Origin: Octopus vulgaris
Lineage: Eukaryota
Assembly (NCBI GenBank): GCA_951406725.2
Contig: OX597820.1
Span: forward strand, 21,018,001-21,082,000
Length of the DNA stretch: 64,000 nucleotides
Reading direction: 5' to 3'
The notes beneath the pieces were generated by a model. The model was not told where the DNA came from, made no database searches, and saw only the letters and a list, made by a program, of their open reading frames with translations. The position numbers and the translations under genes are program-made. Position 1 is the stretch's first letter. Every line of letters starts with the position of its first letter. This document shows, in pieces, positions 1 to 64,000 of this stretch.

Positions 1-413
1 TCTTTACTACCCACAAGGGACTAAACACAGAGAGGACAAACAAGGACAGACAAACGGATTAAGTCAATTATATCGACTCCAGTGCGTAACTGGTACTTAA
101 TTTATCGACCCCAAAAGGATGAAAGACAAAGTTGACATCGGTGGAATTTGAACTCAGAATGTAAAGACATACAAAATACCTATTTCTATTTCTTTACTAC
201 CCACAAGGGGCTAAACACAGAGAGGACAAACAAGGACAGACAAACGCATTAAGTCGATTATATCGACCCCAGTAACTGGTACTTATTTAATCCACCCCGA
301 AAGGATGAAAGGCAAAGTCGACCTCGGCGGAATTTGAACTCAGAACGTAACGGCAGACGAAATACCGCTAAGCATTTTGCCTGGCGCGCTAATGTTTCTG
401 CCAGCTCGCCGCC
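1..413 (-). mobile_element. tRNA-derived SINE family B, tandem dimer (full unit followed by a head-less unit)
   Basis: Reverse strand reads ggcggcgagctggcagaaac...ctgagttcaaattccgccgaggtcgactttgcctttcatcctttcggggt...gtagtaaagaaatag, and the body then repeats. It has A-box-like TGGCAGAA and B-box GAGTTCAAATTC, and there are more than 10 similar copies in the window. Confidence 0.85.
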
Positions 414-875
414 TAGTGGCACAGTAAAGATTTTTAAGACATTCCAAACATTCTCTATCTGAGATTCTTCATCAATAACTCAACCAACACACCAACTCAA
501 CTACATATTTACAGACACCAAGAAATCTCTTAATTCAAAACGTCTTATCGCTTTGTTGGCGACCGGCTTGAACTCCCTTCAGAACTCAGAGAAAAATCAT
601 ACGTACATACATATGTAATCCATTAAAACCCTTTAAGGAAGTGCCACAGCTTAGTCATAATCCAAATGGCTGAATTCAGTAAAAGAATCAAAGAATCTAT
701 TCTAAGTGTGGTAATACTGTTGCGCAAACCACATTGTTTAAACAGCTGAGAATCTCTCATGGTCGCTCAGTCTGCTAGACATAACAGCCAGACATCCCTC
801 AACTTAGCCTATATCAACTTTAAGAAAATAAACTATTTATTGAAAAAAGAAATTTAGAAGCATCTGGAAAAAATT

Positions 876-1035
876 ACGGGCTGTGTGGTAAAAAGCTTAC
901 TTCCCAACCACATTGTTCCAGGTTCAACCCCACTGTGTGGCACCTGGGGCAGGTGTTTTCTACTATAACCTCAGGCCGACCTGAACTTTGAGAGTGAATT
1001 TGGTAGGTGGAAACTGAAAGAAGCTCCTCATGTAT

Positions 1036-1072
<37 letters not shown>

Positions 1073-1300
1073 CGTGCGTGTGTATGTGTTTGTCCACCAC
1101 CACTACTTGACAACTGGTGTTGATGTGTTTAGATTCCCCGTAACCTAGCGGTTCGGCAAAAGGGACCGGCAGAATAAGTGCCAGACTTTAAAAAAAAAAC
1201 ATAAGTACTGAGGTCGATTTATTCGACAAAAATTCTTCAAGACGTTGCCCCAGCATGGCCACAGTCAAATGACTGAAACAAGTAAAAGGAATAATAAAAG
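876..1300 (+). mobile_element. tRNA-derived SINE family A (CORE-like, internal (TA/TG)n)
   Basis: ggctgtgtggtaa A box, ggttcaaccc B box, gcacctggggcaggtgt core-like motif, internal (TG)n and tail cagcatggccacagtcaaatgactgaaacaagtaaaag. Confidence 0.8.
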
Positions 1301-1524
1301 ACAGGACGATCACAGCTGAACGGCTTTTAATCATGTCCCATCCATCAGTCGACAGGGGACAAAACAACAATCAGCTCACCATGCATTTTTACATGATATA
1401 TAATTCTTATTTGACAGTTATAAATATACACAAATGATAATGGCTTGTATCACGGTGCTAACTCCTACATGCACATCTATTTTTATGCTATATAATAACT
1501 AGAATACCAATAACGTGTGGGTTA

Positions 1525-1918
1525 TCTATATATATAAAGCTGAAGTTGTCTGTGTGTGTGTGGCAGGTTTGGTAGCCTTCAACTAACACTATCTCCTCGG
1601 AGACCCTGCGGCGCAAGTTGACCAAAATTGAGAGTATGATAGAAGAAGGCTTGCTCTTCATTCCGTAGAAGAAAAAATTCAAATCAGACCATGTTAATAC
1701 CTAAAATTATTTACATCAAAAAGGTGTTTTTTTTCTATGAAAATCCCTATTTTTTAAGATTCTTTGACTGCTGTGTCACCATTTTTTGGTGTATTTCAAC
1801 CAGAAAAATGTTCACTTAAAGAGAATAACAAGCTACATAATTCGTAATGTTTACTTTTCAAAAATTCCAATTCTAAAGGGTCGAAACAAACCCGAGCAAC
1901 GCCGGGCAATACTGCTAG
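1525..1918 (+). mobile_element. non-autonomous Helitron (family 1)
   Basis: A|TCTATATATATAAA 5' end, subterminal hairpin cccgagcaacgccggg, CTAG|T 3' end and no TSD. A second copy lies at 45373-45714 (-). Confidence 0.85.
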
Positions 1919-2048
1919 TAAATAAATAAAGTTTGATTTGTATTAGTGTAGTCTCGTTGAGAAACTGGACTCCTATGAAGGCCTTATCGTTAGCTAACCG
2001 GTCTTGATGTTACCTAATAATTTGTCAGGATTCGCTTAGATATATGAA

Positions 2049-2214
2049 TATTTATTTATTCATAACCACAACGTATAATTACTCCAATAACTGCTGTCTG
2101 GCTGTCAATCTTGTATTCATTATATGAGTTGTAGACCAACAAGTGTTTACATTTTAATAAGTACCTCATTTACAGTGCAGTCTTAAATATAATGCCACCT
2201 CACTTTAAGAACCT
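2049..2214. repeat. ~166-bp segment whose inverted copy lies at 3012-3177
   Basis: Reverse-complement match with only scattered mismatches. Confidence 0.9.
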
Positions 2215-2487
2215 AAAAGACCACCTCTCCGACTTTGTTTAAATATAACTTTCTGAAAAACGTATACTTTTAAATGAACGTTTCAAGAAGATTTAGGGTT
2301 ATATGGAATTTGTTGTAGAAACTTTTATCGGGAGAGTGAAGAAAAGTTTAGGATAATGCACACACCTCGACTTTATTTCTTCATACGTTTTAATGAGATA
2401 AGTGAATTATCCACCCTCCCCTTCGTCTTTTATTTTCCACATCAAATTCGAACAAAACCACAATTTACACACACCATCTGAAATGTA

Positions 2488-2990
2488 CAGTTCCGTATTT
2501 AAAAGATGAGGAATTATGTACATTATTTACATTTGACGAGTATTTGTCCTCATCTTGTTTAACACAACGTTTCGGCTGATATACCCTCCAGCCTTCATCA
2601 TGTATCTTGGAGAAATTTCGAACCTGGGTTCTCATTCATAAGGTATTTTTCGCTGTTACTATCATTATTATTATTATTGGTACTACTTAAGAAGAGTGGT
2701 CCCGCTGAGCGCACTCGTGCATCCGCGCTAGATAGTCGTGACTAGTCGATCGTGTTTTTGTGTTTTATTTACTTTGTTTAAAAAAAATTATTTACTTTGT
2801 GAAAAAAATTATTTATTTTGTGTTTTACTTACTTTACTAGGTGGTCGTTGTAGGATCGACTAGTCACGACTAGCTAGCGCGAGTACGCGCATCGGTACCA
2901 CTCTTCTTATGTAGTACCATTGTTATTATTATTCAGGTCACTACGAACTCGGAATCTTAGGGTTAGTAGCCCACTACGCCATATACCCGT
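2488..2990 (-). mobile_element. tRNA-headed element E with hammerhead-like tail, interrupted by a MITE
   Basis: Reverse complement of 3184-3420. Contains (A)UGAUGAAGGCUG...CAGCCGAAACGUUGUGUU, with the core C mutated in this copy. Confidence 0.8.
2679..2918. mobile_element. MITE with long imperfect TIRs, apparent 3-bp ATT TSD
   Basis: ggtactacttaagaagagtggtccc ... gtaccactcttcttatgtagtacc, with inner IR tagtcgtgactagtcgatc/gatcgactagtcacgacta and ATT on both sides. Confidence 0.85.
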
Positions 2991-3183
2991 GGGCATATGG
3001 CGTAATGGTCAAGGTTCTTAAAATGAGGTGGCATTATATTTAAGACTGCACTGTAAATGAGGTACTTATTAAAATGTAAACACATGTTAGTGTACAACTC
3101 ATATAATGAATACAAGATTGACAGTCAGACAGCAGTTATTGGAGTAATTATACTTTGTGGTTGTGAATAAATAAATAGCAAAC

Positions 3184-3420
3184 GGGCATATGGCGTAGTG
3201 GTTAAGAGCGCGGGCTACTAACCCCAAGATTCCGAGTTCGATTCCAAGCAGTGACCTGAATAATAATAACAACAACAACGAAAAATATCTTAGGGGTGAG
3301 AACCCAGGTTCCAAATTTCCCCAAGATACCTGATGAAGTCTTGAGGATACATCAGCCGAAACGTTGTGTTAACAACAAACAAGATGAGGACAAATATCCA
3401 TCAAATGTAAATAATGTACA
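3184..3420 (+). mobile_element. tRNA-headed element E with hammerhead-like tail
   Basis: A box tggcgtagtgg, anticodon-like loop ctactaa, B box gagttcgattcc, (AAT/AAC)n linker, then cctgatgaag...cagccgaaacgttgtgtt. Confidence 0.8.
3325..3370 (+). ncRNA. putative minimal type I hammerhead ribozyme (Penelope-type)
   Basis: Consensus of three copies: stem I GACAC/GUGUU, core CUGAUGA, stem II GGCUG/CAGCC, GAAA, palindromic ACGU mini stem III and GUU site. Stem II is mutated in this particular copy. Confidence 0.55.
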
Positions 3421-3750
3421 TCTGAAACCATATTTGTAGAAAAATTTATGATTTGAGCTCAAATACTGGCGATTCATTGGTTAAAATTCGAAGAATTAAA
3501 CTACGTTAAACTTACAAATTACAAATTTATCAAAAAAGCCAAGTGAAAACAATGTTTTCTTTTGACACTTCAAATTGTTTAGTTAACTAGAAATTGGGTT
3601 GAATTCTGTCTATCTAAAGGAAAAGATCCAAATTTATTAAAAAACATCCATTTTTTCAAAAAGGTATGAGGAAACAAATTGAAGTATGTAAGTTATCGAA
3701 AACTCCTCTCCACTCTTCTGGCGAAAATATTTTTCACAACAAATTCCGAT

Positions 3751-4167
3751 AGGTGCAGGAGTGGCTGTGTGGTAAGTAGCTTGCTAACCAACCACATGGT
3801 TCTGGGTTCAATCCACTGCGTGGCATCTTGGGCAAGTGTCTTCTGCTATAGGCCCGGGCCGACCAATGCCTTATGAGTGGATTTGGTAGACGGAAACTGA
3901 AAGAAGCCTGTCGTATATATATATATATATAAATGTATGTGTGTGTGTGTTTGTGTGTCTGTGTTTGTCCCCTAGCATTGCTTGACAACCGATGCTGGTG
4001 TGTGTTTACGTCCCCGTCACTTAGCGGTTCGGCAAAAGAGACCGATATAATAAGTACTGGGCTTACAAAAAATAAGTCTCGGGGTCGATTTGCTCGACTA
4101 AAGGTGGTGCTCCAGCATGGCCGCAGTCAAATGACTGAAACAAGTAAAAGAGTAAAGAGAAAAGAGT
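3751..4167 (+). mobile_element. SINE family A
   Basis: Full head, internal (TA)n(TG)n, 3' half and (AAAAGAGT)-type tail. Confidence 0.9.
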
Positions 4168-4507
4168 ATATAATCTCTAATTTACACCATACAAAATGTA
4201 TCTCTAGAAAATTTCCTCAAAACAAATATGCATTTTTCAAAAAAAAGTTATAAAGAAACGAAGACGATGGTGAGTGACACACGTCTATAGTTATACCAAA
4301 TCGATAATATATTTTATTCTCTTTTTTTATTGATTGTTTTTTTTTCTTTCCCTTTTACGATCCTTTTTCATCGAAAACCTACCCCACTTTTTTCTTTTCT
4401 TTTCTCCCTAAAAAGAAAAGGTCTACTTTGTAATCTATTTCTTTACTGCCCACAAGGGGCTAAACACGTCCCGTCTGTGTGCAGCCCTGTGTGGCTAATA
4501 AAGAAAC

Positions 4508-4568
<61 letters not shown>

Positions 4569-4581
4569 ACTATCATGTTAC

Positions 4582-4726
4582 CCACGATTCTGACCCGGAT
4601 GTTTTGTATCAAATTCCTTGCCTTAACATGAGTAAATATGAGTCCAGTCATACATAAACAAATCGTTTTGAGGAGGGGTAAGCAGATCTTGATGAGACAG
4701 GTCGATTCAGTCCACAATTTTCAATA
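4582..4726 (-). other. candidate exon of an unidentified minus-strand transcript
   Basis: Strong polypyrimidine acceptor (ttttttttctctctaag) and donor TGG/GTAACA. One frame is open from an internal ATG (MTGLIFTHVKARNLIQNIRVRIV). No recognisable homology. Confidence 0.25.
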
Positions 4727-5917
4727 CTTAGAGAGAAAAAAAAACAACAAAAACATACGCTATTTACATGAAAACAGTATGAACTTTCAAAATAAAATCT
4801 ATTTTGTGTTGACAATCTAAATATGAAAGCTTCGTCTATGTATACTGACTGCGACTAGGGCCAATAAGAAGTTAGTTCACTAAGTACATAGGTCTGGAGC
4901 CCAGAGAACCAATGAGGGGCCGGTGAATATCTGTTGTTCCCCTTCCTCAAAAGTTAAAGACAACCCCCCCACAGTTACCTCTTCATTGCATCATCTTACA
5001 AAGGTTATCAAATAAGCAGTTTTTTGGGTGTATTTTTAGCTTTTTATTACTGGGACCTGCCTATCTTTTCAGTAAAATGAACAAGTGTACTTTCAACCTG
5101 GCTGCAGACCAGCGCTAGATTAATAATTAAGCAAAATAAGCACGTGCTCAGGACATCAAGAGAAGTATGTATGAGTTTGTGTGTGTGTTGGAAAAATCTA
5201 AGAAATGGTAAATGGTTTACGACACAAAAGAAATCATTTTAAACTTGTTAAAATAATATTCGAAGTGGTTTATATGATCGGAAATGTAATTTCGAAGTGT
5301 CTATGGTATCACAGTGAGGCTCTGATCAAAGATTTTACAATTAAAAAGATGTTGAAAACTTTTCAAATGTAAATAAAGTGGAAGTATACAAAATAACTAT
5401 TTTCTATCTTACTGTTAGTTTTGTTTCGTCTTGAGAAGCAAAAAATTCATTTTATGGTTTATTATTGTTAAGATTTTGAATAACATATATATATATGGGG
5501 CCACCAAAATCTATTAAGTTTTAGGGCCTTGCTGTAGACTAATGATTGAAACGAGTAAAAATAAATAACGAGATATAATAATATGTACATTTAAGTATGA
5601 CAACGCCTCACTTAAAACAGGTTTAACGTATTTATCAACACTCTTCCGAGACACTTGATTGAAATTTATACCTAACTTACGTTCGATTAGATTTAAATTT
5701 AAGTCACATCATACATCCGGAATTGTCTAAATTATGTTCAATAAACCAAAAGCTCCGCATACAAACAAACCTTCATAAAACAATAATTTAGGTTCCTTTA
5801 TTATATTCGTTCATTAATTTTCATTTCATCGACGGAAAGAGAAAGGTCGGCACATTAAGATCAAAATAGCCAGGATTTTCCTGGAAAGGGTCTTCGGTGT
5901 TTAAATCGCAAAATAAT

Positions 5918-6125
5918 AATCCTTTCTATTATAGGCACAAGGCCCGAAATTTTGAGGGAGGAGGCTAGTGATTACATCGACCCTCAGTGCCTAACTGGTA
6001 CTTATTTCATCGATCTCGATAGGATGAATTGCTAAGTCGACCTCGTCGGAATTTGAACGTAAAGACGGATGAAATGCCGCTAAGCCTCAAGTCCAGTGTG
6101 CTAACGATTCTGCCAGATTGCCACT
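5918..6125 (-). mobile_element. SINE family B (diverged)
   Basis: Reverse match to the B body and the ttgtgcctataatagaaagga tail. Confidence 0.7.
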
Positions 6126-6310
6126 TGAATTCGCAAAATAATGATAATAATAATGAAGTAAAATAATATATTGTTAATTAAATTGACCCCCACAGAATGC
6201 AAGGTAAAGTTGACCTCGACAGGATAAGAGTCCGAGAAATACCTCCGAAAACTTCTCCCGACCCTCAAACGATTCTCCCAATCTACCAGCCATGCATTTA
6301 AGTAATATAC

Positions 6311-6665
6311 TATTTTACTTCTTTCAGTCATTTAACTGCGCCCATGCTGGAGCACTGCCTTTAGTCGAGCAAATCGACCCCAGGACTTATTCTATCGGTC
6401 TCTCTTGCCGAACAGCTAAGTTACGGGGACGTAAACACACCAGCATCGGTTGTCAAGCGATGTTGGAGGTGGGGACATACACAGACACACAAACACATAT
6501 ATACATATATAGACGGGCTTCTTTCAGTTTCCGTCTACCAAATCCACTCACAAGGCTTTGGTCGACCCGAGGCTATAGAAGACACTTGCCCAAAGTGCCA
6601 CGCAGTGGGACTGAACCCGGGACCATGTGGTTGGTAAGCAACCTACTTACCACACAGCCACTCTT
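6311..6665 (-). mobile_element. SINE family A
   Basis: Reverse complement of the family A consensus. Confidence 0.85.
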
Positions 6666-7316
6666 TCTACAAGAATAACAGGATGGGTGTGCAAATTTAA
6701 AATGTTATGTCATGTCACTATCTTTATGACTCCCTCATTGGACGGATTTCACGCCGATTTTGGATCCTACGTTCTCAGACCTCCGAAGAGCACAGCCCCC
6801 CACCACATTGTAAATTTTCTCTCGGAGGTCCCACGGGCAACATATATTTTTAATTAGAATAAGTGAAGTACAACAAATAGGTTTCGATTGAGAAAATATT
6901 TGAGTTTGTAGGTGTTAATTCGGGTGGTACAATAGTTTTGCTCGGTTTATTTGAACAATCGATTTTTTCTCATATAAAATTAGAAAAAAAAAAGAATTAA
7001 GTATTAACTATAGTATATATTTAAAACTATTTTGAATAATAAACGATAAATCAATGAAAAGTAAATATACAAAAGTTGCTGTTGCTGTTTAACACCAGGT
7101 CAGACCTAACCGAAAATCTCTATGATCATAGGCATGCCAAATTTACCATCCCGTTTCATTTCCAGCCAAAGGAGTATTTTAGGACTATATTAACTAATGT
7201 TCTCCGTCGAAGGGAATTTGGTCGCTATTTCTAGCAGATCGATGCTTGTCCGTTGACTTATTTATTAAAGATAAACTAGAAATGTTATTGGAAAACACAA
7301 TCCTGTATTTGATAAT

Positions 7317-7561
7317 CAGGGGAAGATCCAGGAATTTTTTGCGGGATGTTGCACGAAAGTTTTTTGGGGGTGTTGCACTCTAGCGGGCAGGTCGGGCAAT
7401 ACCTAGTAGGTCCGGCAACTCCTATTCTAGTAAGAGTTGACTCTTATTTCCTTGACTGTTGCCTGAAAAATTTTGGTCCTGATTTTTTTTTTTTTGGTGT
7501 CGGTTCGGCTAGAAAGGGTGTTGCCCGGGCAACTAAAGCAACACCCCTGCATCCGCCACTG
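7317..7561. mobile_element. hAT-like MITE with 5-bp TSD (ATAAT)
   Basis: CAGGGGAAGATCCAGG ... CCTGCATCCGCCACTG termini, with ATAAT immediately before (7312-7316) and after (7562-7566). Confidence 0.7.
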
Positions 7562-7620
7562 ATAATATCTTAAAAGGGTTCAATTGCTAATCCCGCATTG
7601 ACTCAATATTATGAATATGC

Positions 7621-7827
7621 AAGGTGGCGAGCAGACAGAAACGTTAGCACGCCAGGCGAAATGCTTAGCAGTATTTCGTCTGTCTTTACCTTTCTGAGTT
7701 CAAATTCCGCCGAGGTCGACTTTGCCTTTCGTCCTTTCAAGATCGACAAATTAAGTACCAGTTGCATACTGGGTCGATCTAATCGACTGGCCCTTCCCTC
7801 CCCTAAAATTTTGGGTAGAAAAGAATA
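7621..7827 (+). mobile_element. SINE family B
   Basis: Head and body match, and flanking sequence aatatga(a/g)tatgc is duplicated on both sides. Confidence 0.8.
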
Positions 7828-9099
7828 TGAGTATGCGCATTGTGATTAGCTTCGCATTTTCGATCCCAATGCAATGCAAGACTCGGATCGCCACAAGTCT
7901 TGTGGGAGACATAGGGTGGACGGTGTGGAAGCCAAAACAAATGCAAAATAAATCTCTAAATTTCTTCCAGCCACATGAAGTTTTTCGACTTTTTAAAATC
8001 CAAAATAATTACACACACTATATCTATTTTCCCTTTAAAAAAAAAGTGTTAATACAGTTTTGTTGGTGAACTCAGAGCCTAATTAAAACTATGTTGGAAT
8101 AATAAGCGAAAATTACTACTCTAGTTTAATAACGGTGGATTGGTGGAATCGTTTAGGAATCGGACGATAGTAATTCAGTATTTTCCTGGGTTCAAAACCT
8201 ACCGGTGTCAACTTTGTCTTTTCAGTGTCGTTAAAGACAAGTCAAGAATTAGGGTTGGTTTATAACCCCATAATGCATCCTAAATATGAATAGAATTACA
8301 ATAATTCTTTCCATTATAGATACAGGTCTGGAATTTGAGGGAAGGGACCAGTCGATTACGTCGACCCCCAGTTCTGATACTTTATCGACCGAACCCCAAT
8401 TATTTCATTTACAATTTGTTGGTAGTAGTTAACAACCCATAAATATTTTGATAAGTAGACAACTTCCAATGACGCAAGCTTGTCACAATATTTATGACAA
8501 GATATAGAGTAATACACAATAATATTTGTGTGAGTGTGTGAGAGAGAAGGAAAAATGGCATAATTAGTCACACACACACGAATAAAGTGTGAAAGTGGAA
8601 AAGTAGAATGATTAATAGAAATGGGAGGATATGAAAAGAGAGAAATTTAAACAGAAAGAGAATGAAAGAGAGATCTGATAAAACATTAAATGGATTGAAA
8701 TTTCACTACGAAATAAATAATTCACTTGAGATAATACAATTGATTTCATAAATAACTCGTTTAATTGAAATTTCTAAAACTGATTAAGTAAATGAGTGGT
8801 TTCTTTAAAATGTTATTATCGATTGCTTAAACAAATAACTTGCGATAAAAGATCTGGGTGTAAGATTGAGCTTTGAAATAACTATTTTTAACAGGAAGGA
8901 AACGAGAAATTTTAGGGTAATGGTTACTTCGGTCAAACTGCCCCCAGTACTTGACAAGTGCTTTTGTTTTATTGACCCGGCCGGGGGAAATGAAAAGTAA
9001 AGTTGAGTTATGAAAATAATGCAAGTTAAATATACGTGTTATTGTTTTTTACGCTTTAAAAAAAAAACTTTTTGTTCCTTTCCATATATGAGAAAAAAA

Positions 9100-10300
9100 A
9101 ATGACAAATGAAATTGCAAAGCGGGCGTCATTTTAGCCTGAAGGGGTAAAGTGACAGAAGTTAGTGGCTCCTGACTTTTGAGGTCATAATTGTTGTCACT
9201 GGAGCAACAAAGAAAATGCCTCCAGCAAGTAATAAGAAGAATGAGAGAAGAAAGGACTACAAACGTAGTTGACTTGATAGCAAAACTTTTTTTCTACTTT
9301 CGACGTCCGATTCATAAACGACTGAAAACACCCGAAAGTTTTCTTTTTTCTCAATCGGATTTGTTTTGATTTTTAAAAAAACTTTCCTGTGTATTTTTTC
9401 TAAGAGTAAGGAGCTGATAACTGAAAACAAAAGGATAAGTGAAAGTTCAAAAGAAAAAGGGGGATATGTTGAAAAGTATTAACTTACTTGGATGTATATA
9501 TTTTAAATGTCCCTGGACTTGGAAAAAAAAAGTATAACAATAATTCGGTGACAAGGAATTTCGAGTAAAACCTGGCAACATTCACTGTTGAAACTAAACA
9601 ACTTGTTGACAGCTGTGACTTAGCCGCGAGATGTCGCCTCAGTACGTCAACGTCCCGGGTGGGTGCAGACGAAAGAGGAGGTCGCACTTGGGACACAGAA
9701 ACAAACTATTAAAAAGTTTTCAAACTTTTCCAAAACAAATACAACTCAACCAAAATTAATTGTACTTTACGTAATATAAAAGCATTTAATTACTAAGTCG
9801 AATAATATTCTACTTAATCATTTATTTTGTCAAAGACTGATTTCCAATAGAGCATATTATATAAACAATCTAATCGATTATGCCATATCGATAGATTTTA
9901 ATACATCTATTTGCGTAATATATTTTACTTTTAAAAAAAATCCATATATTTTAGTTTGTTACGTTTTTCTCTCTACGGTTTAACGCCTAGTCCAAATTCT
10001 GATAGTTGTAAATAAAACAAACTAACTATACATTCCGTTTAAGCTATATTTGCGATCGATTGATATATCTATATATTCTTTTATATATTTTGTCTCTCTC
10101 CTGACCCACTATGAAAATAATTTTCTACGTGACATTAGAAAAATGAAATGGGATTTTCTCTTATTTCCTCATTTATTTATTTCGCCTAAGAAACCCGTCT
10201 AAAGCTGACAATATACTAGACACTATAATTTACAATCAGGGAGTCGAAACAGGTTTGTTTTACTCCCAGACAGGCTTCAAGTTACAACGACGGTAAAAGC
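9100..10300. promoter_or_regulatory. putative CpG-retaining promoter / first-exon region
   Basis: Repeat-free with many CpGs (e.g. 9620-9690), GGACTACA near 9254, CCAAT near 9844, TATCGATA at 9886-9893 and a minus-strand donor CAA/GTAAGT near 9488. Confidence 0.35.
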
Positions 10301-10515
10301 GGCGACCTGGCAGACACGTTAACGCGTTGGACAAAACGCCGAAGGGCATTTCTTCTGGTTCCGTACGATCTCAGTTCAAATTCCGCCGTGGTCGACTTTG
10401 CCTTTTATCCATTCAGGATCAACAAAAAAAAGTGCAAATTAAAAACTGTGATCGATATAATCGACTCGTCTCCTTCCTACCAACTTTCAGGCCGTATGCC
10501 TATAGTTAAAAGATA
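10298..10515 (+). mobile_element. SINE family B (diverged)
   Basis: gcggcgacctggcagacacg...cagttcaaattccgccgtggtcgactttgcc. Confidence 0.7.
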
Positions 10516-11204
10516 TTACAGCTGCTGTAGAGTCTCACATATACATAACACAGTGAATTTTGAAAAAACTTTGATTTTTTAAGATTATCCGTGTAGTTAG
10601 GTGTATAAAAATTCACTCTAGGAGTATTTAAATCTGAAATAACAAATATAGTTAATTGAGATAGCTGAAAAAAATAAAAAATACAGTAATTGGAGCAGAT
10701 CTAAAAACCTTCGTGATTTTATTGGAGTTATTTCCCTTGAATCTTTTTTTTAGGTTTTATTCGCTCCTAGAGGGAATTTTTGTTCACTAATAATATGGGT
10801 AATCTTACTTGATTAAAGGTTTCTAAATTACTGTATTATGTACGCAACACCCTGCCATCATCATTCTTTAATGTTCGTTTTCCATGGTGGTATGGGTAAG
10901 CAAGTTTGACCAGAACTGGCAAGCCGGAGTATGGCACCAGATTCCAGTCTGACTTGGTTTGGTTTCTACGGTTTCTAATGCCAACCCCTTTACAGTGTGT
11001 GTGTGTGGATTTAGAATACAGAATGCTTCTCTGATTATGCTCCACCACAGCCATATTGATGACTGTATCAGTGGTTCTCAATCGGGATTCATATGGCATT
11101 TAAGAGGAGGGGAGGGGTCCACATAAGATTTTGTAGTTAAAATTTGTTATACTTCTACCATACACAAAATATTTAATTTTTTTTTATGCACTTCCTAAAT
11201 ATAA

Positions 11205-11365
11205 TTATAGGAGTGGCTGTGTGGTAAGTATCTTGTTTACCAGCCACATGGTTCTGAGTTCATTCCCACTGCGTGGCACCTTGGGCAAGTGTCTTCTGCT
11301 ATAGCCTTGGGCCGACCAAAGCCTTGTGAGTGGATTTGGTTGACGGAAACTGAAAGAAGCCCGTC

Positions 11366-11417
<52 letters not shown>

Positions 11418-11640
11418 GTGTGTTTGTGTTTGTTCGTCCCCCAACCATCGCTTGGCAACTGATGCTGGTGTGTTAACGCCCTCGTAACTTAGCGATTTAG
11501 CAAAAGAGACAGATAGCATAAGTACTAGGCTTACAAAGAATAAGTCCTGGGGGGTCGATTTGTTCGACTAAGGGCAGTGCTCCAGCATGGCTGCAGCCAA
11601 ATGACTGAAACAAGTAAAAGAATAAAACAATAAAAGAATA
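11205..11640 (+). mobile_element. SINE family A
   Basis: Full-length match with internal (TA)n. Confidence 0.9.
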
Positions 11641-12073
11641 GGATTTTTTTAAACATCGAATGGCTATGAGGGTCCACCTGAATAAAATAGGATTCAAAGG
11701 GATTCATTTGTGAAAAATGGTTGATTTTCATATTTAAGGCACTGAACAGGTTGAATTGGTAACACAGTGGACAAGATGCTCAGTGGTGTTTCTTCTGGTA
11801 CTTTACATTCTGAGTTCAAATTCCACTGAATTTAACTTCACTTTCCATCTGTTACGGGTCAATAAAATAAAACACCTGTCAAATATTGGGGCAACGTAAT
11901 TAACTTGTCCCTTCCTGTCAGAAATGCTGGTCTTGACCCTTGCAACAGACTGGCATCCTTTCTGAAAGAATGCTGTGATCTCAGACACTTATAAGCCATG
12001 GAAACTAGGTAACTGGTCTTATGAGGCCGAGGGTTCAAGAAAGGAAAATACATGTTGAGAGCTTCATAAAGAA

Positions 12074-12500
12074 GTGCTGATCATGCAAGGCAGATGGAAG
12101 TTGTGTAAGAAGAAGACATGGAACGAAGTACTTAAGGACGACCTCAGTACCCTGAACCCTATGGAGGAGATAACAAAGGAGAGATGTGTGGCACTTTGGT
12201 GTAGCAGAAGTGCTAATGCTGCTCCCCATGATGAAAAGGATTGGTCTGCAAGAGCACTGTGCCAGTGCCGTGTAAAATGAACCCATGCTGGTACCATGTA
12301 AAGACCCTCGTGCTGGTGCCACATTCAAAGCACTCAGTACAGTCGGTAAAGTTGTTGATATTAGGAAGGGCATCCAGCGGTAGAAACCAAGCCAAGTCAA
12401 ACTGAAGCCTGGCATAACTCACCAGCTTGCCAGCTCTGGTCAAACTATCCAACTCGTGCCAGCATGGAAAATGGATGTTAAAGGATGATGATGATGATAA
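12074..12500 (+). mobile_element. RTE-clade LINE 3' fragment (family D)
   Basis: KKTWNEVLKDDL ORF end, 3' UTR aggaagggcatccagc...agcatggaaaatggatgttaaa and (GAT)n tail. Confidence 0.75.
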
Positions 12501-12519
12501 CAATATATAAATATATATA

Positions 12520-12862
12520 TTCTGAGATCCCCTTTGGTCACAACACAGACAATGGGATTGCACCTAGAAAGTTACCCTCCCAGGCACAAGTCCAGGCAAG
12601 GTTGTTTTATGGAAGACCAGCAGTCGCCCATGCATACAGGCCTCCCCTCTCCACACCACCAGTGTTATCCAAGGGAAAGGCAACAGCCGATACAGCTTGG
12701 CACCTGTGACGTCACAACTCATTTCTACAGCTGAGTGAACTGGAGCAGCGTGAAATAAAGTGTCTTGCTCAAGAACACAACACGCAACCCGGTCTAGGAT
12801 TCGAGCTCACAAACTCATGATCGTAAGCTCGATGCTCTTACCACTGAGCCATGCGCCTTCAC
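12520..12862 (-). mobile_element. tRNA/CORE-like SINE family G
   Basis: tRNA head, core gtgttcttgagcaagacactttatttcac and a distinct tail. A second copy lies at 63190-63533. Confidence 0.8.
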
Positions 12863-12892
12863 ATATATACATATATATATATATACATATAA

Positions 12893-14085
12893 ATCATCAT
12901 CATTGTTTAACATCTGCTTTCCATGTTGGTATGGGTTGGACAGTTTCACTGAGGACTGGCAAGTCAGGAGGCTGCACCAGGCTCCAATCTGATCTGGCAA
13001 GGTTTCTACAGTTGGATGCCCTTCCTAACACCAACCATTCTGAGAGTGTAGTGGGTGCTTTTTATGTGCCATCGGCATGGGGTCCAGTCAGGTGACACTT
13101 GCATTGGCCATGGCTATGATCTCATTTGGCTTGCTGGGTCTTCTCAAGCACAGCATATCTCCAAAGGTCTCGGTCACTTATCATTGCTTCTGTGAGGCCC
13201 AATGTCTGAAGGTCATGCTTCACCACTTCATCTCATGTCTTCCCGGATCTACTTTTTCCACAGGTTCCCTCCACTGTTAGGGTGTGACACTTCTTCACAC
13301 AGCTGTCCTCATCTATATGCAATGCATCACCATAGCAGCACATTCATCTTTCTTGCACACCACATCTGAGGTTTCTTATGTCCAACTTTTCTCTCAGGGC
13401 ACTTACACTGATATTACACATCCAGCGGATCATACTAGCTTCATTTCTTGCAAGCTTACACATGTCCTCAGCAGTCATGGCCCATGTTTCCCGGCCATGT
13501 AGCATGGCTGTTCGCAGACATGCATCATACAGTCTACTTTTCACTCTGATTGAGAAGTCCTTTGTTACCAGCAGAGGTATGAGCTCTCTGAACTTTGCCC
13601 AGGCTATTCTTATTCTAGCAGCTACAATCTCAAAGTATTCACACTTGCTACTGACTTGGTTACCTAGGTAATAGAAGCTATTGTGAGGGCGCGTGGCTTA
13701 GTGGTTAGGGCATTCGGCTCATGATCGTAAGGTTGTGAGTTCGATTCCCGGCGACGCGTTGTGTCCTTGAGCAAGACACTTTATTTCACATTGCTCCAGT
13801 CCACTCAGCTGGCAAAAATGAGTTGTACTTGTATTTCAAAGGGTCAGCCTTGTCACTCTCTGTGTCACGCTGATTATCCCCGAGAAATACATTAAGGGTA
13901 CACGTGTCTGTGGAATGCTCAGCCATTTTGCACGTTAATTTCACGAGCAAGCTGTTCCGTTGATCGTATCAGTTGGGACCCTCGTCATCGTAACCGGCGG
14001 AGTAAGAAAAAAAAAAAATGGAAGCTATCAATTACTTCTAGTTTTCCCTCCTGGTATGTCATGGAATCTGTTTTCTGTATATATT
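12893..14085 (-). mobile_element. RTE-clade LINE fragment (family D), interrupted by a SINE
   Basis: RLYDACLRTAMLHGRETWAMT...RNEASMIRWMC is typical RTE post-RT sequence, followed by the family D 3' UTR and (GAT)n. Confidence 0.8.
13682..14016 (+). mobile_element. tRNA/CORE-like SINE family C with TSD
   Basis: gagggcgcgtggcttagtggttaggg head, gtgtccttgagcaagacact core and A-rich tail. TSD aat(a/g)gaagctat at 13670-13681 and 14017-14028. Confidence 0.85.
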
Positions 14086-15444
14086 TTTGTTAAATTTGCT
14101 TTTGTATGGAGTTAAATTTGTTTTTGTATGGAGCTGTGGGTGTTGTGGATGTGAAACCATTGATCCATTTATGAGCAGACTTTAACACTAGTGATTTAAT
14201 GTGTGTGTGTGTGTGTGTGTGCGTGCGTGCGTGCGTGTGTGTGTTCGTGCGTGCGTGTAAACCTCCTGCACTTCTGAAGTTCATAATTGATTTTCTCCAA
14301 ACTGGGAGAACCAGAGATGGTTTTAGGTTCTTAAAATTTTTCACATAATGAGTAATGGGACCCCTGGGGGCAGAAAACCTCCTTTCCTGGGGTACATATG
14401 ACAGCTAATGAAATGATATAAGTAGGTTGTATTAAATGGATTAACTGATGTAGACTTCAGACGACGTTGTCTAAGTGGCAGCAATAATATGTGGATTAAG
14501 AAATAATAATGGCACTCAGTACATCAATGCATAGAGTGTACATGCATACACACATCTACACATCCACACACATATGTGTGTGTGTGTGTGTGTGTACATG
14601 CTTTGTGGATTAAGAAACAATGTATGATATATAATGCCTGTGACTATGTTGAGTAGGAAAATGGTTTTAATGTACTCAGAAAACTATGTGACATAGAATT
14701 AATGATGCGTAGGATACTAACAATTTTAAAGGTTTATTATATCGGCTTGACAACCGATGCTGGTGTGTGTACGTTCCCGTAACTTAGTGGTTCAGCAGAA
14801 GAGACCGATAGAATAAGTATCAGGCTTACAAAGAATAAATCCTGAGGTCGATTGGCTTGACTAAAGGCAGTGCTCCAGCATGGTCACAGTCAAATGACTG
14901 AAACAAGTAAAAGAATAAAAGAATAAATATATATTATAAAATAGCTGAGTCAGAGAGAAATATAAAAATATCTAGAAAAATATTGAAATCAAAAGCAACA
15001 TGTTTTTATATGTCAGCGCTTTACCCACTACACTGTGGGCTTCATCAGGACAATAATGAAAACAAGGTTTTTCATACACAACAGTGTATGATGCCTTCAC
15101 ATCTTTGTGGTGTGCTGCATCATATTTGGTGCTACATCATGCCCCCTCCAGCATTGAACCAAGAGAGGGAACAGTTTCCAGACAAATAGGGGAGAATGCA
15201 GTGCAAAAAGCCATGGGTATCCGTCTGTATGTTGATCTGTTTACTTTCATATCCATATGCTTACATATATGTGCATATACACATACATACATACGCCCCC
15301 CCCACACACACACACATATACATACATATGTAAAAATTAACACTTCCTTCTCCAAGTCTAGATTCGAAACCGAATCTAGGCTTCGAGAAGGAAGTGTTAA
15401 TTTATACACATACATATTTTAATACAATCCCCTAATAACATTAA

Positions 15445-15830
15445 TCATCATCGTTTAACATCCGTTTTCCATGCTAGCATGGGTTGGACGGTTCGACCGG
15501 GGTCTGGGAAGCCAGGAGGCTGCACCAGGCCCCAGTTTGATCTGGCAGAGTTTCTACAGCTGAATGCCCTTCCTAACACCAACCACTCCGTGAGTGTAGT
15601 GGGTGCTTTTTACACGCCACCAGCACAGGTGCCTAGGCGAGGCTGGCAACGGCCATGATCATTTGGTGCTTTTTACGTGCCACCGGCATAGAAACCAGTC
15701 AAGGGTGCGCTGGCATCGGCCACATTCGGATGGTGCATTTTACGTGCCACCGGCACAGGTATCACAACTATAGTTTCCATTTGATTTTTGATGTTGATGT
15801 ACTTGACTTAATAGGTCTCCTCAAGCACAG
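15445..15830 (-). mobile_element. RTE family D 3' UTR fragment
   Basis: Reverse of the D tail with repeated gtggcacgtaaaagcacc units. Confidence 0.8.
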
Positions 15831-16055
15831 TGTGTGTATATACATATCATCGTCATCATCACAGTGTGTATATATATATATATCATCGTCATTATCATCA
15901 TCATTTAACATCCGCCCTCCATGCTAGCATGGGCTGGACGATCCGACCATTATTTATTGAATCATAAAAATATAAATGGGATTTTTTAAAACCTCAAATG
16001 GCTAAGGGGGTCCAGTACAGTTAAATAGGAAACAAAGAGGTTCACCAGCAATAAA

Positions 16056-16290
16056 TGGCGGCGAGCTGGCAGAATGGTTAGCATGCTGGGCGAAATGCTT
16101 AGTGGTATTTTGTCTGCCGCTACGTTCTGAGTTCAAATTCCGCCGAGGTCGACTTTGCCTTTCATCTTTCCGGGGTCGATTAAATAAGTACCAGTTACAC
16201 ACTGGGGTCGATATAATCGACTTAATTCATTTGCCTGTCCTTGTTTGTCCTCTCTGTGTTTAGCCCCTTGTGGGTAGTAAAGAAATAGGT
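16056..16290 (+). mobile_element. SINE family B
   Basis: Near-consensus full monomer. Confidence 0.9.
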
Positions 16291-16859
16291 TGGGAACCAT
16301 GGAACAAAACCATTCGAGGTGTTGCCCCAGCATGGCTACAGTTCAATAACTGAAACAAGCAAAAGATAAAAGAAACCTGTCAAAATCCTTGCTGAGTTTT
16401 ATAGTTCAATATTAACAGAAAAAAAAAAAGGATAATTAAAGAGGATCCGTGTTGCTGTTTGATTTCCTTTAGCAACTCTTCACATTCCCCATTTTTTATT
16501 GTATAATACAAAGAAACATGTCAACTCACATCAACTCCTTGTCACGATTAATGGCAGCACAGTTTATTAGTGAGGTTAGCAAATAGTACACAAAACACTT
16601 TATTTGCTTCTTGTTTGTTTGTTTTTTTCTTTTTTTCTATAAAAGCAAACTAAAAGCTATTTACTGAAACAAAACGAAGCTATTATTAACTAAGGCCATA
16701 TTTATAACAATTTTGGGTCAGACACACAATACAAAGCAGATTTCTAAATATTTTTATCAGTGTTGTGTCAGTGTTGTTTAACCCAGAGTCAGTCCTGCTT
16801 ATTTAGACTCCTTTGATCCCAGGCGATCCAGCCATGACTGTCCAATTTCTTTTTTTCAG

Positions 16860-17145
16860 ACACATGATTGTAAGGTCATGAGTTCAATTCCCTATGACAT
16901 GTTATATCCTTGAGCAAGACACTTTATTTCATGTTGCTCTAGTCTCTTCAGCTGGCAAAAATGAGTTGCACCTGTATTTCTAAGGGTTGGCTTTGTTACA
17001 TTCTGTGTCACCCTGAGTCACCCTGAGAACTACATTAAGAGTAGTTGTATCTGTGGAGTGCTCAGCCACATACACATTAATTTCACCTGCAGGCTGTTCC
17101 ATTGACTGGATCAACTGGAACCTTTATCATTATAACCAATGGAGT
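16860..17145 (+). mobile_element. SINE family C (diverged)
   Basis: Matches the body and tail of 13682-14016. Confidence 0.7.
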
Positions 17146-17157
17146 TTATTTATTTAT

Positions 17158-17458
17158 GTGCCCTTTTCAAGTCTAGCTAGGCTCATGGGCCCGGTTTCCC
17201 AGTTTCTGTAGCGTATGTGTTCCCCCCAGCTGGCCGAGATGCCAGTCCATCACAGCGTTACTCAAGAAGCAGAAAGAAAGAGTGAGAGAAAGTTGGGGTG
17301 AAAGAGTACAACAGGGGTCGCCACCCCACCCCCTGCCGAAGCCTCGTGGGGCCTTAGGTGTTTTCGCTCAATAAACACACAACACCTGGTCTGTGAATCA
17401 AAACCGCGATCCTACGACCGCAAGTCCGCTGCCCTAACCACTGAGCCATTGCGCCTCC
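17158..17458 (-). mobile_element. tRNA-derived SINE family F
   Basis: Head ggaggcgcaatggctcagtggttagggcagcggact and body tttattgagcgaaaacacctaa. Related copies at 24008, 30060, 31400 and 33600. Confidence 0.85.
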
Positions 17459-18483
17459 AAACCAATGGAGTGCCAGGTTTAATTCATCACCTGGTCCTTA
17501 AGTACCTTTAGTGCTAGCATCTAGGGCAGGTCTCCCTGTTTGAGGATACTTTCCCCTCCTGCTCTTATCAGTCTCAGAAACCCTTCATAGCCATTGCCCT
17601 TCTATACTGACAAAAAGGTAAAAAGTAAAGTGTTTCATTCTATGCACCTGCCTTTCCTCAAATTAAATACTCTGACCTTACCTCTAAAACAGGGCAACTG
17701 GTCTCAGGTGTGATCCTTTGATGATAGGTCTGTTTAATCAGGATCAGCCTAGGGTTAAAAACAATGTTGTAGGTAGTGTGTGTACCACCCAAGGCAGCTC
17801 TTAAGTTTTCCATCTCCCTCTCCACAGGCCCCAGTCCAATACAGACTTATACGGTAGACCCAAAAGTGATGTTCCCATCAAAGCATCATCTGGGACAAAC
17901 TGTCCCCACCTCCATATTTGAAACTGGTTAAACAAAAACAACTCATTATTTTCTCTGTTATTACATCTTCTGATCTTCAGGTCTCTTGTTGTTGTTTCTC
18001 CAACTGTAAACATACAACTACAGACAAATTGTAACCGAACAATCTCAGCTATCACTTAGTCTAGAACATTCTTAAACAATTACGTGCACTGTGTTGACAG
18101 TGACTAATAAATAGAAAATGCAGGATTTCATAGCATTTATTAAATCAATTCATTTTTATTACATTTGTTGGATATAATTTATACATTAGCAAAAACCAGC
18201 TGTGAGCAAGATACAACAATATGTACACGTATTTAAAACAGTGGTTTTACAGTCCTTTTGATTTTGTGATGCATTGAAGATTAACACTGGAAATCAAAAA
18301 TAGTTTACTGGTGCACTTCAAATGGTAAGGCAAAATTACTGGTGCACTCAACTTGGGAAGCTGAAAAACTTCAAAGTTGAAAATTTAGGCAAAATATTGA
18401 AACATTTTGCTCACCTTGTTTTATTAATCAGCACTAGTGTCATGTAAAAAAGCATCCAATCCACACTGTGAAGTGGTTGGCAT

Positions 18484-18484
<1 letters not shown>

Positions 18485-18545
<61 letters not shown>

Positions 18546-20680
18546 TGTGTACAGTGCTCAGGTGCACTACAACTCATCTAAAGTGTATATATAATCAGGT
18601 GTAGTTTCGACGGATTTCGGGAAGCATGAGGGCCTTAAAGGATGCAGTGTCATGGCAGTCAACAACTGATGCAGGCAGTTTATTCCACGCTTCAGCAACC
18701 CTGAGCGTGAAAAAATGTTTCCGAAAGTCATGGGAGCTGTGCTGTTTTCTGACTTTGTAGGCATGTCCACGTGTGTTAGACACATGGAGATCAAAAAGGT
18801 GTTCAGTGTTGTTGTTGGTGAGGTGGTTGAAAACCTTGTGGGTGTTTACCAAGTCCGTCGCTAGACGCATCGGAGCTTCAGTGAATCCATGCCCAGGGAA
18901 ACAAGGCGCTCAGAATATGGTAGGTGTCTGATGGAGGGTATGCGTTTGGTTGCACGTCTCTGGACAGATTCCAGGAGGTCAATGTTCTGAGCAAGATAGG
19001 GATTCCAAACTGATGATGCGAATTCCAAGTGTGGTCGTACCATAGCTGTATACAGTTTTAAATAGATGGCTGGAGAGCGGCTAACAAAAGTCTTGCTGAG
19101 TGATGCCAAGACACCCTCGGCCTTCTTGACAATTTTAGAGATATGCTTTGTCCAACGCAAATCACTGCTGACAGTGATGCCTAGGTCACGCTCGCAAGAG
19201 GATTTCTTGATATCAGTGTTATGGAGGGAGTATGTGGACGCAGGGTTTTTCTCCCAAAATGCATGGTGGTACACTTGTCCACAGCCAGTTTCAGTTGCCA
19301 GTCTGTGATCCATTGCTGCATTGTGTCTAGGTCTGATTGCAGGAAAGAGTTGTAGACATCAGGATCAGTCCTCTTGATTTCAAGGTACAGCTTGATGTCG
19401 TCTGCATATTTCAATACTCTGGCATTCTTTAAATTGGCATCTATGTCATTAATGTATGCCACAAACAGGAGGGGACCAAGGACAGATCCCTGTGGTACAC
19501 CCGATGACATCTCATATGGTGTAGAGTGCTGTCCTAGAACTGTGACTACCTCCTTTCGGCTGAGGATGAAGGATTTCAACCAGTTAAAAAGGTCATCCCC
19601 CACACCCATTGCAGAGAGTTTCACCATAAGCCTTTTGTGTGGCACAGAGTTGAAAGCCTTAGCAAAGTCAAGGTAGACAACATCCACCCATGAGCCACTG
19701 TCAGTGATCTGAGTAATGTCCTCAAGGAACTCGACAAGCTGGTCACTGCAGCTGGAGTTAGGGACAAATCCATATTGTGAGGGTCGGATGAGACTGTGAG
19801 AGCTCCAGAAGTTCCAGAGTGTTTCTCTGACACACGATTCCATCAGTTTTGCAATACAGCTAGTGAAACTGACTGGGCGATAGTTGACAGGTGATGTGCG
19901 GTCACCCTTTTTGAACAGAGGAATGACACTGGCAGTTTTCCACTGCTCCGGAGTAGCACCATTGTTGAGACAGTACTGGAAGAAAATAGAAAGCTGGTGT
20001 AAAAGGAAGTGCCTGCCACGTTTGAGAAGCAGGTATGTAACTCCATCGAGACCAGGGGAGGCATAGTTGCGCTTATTTTGAAGGTGACGTCGCAGCATTG
20101 CAGGTGTAAATTCCATAGTTGTTATGGAGTTTGCTGTTAGTGATGGTGAAGATGGTGCATTTTGACTTTCGACAGTGAATATGTTTGCATAGCATTCGGC
20201 AATGAGTTCTGCGCATTCCTTGGGGTCGTCAGTGTTCTGGTTCGTGTGAGGGTTGCGAAGAGGGCCCACTGGAGAGTGAGGTCTCTGCTTTGAATGCACA
20301 TATTTCCAGAAAACCTTGCTGTCAGGATTGGCTGCTATGCACTGTTCAAATTCAAGCACTGCATTTTTTGTCACTTGCTTGAGATGGTTGGAGGATTTAT
20401 TCCACTTCTTCCTGTTGGTGTCTGATTTATGCAACTTGTATTCCTGTTCAGCAGTCCGATGTTCCTTCCTGGCAAGTCGGACTGCTGAAGTTTCCCAAAT
20501 TGCCCTTTTGGGGCGGTTCTTCTTTTTTTGTTTACGTGGCACTGATGCTGCACATGCTGCCCATATTGAGTCCAGGATACTCTGGAGTATAGTATTCACA
20601 TCTCCAGAGTTGTAGAATTCACGCCAGTTTGGGTGCTGTAGTTCAGTGTGGTACAGGTTCCAATCTGCTCTCTTCCAATC
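18485..20680 (-). mobile_element. 5'-truncated CR1/L2-group LINE (RT plus C-terminus), two frameshifts, (TTA)n tail
   Basis: NYRPVSFTS, DVVYLDFAKAFNSVPH, GVPQGSVLGPLLF, YADDIKLY, RPHLEFASSVWNPY and FFTLRVAEAWNKLP occur across three overlapping ORFs. It is inserted into an RTE family D 3' UTR. Confidence 0.95.
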
Positions 20681-21178
20681 TTGGAAAGGCATCCAGCTGT
20701 AAAAACTATCCCAAAACTGATCTTGCCTGTACTCGTACCAAATTAAAAGCAGGGGCATATATTACAGGTGTGCTAGGTGTGTGTTGCACACACACTAAAA
20801 ATGGCAAATTCATTATAAATATTAACCTTACTCGTTAGTTTAATCACAAATCTTAATGGAAATCTTTTGTTATATTCCTACTTGGAATTTGGTGGCACTG
20901 GATGTATGTGGCAGCACAGCCAATACTACACTGGTAAACAGCACTCAACCCATTCTGCAAGGTGGTTGGTGTTTGGAAGGGCATCCAGCTGTAAAAAAAT
21001 AAAAGCCATGCCAAAACAGACACAGAAGTATGGTGCAGTCTGCTGCCTGACCAGCTCTTGTCAAACTGTCCAACTTGTTGATTTGAAAGCTTCGTATCTC
21101 TCATAAGCAACACTTTGGCCACCGTTGTGATACAGGTACACTACTTACTTTCTGGAAAACCAGAAAATCCATACTATA

Positions 21179-21593
21179 AGGCGGTGAGCTGGCAGAGTTG
21201 TTAGCACGCCAGGTGAAATGCTTAGCGGTATTTCGTTTGCTGCTACATTCTGAGTTCAAATTCCACCGAGGTCGACTTTGCCATTCATCCTTTTGGGGTC
21301 GATTAAATAAGTACCAGTTATGCACTGGGGTTGATATAATCGCCTTAATCCATTTGTCAGTCCTTGTTTGTTCCCGCTGTGTTTAGCCCCTTGTGGGTAG
21401 TAAATAAATAGATATTTCGTCTGCTGCTACATTCTGAGTTCAAATTCCGCTGAGGTCGACTTTGCATTTCATCCTTTTGGGGTTGATTAAATAAGTAACA
21501 GTTACGCACTGGGGTTGATATAATCGATTTAATCCCTTTGTCTGTCCTTGTTTGTCCTCTTGTGTTTAGCCCCTTGTGGGCAATAAAGAAATA
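21179..21593 (+). mobile_element. SINE family B dimer with 17-bp TSD
   Basis: TSD agaaaatccatactata at 21162-21178 and 21594-21610 encloses a full unit plus a head-less unit. Confidence 0.9.
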
Positions 21594-22149
21594 AGAAAAT
21601 CCATACTATACCTGTATTATATAGGTAAGACCTTATAAACATTTGGCTATTTTCATCTGAAGAAACCTCATTTTTTGCTGGTGTCATTCTGTTCATTAAA
21701 TTCTAATTCAGTTAATTTTCACACTTTACTCATTATATGATTCATCTCTTAATGAATAAATTGAGCTTTATTACATATCATATGAATAAGAGAGAAATAG
21801 TCTTCTTCATTCGTCTTATATGTCTCTGAAGATAACCAGATTAGCAGCTCTACTCTTTGTGGCTTATTATACCAACAGGGCTGCTCACAGGCCATATAAC
21901 AATTACATACATTGAGCTGCTTAGTGCATGAGTTTGTGATTGACAGCTTTCAGCTATCCGGGTCTGCTTTTATTGTTACTGTTTTTGTTCCAGGAGGGTT
22001 TGCAACAAAATCTACCCTTCTTACCGTGTAGGCTAATTAGGATTGCCAGCTTAGTTCCAATGACCCAACAATGTAACTGGCTGTTTTGGGTCGCATGTTA
22101 CTAACAGCACCAAGAGCAACCTGATTATAAGTGTGATCTGACCAAGAGT

Positions 22150-22364
22150 TACTCTCTTTTTTACTCTTTTACTTGTTTCAGTCATTTGACTGTGGCCATG
22201 CTGGAGCACCACTTTTAGTCGAGCAAATCGATCCCAGGACTTATTCTTTGCAAGCCTAGTACTTATTCTAGTGGTCTCTTTTACCAAACCACTAAGTTAC
22301 TGGGACGTAAACACACCAGCATTGGTAGTCAAGCAATGTTAGGGGGACAAACACAGACACAGAA

Positions 22365-22407
<43 letters not shown>

Positions 22408-22581
22408 CACATATATACGACAGGCTTCTTTCAGTTTCCATCTACCAAATCCACTCACAAGACCTTTGTAGGCCCAAGGCTATAGCAGAAGACACTTGCC
22501 CAAGGTCACATGCAGTGGGACTGAACCCAGAACCATGTGGTTGGTAAGCAAGCTACTTACCACACAGCCATTCCTACGCCT
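22150..22581 (-). mobile_element. SINE family A
   Basis: Full-length reverse match. Confidence 0.9.
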
Positions 22582-23079
22582 GAAACATTATACTTATTAC
22601 TTATTATTTATATATGTAAATATAGATTAGCTGAAACTGGACAAAACTGGATCATAAAAGAAAAAAGAACCAGTCATATATTAACATGAATTTAACTGAA
22701 TAATATCCAGCGTTCCTGAATACATTATCTGACTATAAGACAGGACAGCCATGCCTGGAATGTGTTGAATCATAGGTCTGCTGGACTAATACCTTCTTGG
22801 AGCTAAACAGTAAATCAACAATGTCTTATAAATAACATCTGTACATTTCTTATTCAATAGCCATTATAGATGAATAACACCAGTTTTATATAAGAGCAAG
22901 ATATAGACAATTACATTGGTCACACCTGGAATGGGATTAAACTGTGTAACTAGAAAGCAGGCCAGTAAGAGATAGTAAATAAACATGAAGCATTCAGTTT
23001 TTTATCTGCTTTCAGTTATGATCGTTTCTACTGCTTTTAGTATGAATATTTGTTTTAGATTGACACAAGGCTAAATGCT

Positions 23080-23288
23080 ATAATAATATTGATAATAATG
23101 ATGATAATAATAATAGTAATAATAATAATAATAATTAATAATAATAATAATAATAATAACAACAACAACATGAACTTCCAGCTTGTTGTCTCTTGAGGTT
23201 TCTGGGTGAGACTTAGAGCCAACTTGTACAAATGTAAAGCAAAAGTCAAACATAAAAAGTAATAAAAATAATAATAATAATAATAATT

Positions 23289-23354
<66 letters not shown>

Positions 23355-23355
23355 G
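23080..23355. repeat. (AAT)n microsatellite pair
   Basis: Two long AAT runs. Confidence 0.95.
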
Positions 23356-23369
23356 AAATAGAAATAGAA

Positions 23370-23930
23370 ATGCAAAGATCCTGTGCAATTTTATGATTCA
23401 GTGCGACCATGAGAGTAGACTGCGCTGGTTTGGTCACGTGATGTGGAAGGATGCCAAAAGCTCCATAAAGAAGTGCCGACCCTCTCAATGTGGATGGAAC
23501 ACGTGGAAGAGGAAGACCCAGGAAGACATGGGATGAAGTACTGAAGAATGACCTCAGGACGCTGATTGAACCTTTCAGATGAGATGACAAAGGACTGAGA
23601 TGCAACTGTGCATACTCAAGAAGACTCATATCCCGCTGCAGAAGTGTTAAGACCAATCTTGCTGGTGGTGCAAAGCACTCATGATGGTGCCACATAAAAG
23701 CACTATATGTAAAAGCACCTGTGCAGTGCCACATAAAAGCGCCCATGTGGTGCCACATGAAAAAACTAGCACACTCTGGAGAGTGGTTGGCATTTGGAAG
23801 GGCATCCCGCTGTAGAAATCATGCTAAATCAGACTGGAGCTTGGTGCAGCTCCCCGGCTTGCCAGCTCTGGTGAAACCATCCAACCCATGCCAGCATGGA
23901 CAACGGATGTTAAATGATGATGATGATAAC
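23370..23930 (+). mobile_element. RTE family D 3' fragment
   Basis: RLRWFGHV and GRGRPRKTWDEVLKNDL, followed by the D 3' UTR and (GAT)n. Confidence 0.8.
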
Positions 23931-24007
23931 GATATAGGTATTTTTCCAGTGCAGTCTAAACTATACTCTGCATTACAAATAACCAGCAGTTAGAACTCCA
24001 TGTTTGT

Positions 24008-24325
24008 GGAGACACAATGGCCCAGTGGTTAGGGCAGTGGACTCGCGGTTGGAGGATTGTGGTTTCAATTCCCAGATTGGGCGTTGTGTGTGTTTATTGA
24101 GTGAAAACACTCAAAAGCTCCACGAGGCTCCGGCAGGTGGTGGTGGCAACCTCTGTTGTATTCTTTCGCCCCAACTTTCTCTCACTCTCTCTTCCTGTTT
24201 CTTGAGTAATGCTGTGAGGGACTGGCATCCTGTCCAGCAGGGGAGGGGGTGACATACACCACAGAAACTGGGAAGCCGGGCCCATAAGCCTGGCTAGGCT
24301 TGAAAAGAGCGAAAAAAAAAAAAAG
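24008..24325 (+). mobile_element. SINE family F
   Basis: Full-length copy with A-rich tail. Confidence 0.85.
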
Positions 24326-25275
24326 AAAAGAACTCCATGTGCATTTCAATTTGTGTGCTGTAATTGTATACTTCATTATGGTGTCCTGGTACACAGGATG
24401 TATGCAGAAAACAAGAACGCTCAAGAGATTGTTTATAAGATATTTAGTTACACCAGCTTGTTAATGAAACGCATGTGAAAAGTGTGTAACTAAATAACTT
24501 ACAAACAATCTCTTACGTTTTGTATGTATTCATATATGTATTTATGTATGTGGATATATGAATATATATATACGTTTATGAATTTGTGTTGCAAGATTCC
24601 TGATGTAAAATCATGACTTGAACTAGATATTGTTGTATTTTGGGATAATTGTTTTTTGCTTTTTTTTATACTTAATAAACACATGCACTATATATTCGTT
24701 CTTCACTTGTGACGCTTTCCGTCTTTGTGTGTGCTCTTGTTCTGCTTATTCTATTCTGTTCGTCTATGACATTTATCCTTATGTGTGCATATGTTTGCAT
24801 CTGTGTGTTTGTGGGTGTGTGTATGTGTACTTGTGTGCGTGTGTGTGTGTCGTTGTTCATAGTAGCACTATGACTCTCCCTTCAGCCCTGTCACTTCCCC
24901 CATTGCCACTGCTGTTGCCCTTGAACCTGACTTTTGGTACTGTTCCTGTATGTCTCGGTGTTTGTGTGTTCACCCACACTGCTGCCATCATGGTAATTGT
25001 TGTTGTTGTTGTTGCCATTGTTATTACCGCTGTTGCTGTTGTCATTGTTGGTTGTGTTGTTGATATTGTTGCAGCCATCTATGAAGTTACTGTATGCTTG
25101 TTTGTATGTGTCTATGGGTTCGCTTTTCTTTTTTTATCTATCTCTACTTCTTATATTTATCATAGGTATGTGCATATTTGTCTACTGTATGCATATTTCA
25201 CTGTTTGAATCTGGTTTCTTTTAAAAGAAAAACCCTCAAAAATGATCATCACAAAATACAACAATACATATATAT

Positions 25276-25491
25276 ATCAAAATAAGCAACAACGATATCC
25301 AGAGATAATGCAGTATGATCATTTCATGCAACTCCATTTAATTGAATAATGCAATCATTTCATTACATCAATTTAAAATGTAGAGCAATCTTCAGCTGCG
25401 CAAAAACATAGAATTTAATTAAATTAGAAGGACACATTAGTATACTAATCGTACTGCATTACCTCTGGATATCCTTGTTGCTTATTTTGAT
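25276..25491. mobile_element. fold-back element with 44-bp inverted termini and a hammerhead-like motif (-)
   Basis: IR at 25276-25319 and 25448-25491. The minus strand reads gcag-CUGAAGA-long stem II-GAAAU-GAUC-AUA-cugc (25310-25399). Confidence 0.6.
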
Positions 25492-25590
25492 TTTGATCAC
25501 CTAATTTTGAAATTGTATGGATAATACCGTACTAAATTCTGGTGCCTCAACATAGGTACCATATTCATCTGAATCTAAATTTTATACATG

Positions 25591-25705
<115 letters not shown>

Positions 25706-25780
25706 GCATGTATGTATGTAATGTATGTATGTATATATGTATATGTATATATATATACAAATATATACATATATATATAT

Positions 25781-28700
25781 AACTTAGAATAACTTAGAAA
25801 GGTTTTTGGCCAGTATTGGCCCAGGCCATGTCTAACTTAATAGCACCACCTGGCGAAGTCTTTCAGTTCAGGATTTGGGCACCAAGGCCCATTCGAGCAG
25901 AGAGTTATTGTTTGCGGAGACATATCCGGGTGTGGATGGTTTGTCCGGTACTGTTTGAAGGAATTTGTCCAAAGACTTCTTGAATTTTGTGTGGTCAGTT
26001 TCTTTTTTGACGTGTCCTGGTGTAATGTTGAAGAGAGCGGGTCCAATTGAGGTGAAATAGTTGTGCCGTATTGTCGTTATGTGATGCGATTTAGATTTTT
26101 GTTGTGGACGGATGGCACGTGGTCCAAGCCTTGGATGCATTTTGAAGGTGATGCCAACATCATTCGGACAGTGCTGATGGAATATTTTCCACATCATACA
26201 GATAATGTAGCGTTCACGGCGTCGTTGGAGTGAATACAATTTCAGCTTCTCTAGTCTACCCCAGTAGTCAAGGTCTGACATGCCATCTATCTTTTTTGTG
26301 ATTGACCTTTGGGGAGCTTCAATTCTCATAATATTTTGTTTTGTGTAGGGAGACCACAGTGGACAGCAGTATTCAAGGTGGGGTCGGGCAAAAGTGGAGA
26401 AGAGAAGGATAATAGCGTGGGAATCTCTCGACTGGAAGGTTCTGAGAATCCAGGAACACATTCTGCGGGCCATGTCAACTTTGCTGCTTATATGTGTAGC
26501 CCAGCTTATGTTGTTGTCCACTGTTACTCCCAGGTCTCTGATGTTGTTGGATGCCATGAGAATTTCTCCAGAAGGAAGAGAGTATGGGAGTTTCAGAGCG
26601 TCCTCCCTTCCAAAGTGGATCAGTTCGAATTTGTCTTCATTTAGCAACATGTTATTCTTTTCCGCCCATTGGACAACAGCTAGTAGGTCTGACTGAAGGT
26701 TTATTCGGTCATCCACGCCATTGATGACCTTCTGGAGCTTGGAATCATCAGCGAAGGTTCTGATGTTGCTGTGTTTGATGGTGTCAGTAATATCATTTAT
26801 GTAGATGATGAAGAGAAGTGGGCCCAACACAGTGCCTTGTGGGACACCACTGCTGACTTTGGCTGGGCTGGATTTGACTCCTTCGACTACAACATGTTGG
26901 GTTCTGTTAGAGAGGAAGCACTTGATCCATTGCAGCAGCTTTCCAGTGACACCAATATTGGACAGCTTTCTCAGAAGGATCTTATGATCAACCCTGTCAA
27001 AGGCCTTGCTGAAATCAAGGTAGATGACATCAGTGTTGGAACCCTCTCCCAAGGCTCTCAAAATGTCATCAAAATGATGCAGTAGCTGCGTCAGGCAATC
27101 TCTCCCATTACGAAATCCATGCTGGTTGGGGTTCAGCATATTATGACTCTCAAGGAAGTGAGTCATACGCGATCTCAGCACCCTCTCAAATACCTTGATG
27201 ATATGAGAGGTGAGTGAGATTGGACGGTAATTCACGGCAAGCGATTTGTTTCCTTTTTTGAAAACTGGGACAACAGACTGGGATAGAAGGTCTTCTGGTA
27301 TATATCCAGCATCCAATGAGTTCCGCCACAGATTGGCTAGAGGGGGTGCAAGTTGGTTTTGACACATCTTCAAGACACAAGCAGGGAACCTATCGGGACC
27401 TACTGCTGAATTATGCTTCATTTCCTTTATTGCTGCTAAGACATCAGGAGCGCCAAATGTTATGTCCGATAAAGTGTATTGGGGAGTAACATCACTGATA
27501 CAGCCCAGATCAGTCATATCAGGATTGCTGAAAACAGAGCAATATTGTTTCTGCAATATTTCTCCCATGGTTTTGGCATTGTCTTGAAGAGTACCATTTT
27601 CATCAATCAGAGGGCCAACAGTAGAACCAGTGACTCTGTGTTTTTTTGCAAATGAAAAGAACACTTTGGGATTGAGTTTGATCTTCTCAATGGCCCAGGC
27701 CTCTTCAGCTCTTCGCTGACTATTGATGATAGACATCATGTTGTTTTGGAGTTTATGTTTTTTAATCTCTAGCGACGAGATGGCAGTCAGGTTGGTGTGT
27801 TGCTGTTGACAGTATTTCAGCATGTTGATCTTTTTGTTGATTCTTTTAATTTTCCTTATGAGAGATTTTCTATTTCTAGGGATTCGACACTTAGATTTGT
27901 TTGCAGATCTTAATGGGGTGTGTCTTGCACATATGTTCGTGATGGTGTCTACAAGTGACTGCCAGGACTTTTTGATGTTAGTGGGTGTGTATGTGTGCGT
28001 GAAGGACCAATCGACTTGTGCAAGATCATTATTGATCGCTTCCCAGTTTGCATTGTGGAAATCCATAGTGTCAAATGGATGAACAGGAGGGATGACATTT
28101 GTTTTGCATTTTGGCCAGTGAAATCTCAGATCACAGAGAACCATGTCATGGTCGGAGAGTAGGGTTTTCTCCACTGCAATATTGTGGATAGTATCAGTGT
28201 GATTGCTGAAAATTAAGTCTAAGACGTTTTTGTGACATCTCGTTGGTTCGAGTACCAGTTGGGACAAGAAGAAGTCATCCATGAAGTCAAGAAGCGATTC
28301 CACTGCCTCCCTGTCAGGGGTTGAGAGAGAAGAACCTGGCGGCAGACTGTTTATAGACCAGTCAACCCCGGGAAGGTTGAAATCTCCCATCATTAAAATG
28401 TTGTCAGGTTGACACTGCTGAATGAAACACTTTATGCTGTTGAGGCATTCCTTGAAGCATGGTAGGGGCGTTTGGGGTGGTCTGTAGAGCCCAACTACTG
28501 TTAAGTTGTTGGTTTGACTGAATACAGCGACTGCTTCGCAGTATCCATTCGAAAATATGTTCATGGCTTCTGTTGAGAATGAATCATGGACATAAATGGC
28601 AGTCCCACCCTTTCTTCTGCCAACACGATCAGCACGAATGGTTTTGAAATTTTTAACTTTCACCTCGGCTTCCAAGTGGAGGTCACTAAGATGGGTTTCA

Positions 28701-28894
28701 GTGAGGACGAAGAAAGGGATGTGGTTTGGATGGGCCTCGACCCAGTCCTCCAGGAATCTTATCTTCCATTTTTGTGTATTGGTGGAAGGGCTGATGCCTT
28801 GGGCATTAAGCAGAAATGTTGAGGCGAGAGTGGATGGTTTTAATTGTTTTGGTGATTTGTTTATTTGATTGCTTTTTAATTTGATTGCTTTTAA
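25781..28894 (-). mobile_element. young CR1/L2-group LINE with intact ORF2 and no ORF1
   Basis: 3' UTR hairpin GGCCA-atac-TGGCC, tail ttctaagttattctaagtt, and an identical ~100-bp flanking duplication. Confidence 0.95.
25868..28894 (-). CDS. LINE ORF2: APE endonuclease plus reverse transcriptase (~1000 aa, uninterrupted)
   Basis: EN motifs [34 protein letters not shown] and SDHDMV. RT motifs [35 protein letters not shown] and FADDSKL. The tracked extension to 29233 is read-through of flanking (TA)n. Confidence 0.9.
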
Positions 28895-28974
28895 TATATA
28901 TATATATATATATACATATGCATGTATGTATGTAATGTATGTATGTATATATGTATATGTATATATATATACAA

Positions 28975-29116
<142 letters not shown>

Positions 29117-29166
29117 GCATGTATGTATGTAATGTATGTATGTATATATGTATATGTATATATATA

Positions 29167-29600
29167 TAGGGACACTATATTTCATTTTGAAACCGTAACA
29201 TACTACCAAGTATATTAAAGGTTTGTAAGTCAATAGTTTCCCACTTTATGTTAGCAGTGTCTCACTTTCACTTGTACAAGTATCTCTACAGATTTACTTT
29301 AGAATTCAGACCTAGTATTGACTTATAAACGCTGAATATACTTAGTGTCCCTATGGTGTCCCTTCCAGCAATTGATAAGTACATATCAGTTGCCAGGAAT
29401 GTGCTTAATATATAAGCTGGTCAAGCCAATAGTGTTACACTGTTAAATTTAGTAACTATTTAAGTAATGTATTCAGGGATAGTTGTTGGGTTGGATGTGA
29501 TACTGAAGAAGGAACGATAACTCTTGAAATGCGTATATACACTCATTATCTTAACTTTCAGTGCTTGTTCTAAATTCTATAATCTGTAGAGATATATGTG
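29167..29600 (+). mobile_element. fold-back element with minimal hammerhead (Penelope-type terminal sequence)
   Basis: IRs at 29167-29177/29343-29353 and 29208-29235/29316-29343, plus gtgata-CTGAAGA-AGGA-loop-TCTT-GAAA-TGC-GTA-tatacac at 29497-29542. Confidence 0.55.
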
Positions 29601-30059
29601 TAGGACAGCTGTATAAAGAAGTGCTGAGCTCTAATTGTGGAGGGTACCAGTGGAAAGGGTAAACCCAGGAAGATGTGGGACAATGTGGTGAGAAAGGATC
29701 TTTGGATACTTGGCCTCACTAAGGAGATGAGAAGGGACCAGAAGAAGTAGCAATTTGCTGTACTTGATAAGACATGTCAAGCTAAGTGAAATCGCTGTCT
29801 TCTACACAAACAAGCTGGTCGTTTCAGGTGCTGGTGCCACTTAGTGTATTGGTTTCTTGTTCATTTCCAGTCTCTCGTGAAAACATGTCTAGCTGCAGGG
29901 AAATATTACCTTGCCTGGAAATAGGTAACAACCAACAACAGGAAGAACATCCAGCCATAGACAATTGGTATTACATGACAATGACGACAATGACAATGAC
30001 ATTGATGATGACGATATTGGTGACCCTGATGCTGATGATGATGACAATGACAACGATAG

Positions 30060-30292
30060 TGGAGGCGCAATGGCCTAGCGGTTAGGGCAGCGGACTCTCT
30101 GTCATAAGAACGTGGTTTCAATTCCCAGACTGTGAGTGTTTATTGAGCAAAAACACCTAAGCTCCACGAGGCTCCAGCAGGGGGTAATGGTGAACACTGC
30201 TGTACTCTTTCACCACAACTTTCTCTCACTCTTTCTTCCAACTTCTGCCACAAAGCAGAGGAACCATGGTGTAACCCACTATGGTGTGGTAA
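30060..30292 (+). mobile_element. SINE family F variant
   Basis: F head and body with an alternative tail shared with 31400-31752. Confidence 0.75.
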
Positions 30293-31399
30293 ACTTGAAT
30301 GAATGACAGAAGCTTGTCATTTATCTAACTATTGTTCATGGGATATAAAAAACAAAAGTCTCAATACCAAAATTATAGGAGCTCTTTGGAAAACCCTTAA
30401 AATCTATAGACTTGTCGAGCACATTCCTTAAAAATTTTGGTGGGACAATAATAAAGATGCTTTGAACATCTTGGATTGGATGTAGTTTTGTACCCCTCTA
30501 AACAAATTTTGTTCCCACACTTATAAGAAAAAAATTTGTACTGAAATTTAGCACGAAATTGAGGGTGCAGCTTATACAAAAGTGCTGCTTGTACACAAGT
30601 AAATACAGTTAGTCCAGTTTCATTGTTTATGTTCCTACTTTATAGAAACCCGTAGAGAAACCAAATGGAAGAAAGCAAGATGATACAGAGAATGACGGGC
30701 AATAATATTTTAAAGTAGCTGTCAGTCTAAACTACTTAATATTTCTGTTTCAAATTCTGTTAGGTTCTTTGCTTAATATCCTGTGAATGTTATGTCTAGA
30801 TGCCAAAATGTCAGCTTCAAGCCATATAACTGATTGTGTAATTCTTTGAAAATACGATTTTCGTATTTTACTTTGAGAAACAAAAAAAATAAATAAAAGG
30901 GAAGAAAAGACAAATAACTGTTATTATCATCAATACTGATACATTGACTATCTGTTTTCCTTGAAGTGATACCTATTGGTTTGTAATAAGGAATAATCAG
31001 AGCAAATTCACTGGAAATGTTGTTTGATCAATTGTCTGATTCAAATGACAAGATAATAATAGCATATTCAGGTTCAGTCCCATCTCACATCACTATGCCC
31101 AAAGTGTCTTCTGCTATAATATGGGCCAGCCAATGCCTTGTGAGTAAATATGGTACACAGGAATCATGTGGAATCCTGGCATATATTGTTGTAATTGTTG
31201 TCATCGTCTCCTCCTCCTTCTCCTTCTCCTTCTCCTTCTTCTTCTTCTTCTTCTTCTTCTTCTTCTTCTTCTTCTTCCAAACAGGACTCATGCCATTAGC
31301 CACAAAGAATAATCTTTAATTCAAGCCTACTCTAAACTATTAAGAATGCGTGTGGCAACTTGAAGATCCACCCACCACACGTGATAGACTGGCGGTTGC

Positions 31400-31752
31400 A
31401 CGGGCATGAAAGCTACGTTGTTATCCTCATTCCATAAACTTTTAACGGGTGGAGAGTTGAACCATCCTGGGGTACAGAGGATTCGCAATCTAGACTAGGG
31501 TCTGAAAGGTTACCACACCATAGTGGGTTACACCATGGTCCCTCTGCTTTGTGGAAGAAGTAGGAAAAAAGAGTGAGAGAAAGTTGTAGTGAAAGAGTAC
31601 AGGGGGGTTCCCACCCCCCACCCCCCACTGGAGCCTCATGGAGCTTAGGTGTTTTTGCTCAATAAACACTCATAATGCTTGGTCTGGGAATTGAAACCAC
31701 GTTCTTACGACAGCAAGTCTGCTGCCCTAACCACTGGGCCATTGCACCTCCA
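31400..31752 (-). mobile_element. SINE family F variant
   Basis: Reverse match to the 30060 copy with a longer tail. Confidence 0.75.
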
Positions 31753-31898
31753 TGCCATTGCTGCTGTTACTGCCACTGATGCTCATGCTGCTGATGCTGT
31801 TGCCACTACTGCTGCTGGTGTTGCTGTTGCTAGCCACAAAACAGTGTTTACATTACACTAGAATGGCAAAAAGCTCAAAGTGGTGTCAATATAAATAA

Positions 31899-32515
31899 AG
31901 GTGGTGAGCTGGCAGAAACATTAGTATGCCAGGCGAAATGCTTGTCTTTATGTACTGAGTTCAAATTATGCTCAGGTCGACTATGCCTTTCATCCTTTCA
32001 GGGTCGATAAATTAAGTACTAGTTGCGTACTGGGGTCTATCTAATCAACTGGCCCCCTTCCCCCAAAATTTCAGGCCTTGTACCTAGAATAGAAAAGAAT
32101 ATTTAAAGGTAGCAAACTGGCAGAAACGTTAGCGTGCCAGGAAAAATGCTTAGCAGTATTTCATTTGTCTTTACATTCTGAGTTCAAATTCCGCTGAGGT
32201 TGACTTTGCCTTTCATCCTTTCAGAGTCAATAAATTAAGTACCAGCTGTATACTGGAGTTGATCTAATCGACTGGCCTCCTCCCACCAAAATTTCAAGCC
32301 TTGTGCCTAGAGTAGAAAAGAATATTTAAAGGCGACGAGCTGGCAGAAACATTAGCACGCCAAGTGAAATGCTTGTCTTTACATTCTGAGTTCAAATTCC
32401 GTTGAGGTCAACTTTGCCTTTCATCCTTTCAGGGTCCATAAATTAAGTACCAGTTGTGTACTCGATTGATCTCCCCACAAAATTTCAGGCCTTGTGCCTA
32501 GGGTAGAAAAGAATA
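31899..32515 (+). mobile_element. SINE family B head-to-tail trimer
   Basis: Three ~200-bp units joined by tagaaaagaatatttaaagg. Confidence 0.9.
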
Positions 32516-33137
32516 TATCTTTAATTTATGAGTGAGTTGATCATTGCATCTATGCTTTAGTTGCCCCACAACTTCCCATGCACAAACACCTGGATGTCAG
32601 TTTAAACGAGGGCATCATGGATGATAGGTATTTGATAATGCTAATTCATTTGATTAAGTGGGTTTTAAGATTTAGGTGATGAAATTCTGCAGGAGATTGT
32701 CAAAGCCCATTGGGTCACTTCTTAAATTTCTCACCATGTAATCTATCTCAAGTACACAGTCAGCCTGAAGGAGCTCCACTCTCATTCAACTAGGACTCAT
32801 AAAACTGATTACACGTGGTGCAAGTGACTGAGATCTCAAGATTCCCCTCGAACTGAATGTTGGTTTATTGCAGGGTTCAATTTTGAGGAAAGGGGTCAAG
32901 CTGATTACATCGATTCCAGTAGTTGACAGGTACTTTATTTTTTATCAACCTCAAAGAGATAAAAGGAAAAGTTGACCTTGGTGGGATTTGAACTTTGAAA
33001 GTAAAGATCTGAAAGAAACACCACTAACATTACTTAACATTTTGTCAAATGTGCTAACAGTTCTGCCAGCTCACTTCATTCATTTGATCATTGACCAATG
33101 CTAAAAAAATAATAGAAAAGGTTTCCATATCAAGTTA

Positions 33138-33590
33138 TAGGCATAGGAGTGGCTGTGTGGTAAGTAGCTTGCTTACCAATCACATGATTCTGGGTTCAGT
33201 CCCACTGCATAGCACCTTGAGCAAGTGTCTTCTACTATAGCCTTGGGCCAACCAAAGCCTTGCGAGTAGATTTGGTAGACGGAAAATGAAAGAAGCCTGT
33301 TGTATATATATGTGTGTGTGTGTGTGTATATATATATATGTGTGTGTGTGTATATATATATGTGTGTGTGTGTGTGTTTGTGTGTCTGTGTTTGTCTCCC
33401 CAACATTGCTTGACAACTGATGCTGGTGTGTTTATGTCCCTGTAACTTAGCGGTTCGGCAAAAAAGACCAATAGAATAAGTACTAGGCTTACAAAGAAAA
33501 AGTCCTGGGGTCGATTTGCTCGACTAAAGGTGGTGCTCCAGCATGCTCACAGTCAAATGACTGAAACAAATAAAAGAGTAAAAGAGTAAA
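33138..33590 (+). mobile_element. SINE family A
   Basis: Full-length match. Confidence 0.9.
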
Positions 33591-33599
33591 CAAGATATA

Positions 33600-33910
33600 A
33601 TTTTTTTTTTCACCCTTTTCAAGCCTAGCCAGGCTCATGGGCCCGGTTTCCTGGTTTCTATGGTGTATGTGTTCCCCCACAGCTGGATGGGACACCAGTC
33701 CATCACAGCATTACTCAAGAAACAAGAAGAAAGAGTGAGAGAAAGTTGAGGCAAAAGAGTACAACAAGTGTCACAACCACCCCCTGCCGGAGCCTCATGG
33801 AGTTTTAGGTGTTTTCGCTCAATAAACACACGCAACGCCCGGTCTGGGAATCGAAACCGCGATCCTTCGACCACAAGTATGCTGCCATAACACCTAGGCC
33901 ATTGCATCTC
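33600..33910 (-). mobile_element. SINE family F
   Basis: Full-length reverse match. Confidence 0.85.
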
Positions 33911-34692
33911 CTCAAAAGAGATATCACAAGTCATAAAAAGTTCCAGTGGTTACCAACATTCTATAAGACTTACGTTGCTAATGAAGCATCAAGAAATGTC
34001 AGTTTTGTACTTGGCCATTACAAAAAAAAACTGGACAACATAATCAAATTATATCATGGAACTGTAAATAATTTTTATTTGTCTTCTCTTTCAGTCACGA
34101 TATCCCGGTATTATATTTTGTATGTAGTTAACCGACTACAAAGAAAGACACTTTGTTTGAGAGATGATTGAAATAACATTACAAATAATAAAAGAGAAAC
34201 CACTGATGAGGTTATTTACGAGATGCACTGAATTTACAGTTAATTGAAAACTGAAATGATGTTGGGAAAGAAATTGATACGGCTGTCTTTCTTTAAAAAA
34301 CTGGTCGAGTAGCAATTAATGAATGACAAAGGAAATTGTTGTGATTAAAATTAAATGAATGAGTAAATGAATAAACAAACAAATAAATAAATAAGATTGT
34401 GGTTTCTGATAGGATTGTTAATGCTTTCAAAAATTAACGAGACAGTACGTTAGTAATAAGAGCCATGAAGATAATGTCGCAGGCATGGCTGTATGGTTAA
34501 GAACATTGTTTTGCAGTTTGGGGTTGGATTCTCCATTGTATAGCATGTTGAACTGATGCAACCTTGAGCTGAAGACTATTCTTTGAGTGGAATTTGGTAG
34601 ATAAAAACTAAGTAGAAGGCCATCATGCACCAACACATATAAGTATATATACATATACACATACATTTATATACATATATGTGTGTGTGTGT

Positions 34693-34730
<38 letters not shown>

Positions 34731-34762
34731 AACAGAGAGAGAATAAATTTAATAAATGTATG

Positions 34763-34807
<45 letters not shown>

Positions 34808-34962
34808 TTATTCTCACTCTTTTATTTCCTCATGTTCCTTTCTGTTGAAGAGCATAGACTTGAAACATAAAAGACTTTCCCACCTTTCCCAAGTGTCAAA
34901 CTAATACACCTGCTTGTTGTTTATACACCTGTCTTCGTCTTTTGTTTTTCTGTAAATTTCAA

Positions 34963-35013
<51 letters not shown>

Positions 35014-35017
<4 letters not shown>

Positions 35018-35620
35018 AGGTGTGATGGGTGAATTACCGCCATTTTATATTTTTAATTTCTCACATGCACATTGTGTGTTTTTGATTTTGTCAACTACAC
35101 AGGATAGTAGGGTCAGTTGGGCACTGCCTATAAGAAAGAAAAAAACAACACCATGGCACAATTCACTCTGCCAGTAATTTGAAAGTGACATGCTGTACTG
35201 CTTAGCATTCAAACTGGAAACACTTATATGAACATTTCAGAGTGTTTGGGTGTCAATCAGAGGACAGTGTAATCTGAGGACACGTACTGAGAGTGATAAA
35301 AATCAAACATCCAGTCAACATCATGGTGTTTAGAGTGATCACTAGTGATGGCAATGTTATGACTACATTCATCTTCTCCCATGACCTCAGACACAACACA
35401 GAGGCCTACATCAAATGCCTGATGGAGGTAGTGCTGCCCTAAGTGAAGAGGGTGGCTGCTGGGAGACCCTATGTCTGGCAACATGACTCTGCACCATGCC
35501 ACACCAGCAGGAGAATTCAGTCATGGCTACCAGACAATTTCTGCAACCACATCACCCCTAACATCTGGTCATGTAACTCCCCAGACTGCAACTCCTTTGA
35601 TTATTATGTGTGGGGCGCAT
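35014..35620 (+). mobile_element. Tc1/mariner superfamily maT (DD37D) transposon remnant
   Basis: YVWQHDSAPCHTS...NSPDCNSFDYYVWG has 37 residues between the two Asp residues. The left end follows (TA)n, and a related fragment lies at 53345-53660 (-). Confidence 0.85.
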
Positions 35621-37023
35621 ACATTTTAACCACAAAATCTCACATGACCCCCAAAGGTCATATGGACCCTGGTTTGAAAGCCACAGAAATACAATAATCT
35701 TACAACTGGTAACCCTGGTGTTTCACCTGGTGATTCCTGTTTACGTTGACACTGTCCCCACTTCCTCCCTTACATCATGCATCATTAGTCATCCATCATT
35801 CTCTAAAGCCACCCTTCAATCCTATCCACTTACCTCCTCTCACCCATTCCCTATCTCTCATTCCTCTCATGCTTTCTTGCAACTGGTGCTCACTCACACT
35901 CCTTGTCCCTCTGTCCCACTCACTCTACCCACCTTGTGCATTTAGGATTCACTCCAAATCCTTGTAGCCCCTATTTTTATCACCTTCTAGCTCCATCTCA
36001 TTCATTTCAACCCTCTCTTCTGAAATGTGAGTAGTTACGTAGCTCCTTTACAGCAAGAAACTTCTTCTGATCTGACCCCCTCTTTCATACTTTTACCACG
36101 TCTTCTCTTCATATAACACTGCCGCTTTGTGGCTTGTGTCTAGACCCTTGTGGTCTAGAAAGCTATATGGCAACCTCACTGATGCTGGTTGCACAAAAAA
36201 GCACCCAGTACATGCTGTATACTGATTAGTGTTAGGAAAGGTATCCAACCATAAAAACTATGCCAAAGCAGACAACACAGTGTAGTCCTTGAGCCCAGCA
36301 GATCCTGTCAACCTGTCCATGTTTGATAGGGCAAACTGTCCATGTTTGCCCATGCCAACATAGAAAATAATGATGATAATGATAATGATGATGATAATAT
36401 TGAAGATGACAGTCCAGTTTTTCTAAACTGCCTTCATTTTTATTGAATAAATTACTTACATATTGATCAAATTTTAATTAATACACATGGTGATGTTGAA
36501 ACGGGATCTCAAGTATCATCACTGCCAAGCAATCAGGATATTTGTAATTACAAATGTGAACAACACATCTTAGCAGTTAATTCAAACAACAAGAATTTCC
36601 TGATAATAATCTTGCTCAACCAGCATATTAATAAGAAATTTCCTTTTCAGTGAACCAGCTGAACTTTTGCATATATTTTTAAAAGAGTACAACTAGTAAT
36701 TACCATTTTATTTCGTTTGGTTTCACCCACATTGTGTGATGTTATGCGATATATAGAAACACAATGAACATTTTAATAAAAGGAAATCCTACATGACTCA
36801 GAATATTTCTGTGTCAGTGTGTGAAGGTACATGGCTTAGTGATTATGACATTGGACTCACAATCGTAAAGACATGGGTTCAACCTTTGGACTGGGTTGCT
36901 CAATGTGTTCTTGAGCACAGCATTTATATTTCGCAATGCTCCTATTTATCCAGCTGAAATGAGTACCAGCTATATACTGGTGCAACCTTCTTTCTCCCAC
37001 TTGCTCTCTCTCTCTTCCTAGAC

Positions 37024-37737
37024 CAGTGGTTCCCCAAAGCAGGTGGTACTTATTTCTTTTTTCTTTATTGCCCACAAGGGGCTAAACACAGAGGCGACAA
37101 ACAAGGACAGACTGGTACTTAATTTATCGACCCCAAAAGAATGAAAAGAAAAGTCGACCTTGGCGGAATTTGAACTCACAGTGTAACCTCAGATGAAATA
37201 CTGCTAAGCATTTTGTCTGGCATGCTAACAATTCTGCCACCACGCCACCTCAATAATAATAATAATAACCTTTTTTACTCTAGGCACAAGGCCCGAAATT
37301 TTAGAGGAGGGGTCAGTCAATTAGATCGACCCCAGTACGCCACTGGTACTTAATTTATCGACCACAAAAGGATGAAAGGCAAAGTTGACCTAGGCGGAAT
37401 TTGAACTCAGAACGTAAAGACAGACGAAATACTGCTAAGCATTTCGGCCGGCGTGCCAACGTTTCTGCCATCTCGCCGCCTTACTGACTACCTGAAGGCA
37501 GTGGAAAGATCCAGAAAATGTTAAAGAAAAGTGAGGTGATAACAGGGTGACCAAAAGGGGGCAATGGATATAAAAATAGTAAAATAATGGGTTAATTAGG
37601 TCAAGGTTATTTGTGACATACTTTCACTTTGAATTTGCTGAGGAAAATAGTCTACATTTGTGGTGGTGAGGTAGAGCATTAGGAATATGACTTGGGCACA
37701 AAGGGGACAGCAATCTGAAAATGTTTTTGAACCACTG
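37024..37737. mobile_element. old hAT-like MITE containing two nested SINE B copies (37050-37480, -)
   Basis: CAGTGGTTCCCCAAA ... TTTGAACCACTG termini. No TSD is preserved. Confidence 0.6.
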
Positions 37738-38231
37738 TATTAGTTCAAGAACACAACGTGTCGCCTGGTCCAGGAAACGAAACCACAACCTTACAGTCAT
37801 GTCTCCAATACCCTAATCACTAGGCCACTTGCTTCCACAAGCAAATACTGATGAATGGTGGATGCAGTGATGCACTGGAACAATACATACCTCACCCCCT
37901 CCTATTTGACTGATATGAGATTATCACAGCTCTTCTTAGTTCACATACCTTAAAAGGATATTATCAAATCTTCCTTATTTTTATTTTCCTAAAATTTTCG
38001 TTGCGTCTTGCAACCTTTTCAATAGTCTTGAAAAATTTCCCTTAAATAAAAAATCTTCCTTAAATCTTGAAAAATCTTGAAAAATCTTCCTTAAATAATC
38101 GCTTTCTTCAAATGTCATAATTCAACTTTTAATCTTTCAAATTCTTCAAAGGAACCTCGTACTGGCATTTCAGGGGGTTGCTATAATGAACCTTCTACTC
38201 TGCTTTCATTATAGGTACAGTTAATCGTTAC

Positions 38232-38770
38232 AGGCACAGGCTGTGTGATAAGAAGTTTGCTTTCTGATCACGTAGTTTCAGGTTCAATTCCACTGTGTGG
38301 CACCTTGGGCAAGTGTCTTCTACTATAGCCTTTGGTCAACCAAAGCCTTGTGAGTGGATTTGGTAAATAGAAACTGAAAGAAGCCTGTTGTGTGTGTCTG
38401 TGTGCATCTGTATGTATCTGTGTGTGCATATGCATGTGTTTGTGTGCATGTGTGTGTGTGTATGCACATGCGTTTGTGTGCATATATGTGTATTATACTG
38501 TCTCCTTGTAAATGAGTGTCACCGCTGTGCACGCAGTGTCCTTTGTTACCAATATTCTGTAAAAACACGTCAGGCTATGGGAAAATATCACCTTGCTAGG
38601 AAATAGGTAAGGGTTGTTGACAGGAAGAGCATCTGGTCATAAAACAAATCTACCCTTAGCAAATTCTATCTGACCAATACTAGCATGGGAAAATGAACAT
38701 TAAAATGATGACGACGATAATGATGATAATGGGGATGATGATGATGATGACAACCAGGACAATGACAATG
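38232..38770 (+). mobile_element. SINE with family A head and RTE-like 3' tail
   Basis: A head and (TG)n, then caggaagagcatctgg...agcatgggaaaatgaacattaaaatgatgac. A second copy lies at 62368-62782. Confidence 0.7.
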
Positions 38771-38984
38771 ATGATTATGCTGATAATAATACATTTAAAC
38801 TTCAGGTTATTTCTATACATAATATGACTTCAATCTGATTTAATCTGTGTTTCTGAATTTACGTTATTAGATTTGAAAACAAATTATGATCAGATTATAT
38901 CATGATACAACAAAAGCAGAATTATTATACAAGAAATATTCTATCTATAACTAACATGCAGTCCTCAGCCAACACACCCAGAAC

Positions 38985-39112
<128 letters not shown>

Positions 39113-39234
39113 CATGCACATGTGCTTATGTGTATGTGTGTTTTATTGAAGCTGAAAAATCTGTCACAAACTTTCTTTAAGTTCCACATAAATGATTGTG
39201 AAGTTTTTAAATCATTGAAACAAGTAAAAGAATA

Positions 39235-39895
39235 AAAGAGTCGAGCGAGGTCGTTGCCAGGGCCGCTGACTGGCCCCCGTGCTGGTGGCAGGTAAAACGC
39301 ACCATTTGACTGGCACTTGTGCTGGTGGTACGTGAAAAACAACATTCGAGCAAGGGCATTGCCAGTGCTGCTGGACTGGCTCCTGTGCAGGTGACATAAA
39401 AAGCACCATTTGAGCATGGCCGTTGCCAGTATTGCCTGACTGGCCCTCATGCTGGTGGCATGTAAAAGCACCCACTACACTCTCAGAGTGGCTGGTGCTA
39501 GGAAGGGCATCCAGCTGGAGAAACTCTACCAGATCAGATTGGAATCTGGTGCAGACATCTGGCTCACTAGTCCCCAGTCAAACCATCCAACCCATGCCAG
39601 CATGGAAATCAGATGTTAAATGATGATGATGATGATGAGGATGAATTAGTAGTTAAATACTGTCTTAGTTGTGGAAGATACTGGCGTCACATGACTGGCA
39701 CTCATGCTAGTGGCCCGTAAAAAGCACACATTACACACTTGGAGTGGTTGGTGTTATGAAGGACATCCAGCTGTAGAAACCATGCCAAATCAGACTGGAG
39801 TTTGATGCAGCCCTTCAGCTTACCAGCCCTGGTCAAACTGTCCAACGCATGCTAGCATACACAACAGACGTTAAATGATGACGATGATGATGATA
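39235..39895 (+). mobile_element. two tandem RTE family D 3' UTR fragments
   Basis: Two D tails, each ending cgttaaatgatgatg-like. Confidence 0.8.
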
Positions 39896-39939
39896 TCTTT
39901 TCCCCTTTGCTCTGCATAAATGTACTCATACATATGTGA

Positions 39940-39972
<33 letters not shown>

Positions 39973-40609
39973 GCGTGTGCGTGTTTGTGTGTATTAGTTT
40001 GGAAAGAAATTCCTTTTGAATTTCAAGATAGGAAATAAATAGATATTTCTTCCGTCTTAACGGATATATTTAACAAAGATTATTGATATATTTAATAAAG
40101 ATTATTGATAACATAAGACCATTTGTTTAGTAAGCTGTTGATCCCTCAGGTGCAAATTCTTCAGGTTTTAAAGTAAAGACACTCAAAATCCTTTAACCAC
40201 TTCACAACTGATAAATAAATAATTTTGCAATGATCTGAAAAGATGATAGACAGATGAAGCAAGGCCAGCAGAGTTAGGAGAATGAGATAAAATTTTCATA
40301 TCTAATGCCATAATCTTTGCCTGAATGACCTGAGCATGACAATTTGTGGGATCATGTTAATCCATAATCCTGCAAATTGTCCTGATACCAAGAGAGTTCA
40401 AGTAATTTCTAAATCCCTGGACAGTGACCATGTGCCACTGTATAGTTGCACTTTAGTTGTGAGAGAATCTTATGTAACTTAGATAAATTAAGAAATTATT
40501 TATATTGAAGAAAACCTATGTTGAATAATTAAAACTACATCAATCATGTGAAAATATGTTCTCCTGTATTATTGTACAATTATGAGTCCAACACTCTAAC
40601 CATCAAGCC

Positions 40610-40925
40610 TAGGGGTTAGGGTATTGGAGAGTTGACTGTAAGGTTGTGGTTTCATTTCCTGGACCAGGCGACGTGTTGTGTTCTTGAGCAAAACACTTGA
40701 TTTCACATTGCTCCAGACCACTCAGTGTGGCTTAGTGGTTAGGGAGTTGGACTCATGAACCTAAGATTGTGGTTTCAATTCCTGGATCAAGTGACACATT
40801 CTGTTCTTGAGCAAAACACTTTATTTCACATTGCTCCAGTCCACTCTGCTGGCAAAAGTGAGTAATCCTGTGACAGACTGGTGTCCTGTTCATGTGGGGA
40901 ATATATATATGTGCCATGGAATGAG
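40610..40925 (+). mobile_element. two tandem tRNA/CORE-like SINE heads (family C/G type)
   Basis: Repeated ttcttgagcaaaacactt(g/t)atttcacattgctccag core. Confidence 0.7.
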
Positions 40926-41059
40926 TAATGGTGGGTTCAGTCCCTGCAAATTTTGATGTTGTGGTTCCAGTTAATGATAGTACTTCTCCACAAGAAGACC
41001 AGTACTCCACAGCAGATGTGTTGAGGCCACTCCCCCTGGTAAAGTCATGCGCACTCGTG

Positions 41060-41258
41060 CAGGTGCCACGCATTTGCATTCAAGTGGTGCCACATAAAAA
41101 TACCCAGTACACTCTGTAAAGTGGTTGGTGTTGGGTAGGGCATCCAACCACACGAAGCAACCATGCTAAATCAGACTGGAACTTGGTGCAGCTCTCCAGC
41201 TTGCCACCTCTGGTCAAACCATCCATTATCCATGCCAGCATGGACAATGGATGTTAAG

Positions 41259-41298
<40 letters not shown>

Positions 41299-41323
41299 AG
41301 TGGTGGTGATAGTGATGATGATG

Positions 41324-41415
<92 letters not shown>

Positions 41416-41447
41416 GATGATGATGATGATGAGGATGATGATGATGG
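41060..41447 (+). mobile_element. RTE family D 3' UTR with expanded (GAT)n tail
   Basis: D tail followed by ~190 bp of GAT repeats. Confidence 0.85.
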
Positions 41448-41489
41448 ACGGTTTCATTTTGGTTTAACGCATCATGATAGATGACACGC

Positions 41490-42470
41490 TTCATATCTTG
41501 CCAAACACAAGAGTATAGCTTTCCCCAGGTGTAGTTCTAGTTTTAACTGCTACCTTGTTATTTTTGTTGGATATCATTATGGTAAAAACCATTTTTCATC
41601 ACTTGTGATTGTTGTACACAGGAATGATTCAGTAGCGAGTCTACTCTTCAATGACAAGTGAAAGTCAACTCTGCTTTGATTAAACTGTGAAGCAATCAGA
41701 AAGTTTTGTCACTTTCCCTAGATCTGAAGAAGTATTGTGATCAAAATATTACATGAACTGAACTGTTTACTAATTCTTGTGTAGCTTGTCTCTCTTTTAC
41801 TCTTTTACTCTTTTACTTGTTTCAGTCATTTGACTGTGGCCATGCTGGAGCACCGCCTTTAGTCGAGCAAATCGATCCCAGGACTTATTCTTTGTAAGCC
41901 TAGTACTTATTCTTTTGGTCACTTTTGCCGAATCACTAAGTTATGGGGGCATAAACACACCCGCATCGGTTGTCAAGCGATGTTGGGGGGACAAACACAG
42001 ACACACAAACACACACTCATATATATATACATATACATATACATATATATGATGGGCTTCTTTCAGTTTCCGTCTACCATATCCATACACAAGGCTTTGG
42101 TAGGCCCGAGGCTATAGAAGAAGACACTTGCCCGAGGTGCCACGCAGTGGGACTGAACCCAAAACCATGTGGTTGGTAAGCAAGCTACTTACCACACAGC
42201 TACTCATACGCTTATGTAGCTTGTGTAGAATTTTCTTCGACAATAGTTTTTAGGATCTTTTTATTGACAAAACTTGGTTGGCCAAAGCAAAGGGAATCTG
42301 TGAGAGAAAAATTTCCTGAGCAAAACAGCTCAAACCATCGTTGGCACGTTTGGACAATTACAGCCTTATTTCTACAGACAGAACAGATATTTCTTGCTGC
42401 TTCCATTACTGAAGAACTCTTTTAGAATTCATACAGCATGAAGTGTCTGCTATGGGTCTGATCTAAACTT
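41490..42470 (-). mobile_element. mariner transposase remnant interrupted by a SINE A copy
   Basis: EAARNICSV...TCQRWF...SGNFSL...GQPS is a Mos1-type HTH region, and a TSDEKW motif occurs near 41590-41610. Confidence 0.8.
41790..42214 (-). mobile_element. SINE family A with 10-bp TSD
   Basis: tgtagcttgt at 41780-41789 and 42215-42224. Confidence 0.9.
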
Positions 42471-42733
42471 GTATTAAAAGGGTAAAATATATGTGAATTT
42501 AATCCCTGTGGTATAACACCATTTGCAAAGAAAGAAAAAAATATTAGAGTCTAAAAATTAATGCTTTTCTTACTCCTAATATAGAAAAAGTACTCTTACA
42601 CGCACACACACACACACACACACGCACACACACACACATGTATACACACACATACACACATATACGTGCAGGTGAACACACAAAAACACATGCACATACA
42701 TATATATACATACATGTGTGTGTCTGTGTGTGA

Positions 42734-42780
<47 letters not shown>

Positions 42781-42989
42781 ATATGTTTGAAATTTGTCAA
42801 AGACTTCAGTTAATTAGATTTTGCAGAACTAGAAGCAAATATCTAACAGAAGAGAATCATGGTGTTTGAGAAGAGAAATACTCTACGATAAGCATGTAAT
42901 TAAAAATATTATTTTAGCAAAATAGAGGAGTACTTTTTGAATGGTTACTAATATCTTCAGTTTAATCTAATGAAGTTTATCTTAATTTG

Positions 42990-43036
<47 letters not shown>

Positions 43037-43084
43037 TATATAGATATATACATATATATACATATATACATACATACATATATA

Positions 43085-43564
43085 TCACTTCACTTTGACC
43101 GACCAGTCCGTCAGGCGTCCATTTGACACCGCTGGTCACAGCACGCTGTCCACTCCTCTCTGGATTGTGCCTTTCTCATCCACGTGATCCCAATCATCCT
43201 CCTGAAATCATAACTCCACCATCATGGAGGTCTTCTTGGTGGTCTTTTCTGCTCATACGGGTACCACTCGACAACTGCGTGCGTCCACCGATTATCGGTG
43301 AGCCGGGCGACGTGTCCAGCCCATCTATACTTGCTGCGTGTATACTCTGCGATAACATCTCTCACGCCGGACTTCTTTCTGATGATCTTGCTACTTATGT
43401 GCTCTCTCAACGAGATACCAAGCATTGACCTTTCCATGGCTCTTTGAGCCGTTACCAAAGAACTACCAACCCATATGCCTGCTGTCTCACGTGTACAAGC
43501 TGTTCACGAAGATAATTCTGAACAGGTTGTCACGTCGTCTCGACGAACAATAACCGAGGGAACA
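43085..43564 (-). mobile_element. second RTE-clade LINE family, 3' fragment with inverted 5' piece
   Basis: Minus strand: [13 protein letters not shown]...RWAGHVARLTDNRWT with tail aagtgaagtga. Plus strand 43458-43564: [34 protein letters not shown]. Confidence 0.9.
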
Positions 43565-43598
43565 TACATATATATATATATATATATATGTAAATATA

Positions 43599-43653
<55 letters not shown>

Positions 43654-43669
43654 TATATATATATATAGA

Positions 43670-43880
43670 CTGGTGTCTGTGCCAATGGCACGTAAAAAGC
43701 ACCCACTACGTTCATGGAGTGGTTGGCATTAGGAAGGCCATCCAGCCGTAGAAATACTAGCAGATCAGACTGGAGCTTGGTACAGCTTCCTGGCTTGCCA
43801 GACCCTGGTCGAACTGTCCAACCCATGCTAGTATAGAAAACTGACACTAAAAACGATGATGATGATGATGATGATTATGA
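43670..43880 (+). mobile_element. RTE family D 3' UTR
   Basis: D tail plus (GAT)n. Confidence 0.8.
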
Positions 43881-44309
43881 TATATATATATATATATATA
43901 CAGTTGTTATATTTTGTTGATTTTGCTAGCTATGGGACTTAATCCGATTGATTTTAATTAATTTGGATGAATTGAATAAAATTAAATAATTACAAAGAAC
44001 CGAAATGTCTGAGATGTTTATAATGGGAGAAATGGAATGTAACTTTTTACATTGAAGTTCTACCCTAAAGCAGTAGAGTGTAATTGAAATGAAGATGTTA
44101 AAACTTCAACTTCAAGAAGAGCATAAAAGGAATGACAACAAGAACAAGGACGACAACAACAACAAGGACGACAACAACAACAATCACAGCAATAACAAAA
44201 ATGGTTGCTAAAGTATTAATATATTCAATGTTTAGCAGTAGTTGTATTGAAAAAAGAGTCAGTCTTTTTGTCACTAGTCGCAAGAGGCAGCTGTGTAGTA
44301 TGTAACTAT

Positions 44310-44772
44310 AGGCGTAGTAGTGGCTGTGTGGTAAGTAGCTTGCTTACCAACCACATGGTTCCAGGTTCAGTCCAACTGTGTGGCACCTTGGACAAGTGTC
44401 TTCTACTATAGCCTTGGGCTGACCAAAGCCTTGTGAGTAGGTTTGGTAAATGGAAACTGAAAGAGGCCCATCGTATATATGTGTGTATATATATATATAT
44501 TTATATATATATATATGTAAGTATGTATGAATGTATGTGTGTGTGTGTGTGTTTGTTTGTGTCTCTATGTTTATTCCCCCAGCATTGCTTGACAACCGAT
44601 GGTGGTTTGTTTACATCCTTGTCACTTAGTGGTTCAGCGAAAAAGACCGATAGAATTAGTACTAGGCTTCCAAAGAATAAGTCCTGGGTTCGATTTGCTC
44701 GACTAAAGGTGGTGCTCCAGCATGGCCACAGTCAAATGACTGAAACGAGTAAAAGAGTAAAAGAGTAAAAGA
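44310..44772 (+). mobile_element. SINE family A
   Basis: Full-length match. Confidence 0.9.
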
Positions 44773-45372
44773 AAGAGAGAGAGAGCCATTCCGTGTATTT
44801 GATATCCAGACAAACAGCATCAGTAATAGCAGCATCAGTAGTTTCGCGGAGATAAACTTTTATTTATTACTGTAAAAGTCTTGTGGTTCTTTTATTTTAA
44901 ACAAATCCATAGAAGGAATTCAATATCGACCTCATTAACTTCTGTAAGCTGTACACAGTCGAAATTAATGAGACAAGTCTATGGAAAGAAAGCTTGTCAA
45001 CTTTTAAAGCAATGGCACTACTCACTGACAGAACTTTCTCTTTAATGATGCTATCTTATTAACAAAGATAACAGATGAATATGTATCAGGAAATTGCTTT
45101 CCGGAGAAATGGCAAAGATTGATTTCTGCGTTGAGTGTTTCCTCGCAATATATAATTTAGATAAAACTCACACAGCAGCATACAATTAAAGTTTATTCCC
45201 CACCCCCTCACCTCAACACCCCCACAATCGACAAAGCAAATGGTCACTTTATTCACAATGGATATTACTTTGCTTCCTGACAAGTCTACCTAATAGCTCA
45301 GTTCTTGAAAACAAGCAGAAGGTTAGTGTTCTTTTCGTTTTCCATATGAATTAATATATGTATATAACATTA

Positions 45373-45714
45373 CTAGCAATATCGCCCGGCGTTGCTCGGG
45401 TTTGTTTCGACCCTTTAGAATTGGGATTTTTGAAAAGTAAAAATTTTGCATTATGTAGCTTGTTATTCTCTTTAAGTGAACATTTTTCTTGTTGAAATAC
45501 ACCGAAAAATGGCGACAGCAGTCAAAAGATTGTAAAAAATAGGGCTTTTCATAGAAAAAAAACACTTTTTTTATGTAAATAATTTTTGGTGTTAACATGG
45601 TCCATACTCTCAATTTTGGTCAACTTGCACTGCAGGGTCTTGGAGGAGATAGTGTTAGTTCCAGGCTGCCAAACCTGCCATACACAGACAACTTCAGCTC
45701 TCTATATAGAGAGA
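45373..45714 (-). mobile_element. non-autonomous Helitron (family 1), internally deleted
   Basis: Reverse match to 1525-1918 including the hairpin and CTAG|T end. Confidence 0.85.
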
Positions 45715-46558
45715 TTTGGTTGAATTTTAGCAAAGATAGTAATTTATCCAAAGATAGTAATTTTGCTATGTTTTTTCTTTTATTTTTTCTAAAATGAATA
45801 TTGAAGTTTATACATCAAGAATTTTCTAGAAACATAGAGAGAAATGAAATAATTCTTTTTTAATCATAGAAATTGAAATAGTTAAAGCTATAAACAACAG
45901 CATATAAATATTGGATCAAATACCCTTTTGGGTGTCTTGAACTCAAAATTTATGTGCTATCATTCATAGCTTTATCATCTTTGAATGACTTACTTAAGTA
46001 TTTTTTTAAATATACTTAAGAATTGAAATATATTTATAGCATCTAAATCTCAATTGTAAAACTGATGTATATTTAATATATTTGTCTGATATATTGTAAT
46101 ATGTTTGCTTGATATGTTTTTTATATATTATTTTACCCTAAGTTGTTTTAGTTCTTATTTATTACTGTGGAAGAAAACCATAATAATTTCCATATGACAG
46201 AATACTACATTGGTTAAAAGTATGTTTGCAATCTGTTACTTACAAGTTGGTATCGCCTATCCTTTTACTTGTTTCAGTCAATTGACTGTTTGTGTGTGTT
46301 TGTGTATGTTTGTGTATATGTGTTTGTGTGTATGTGTTTGTGTATATGTGTTTGTGTATGCGTTTGTATGTATGTGTTTGTATGTGTGTGTTTGTGTATA
46401 TGTTTGTGCGTGCTTCTCAACCACATGGTTCCAGGTTCAGTTCCACTGCATGTTACCTTGAGCAAGTGTCTTCTACTATAGCCTCGGGCCAACCAAAGAC
46501 TTGTGAGTGGATTTGGTAGACGGAAACTGAAAGAAGCCTGTCATATATATATATATAT

Positions 46559-46960
46559 CTTTTACTTGTTTCAGTCATTTGACTGCAGCTATGCTGGAGC
46601 ACTGCCTTTATAGTCGAGCAAATTGACCCCAGAGCATATTCTTTATAAGCCTAGTGCTTATTCTATCGGTCTCTTTTGCCGAACCGCTAAGTTACAGGGA
46701 TGTAAACATCCCAGCATCAGTTGTCAAGCAGTGTTGGGGGGGCAAACACAGACACATGAATATATACACACATATACATATATAAATACATATATGATGG
46801 GCTTCTTCCAGTTTCCGTCTACCAAATCCACTCACAAGGCTTTGGTTGGCCCGAGGCTATAGTAGAAGACACTTGCCCAAGGTGCCATGCAATGCGACTG
46901 AACCCAGCACCATGTGGTTGGTAAGCAAGCTACTTACCACATAGCCACTCCTGCACCTAC
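46559..46960 (-). mobile_element. SINE family A
   Basis: Full-length reverse match, preceded by a plus-strand A head at 46415-46545. Confidence 0.85.
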
Positions 46961-47100
46961 GGTGTCTTGGAAAAATTTCAAACCTGGGTTCTCATTCCTA
47001 AAGTATGTTTTTCTATGTTATCATTATTATTAAGGTCACTGTCTGGAATCGAACTCGAAATCATTGGGTTAGTAGCCCACGCCATTAACCACTACGCCAT
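46961..47100 (-). mobile_element. element E, third copy (ends at the hammerhead core)
   Basis: Reverse strand reads atggcgtagtggttaa...gggctactaaccc...gagttcgattcc...gagaacccagg...ccaagacacc. Confidence 0.8.
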
Positions 47101-47206
47101 AAAAAATTGTTTTTTCAGAATGGGTTAAAAAACCAAGGCTGTGAAGATTTTAGAACATAATCTTCACAGCCTTGATTTTTTATCTCATTCTGAAAAAAAA
47201 TTTTAT
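47099..47206. repeat. ~108-bp palindrome / hairpin insertion
   Basis: ttttttcagaatggg...caaggctgtgaagatt-loop-aatcttcacagccttg...cattctgaaaaaa. Confidence 0.85.
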
Positions 47207-47350
47207 ATATACACATGCTGATATCATGACCTACGTTGGGCTCCTTATTCGCATAATCACCGAACCTGGAGCTTAAGTATGGTCTATCCATAGCACTTAC
47301 TCAGCATTACCTGACACCTTTGGGTCTTATTTACAGCATTACCTCTCATA

Positions 47351-47420
<70 letters not shown>

Positions 47421-47654
47421 TGTGTGTACCAAAACTTACAAAGAATAAGTCCAGGGGGAGATTTCTTCAACTAAAAAGTAGTGCTCCAGCATGGCCACAG
47501 TCAAAATGACTGAAACAGGTAAAAGTGTAAAAGTGAGTAATGTTTTCTGCTATACCTAAGATATTTTTGTAATGTCTTGTAATGTACTATTAAATTGCTT
47601 TTAATATTAGTCTCAAATTTTGGCACAAGTCCAGCAAATTCAGGGAGTAACAGT

Positions 47655-47900
47655 TACCTTTTTGAGTCATGCTGATTCATAAGGACCATTTTCCCAGTTT
47701 CCATGCGGTATATATTCTCCACCTGGATGGGACACCAGTCCATCGCAGGAATACTCATTCTTGTCAGCTGAGTGGACTAGAGCAACATGAAATGAAATGA
47801 AATGTTTTTACACAACACAGCACATCAAATCCAGGAATCGAAACCTACAATCTTATGATCATGAGCCTAACACTCTAACCACTAAGCCAGACACCTCCAG
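47655..47900 (-). mobile_element. tRNA/CORE-like SINE with an F-like tail
   Basis: Core ctctagtccactcagctgac and tail gatggactggtgtcccatccaggtgg. Related to 60030-60265. Confidence 0.65.
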
Positions 47901-47904
47901 AATT

Positions 47905-48425
47905 CAGGAGAGTGGGGGTCAGTTGATTACATTGATCCTAGAGTTCAACTGGAAATTATTTCATTGACCCTGAGAGGATGAAAGGCAGAGTCAACTCTGG
48001 TGGAATTTTAACTCGGGACATAAAGACGGATTAAACACCACCAAGCGTTTTTCCCGGTGTGTTAATGATTCTGCCAGCTCACCATCTTAAAAGAGTGTAA
48101 TTTTAAAGGTGGCAAGCTGGTAGAAATATTAGCACTCCGGGCGAAATGCTTAGCTGTATTTCATCTGTCTTTATGTTCTGAGTTCAAATTCCACTGAGGT
48201 TGACTTTGCCTTTCATCCTTTCGGGCTTGATCTGATCAACTGACCCCCTCCCCAAAAGTTTCAGGCCTTGTGCCTAGAGTAATAAAGAAAAAAGTGTAAT
48301 ATTAAAAACAGTCTTAGGGCAGAATCATTAACCTTTCAGGCAAAATACTTAGGAGCATTTCATCTGTTTTTATGTTCTGAGATCAAATTCTGCTGAGGTT
48401 GACTTTGCCTTTTACCCTTTTGGGT
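47905..48425. mobile_element. cluster of three SINE B copies (one -, two +)
   Basis: Body matches, with a head-to-head pair at ~48090/48107. Confidence 0.75.
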
Positions 48426-48432
48426 TATCTGT

Positions 48433-48991
48433 TATATAAAATCCGTTCTGTTTGTCTGTGCATGCATCTTCTAGGATCTCGGGCATCCTCCATCCGATTG
48501 TGCGCTCAAATTTGATACATAGATACCGACAGTATCAGGGCATGTATAAGTCTTGAAAAAATTATAAAAATCGATTCCAGGTGAGAATGTGATCGATAAA
48601 GCCGTTTTTGCTCAGCTTTTCTTCCGTCAATCTGTACATAACTGCACCTTGCATTTTTTGTTGTTTTTGTACTGCTTAAAGGCACGTTTCTTTCCTGCCA
48701 AGCTTACTGTTTAAACCATGTTTGTGTTCTCCCAGTCAACAGCCTTAATCATTACTGGTACTTTACACTCTTCGGTTGCATATTTGTGTGAACAAAATCG
48801 TTTTTCTTTGGAATAGAAAAAAAGTCTATCTTTATTTCTTCTTTTGCTGGTGTCCCAAATTTAAGTTAAATTAGTGTTTCTCAAAGGGGAGATCTATGGG
48901 AAGGTCGGACAAGTTGTTTTGAGAAAATTTGGCTTAAATGTTTGACAACTCAGCACCGCCCATTGGAGGTGGGGGGGGGCGTTTTGCTCGT
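48433..48991 (+). mobile_element. Helitron-like non-autonomous element (family 2)
   Basis: tatataaaatccgttctg 5' end and 3' subterminal hairpin (ccgtccattggacgg in the sister copy), ending CT(C/T)G. The sister copy lies at 54725-55100 (-). Confidence 0.6.
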
Positions 48992-49156
48992 AGTTAATAA
49001 ATTAAGAACCAGTTGAACACTGGGTCAATGTAATCAACTTACCCTTTCCTTGAATTTACTGGCATTGAACCAAAATGTGAATCCAATATTACATTTGTTA
49101 ATACATTTAAATTTTATTCCTGAATATGCACTGCTAAACCTGAGGTGCAGCTAATA

Positions 49157-49682
49157 TACCATAAATCTTTGAGTATAGTCCACCCTTGAGTATAACACGC
49201 AGGGGATTTTTAGGGGCTGTACTTCTGAAAAACCTAAACCTTATGAATAATACGCACTCCTTCTCTAACTTGAGTTGTGCGTAATTAAGCCAGCAGCACC
49301 TAGTCGAACAAACACTTCTGTGCATGCGTAATACAATAATGGTGATGTTCTTAACTGTTATATGGGAATGTAGATATGTTTGCAAATTGATTTTTTTACA
49401 TGTTATTCTGTGTTCTGAATACTTTTATTTTAATAAATATTGCTTACTCTAAGTTATGGATGATTCTTTTATGATATCATTGCTTTCTGGCTTAGCTTAA
49501 GGTATTTTTGCACCCGACATCACAAAATGCATCTGAATAAACATTGCCGGACAGCAAATAGGGACTCGGACATTGCTTAGAAAATATTTTTCATTTTTAA
49601 CCTCGTATATAGTATGCACTAGGTATTTTGACCTTTAAGTTTTGGGAAAAAATGCAGATTATATACTCAAGGATTTACAGTA
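49157..49682. mobile_element. Tc1/mariner superfamily (pogo/Tigger-like) MITE
   Basis: taccataaatctttgagtata ... tatactcaaggatttacagta TIRs with TA ends. Confidence 0.7.
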
Positions 49683-50619
49683 GCTGTACATCTTTTATAC
49701 TGGGGCTATAAACAAAATACTGTAAATACCATTTTTCTTTGCAACATCCACAGAAATGCCATCTCATGTTTCAGAAAGTGTAATAAAGTTTTCAGAAATT
49801 TCCTACAAGCTCTTCGACCAGCATACACAAGGCTGGAAAACCCCGGGAGAAAACTGAAATTATGTGTATGGGAAGAAGACAGGCAATGAAATAGATTCAT
49901 CAGACATAAACTATTGACCTCAGCTTTAGAGATGAAACTTTCGTTTTCAATATTTTATGCACCAACACGGAATTCCGTCAAACTGAAACATTGAATCATA
50001 ACATTGATGTTAAATATTTAATGCATAGATTCTGACACTATGTAAACATCTATGAACTAGACATCTGATGAAAATAAATGAAACATAATGTTGATGTAAA
50101 TAAAATTAAAAAGTAATGCTTATTGCCAAAGATTTGTTTTATAGCATGCCAAAATCTCTAATTTTATTAGGAATAACTCATTTCACATACTTAAATAATT
50201 AACTTGCTGGCTCTATTTTTAGTGAAGGTATGTAACCCAGTTGTTAGGGTGTTTTACTCATGCTCGCAAGATTGTGGTTTCAATTCCTGAAAAGGGCGGT
50301 GCATTGTGTTCTTTAGTAAAACATTCTATTTTACATTGCTTCAGTTCACCTAACTGTAAATATATAATTCTGTGTCAAACTGGTGACCTACTAGGGATTA
50401 ATGTTGTTCATCTCAGCCCCTTATATACCATGGAAATTAGGTAACTGACCCCTATGAGTTCTAGGACTTGAGACAATATTATCTAGGGGACGTTAATTTT
50501 TTTAAAAAATTATATATATATTCAAAGAAAATCTCAAGAATTCATGGAATGGTTACTTCTTAGTCACACTAACAGAATGAAAGTTGCAATATTAAAATTA
50601 TTCTGTCTACTCATATATA

Positions 50620-51472
50620 GGTGTAGAAGTGGCTGTGTGGTAAGAAGCTTGCTTACAAACCACATGGTTCCGGGTTCAGTCCCACTGCATGGCATCTTGG
50701 GCAAGTGTCTTCTACTATAACCTCGGGCCGACCAAAGCCGTGTGAGTGGATTTGGTAGACGGAAACTGAAGAAGCCCGTCGTATATATATATATATGTAT
50801 GTATATATATATATATATATATAATGCTGGATATAAGAAGCATCAGATGTGGTGTGCAAGAGCGACGCTTGCGATGGTATGGTCATGTGCTGCGGATGGA
50901 TGAAGAGAGATGTGTGAAGAAGTGCCACTCCCAAACAGTTGAAGGTATCAGGGGGAGAGGTAGACCCAGGAAGACATGGGATGAGGTGGTCAAGCATGAC
51001 CTCAGAGCATTGGGCCTCACTGAGGCAATGGCGAAGGACCGAGATCTCTGGAGATATGCTGTGACTACAAAGACCCGGGCTGCTTTCTGCAGCAATTCCA
51101 CATACCCCCTACCCATTCTAAGTACCCCCCTACCCATTCTAAGTACCCCGGATCCCCAAAGTACCCCGGATCCCCAAAGTACCCTAGATCCCCAAAATAC
51201 CCCGATCCCCAAAGTACCCCGGACCTCGTTGCCCCCGTGCCGCTGACACGTTAAAATGCTCGAATCCGATCGTGACGATGCCGGACCCTCCGGCCCCTGT
51301 GCAGGTGGCACGTAAAAAGCACCCAATCCACTCACGGAGTGGTTGGCGTTAGGAAGGGCATCCAGCCGTAGAAACTCTGCCAGATTCAGACTGGAGCCTG
51401 GAGCGGCCCCTGGCTTCCCAGACCCGGTCAAACCGTCCAACCCGTGCTAGCGCGGAAAGCGGACGTTAAACA

Positions 51473-51504
<32 letters not shown>

Positions 51505-51640
51505 ATATATATAAATATATATATGTATGTATGTATGTATGTATGCATGCATGTGAGTGTGTGTCTGTGTTTGTACCCCAACATCACTTGACAACCGATG
51601 CTGGTGTGTTTATGTCCCCATGACTGAAACAAGTAAATAG
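50620..51640 (+). mobile_element. SINE A split by an RTE insertion in its internal microsatellite
   Basis: A head at 50620-50800 and remainder of the A 3' half at 51555-51640. Confidence 0.8.
50824..51503 (+). mobile_element. young RTE family D 3' fragment
   Basis: RRLRWYGHVLRMDEERCVKK...RGRGRPRKTWDEVVKHDL, a CpG-rich 3' UTR, an internal minisatellite at 51100-51222 and a (GAT)n tail. Confidence 0.9.
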
Positions 51641-51765
51641 ATATATATATATAGTGATTTTAACCGAAAAAATTTGGATGGAAGTTATAAATAGGGCAGA
51701 GCTAAAACTACAAGGGAAAAACTTTTGTACGAAGATTTAACACTAAATTAGTGATGCTGCTTATA

Positions 51766-51953
51766 TGAGGGTGTGCTGAAAAGTTCCTGGCTTTAAGGGT
51801 ATCACAAAAGTCCTTTTACGGGGCTTAGAAAACTGAAAGACTGCTGCAATAAGTGTATGGATCTGAGATGGGAATATGTTCAATAAAACCATAATAAAAT
51901 GATCCTCCTGTATTTTCTTTTACACAAAGCCAAGGACTTTCAGCACACCCTTG
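51766..51953 (+). mobile_element. mariner-derived MITE
   Basis: TIRs gagggtgtgctgaaaagttcctggcttt / aaagccaaggactttcagcacaccctt. It retains the transposase C-terminus GLRKLKDCCNKCMDLRWEYVQ*. Confidence 0.8.
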
Positions 51954-52308
51954 AATGTGACTAAATATGGTATATTGAAAATTGTATATTTTCAGGGGAA
52001 AAAAAAAAAAGAAAATATAGAACAATTGCTTATATTTTACATTTTATATTGTTTCGCCAAGACATTTTATTCCAAGAGTGTCAGTTTGAAATTAGGTAAA
52101 ATGTCAATTCATGCTACATAGAAAGGTGTGTTTTCTTCAGATTTTAAATAATGTAAAGAAATCAATATATGGATAAAGTTAAGAATAGCTAAATCTTTAC
52201 GGTTTTCATGATAAAATCAGCTGTTCCATGTCCATTTAGGTCATCAGAAATCTCAAATATGTATACATATATGTGTATGTGTGTATATACATATATATAA
52301 ACATTTGA

Positions 52309-52339
<31 letters not shown>

Positions 52340-52760
52340 AGCATATGGATATGTATAGATGCATATGTACATGTTTATAAGTATATAAACATACATATAT
52401 GTTTGTGAATGTGTACCATATGCGAATGTACTTATAAACACATGTTGGTAAGGTGTCCTTTATGGAGATAACTAGCACATCACTTGGTCAAAGACACCTG
52501 GCTATATTACTGAGAAAAAGAAAGACACACACACACACACATATATAAATGAATAAAATTATGAAATCAATAAAATTCCAACTTTAAAAACTATGTACAA
52601 AAATATATGCTTACATCATTGTAATTGTGTGTGTTTGTATGTATAAATGTCTATATGTATATATTATGGGTGTGTGTGTGTACAAGTATATATATATATG
52701 TGTGTGTGTGTATGTATATATGAACATAAATCTAAGTCTGTGTGAGTATTTATGAGTATG

Positions 52761-52793
<33 letters not shown>

Positions 52794-52799
52794 CAATAA

Positions 52800-53330
52800 T
52801 AAATCTCTGAGTGAGACATAACCAGTAGCAGCATGGAATCGTGAAGTATATTTACCACCTAAATGTCGCGGACCCATAGGGGATGATGCTACTGTTGTTT
52901 ATAGCCCCAGGAAGACACCTCCTCCAGCTGGCTAATGACACACTGTCTGTGTCCGATTAATATTTGCGAAGAGAAATCATTGTTCCCATCTCTAGCCTTA
53001 TGTGATACACACAGACCTGGGTTTCTGGATAGTCACCCATCATCAGCATGTAACAATCATCAGCTAGTGATGAAAACTCATTCCAAATGCTAAATACTAT
53101 ATACTTTTTCCAGTGACAAACTGTCGCTGATCTCATGAAAGGAGAAACAAGCAAATATAAATGTCTGAGCGAGACTTAACCAGTAGCAGAACAGAATTGT
53201 GAAGTATATTTGCCACTTAAATGTGACAGACCCATCGGAGACAATGCTACTGTTGTTTATAGCCCCAGAAAGACATCTCCTTCAGCTGGCTAATGACACA
53301 CTGTCTGCGTCCGATTAGTATTTGCGAAGG
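52800..53330. repeat. ~170-bp direct repeat (52800-52970 and 53160-53330) abutting a maT remnant
   Basis: Both copies contain gagac.taaccagtagcag...cagctggctaatgacacactgtctg.gtccgatta.tatttgcgaag. Confidence 0.85.
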
Positions 53331-53344
53331 GAAATCAAGGGAAA

Positions 53345-53658
53345 TCACCATCACTAGTGATTACTCCAAACACTATGATGTTGTCTGGATGTTTGATTTT
53401 TATCACTCTTGGTACATCATTTGGGGACATGGCAAGCCAACGGTTGTTCTGTGTGTTCATCATCTGCTTGCATTGGAGCTACCGTTGTGAATGCCAAGCA
53501 GTACAGCATGTTGTTTCCAAATTTCTGGCAGAGTGATTTACATCATGGTGCTGTTTTTCTCAGAGACGGTGCCCAGCTTGCCCTACTATACTGTGTAGTC
53601 GACAAAATCAAGAACAAACAATGCACAGGCACGAAATTAGAAATATAAAATGGCAGCA

Positions 53659-53660
<2 letters not shown>
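53345..53660 (-). mobile_element. maT transposon 5' remnant
   Basis: Reverse match to 35030-35360. Confidence 0.75.
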
Positions 53661-53696
<36 letters not shown>

Positions 53697-53855
53697 GTGT
53701 GTGTGTGAGTGTGTGTGCGCACAGTCATTCACATATGCATATACATACATTAATATAGACATACATACATACAGACATACATATATATATATACATATAC
53801 ATGCATATATATATAGATAGATAGATACATATATGTATATATATGTGTGTGTATG

Positions 53856-53893
<38 letters not shown>

Positions 53894-54680
53894 TACATGC
53901 ATTCATACATATGTATTCATGTATGCATCTATGTATGTATAATGTAACGCAAGATACATGCAATAACAAGCATACCAAAATACTCTAGGGACTACAAACA
54001 TTACTATTAAATTAAATATCAATTCATGCCAAACATGCCGCAGTTCGTTTTTAATCGTTAATTTAATCTCAAGAGTAAAACAAAGAGTTGTGCATATGAA
54101 CCAGTCCTGTAAATACATTTTAAGTTATTTCATGTTGTGAATGGTGGATTGATATGTTGATTTCATTATATTATATTATATCTTATCATGCATTAAACTA
54201 ATTTTTTAAACATTTTTCTCTCAAGCCAGTAACAAAAACACAGCAAAATATCCGAATGTTTATTGATATTTAATATTATTTATGCTCCCTATTGTATTTT
54301 TGTGTATCCTTATATATATATATGGTTTTTTATTTGCATTTGTATTTGTGTACTATTTCTCCATTTTTTTTGTGTCCTTGTTTTCGCATATATTCGCTGC
54401 TTTCTTCCAAGGAATCTAGTGCTCTTAGCTTAGTTTTTCCTTGGGACTGGCCAGATTGGAGCAATCTTGAGTATAACCAGTAGAAATTGCAAAAGTAATC
54501 CGGAACTTGACTGAAGAAAGAAAACTCTGAATGACCCATCCTTGTTTTTTTTTGTATCATCTGTCTATATATATATGTTATGTATGTGTGTATGTATGTA
54601 TGTATGTATGTATGTATGTATGTATGTATGTATGTATAAATATATATATATATGTATGTATGTATGTACGTATATGTATG

Positions 54681-54724
<44 letters not shown>

Positions 54725-54726
<2 letters not shown>

Positions 54727-55099
54727 AGCAAAACGCCCCCGTCCAATGGACGGTGCTGAATTGTCAAACTTTTAAACCAAATTTTCTCAAAACAACTTGT
54801 CCTATCTTCCCATAGACCTCCCCTTTGAGAAACACTGATTTAACCTAAATTTGAGACACCAGCAAAAGAAGAAATAAAGATAGACTTTTTTCTGTTCCAA
54901 GAAAAAACATTTTACAAATGCATGTTCCCATGGCTTTATCGACCGCATTCTCACCTGGAATCGATTTTGTAATTTTTTCTAGACTTATGCATGCCCTGAT
55001 ACCATCGGTATCTACATATCAAATTTGAGCGCAATTGTATGGAGGATGCTCGAGATCCTAGAAGACGCACACACAGACAGACAGAACGGATTTTATATA

Positions 55100-55100
<1 letters not shown>
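54725..55100 (-). mobile_element. Helitron-like family 2 copy
   Basis: Reverse match to 48433-48991. Confidence 0.6.
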
Positions 55101-55139
<39 letters not shown>

Positions 55140-55345
55140 TTCCTTCATTCCATCTGAAAACCACCAGGTGTGCAAAATTCTAAGTAATGCTTACAATGGA
55201 ACAATAACCAGCTTTAATAATCTAACTGAATACACACACACACACACACACATATTTATACATACATACATACATACATTCATACATATTACATACATGC
55301 ATACATACATATATATATATATATATATGTATGTATTTATATATG

Positions 55346-55397
<52 letters not shown>

Positions 55398-55495
55398 TAC
55401 ATATATACAAATATACACATGTATGCTTGCATAATTGTATGTATATAAATGGATACATGCACATACACATATATGTTCACACACACACAAAACAT

Positions 55496-55535
<40 letters not shown>

Positions 55536-55689
55536 TTACCTATATTTCCTGTATTTATATGAGAGTGTGTATGTGTTTATATTTTTATTGTTTATATATG
55601 TGCGTATGCATTCATGTACATCTAAAATGAAGTTCCGATCATTATATCACAGAAATAATCTGAAATACATTAAACAAATGAAAAAGATG

Positions 55690-56068
55690 TATAAATATAA
55701 GAATTATGATTGAAGCAGATACGAAGTAAGTCGTCCAGGTTCAGTTTAGATGAGATGTATGGAAGCCATCTACTATGAAAATATTCTTGTGTTTTTCTCT
55801 GTCACAACATATGAATGAGAAAGGAAGGGGTGATAGATGAATAAGGAAGGAAGGGGTGATGGCAAAATGGTAGTGGGAGCGTTTCGACTCTGTGTGCATG
55901 TAATGGGAAGTATGTGAATGTGTGTGAGTGTGTGTGTGAGAGTGTTTGAGTGTGTGTGTGTGTGTATGTGTGTGTGTGTGTGTGTCTGTGTGTGTGTGCA
56001 ATGGCAGTGGGATGGGGAACATTCAACGCTGAAAAGAAAAAGTCAAACAGCGTTTCAACTCTGTGTGT
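55690..56068. repeat. ~370-bp repeat; second copy at 57694-58423 is split by a SINE A
   Basis: atacgaagtaagtcgtccag...gggagcgtttcgactctgtgtg...gctgaaaagaaaaagtcaaacagcgtttcaactctgtgtg occurs in both copies. Confidence 0.9.
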
Positions 56069-57034
56069 GTATGTACAATGTGAATGTTTGTATGCTTGAA
56101 CTAGCATTCTTTCAGTAACAAACGAAGATCGATGTCATATCCCAAAAGACAATCTCTAGATAACATTGACAAATGTATTAATTTGATTTACCATCCATAT
56201 TTATATATGAAATACTACAATTAGCTGTCATTTTTGATGGCATGGGGCCAACTAGTTAAATCATATTGTGAAACTCAATCCTTAAATTGTTAAGAATTAA
56301 ATGCCTGTTTGTTGAACTGGTCTCTTTTCTATAATACTGTGGCAATATGAATCTCTTAGAAAGTGAGAAATAAGAATATATAAATATGTCAATAGAGATA
56401 CACTTGGTAATTGTATCAGAGTTCTTTGCTTGTAACCAGGAATTTAGACACATTTTTCAGAGTTATTGAAGCTAATTGCTGTCATACTTATTTAAGCAAA
56501 AGACCGCTGGGAATGTACAGAAGGGGTGAAAATTTCAAATTGAATCTACAAGTTGATGTCAGCTCTATCTTTCTGTTTATTATTGATGTAAGGCGGTTTA
56601 TGATATATTTTTCAGTCAAACAATTTTGAATTATCATTGCTAGATTGTTCTATCCTGTATTGCTCACATGATATTGGTTATTTCACCTATAACTTTCTTT
56701 TTCTAAATGTACAATGCTTTCTTCCTGACGATGTTTAAATGAGTTCAGTATAACCATGTCTAAATGAATTTTCCTCTAATACTGCCATTTTACACTTTAT
56801 ATGTACTTGTTTTGCAAGGGATATGACACATTGTTTAGACAATTACAGTTACATTCTCTTTGATTTGTATTTCATGGAAAGATTCTGTGCAAATCCTTTA
56901 CATATAGAAGGAACTGTTGGATAACTGGATTTTATATTGTTTCTGCTGAATAGTTTATGCAATAAATGATCTCTGTGGAAGTGGTTTTAGATTAAGAAGA
57001 GAAATTGTTTTGTCACAAACATAATAAGACACGT

Positions 57035-57430
57035 AGGCATAGGAGTGGCTGTGTGGTAAGTAGCTTGCTTATGAACCACATGTTTCCAGGGTCAGTCCCA
57101 CTGCGTGACACTTTGGGCGAGTGTCTTCTACTGTAGCCTCGGGCCGACCAAAACCTTGTGAGTGGATTTGGTAGACATAAACTGAAAGAAGCCTGTCATA
57201 TATATGTATGTATATATGTGTGTGTATATGTTTGTGCATCTGTGTTTGTCCCCCCAACATCGCTTGACAACCGATGGTGGTGTGTTTACGTCCACGTAAA
57301 TTAGCAGTTCAGCAAAAGAGACCAATAGAATAAGTACTAGGCTTCCAAAGAATAAGTCCCGGGGTCGATTTGCTCGACTAATGGCGATGCTCCAGCATGG
57401 CCACAGTCAAATGACTGAAACAAGTAAAAT
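57035..57430 (+). mobile_element. SINE family A
   Basis: Full-length copy inside the PLE ORF. Confidence 0.9.
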
Positions 57431-57715
57431 AGACCCTTTGCTGAACAATGGATTGAAGCAGATCATATTCCTCTCCCTGGTTCAGGAATGTCTTTTATTT
57501 ATAGTAGACATGCTTTATGTGATTGTATTTTTGAAGCGTACATGTATGATTGACCAGTTGTACTTAACTCTTTAGTCTTGTAAAGACTTGTTTCATTGAA
57601 TGAGATATTAATCATATAGTTAATAGCATCAGGTGGATAACTTGATTTAAAGTGCATCTATAAAGAGGTTAGTTGTTACGTTCTACATATATATATAAAT
57701 ATAAAAATTATGAAT

Positions 57716-58110
57716 AGGCGCAGGAGTGGCTGTGTGGTAGGTAGCTTGTTTACCAACCACATGGTTCCGGGTTCAGTCCCACTGCGTGGCACCTTGGGCA
57801 AGTGTCTTCTACTATAGCCTCAGGCCGACCAAAGCCTTGTGAGTGGATTTGGTAGACAGAAACTGAAAGAAGCCCGTCGTATATATGTATATATATATAT
57901 GCGTGTGTGTGTTTGTGTATGTTTGTCTCCGATGCTGGTGTGTTTATGTCCCCGTTACTTAGCAGTTCGGCAAAAGAGACCGATAGAATAAGTACTGGGC
58001 TTACAAAAGAATAAGTCCCAGGGTCGAGTTGCTCGATTAAAGGCGGTGCTCCAGCATGGCCGCAGTCAAATGACTGAAACAAGTAAAAGAATAAAAGAAA
58101 AGAATAAAAA
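57716..58110 (+). mobile_element. SINE family A (young, CpG-rich)
   Basis: Near consensus. Confidence 0.9.
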
Positions 58111-58647
58111 AGAAGCAAATACGAAGTAAGTCGTCCAGTTTCAGTTTAGATGAGATGTATGGAAGCCATCTACTATGAGAATATTCCTGTGTTTTTCTCT
58201 GTCACAACATAAGAATGAGAAGGGAAGGGGTGATAGATGAATAAGGAAGGAAGGAAGGGGTGATGGCAAAATGGTAGTGGGAGCGTTTCGACTCTGTGTG
58301 AGTATATGTGTATGTATGTAAAAGGGAGGTATGTAAATGTGTGTGTGTGTGTGTGCAAGGGCAGTGGGATGGTGAACATTCATTGCTGAAAAGAAAAAGT
58401 CAAACAGCGTTTCAACTCTGTGTGATTGGTAGGTAGTTGCTTTATTTCTAGGGTTATTCTCAGATTGAACTTCTTCAAGGTAACAAGGACGTTTTTTTAG
58501 ATGCGGTTATTAGTTGTGCATCCTATCTGAGTATTTGAAACTATTATTTCATCATTACTATACAGTCTTATACTAGTATTGTTACGTATCTCTTGGTAGA
58601 TCACTCAAAAGAGGTTGGTGTATGAATCCACATACCTCATCACTTTT

Positions 58648-59197
58648 GTAGTAGTAGTAGTAGTAGTGGTGGTGGTGGTGGTGGTGGTGGTGGTGGTGGT
58701 AGTGGTGGTGGTGGTGGTGGTGGTAGTAGTAGTAGTAGAAGTAGTAGTAGCAGCAGTAGTAGTAGTAGTTGTAGAAGTAGTAGTAGTAGTAGTAGCAGCA
58801 GCAGTAGTAGTAGTAGTAGTAAGAGTGCATGTGCTGTAATAGCACATCACTGCATCCACCATTTGCAGGTGATTCCTCACTTCTCCAAGTCGATGATACC
58901 TTTGCACCATTCAAGTGACAACACCCCAATCCATGGATCTGTGTGGGTGGCGGTTGCTGGTAAAGGTTTTGTGCGATCAGAGTGCAAATCCTACCTCAAC
59001 CACTTTTAGTTGCCTTTTACAATATACAGGGGAAATGTTGGGTCTATTCTTTGATGTACTGGTCCCCACACAGCACAAGAGTACTGGAAAATGAAGTGGT
59101 TTGATAAAAAACACAACACACCACCCAGTGCAAGAACCAAACTTACGACCTGGTGATCGTAAGTGCAATGCTCTTACAACAAGGCCATATGCCCTCA
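58648..59197 (-). mobile_element. old tRNA-derived SINE with expanded (TAC/CAC)n tail
   Basis: Head gagggcatatggccttgttgtaagagcattgcacttacgatc, and tail microsatellite at 58648-58820. Confidence 0.6.
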
Positions 59198-60285
59198 TTA
59201 TTGTAACTTCATATAGAAATATCAAACACTTCACCATGGCTTTTACGTATCATTCCTTTGTGTTAAATAAAAGCTATCATCTAGAATGTAATAAAGTTTT
59301 GAGCTTATCTAATGCTGTCTTTATATAAAAGGTGATTGATGGGTAAAAATCCACAATGGTAAATTGGATGTATTTGCACTGGCTTTTAATCTTGATCTGT
59401 TTGAACCAATTATTACATCGGTGATGTATTTTGACATAAGTTATGAAATATGTTGTCTTTATTGGAGCGTTTGTTGATTATGATGACAAACTGTTTTAGC
59501 ACATGGGTAATAGAATTCCTGCTGATCAGTGGAGTGAACCAGATCGTGTTTTGTTTTTGTTTTCCACTATTTGGATTTATGTGTGTGTTTGTAATAGGTG
59601 AAATATAGGCTGTGTTTGTTTTTGAAGTGGTTGTGCATTAATTTGATATTGCAGGATATTTTTTTGCTAAATTTCTATACAGGAGAAAATGATTTGTTGT
59701 TGGAATAATGGTTTTAGTTGAAAAACAGAATAATCTATTTATGCTTTCTAACATGATATGTCTACACAGGGACAGAATTTCAAAATGTTTTAGCTAAATA
59801 CAAATATTTGTATCAAGATACCAAATTACTCGGCTGGACATGAATTGCATCCTATAGTGCCATTGGGATATGGAGGGAGTAATTTCAACAATGCTCCATC
59901 TTATAGAAATGTGGCCAATTTTACTCTTTCAATTTGCAGGTAATTATAGATAGGGAGTGGAATTTATTTTATCTTTGGTGCTGAAGGAACATGGGTTATG
60001 TGTGTAAAAGAAAAGGTACAGTTTTCTTCTTGAGTTGTACCGACTCATTAAGGCCAGTTTCTTGATTTCTATGGCATATATATTCCCCACCTGGATGGGA
60101 CGCTAGTCTGTCACTGGATTACTCATTTTTGCCTGGTGAGTGGACTGGAGTGATGCAAAATAAAGTGTTTTGCTCAGGAATACAATGTGTCACCTAGTCC
60201 AGGAATCGAAACCACAATTCTACAATTATGAATCCAACACCCTAACCATTTAACCACATGCCTGATCTTGAATATGTTCTACATG

Positions 60286-60705
60286 GGCACAGGAGTGGCT
60301 CTGTGGTAAGTAGCTTGCTTACCAGCCACATGGTTCCGGGTTCAGTCTCACTGCATGGCACCTTGGGCAAGTGTCTTCTACTATAGCCTTGGGCCGACCA
60401 AAGCCTTGTGAGTGGATTTGGTAGAAGGAAACTGAAAGAAGCCTGTTGTGTATATATATATACATATATATGTGTGTGTGTGTGTTTGTGTGTCTGTGTT
60501 TGTCCCCCCACCATTACTTGACAACTGATCTTGGTGTGTTCATGTCCCCGTAACTTAGCGGTTTGGCAAAAGAGACAGATAGAATAAGTACTGGGCTTAC
60601 AAAGAATAAGTCCCAGGGTCGATTTCTTTGATTAAAGGCGGTACTCCAGCATGGCCACTGCTGCAGTCAAATGACTGAAACAAATAACAGAATAAAAGAA
60701 TAAAT
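60286..60705 (+). mobile_element. SINE family A
   Basis: Full-length match. Confidence 0.9.
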
Positions 60706-61896
60706 GAATTTGACCGATATAGTTTTTCCAGTATCGTTAACAGAAATTGCTATTCCTCTGAATATAAGTATCTTTATGATGCATTAGACATTAAGCAGGA
60801 TGTAATGAAGCTGTAATTACATTCTGGTAATTGGAATAGAGCATGTGCCACAAAGGCAATATTGTATATATCAATTATAGTGCATATGGATAGTATTGCA
60901 AAAATGTGCATTTGGCTCAAGGAAAATCCCTTAAAAATCACACTCCACTTTAATATGTTTGGTAGCTAAAGGACAGCCCCAATTCTCTTGACTAGAATCT
61001 AATATTTGGAAGTGAGTATTGTAAATTCTTGCTGGATTTACTATTCAATCAGAAATACAAGAAATACATATCCATTTATTAAACTAGAAATGCTTCTTAT
61101 GGCACTGATATGATTAAGAGATAGAAAATTCATCACATGTAATGTAAAACTCAGCACAGAAAATTATATGTTAATATCACACAGAAACATGCACGGAGCG
61201 TAAAACAATTCAAGCTTCAACCGACCTATATCTACAGTATTTTCCAATTATAGATTTCTTTAGTAACTTCCCAGATATCGTCTCTTAATATTACTCTCTA
61301 CTATTGCCTCTACCTTCTCTATCTATTTCCATCTTTATTTGTCATTATTGCTCTCATAGATTTTCAATGTTTGAATATATATACATATACATACATGTAG
61401 ATATACACACACTTACATAGACACATCACACTCTCTCACACACACACACACGATTTTTCTAAAACAAAGAAATAAAACTCCATTGTTAGCAAAAGCCATA
61501 AAAAGACATGTTTTATTACCCACCGCACACTTCAAAATAAATCTTTTAAAGCACAATACACCCAAATCACTCAGACATTAATTAGGAATATATTGGTAGC
61601 TACTCACAAAAGATATGTCCTTAATTAGTTTTACAGCTAATCTCATTCATAATCAATCTTTCTCAGAACACATACCACCTTTCATACCTACACATACCTA
61701 CCTGAAAAAAGAAAAAATATTAACATGCCTCATCACCAATTCACCAACAAATCATAGACAAATTAATAACATACCTTCTCATCAATGATTACAAGAAACA
61801 CAAACCCTACATCACAACAAAAAAAAAGCAAAACAATATTCAATGAGCACAAAATGTTAACCATTGAATCAACAGAAGCACTGGACCACACACACA

Positions 61897-62335
61897 CATG
61901 AAACTTTCAATTTCACTAAAACTACACACACACATACACAGACACACACACACAGACATACACACACAGACACACATACACACATACACACACACTAATG
62001 GATATAAATGTACCACTAACACTGAATTGTAACAGTTCTTGCCTGATGATTACAATGGCATGAAACTTTCAATTTCAATAAACACACACGCGCACACACA
62101 CACACACACACACATACACACTAAAAGATATAAATGTACCACTAACACTGAATTGGAACAGTTCTTGCATGGTGATTACAATGGCATGAAACATCCAATT
62201 TCAATAAACACACATACACACACTGAAGGATATAAATGTACCACTAATACTGAATTGTAATAGTTCTTGCTTGATGATTACAATGGCATGAAACTTTCAA
62301 TTTCAATAAACACACACACACACAAATACACACAC
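61897..62335 (+). repeat. tandem repeat, about 3.5 units of 100-160 bp, each with an internal (CA)n
   Basis: Unit: catgaaactttcaatttca-(CA)n-gatataaatgtaccactaacactgaattgtaacagttcttgcctgatgattacaatgg. Confidence 0.9.
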
Positions 62336-63189
62336 GCATGCATGTGTGCAGAGGGAGAATCAGAGATAGGTGCAGGCATGGCTGTGTAGTTATGAAGTCT
62401 GCTTCTTAAGCACATGATTTCGAGGTCAGACCCACTGCAAGGTAACTTATATCCTCAAGGCCTATCAAACCTTTTGGTAAATGGAAACTTTATAGAATCC
62501 CATCATGTATGTTTATGTGTGTGTGTGTGCATGGATATGTCTGCATCTTCTTGTTGTAACATTAAGCAACAGTTGTAAATGTGTGTCACCAACATTTAAG
62601 TGGGGTTGCTCATTTCCAATCTTCTGTGGTAACATGTTCAGGCATAGGGGGGAAATATTAGCTTACTAGGAAACAGATGAAGGTTGGCAACAGGAAGGGC
62701 ATCCAGTGGTAGAAACTCTGCCTCAGTGAATGCCATCAGACCCACGCAAGCATGGAAAGTGAACATTAAAATGGTGATGATCAGGTTCAGGATTAAGATT
62801 ATGAAGTTACACAGTCAAGAAATATCGTTAATTTCTTTGTTCCATAATTATTATTAAGTATATGCTAGGTGGTGAGCTGGCAGAATCATTAGTATGCCAG
62901 GCAAAATGGTCAGTGCCATCTTACCTGTCTTTACATTCTGAGTTAAAAATTCCACCAAGGTTGACTTTGCCTTTCAACAAATCAGGATTGATAAACTAAG
63001 TACTAGCTACCAGTTGTGCATTATGGTTGATGTAATTGACTATACTCCTTGCTCCAAATTTCAGGCCCTTTAGTTATAATAGAAAGGATCATCATCATCA
63101 TTATCATCATCATCATTGTCATCGTCATCGTCATTGTCATCATTGTTGTTGCTGCTGTTGTTGTTATCGTTATCATTATTAATACTGAG

Positions 63190-63533
63190 CTGCTGCTGAG
63201 ACCTCCTTCGGTCATGATTGACCATGGGATTGCACCAAGAAAGTTACCCTCCCAGGCACAAGTCTAGGCAAGGTCGTTTATGGAAGCCCAACAGTCGCCC
63301 ATGCATACCGGCCTCCCCTCTCTATGCCACTGATGTTATCCAAGGGAAAGGCAAAGACTGATACAGCTTGGCACCTGTGACGTTGCTACTCATTTCTACA
63401 GCTGAGTGAATTGGAGCAACATGAAATAAAGTGTCTTGCTCAAGAACACAACACGCAGCTCAGTCTGGGATTCAAACTCACAACCTCATGATCGTAAGCT
63501 CGATACTCTAACCACTGAACCATGCGCCTTCAC
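63190..63533 (-). mobile_element. SINE family G
   Basis: Match to 12520-12862. Confidence 0.85.
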
Positions 63534-63640
63534 TATTATTATTAATAATAATAATAACAATAATAATGATAATAATAATAATAGTAATAATAATAATAAT
63601 AATAATAATTATTATTATTATTATTATTGTTATTATTATT

Positions 63641-63716
<76 letters not shown>
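63534..63716. repeat. compound (AAT)n(TAT)n(CAT)n microsatellite
   Basis: Seen directly in the sequence. Confidence 0.95.
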
Positions 63717-63718
<2 letters not shown>

Positions 63719-64000
63719 GCTGGCGAGCTGACAGAAATGTTAGTACCAGCTGAGTACTGGCAGTCAATCTAATCGACTTTTTCCCTACCCCTGAAATTAC
63801 CGTCCTTGTTCCATTATTCAGAATATGTAATGATGTATATATCCTAAACCTACTTGACAAGTGAGTTTATCTGAGAGAATGTGCTCGAAGCCAAGAAGTT
63901 TTTTTTGCTCGATTAAAGGCAGTGCTCTAGCATGGCCACAGTCAAATGACTGAAACAAGTAATAGAAGTTTTTTTTCACTTTTTTATTCTTTTACTTGTT

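Follow-up and report, generated by a model that had tools for sequence, protein, structure and literature searches.

Positions 2475–3427 of the 64-kb window, the whole stretch of Octopus vulgaris DNA analysed here, hold a 953-bp block in which two copies of a short repeat, element E, stand head to head inside a 9-bp direct repeat. Read from left to right, the shell of this block consists of a TSD copy, a left E on the minus strand, a plus-strand stub of the E head, an inverted copy of flanking DNA, a 4-nt link, a right E on the plus strand and the second TSD copy. These and associated features, in window coordinates, are as follows.

2049–2214, plus strand: source of the copied segment, 261–426 bp upstream of the left TSD and without another repeat in the window
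2302–2407, plus strand: left arm of an older inverted pair, ~70% identical to its partner at 3646–3751
2475–2483, plus strand: left TSD copy, true length probably 5–9 bp
2484–2515, minus strand: 3' extension of left E only, 32 bp, a probable Penelope 'tail'
2516–2678, minus strand: left E, 3' part, carrying a 6-bp deletion and some of the (AAT)n tract
2561–2606, minus strand: predicted type I hammerhead of minimal form in left E, with a C-to-A change at core position 3 and an intact 6-bp helix II
2679–2918, no strand assigned: nested MITE, 240 bp, TIRs of ~65–73 bp, GG...CC ends, ATT/ATT flanks (3-bp TSD)
2919–2990, minus strand: left E, 5' part (tRNA-like head), with 12-bp and 8-bp deletions that break the predicted A/B-box promoter
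2971–3008, no strand assigned: junction palindrome, 38 bp (32/38), formed by the left E head and the stub
2991–3013, plus strand: E head stub, 23 bp, 21/23 identical to right E, including bases now deleted from left E
3012–3177, minus strand: inverted copy of 2049–2214, with 2-nt exact microhomology at the stub end and none at the other end
3178–3181, plus strand: 4-nt link, untemplated or a mutated E leader (2/4 positions differ from the left E leader)
3182–3421, plus strand: right E, with a complete 5' end and without the tail; A box at 3191–3201, B box at 3236–3244
3325–3370, plus strand: predicted type I hammerhead of minimal form in right E, with an intact core but a disrupted helix II
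3419–3427, plus strand: right TSD copy, its first 3 nt common to the E end
3646–3751, minus strand: right arm of the older inverted pair, partner of 2302–2407
46961–47101, minus strand: a single third copy of E whose 3' truncation falls just short of the hammerhead core, A/B boxes intact

An earlier, sequence-only reading of this DNA had pointed to the 9-mer catctgaaa as bracketing the block, and it is indeed present at 2475–2483 and 3419–3427, with two further copies in the 64 kb, at 55151 (plus strand) and 23573 (minus strand). Random placements rarely reproduce this arrangement: a 9-bp repeat that abuts the right junction and falls within 50, 60 or 100 bp of the left-arm end arose 70, 85 and 138 times, respectively, per 20 000. 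The same reading warned that overlap with E might make the true TSD shorter, and the caution was well placed: because the first three bases of the right repeat overlap E and an identical 7-mer ends both arms, the true TSD is probably 5–9 bp long.

The stub and the inverted flank copy also proved to be as that reading had them. The stub matches the right E head at 21 of 23 positions, while 3012–3177 aligns with 2049–2214 without gaps at 159 of 166 positions, the seven substitutions being four transitions and three transversions. The 166-bp segment, which could in principle have been a dispersed repeat, has no third copy within the 64-kb window. At 2214 a 5-nt match lies near the 2-nt exact microhomology, and the opposite junction (3177/3178) has zero microhomology. 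The palindrome that the stub forms with the left E head folds strongly (z −2.95). We rejected copying of the stub from left E in its present, deleted state, which needs a 3-nt gap plus a substitution versus one substitution.

Left E, by contrast with the single minus-strand block described before, is interrupted by a 240-bp element with inverted repeats, lacks 12, 8 and 6 bp in three places, and runs 32 bp further 3' than right E. The MITE, these three deletions, the 3' extension, the older flanking inverted pair (~70%) and the predicted tRNA-type promoter had all gone unmentioned. The 240-bp element sits in left E's (AAT)n tract, is non-coding, and shows the small size, TIRs and TSD of a MITE; it has no second copy in the window and, judged by its nesting, is a later insertion into left E. 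Divergence between its TIRs was discarded as a clock, since TIRs need not begin identical. Because left E is split by this nested element, carries deletions and extends further 3', the 953-bp block must record at least two events. The older inverted pair that flanks the block reaches a local score of 84, against a maximum of 48 across 200 random windows, and probably represents the remains of a TIR element into which the insertion went; the empty form of such an inverted-arm element would span about 500 bp.

Element E and its two halves

E is a dispersed, non-coding repeat of ~240 bp, with three copies in the window. A protein search with a reading frame antisense to E matched the C-terminal end of a predicted NUP42 protein of Octopus bimaculoides, P0001 (E-value 3e-12), which makes E a dispersed repeat that occurs in octopus. 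The NUP42 model itself ends in antisense E (residues ~147–194), either by exonisation or through a gene-model error. Protein searches with the E frame returned no match at similar length, one among longer proteins and four among representatives; only P0001 of these four is genuine, and P0002–P0004, repetitive proteins of 32–40% identity, were set aside. Searches of GTDB genomes (two scans) and of plasmids gave no matches, and phages gave four, all weak and partial. Within the window, the third E copy (46961–47101) directly adjoins the head of a different SINE, and 5334–5379 gives a weak match to the E 3' end (73%, E-value 0.001), possibly the terminus of a related element. Two heads of a further tRNA-type SINE family, at 13694–13747 and about 40727–40780 (plus strand), are about 67% similar to that of E, and the first has full A and B boxes.

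The 5' 70 bp of E contain A and B boxes with a 34-nt spacer in two of the three copies, right E and the copy at 47 kb, as scored with a consensus taken from general knowledge; 100 shuffles produced no hits. In left E the 12-bp and 8-bp deletions have broken this arrangement. The best phage match of the head is a tRNA gene, weakly so (E-value 0.06). ARAGORN made no tRNA calls on the head, Rfam gave no relevant match for the head (tRNA) or the ribozyme (hammerhead) at E-values up to 5–10, and the head RNA folds (z 0.91 and 1.11) are not clearly beyond those of shuffles. We predict that the E head is a tRNA-type Pol III promoter.

The 3' half of E appears to hold a minimal hammerhead of the PLE type. 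The hammerhead core pattern gave one hit versus 0.02 expected, and the layout comprises a 5-bp helix I, an extra base before G10.1–C11.1, a 6-bp helix II (left E) and a palindromic dinucleotide at 15.2–16.2 in place of helix III, traits given for the minimal hammerheads found in Penelope pseudo-LTRs (PMC4209133). Each E hammerhead carries one disabling change, at core position 3 on the left and in helix II on the right. The ribozyme folds (z −2.13 and −1.65) are not clearly beyond shuffles, and the MFE structure of right E is without the hammerhead fold. Downstream of the motif in left E, the 32-bp extension at 2484–2515 contains 10 nt complementary to the E body, a length reached by 24 of 5000 random 32-mers, and because of this complement we suggest that it is element sequence. 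The extension is paired in the centroid fold, and the E 3'-end fold as a whole (z −1.02) is not clearly beyond shuffles. It probably belongs to E as a Penelope tail, known from the left copy alone. With the left promoter and one left hammerhead position broken, and helix II broken on the right, the product is, to judge from these lesions, inert.

Because six-frame translation of E yields no frame above about 55 aa, and an RT and GIY-YIG ORF is absent, E is not an autonomous PLE. Neither E arm has a poly-A or simple-repeat 3' end, the 3' part of E matches none of the LINEs of this window, and no tandem (head-to-tail) E occurs in this window. In size, dispersal and lack of coding capacity E fits the definition of a SINE (dispersed, non-coding, under 600 bp), and a type I hammerhead per unit, as in retrozymes, is predicted in both of the two copies long enough to hold one. 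We suggest that E may be a short non-autonomous retroelement that combines a tRNA-type Pol III head with a 3' half resembling a Penelope pseudo-LTR in its minimal hammerhead and probable tail. The most novel component of the locus is E itself, with its predicted tRNA head joined to a Penelope-type 3' half. Octopus SINEs have been described in older work, and E may already be catalogued in Repbase or Dfam. Nothing in the literature searched, which included few subscription papers, describes an octopus SINE that has a tRNA head and is driven by Penelope.

Assembly of the locus

The block had been called Penelope-like on the strength of its inverted, head-to-head arrangement, and this call is now better supported by the predicted PLE-type minimal hammerhead in E, the TSD, the probable one-sided 32-bp tail and the 38-bp junction palindrome. 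Since published Penelope insertions show head-to-head units, a 9-bp TSD, a one-sided tail of ~31 bp, palindromes at the junction and host DNA that was captured, the outer shell is probably a single Penelope-driven insertion. The proposal that one integration event made the whole can be kept for the outer shell; it fails for the complete block, because the MITE came later. The locus is an old, inert insertion, probably of Penelope type, that captured its flank in inverted form and was later hit by a MITE.

How the shell and the flank copy came about can be modelled in some detail, and we are evenly divided over an account in which one Penelope-type RT/GIY-YIG integration of E made the shell together with a snap-back copy of the flank. 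Staggered nicks 5–9 bp apart, as the TSD suggests, would have opened the target, and both 3' ends would have primed reverse transcription of E RNA. On the top strand an outer start site would have given left E with its 32-nt tail; on the bottom strand an inner start site, with a 3-nt microhomology, would have given right E. On reaching the 5' end of the RNA, the top-strand cDNA would have folded back and copied about 19–23 nt of cDNA, leaving the stub and the palindrome. It may then have snapped back onto its own strand at 2214, where 2 nt of microhomology are available, and extended for 166 nt upstream to give the inverted copy; the geometry of this step is visible in the sequence, and the polymerase could have been either a host end-joining polymerase or the RT. 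Finally, the growing ends would have been blunt-joined at 3177/3178, where microhomology is zero. The MITE and the three deletions would have hit left E afterwards, an order for which the nesting can be read directly. In favour of this account, the TSD abuts both 3' ends; against it, L1 templated inserts usually derive from within 15 bp of the site, versus 261–426 bp here. No partner Penelope was found in the window, where the scanned RT ORFs of at least 100 aa are an APE-RT LINE and an RT-only fragment.

The step most exposed to challenge is the timing of the flank copy. We consider the chances even that it was made in the same event as the shell, and distinctly lower that it was added by later repair. 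The latter account, a possible one that we hold with some doubt, takes two steps: a Penelope-type head-to-head insertion with its palindrome, followed by a break at the hairpin-prone centre and microhomology-mediated template-switch repair that added the 166-bp copy. The strong fold of the palindrome speaks for such a break. Divergence within the flank pair, which has no indels, is about half of that between the E arms (7/166 versus 18/206 substitutions, the (AAT/AAC)n tract left out; Fisher p = 0.097 two-sided, 0.062 one-sided). The MITE lies in left E, and so do all three deletions (12, 8 and 6 bp; p about 0.025). With CpG sites removed the counts are 16/188 for the E arms versus 6/164 for the flank pair (p = 0.077), and a post hoc pool that adds the stub and leader to the E arms gives 23/235 (p = 0.052). 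The stub, moreover, differs from its templates at 3 of 23 positions (p = 0.07 on the assumption of the same age as the flank copy). Taken together, divergence and deletions lean towards a younger flank copy.

Against this lean stands the result that the split into events expected from dating by divergence is not significant (p = 0.097 above). The left and right E heads alone differ at 3 of 66 positions, the same level as the flank pair, and E-arm divergence is a weak clock because two different source RNAs would by themselves inflate the distance between the E copies. When the arms are set against the 47-kb copy and P0001, one protein-level site groups them together and another splits them, with no net sign of a single RNA. 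A later break would also require more resection, about 540–940 nt versus about 260–430 nt, and no bases have been lost from either head at the junction.

An unlikely alternative is that two E copies inserted independently, that the inverted duplication arose separately, that the 9-bp repeat is fortuitous and that E is an ordinary LINE-driven tRNA SINE. E is dispersed, the arms are 8.7% apart with left E the more damaged, and only 6 of the 9 bp of the right repeat lie outside E, all of which suit this explanation. The chance of the repeat is 0.35–0.7%, however, neither arm has another TSD candidate, E is without a poly-A or simple-repeat 3' end, and the predicted hammerhead, tail and palindrome all fit the Penelope pattern.

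We regard capture at the RNA level, in which the RT switched template from E to nascent RNA transcribed at the target locus, as very improbable. PLEs do capture host sequence between pLTRs, and template jumps have been proposed for this in the account of such captures (PMC3846280). The orientation here is compatible with a plus-strand transcript, but the region has no ORF of at least 100 aa, and the product cannot be distinguished by sequence from that of DNA snap-back. Least probable of all is an assembly or library artefact, a fold-back chimera: amplification chimeras typically yield local inverted copies, yet because a single-molecule chimera should be near-identical, whereas seven scattered substitutions without indels separate the copies, such an origin can be given hardly any weight.

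Genomic setting and comparison with known systems

The 64-kb window is gene-poor (30–46% GC) and rich in microsatellites and short interspersed repeats. A frame with APE endonuclease and RT at 25868–29245 (minus strand) is apparently a near-intact LINE, set in (TA)n, and an imperfect (TA)n unit pattern recurs at about 25655–25780, 28894–28995 and 29060–29168, possibly reflecting microsatellite targeting with a long duplicated flank. A second LINE-type RT frame at 18861–20761 (minus strand) encodes 526 aa, with a 165-aa piece downstream in another frame, and a tandem duplication at 61956–62338 has units of about 102–126 bp anchored in (AC)n.

Taken alone, this is a single old, inert insertion that gives no sign of a function for the host. 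The locus gathers within one kb the predicted Penelope intermediates: two start sites, a fold-back palindrome, a TSD and a captured flank. The better lead is element E, not this single locus. We entertain, tentatively and at clearly less than an even chance, the idea that octopus has a true SINE partnered by a Penelope element instead of a LINE, which would prime on both target strands at two RT starts and regularly copy nearby DNA in inverted form. If E is indeed a PLE-driven Pol III SINE, the known partners of SINEs would be widened, and this may explain part of the unclassified octopus families, which make up 893 of the 900 recently active SINE families reported for O. vulgaris (PMC13282606); a term search of one supplement to that repeat annotation gave no mention of hammerheads. 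E, being short and abundant, would in that case also offer a large natural data set for reading Penelope integration from junctions.

The insertions with which the shell can be compared are those of Pen2a and Pen3a, Penelope/Poseidon PLEs of Adineta vaga, whose description (PMC3846280) includes inverted pLTRs within 8–10-bp TSDs (9 bp among them), a 31-bp one-sided tail, junction palindromes of 18–38 bp, and unrelated host DNA captured between solo pLTRs inside the TSDs. The octopus locus shares with them the head-to-head units, a short TSD (8–10 bp there, probably 5–9 bp here), a palindrome and captured DNA, and its 32-bp extension would correspond to their one-sided tail of 30–40 bp. Unlike Pen2a and Pen3a as described, E is without an RT/GIY-YIG ORF and has a tRNA-type head (predicted), and the DNA captured here came from the upstream flank of the target itself, copied in inverted orientation. 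We found no description of inverted local flank capture by a PLE in the literature searched, which included few subscription papers. The same general scheme of Penelope insertion is given in PMC8557442, where the origin of inverted structures is still described as open, and a Poseidon protein is reported to nick and extend both strands in vitro, the tail corresponding to the gap between two RT start sites (PMC11167929). Non-autonomous PLEs are on record, and Penelope is reported as abundant in coleoids (PMC8967140, PMC9977147, PMC6685494).

Local copying during retro-integration is likewise known from other retroelements. L1 inserts are reported to include two-RNA, opposite-orientation and twin-primed forms, and also inserts templated near the site (PMC11702581), mostly from within 15 bp of it (bioRxiv 10.1101/2024.08.27.596794), and R2 is reported to snap back onto cDNA or nearby rDNA (PMC11371274). 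As in these junctions, both target ends here appear to have been extended, opposite cDNAs joined, and local DNA or cDNA copied at the 5' junction. Unlike those reported for L1 and R2, the present insertion has no poly-A, both of its arms begin at or near the element 3' end, and the source lies 261–426 bp away versus about 15 bp. The earlier reading had put forward template switching to local DNA as a mechanism that creates local inverted duplications; with copying of local DNA already reported for L1 and R2, it is not a new one, and both the insertion architecture and local templated copying in retro-integration are already known.

The predicted E hammerheads resemble the minimal hammerheads described from metazoan PLEs (PMC4209133) in their core, helix sizes, extra base and palindromic stem III position. 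Opposite-strand pairs are described there as about 100–700 bp apart; the two motifs here lie about 720 bp apart, and would have lain about 480 bp apart before the MITE. They appear to differ from the hammerheads of that description in that both E copies carry a disabling change. Type I hammerheads also occur in the SINE-like repeats of Schistosoma, reported to be Pol III transcribed (PMC6765202), and in animal non-LTR retrozymes, proposed to be non-autonomous PLE derivatives (PMC7229834; bioRxiv 10.64898/2026.07.22.740005). Like both of these groups as described, E is short and non-coding and carries a (predicted) type I hammerhead. Their units are arranged in tandem, head to tail, whereas in this window E is present as an inverted pair plus one solitary copy, and it differs from them further in pairing a complete tRNA-like 5' head with a probable PLE tail.

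Follow-up and report, generated by a model that had tools for sequence, protein, structure and literature searches.

The tRNA-headed repeat at positions 3,184–3,420 of the window (the whole stretch of 64,000 nucleotides of Octopus vulgaris DNA analyzed here) is, on the evidence of its sequence, part of a decayed element of the Penelope/Poseidon type in the same genome, namely its pseudo-LTR and tail, because the end of that element's ORF leads into the head of the repeat and the tail of the repeat runs on into the ORF. The original prediction of a free-standing SINE-retrozyme hybrid, in which a tRNA head is joined to a borrowed Penelope tail, thus falls, since the head belongs to the autonomous element's own pseudo-LTR; the accompanying proposal that the repeat is mobilized by Penelope RT/GIY-YIG machinery is borne out by the partner element and by insertion marks of the Penelope type. 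We judge the chances to be about even that the captured tRNA-like head serves as an internal Pol III promoter that makes both a short, SINE-like RNA and a full-length RNA. To the fuller reading we assign a probability of about 0.42: an autonomous coding element would be transcribed end to end by Pol III, would have been purged of runs of four or more T (T4 runs) over 2.6 kb that include an 835-codon ORF, and would make its own SINE by internal initiation of reverse transcription, giving tens of thousands of short copies.

The genome searched comprises 2.8 Gb in 227 contigs. Copy A (Table 1) used as query gave 3,469 first-look candidates, and 40 of these, at 87–92% identity, were scored. Thirty scored copies align as a single unit in which a head of 73 nt is followed by an (AAT/AAC)n run of varying length, a middle of 45 nt, the hammerhead motif and the tail, and these 30 diverge from their majority by 5.0% on average. 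The family has many thousands of members, with 6,978 exact matches to the ribozyme core genome-wide. All three copies predicted in the window were recovered to within a few bases. Their heads had been described as carrying A and B boxes; copy B lacks the 3′ half of the B box and 12 nt after the A box. The consensus of the A box is well established. In the family, the Penelope ORF frame continues open from position 3296 onward across the ribozyme and the tail.

Table 1. Features of the repeat family in the window
Feature	Position	Strand	Basis
Copy A, a solo pseudo-LTR whose 3′ end is the short one (past AATGTA)	3182..3421	+	Alignment with family copies
tRNA-derived head of copy A, 73 nt; stems degenerate, boxes intact; nearest tRNA seen is tRNA-Arg	3184..3256	+	Alignment to tRNA genes
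A box	3191..3201	+	Sequence; tRNA positions T8 and G18 kept
B box	3236..3245	+	Sequence; G53-T54-T55, A58 and C61 kept
Length-variable (AAT/AAC)n run, the other common 5′ break point among copies	3259..3279	+	Copy alignments
Site where the Penelope ORF has its first in-frame ATG in the family (copy A has GTG); putative start	3296..3298	+	Majority frame, L154
Minimal type I hammerhead motif with two mismatches in stem II; cleavage predicted to fall after 3365 (GUU)	3325..3370	+	Sequence, predicted
Tail to the short 3′ end; coding sequence, ORF N-terminus	3371..3421	+	Match to PLE ORF
Copy B, a solo pseudo-LTR whose 3′ end is the long one (past AACTGTA)	2486..2990	-	Alignment
Head of copy B, with two deletions	2988-2936	-	Alignment
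Hammerhead of copy B, C3 changed to A	2606-2561	-	Sequence
Inverted 23-nt head piece adjoining the 5′ end of copy B; Penelope-type inversion	2991..3013	+	Sequence comparison
240-bp later insertion in the (AAT)n of copy B, MITE-like, foreign to the family	2679..2918	.	22-bp terminal inverted repeats
Copy C, head and middle, broken at the first ribozyme-core base by a different SINE	46961..47101	-	Alignment, BLAST

Copies B and A lie 190 bp apart (2990–3184) with their tails outward and may be the two arms of one inverted insertion. The MITE-like insertion in copy B has one mismatch in its terminal inverted repeats, longer imperfect internal arms and a flanking ATT repeat. The window also holds a different and very abundant SINE-like repeat with an A/B-box-like head, at 3751–3990 and 14 more places (for example 46720–46958 and 60290–60525), which gives 15 BLAST hits longer than 140 nt within the window, one of them interrupting copy C. 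A third abundant short repeat of roughly 130–190 nt, spotted through the flank of locus L083, lies at 62–375, 16095–16222, 32146–32328 and some 17 further places, and two stretches of the minus strand are LINE-like: a remnant with a 526-codon frame and an RVT_1 hit (19181–20761), and a 1,125-codon stop-free stretch that appears partly LINE-like by eye (25868–29245).

The link to the coding element can be followed from both sides. Five loci share sequence ahead of the head that reads as RT, thumb and GIY-YIG, and in loci selected by the endonuclease the head or pseudo-LTR stands directly after the ORF end in 28 of 30 cases, or in 22 of 24 once a duplicated segment of contig C31, present in seven copies, is taken as a single case. 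In loci picked by the N-terminal part of the ORF, the tail continues into the ORF. In locus L154, which starts at the head, 208 open codons extend across the ribozyme and tail, in a frame 39% identical to the N-terminus of an 847-aa RT protein; the residues encoded by the ribozyme align as well. Aligned to the PLE of its own genome, then, the tail proves to be the start of the PLE ORF and not a LINE 3′ end. The majority sequence of 20 long copies is 2,902 nt long and contains an 835-codon frame that opens with an ATG in the middle of the repeat and closes at a stop codon some 30 nt short of the following head. The order of the unit is head, (AAT)n, start of an RT and GIY-YIG ORF that spans the hammerhead and the tail, stop codon, about 30 nt, and the head again. 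No intact ORF was seen among these loci, the longest open piece being 362 codons.

The coding part gives an RVT_1 hit with an E-value of 9e-8. A GIY-YIG-like motif (YSIPCSC/YKGET and two His) was read by eye, and a Pfam search of that piece returned no hit; homologous proteins carry PF00078, and one of seven carries PF01541. As is characteristic of Penelope/Poseidon elements, RT plus a GIY-YIG at the C-terminus occupy a single ORF. The CX2-5CxxC Zn-finger linker between RT and endonuclease, described as present in Neptune and Nematis (PMC8557442), is absent in locus L095, and by the scheme of that source its absence places the element in the Penelope/Poseidon clade. The dominant GIY-YIG family, with a 781-aa ORF, was also considered as the partner and rejected: none of its 30 loci carries the tail, and its ribozyme differs. 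In that family (L037, L042, L174–L178), to whose 781-codon open frames 16 of 150 GIY-YIG hits belong, the linker is Cys-rich and Neptune-like and the hammerhead variant has a U3-A8 core; it is probably a young, recently active PLE family.

The head shares the SINE2 hallmark of a tRNA-derived 5′ part with A and B boxes. Against tRNA genes of this genome it aligns nearly without gaps over 73 nt, with T8, G18, C32-T33, G53-T54-T55, A58 and C61 kept. Among 30 tRNA loci of six isotypes the best pairwise match is tRNA-Arg(TCT) at 46/74 (z 6.9 relative to shuffles), and tRNA-Arg(TCG), at 47/75, is also among the closest. The acceptor and T stems are broken and the boxes are intact. ARAGORN found no tRNA in the window, and no Rfam tRNA hit on the copies reached the family threshold. 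The boxes are conserved at 0.94–0.96 among dead copies, with 0.96 elsewhere in the unit, as is expected with or without Pol III use. Fourteen of 90 heads, candidates for a separate SINE family made of the head and (AAT)n alone, are without a ribozyme part within 450 nt, and of nine with longer flanks, two resume after an insertion. A tRNA first called Ser(ACT) in locus L244 was rejected as donor, being a Cys-like variant no closer to the head; L244 itself has seven tRNA-Cys-like genes clustered within 3 kb, among them variants whose anticodons are ACA and ACT. In related PLE loci from metagenomes, ARAGORN, applied to 51 of the 79, detected no tRNA-headed relative, the 3′ ends contain A/B boxes in 0 of 26, and there is one weak box-like match upstream of L344; the viral contigs searched for tRNA-headed relatives gave no match.

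Insertion marks were scored in the first 90 exact head matches on contig C1, a sample that includes a few paired or duplicated loci. An inverted piece lies upstream in 55 of the 90, and among the 76 with a downstream part, 32 have the short and 38 the long 3′ end, about 33 nt apart. As first described, poly-A is lacking (none of these 70 3′ ends has it) and the tail is not LINE-like, being PLE ORF sequence. Target duplication is inconsistent: one of 11 solo copies shares at least 8 nt between its flanks and three share 6–7 nt, so that short duplications are possible. The LINE-derived tail, poly-A or simple-repeat end and consistent target duplication that define SINE2 elements were accordingly not found in these copies, and what was found is the Penelope set: a pseudo-LTR with hammerhead, partial tandems, inverted 5′ copies and an optional tail of 30–40 nt. 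Run-on into a second ORF unit occurs in none of the 90. The family and the same two 3′ ends appear in contigs under organism labels B, C, D and E, which is no gauge of expression. For the anole element PAc, in vitro work describes the optional tail as marking two internal RT start sites near the ORF start (PMC11167929).

Tandem units each bearing a hammerhead, the hallmark of retrozymes, were not seen among head-bearing copies, which are solo or inverted. One array without a tRNA head, at 612–1644 of L081, consists of four tandem units of about 240–250 nt, each with ribozyme, tail and ORF start; it is retrozyme-like and born from this PLE. With the tandem array headless and run-on into a second ORF unit scored in none of the 90 head copies, the results lend no support to circular RNA of the retrozyme kind for copies that bear the head. 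Five further loci (L157, L418, L419, L420 and L430) are internally deleted copies with the order repeat, piece of the ORF start, repeat. Since L418 and L419 share one junction at different places of contig C3, the miniature form was itself amplified.

The layout of a minimal type I hammerhead stands as first described, except that a single unpaired base also separates CUGAUGA from stem II. The motif has a 5-pair stem I, CUGAUGA, the extra base, a stem II that opens with G-C, GAAA, a palindromic ACGU and the cut triplet GUU. The extra base is reported as typical of Penelope minimal hammerheads (PMC4209133), and all the traits which that source gives for them are present in the sequence of the family motif: the CUGANGA/GAAA/UH core, an extra base between 9 and 10.1, G10.1-C11.1, a short helix I and palindromic 15.2-16.2. 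The same source describes such hammerheads as not cleaving as monomers and cleaving at a low level as dimers, and according to PMC11167929 the anole ribozyme needs protein to cut and its cutting is not needed for insertion in vitro. We predict that the octopus motif cuts only as a dimer or with the help of protein, and it is probably dispensable for insertion.

The remark that no copy has a perfect ribozyme is correct for the window and wrong for the genome, which has 1,018 exact intact 43-nt motifs; the ribozyme is intact in seven of the 30 best hits. Within the family 94.7% of 357 cells pair (30 copies), one stem I pair is split between 15 C-G and 14 U-G, and no compensatory change on both sides of a pair was found in the 30 copies. 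Among related metagenome PLE loci with a full 3′ end, 12 of 26 carry the same layout with different, paired stems. The Rfam scan suggested for detecting a hammerhead in the copies gave nothing above the family threshold; it also missed the PLE ribozyme of locus L270. In monomer folding the hammerhead is not the minimum-energy structure in any of four sequences and only stem II forms in three, but such folding is uninformative for a motif predicted to act as a dimer.

Support for Pol III transcription is indirect and comes from where the copies begin and from the lack of T4 runs. Exact motif counts fall from the ribozyme matches given above to 4,735 for the head, 919 for positions −26 to −7 ahead of it and 759 for −66 to −48, the motifs being 19–20 nt long and somewhat different in mutability. 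Of the 90 head copies, 58 begin between −8 and +9, 14 begin further in and 18 carry upstream element sequence; thus, about one head in five is still joined to coding sequence (18 of 90, or 919 vs 4,735 by motif). Put differently, 58 of the 76 copies that reach the 5′ edge of the head stop within 17 nt of it, and ten of the 18 with upstream sequence end across the next 390 nt. Among the 58 edge-ending copies, 28 were scored at +1 to +8 and 29 extend to −1 to −7; the loop letters AC at −2/−1 are usually kept. A hairpin, GCCC-AC-GGGC, straddles this edge; at −13.1 kcal/mol it is the second strongest of the element, and many inversions are centered there. The strongest local hairpin, in the ORF (−16.6 kcal/mol), stops four of 27 copies, which is about background.

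Other junctions point to nearly the same position. Five of 30 loci, which represent four independent junctions (L411, L418/L419, L420 and L430), are partial tandems in which an internal ORF position is followed at once by a new unit beginning at about −6, and both L154 and L425 run from the head on into the ORF. A further strong stop is the (AAT)n run, in 11 of 30 ribozyme-selected loci by manual reading; since it is one, and since the head edge coincides with a hairpin, RT does stop at internal features. Locus L428 extends from −61 through the repeat into the ORF, so that some templates or template switches pass the proposed start, and of ten copies selected by the N-terminus that get as far as the 5′ repeat, only one extends to the head. 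At three junctions (L411, L157/L140 and L418/L419) the downstream unit starts with AA or ATAA before GCCCAC, letters that match the stop-codon context 23 nt upstream and not the usual upstream letters.

Pol III stops at runs of at least four T. The 2,902-nt majority of 20 long copies has no such run, and neither does a second majority built from 53 loci. For the ORF, shuffling of bases gives an expectation of 4.3 T4 runs (P 0.011) and synonymous shuffling one of 2.9 (P 0.031), with none observed; these P values are modest. The 20 decayed copies have T4 runs at 0.32 of the expected number. As controls, the 781-aa PLE family, with the same T content, has 8–9 T4 runs in 2.3 kb, a LINE ORF of the window has eight in 1.6 kb, and 79 related metagenome PLE loci (which include repeats of the same element) have them at 1.46 times expectation; one of the 65 loci with an expectation of at least 2.5 has none. 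In related 3′ UTRs, 11 of 12 have a T4 run before the ribozyme. Of the 79 loci, only L270 and L314, which are one element and one of the closest matches, have no T4 run in the coding part; in L270 this holds over 1.9 kb of ORF, and a tRNA head is absent. At 5406–5780 of L270, a metagenome record, a T-rich 3′ UTR has six T runs and a clear minimal hammerhead. A T4-free ORF is thus possible without Pol III, and the lack of T4 runs may in part be a trait of the clade. G4 runs are also absent from the ORF (0 vs 3.0 expected), and relatives have them at a ratio of 0.59, so that, unlike T4, they are under-represented there. The terminator argument for Pol III is therefore suggestive, not proof.

In three RNA-seq runs under the related organism label C, the repeat is covered deeply and equally on both strands, 86–87% of its reads run on into unlike sequence, and the ORF part is covered about 100-fold less. 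This is the pattern of copies embedded in host transcripts and so holds no information on a Pol III start or on cleavage. No pile-up of read starts or ends on the repeat was found in these fragmented runs, which cannot settle either point, and no joint from the cut site back to itself is present among the 15 joints listed of 56.

The preferred reading would order these observations as follows. A sequence of tRNA origin, possibly a small SINE ending in (AAT)n, would have entered the pseudo-LTR and become its promoter. Pol III would start about 6 nt before the tRNA +1, that is, 13 nt ahead of the A box, and, without T4 runs to stop it, would read the whole 2.6-kb unit and terminate only in flanking DNA. 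The element's RT would then start inside this RNA at one of the two tail sites about 33 nt apart, as the anole element does in vitro (PMC11167929). Reverse transcription from the tail of the 5′ repeat, or on the RNA of a solo repeat, would run out of template at the transcription start and leave a head-to-tail copy of 210–250 nt, and the cDNA would often fold back or pair with a second cDNA to give the inverted piece; a start at the 3′ tail would give the 5′-truncated coding copies. The predicted ribozyme cut site would fall 70 nt after the start codon. Translation of an uncapped Pol III RNA is the weakest step.

Published work also weighs against a Pol III reading: Drosophila Penelope is described as having a Pol II-type promoter and an intron in its pseudo-LTR, and the coding partners of Pol III elements are argued to have to use Pol II (PMC2377424 and PMC10886601, respectively). 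The work might accordingly be split between two polymerases, Pol III making short pseudo-LTR RNAs (a true Penelope-dependent SINE, and near to the original prediction) and Pol II making the coding RNA from an unseen promoter or by host read-through, with the lack of T4 runs due to chance or clade. We think this somewhat unlikely. It accounts equally well for the step at the head edge, has no need for translation of uncapped RNA, and agrees with the T4-free ORF of headless L270, with the upstream extension of L428 and with the small share of ORF-linked heads; against it, a Pol III transcript begun in the 5′ repeat encounters no terminator until the element ends, L154 and L425 extend from the head into the ORF, and T4-free ORFs are rare among relatives. 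An unlikely reading, too, is that the head is only a passenger, a small tRNA-SINE with an (AAT)n tail that inserted 30 nt after the stop codon and is carried along, the short copies being 5′-truncated products of a Pol II RNA on which RT stops or folds back at the head-edge hairpin. That hairpin is real and is the center of many inversions, the microsatellite is also a stop, and the RNA data show no start. Yet the stronger hairpin causes no excess of stops comparable to that at the head, template jumps land at about −6, and neither the lack of T4 runs nor the intact boxes in a head with decayed stems would be explained.

tRNA-like cassettes cut by RNase P are known, and RNase P could in principle set the 5′ end of a longer Pol II RNA by cutting at the head. 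Nearly half of the edge-ending copies, those at +1 to +8, would suit such processing, but the other half reach beyond the cut (partly helped by the palindrome) and usually keep the AC at −2/−1, and with the acceptor and T stems broken we regard it as very improbable. A classical LINE-dependent SINE with a chance hammerhead look-alike is practically untenable: the tRNA head, the Rfam scan without a hammerhead hit and the absence of compensatory change within the family would all fit it, but the tail is Penelope coding sequence, a link to the PLE that refutes it, poly-A and consistent target duplication are lacking, and the motif recurs in related PLE loci with different, paired stems.

The element resembles PAc of the anole and Penelope of D. 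virilis, as these are described, in its one ORF with RT and C-terminal GIY-YIG and no Zn-finger linker, in a pseudo-LTR whose minimal hammerhead overlaps the ORF start, in the optional 30–40-nt tail and in inverted and partial-tandem insertions (PMC11167929; PMC2377424). It differs from those descriptions in that the octopus pseudo-LTR opens with a 73-nt tRNA-derived head, most copies stop there and the unit has no T4 run; Penelope's own promoter, as reported, also lies within its pseudo-LTR and is of the Pol II type with an intron. The Schistosoma repeats SM-alpha and Sj-alpha likewise join tRNA-derived sequence to a type I hammerhead and are apparently transcribed by Pol III (PMC6765202; PMC4918200), so that a tRNA promoter with a hammerhead is not in itself new. 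They are described as non-coding, often tandem and equipped with an efficient canonical ribozyme, whereas the octopus family has a minimal ribozyme, dispersed or inverted copies and the role of terminal repeat of a coding element. Non-LTR retrozymes (PMC7229834; 10.64898/2026.07.22.740005) also derive from PLE pseudo-LTRs, are short and non-coding, carry a type I hammerhead and are proposed to use PLE enzymes; unlike the solo or inverted octopus copies, they are defined by head-to-tail tandems and circular RNA, and the description in 10.64898/2026.07.22.740005 gives them no tRNA head.

TRIMp3 elements (Cassandra, Helenus and Ajax) are reported to have a tRNA or 5S promoter in the terminal repeat, with boxes kept while the fold decays and a proposed origin by SINE insertion (PMC10886601). 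Those are non-autonomous LTR elements of 0.3–1.3 kb, a kind defined by true LTRs, a primer-binding site and a polypurine tract, whereas the octopus promoter would lie in the coding element itself, where the terminal repeat overlaps a PLE ORF and is not a true LTR; the word "Penelope" is absent from the text of that source. With tRNA-derived SINEs (SINE2) the short copies have in common an A/B-box head, a sharp 5′ edge, a length of 200–250 nt, thousands of copies and a 3′ part shared with the mobilizing element. They are unlike them in having a PLE partner, no poly-A, no consistent target duplication and inverted 5′ pieces, and in that the head is also present in the partner.

In a literature search covering titles and the beginnings of abstracts, we found no description of a coding PLE whose pseudo-LTR is tRNA-derived. 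The short copy may already stand under a SINE name in Repbase, Dfam or SINEBase, in supplements or in subscription papers, such as one from 1994 that deals with tRNA-derived SINEs and is cited in both PMC4758252 and PMC4824008. New here are the step-like stop of copies at the head edge and the T4-free 2.9-kb majority in a Penelope-like element.

The polymerase usually separates SINEs (short parasites, Pol III) from LINEs (coding, Pol II), as set out in PMC10886601. If the Pol III reading is true, a coding element with a tRNA promoter and no terminators breaks this rule, and its RNA would be a natural long Pol III transcript that serves as a template and perhaps as a message. On the weaker reading, too, a SINE-like family is tied to a Penelope-type partner within one genome, a link of the kind that 10.64898/2026.07.22.740005 has proposed, and the thousands of copies keep a record of where the RNA begins and of both sites at which RT starts, in agreement with the model of internal initiation from the anole element (PMC11167929).
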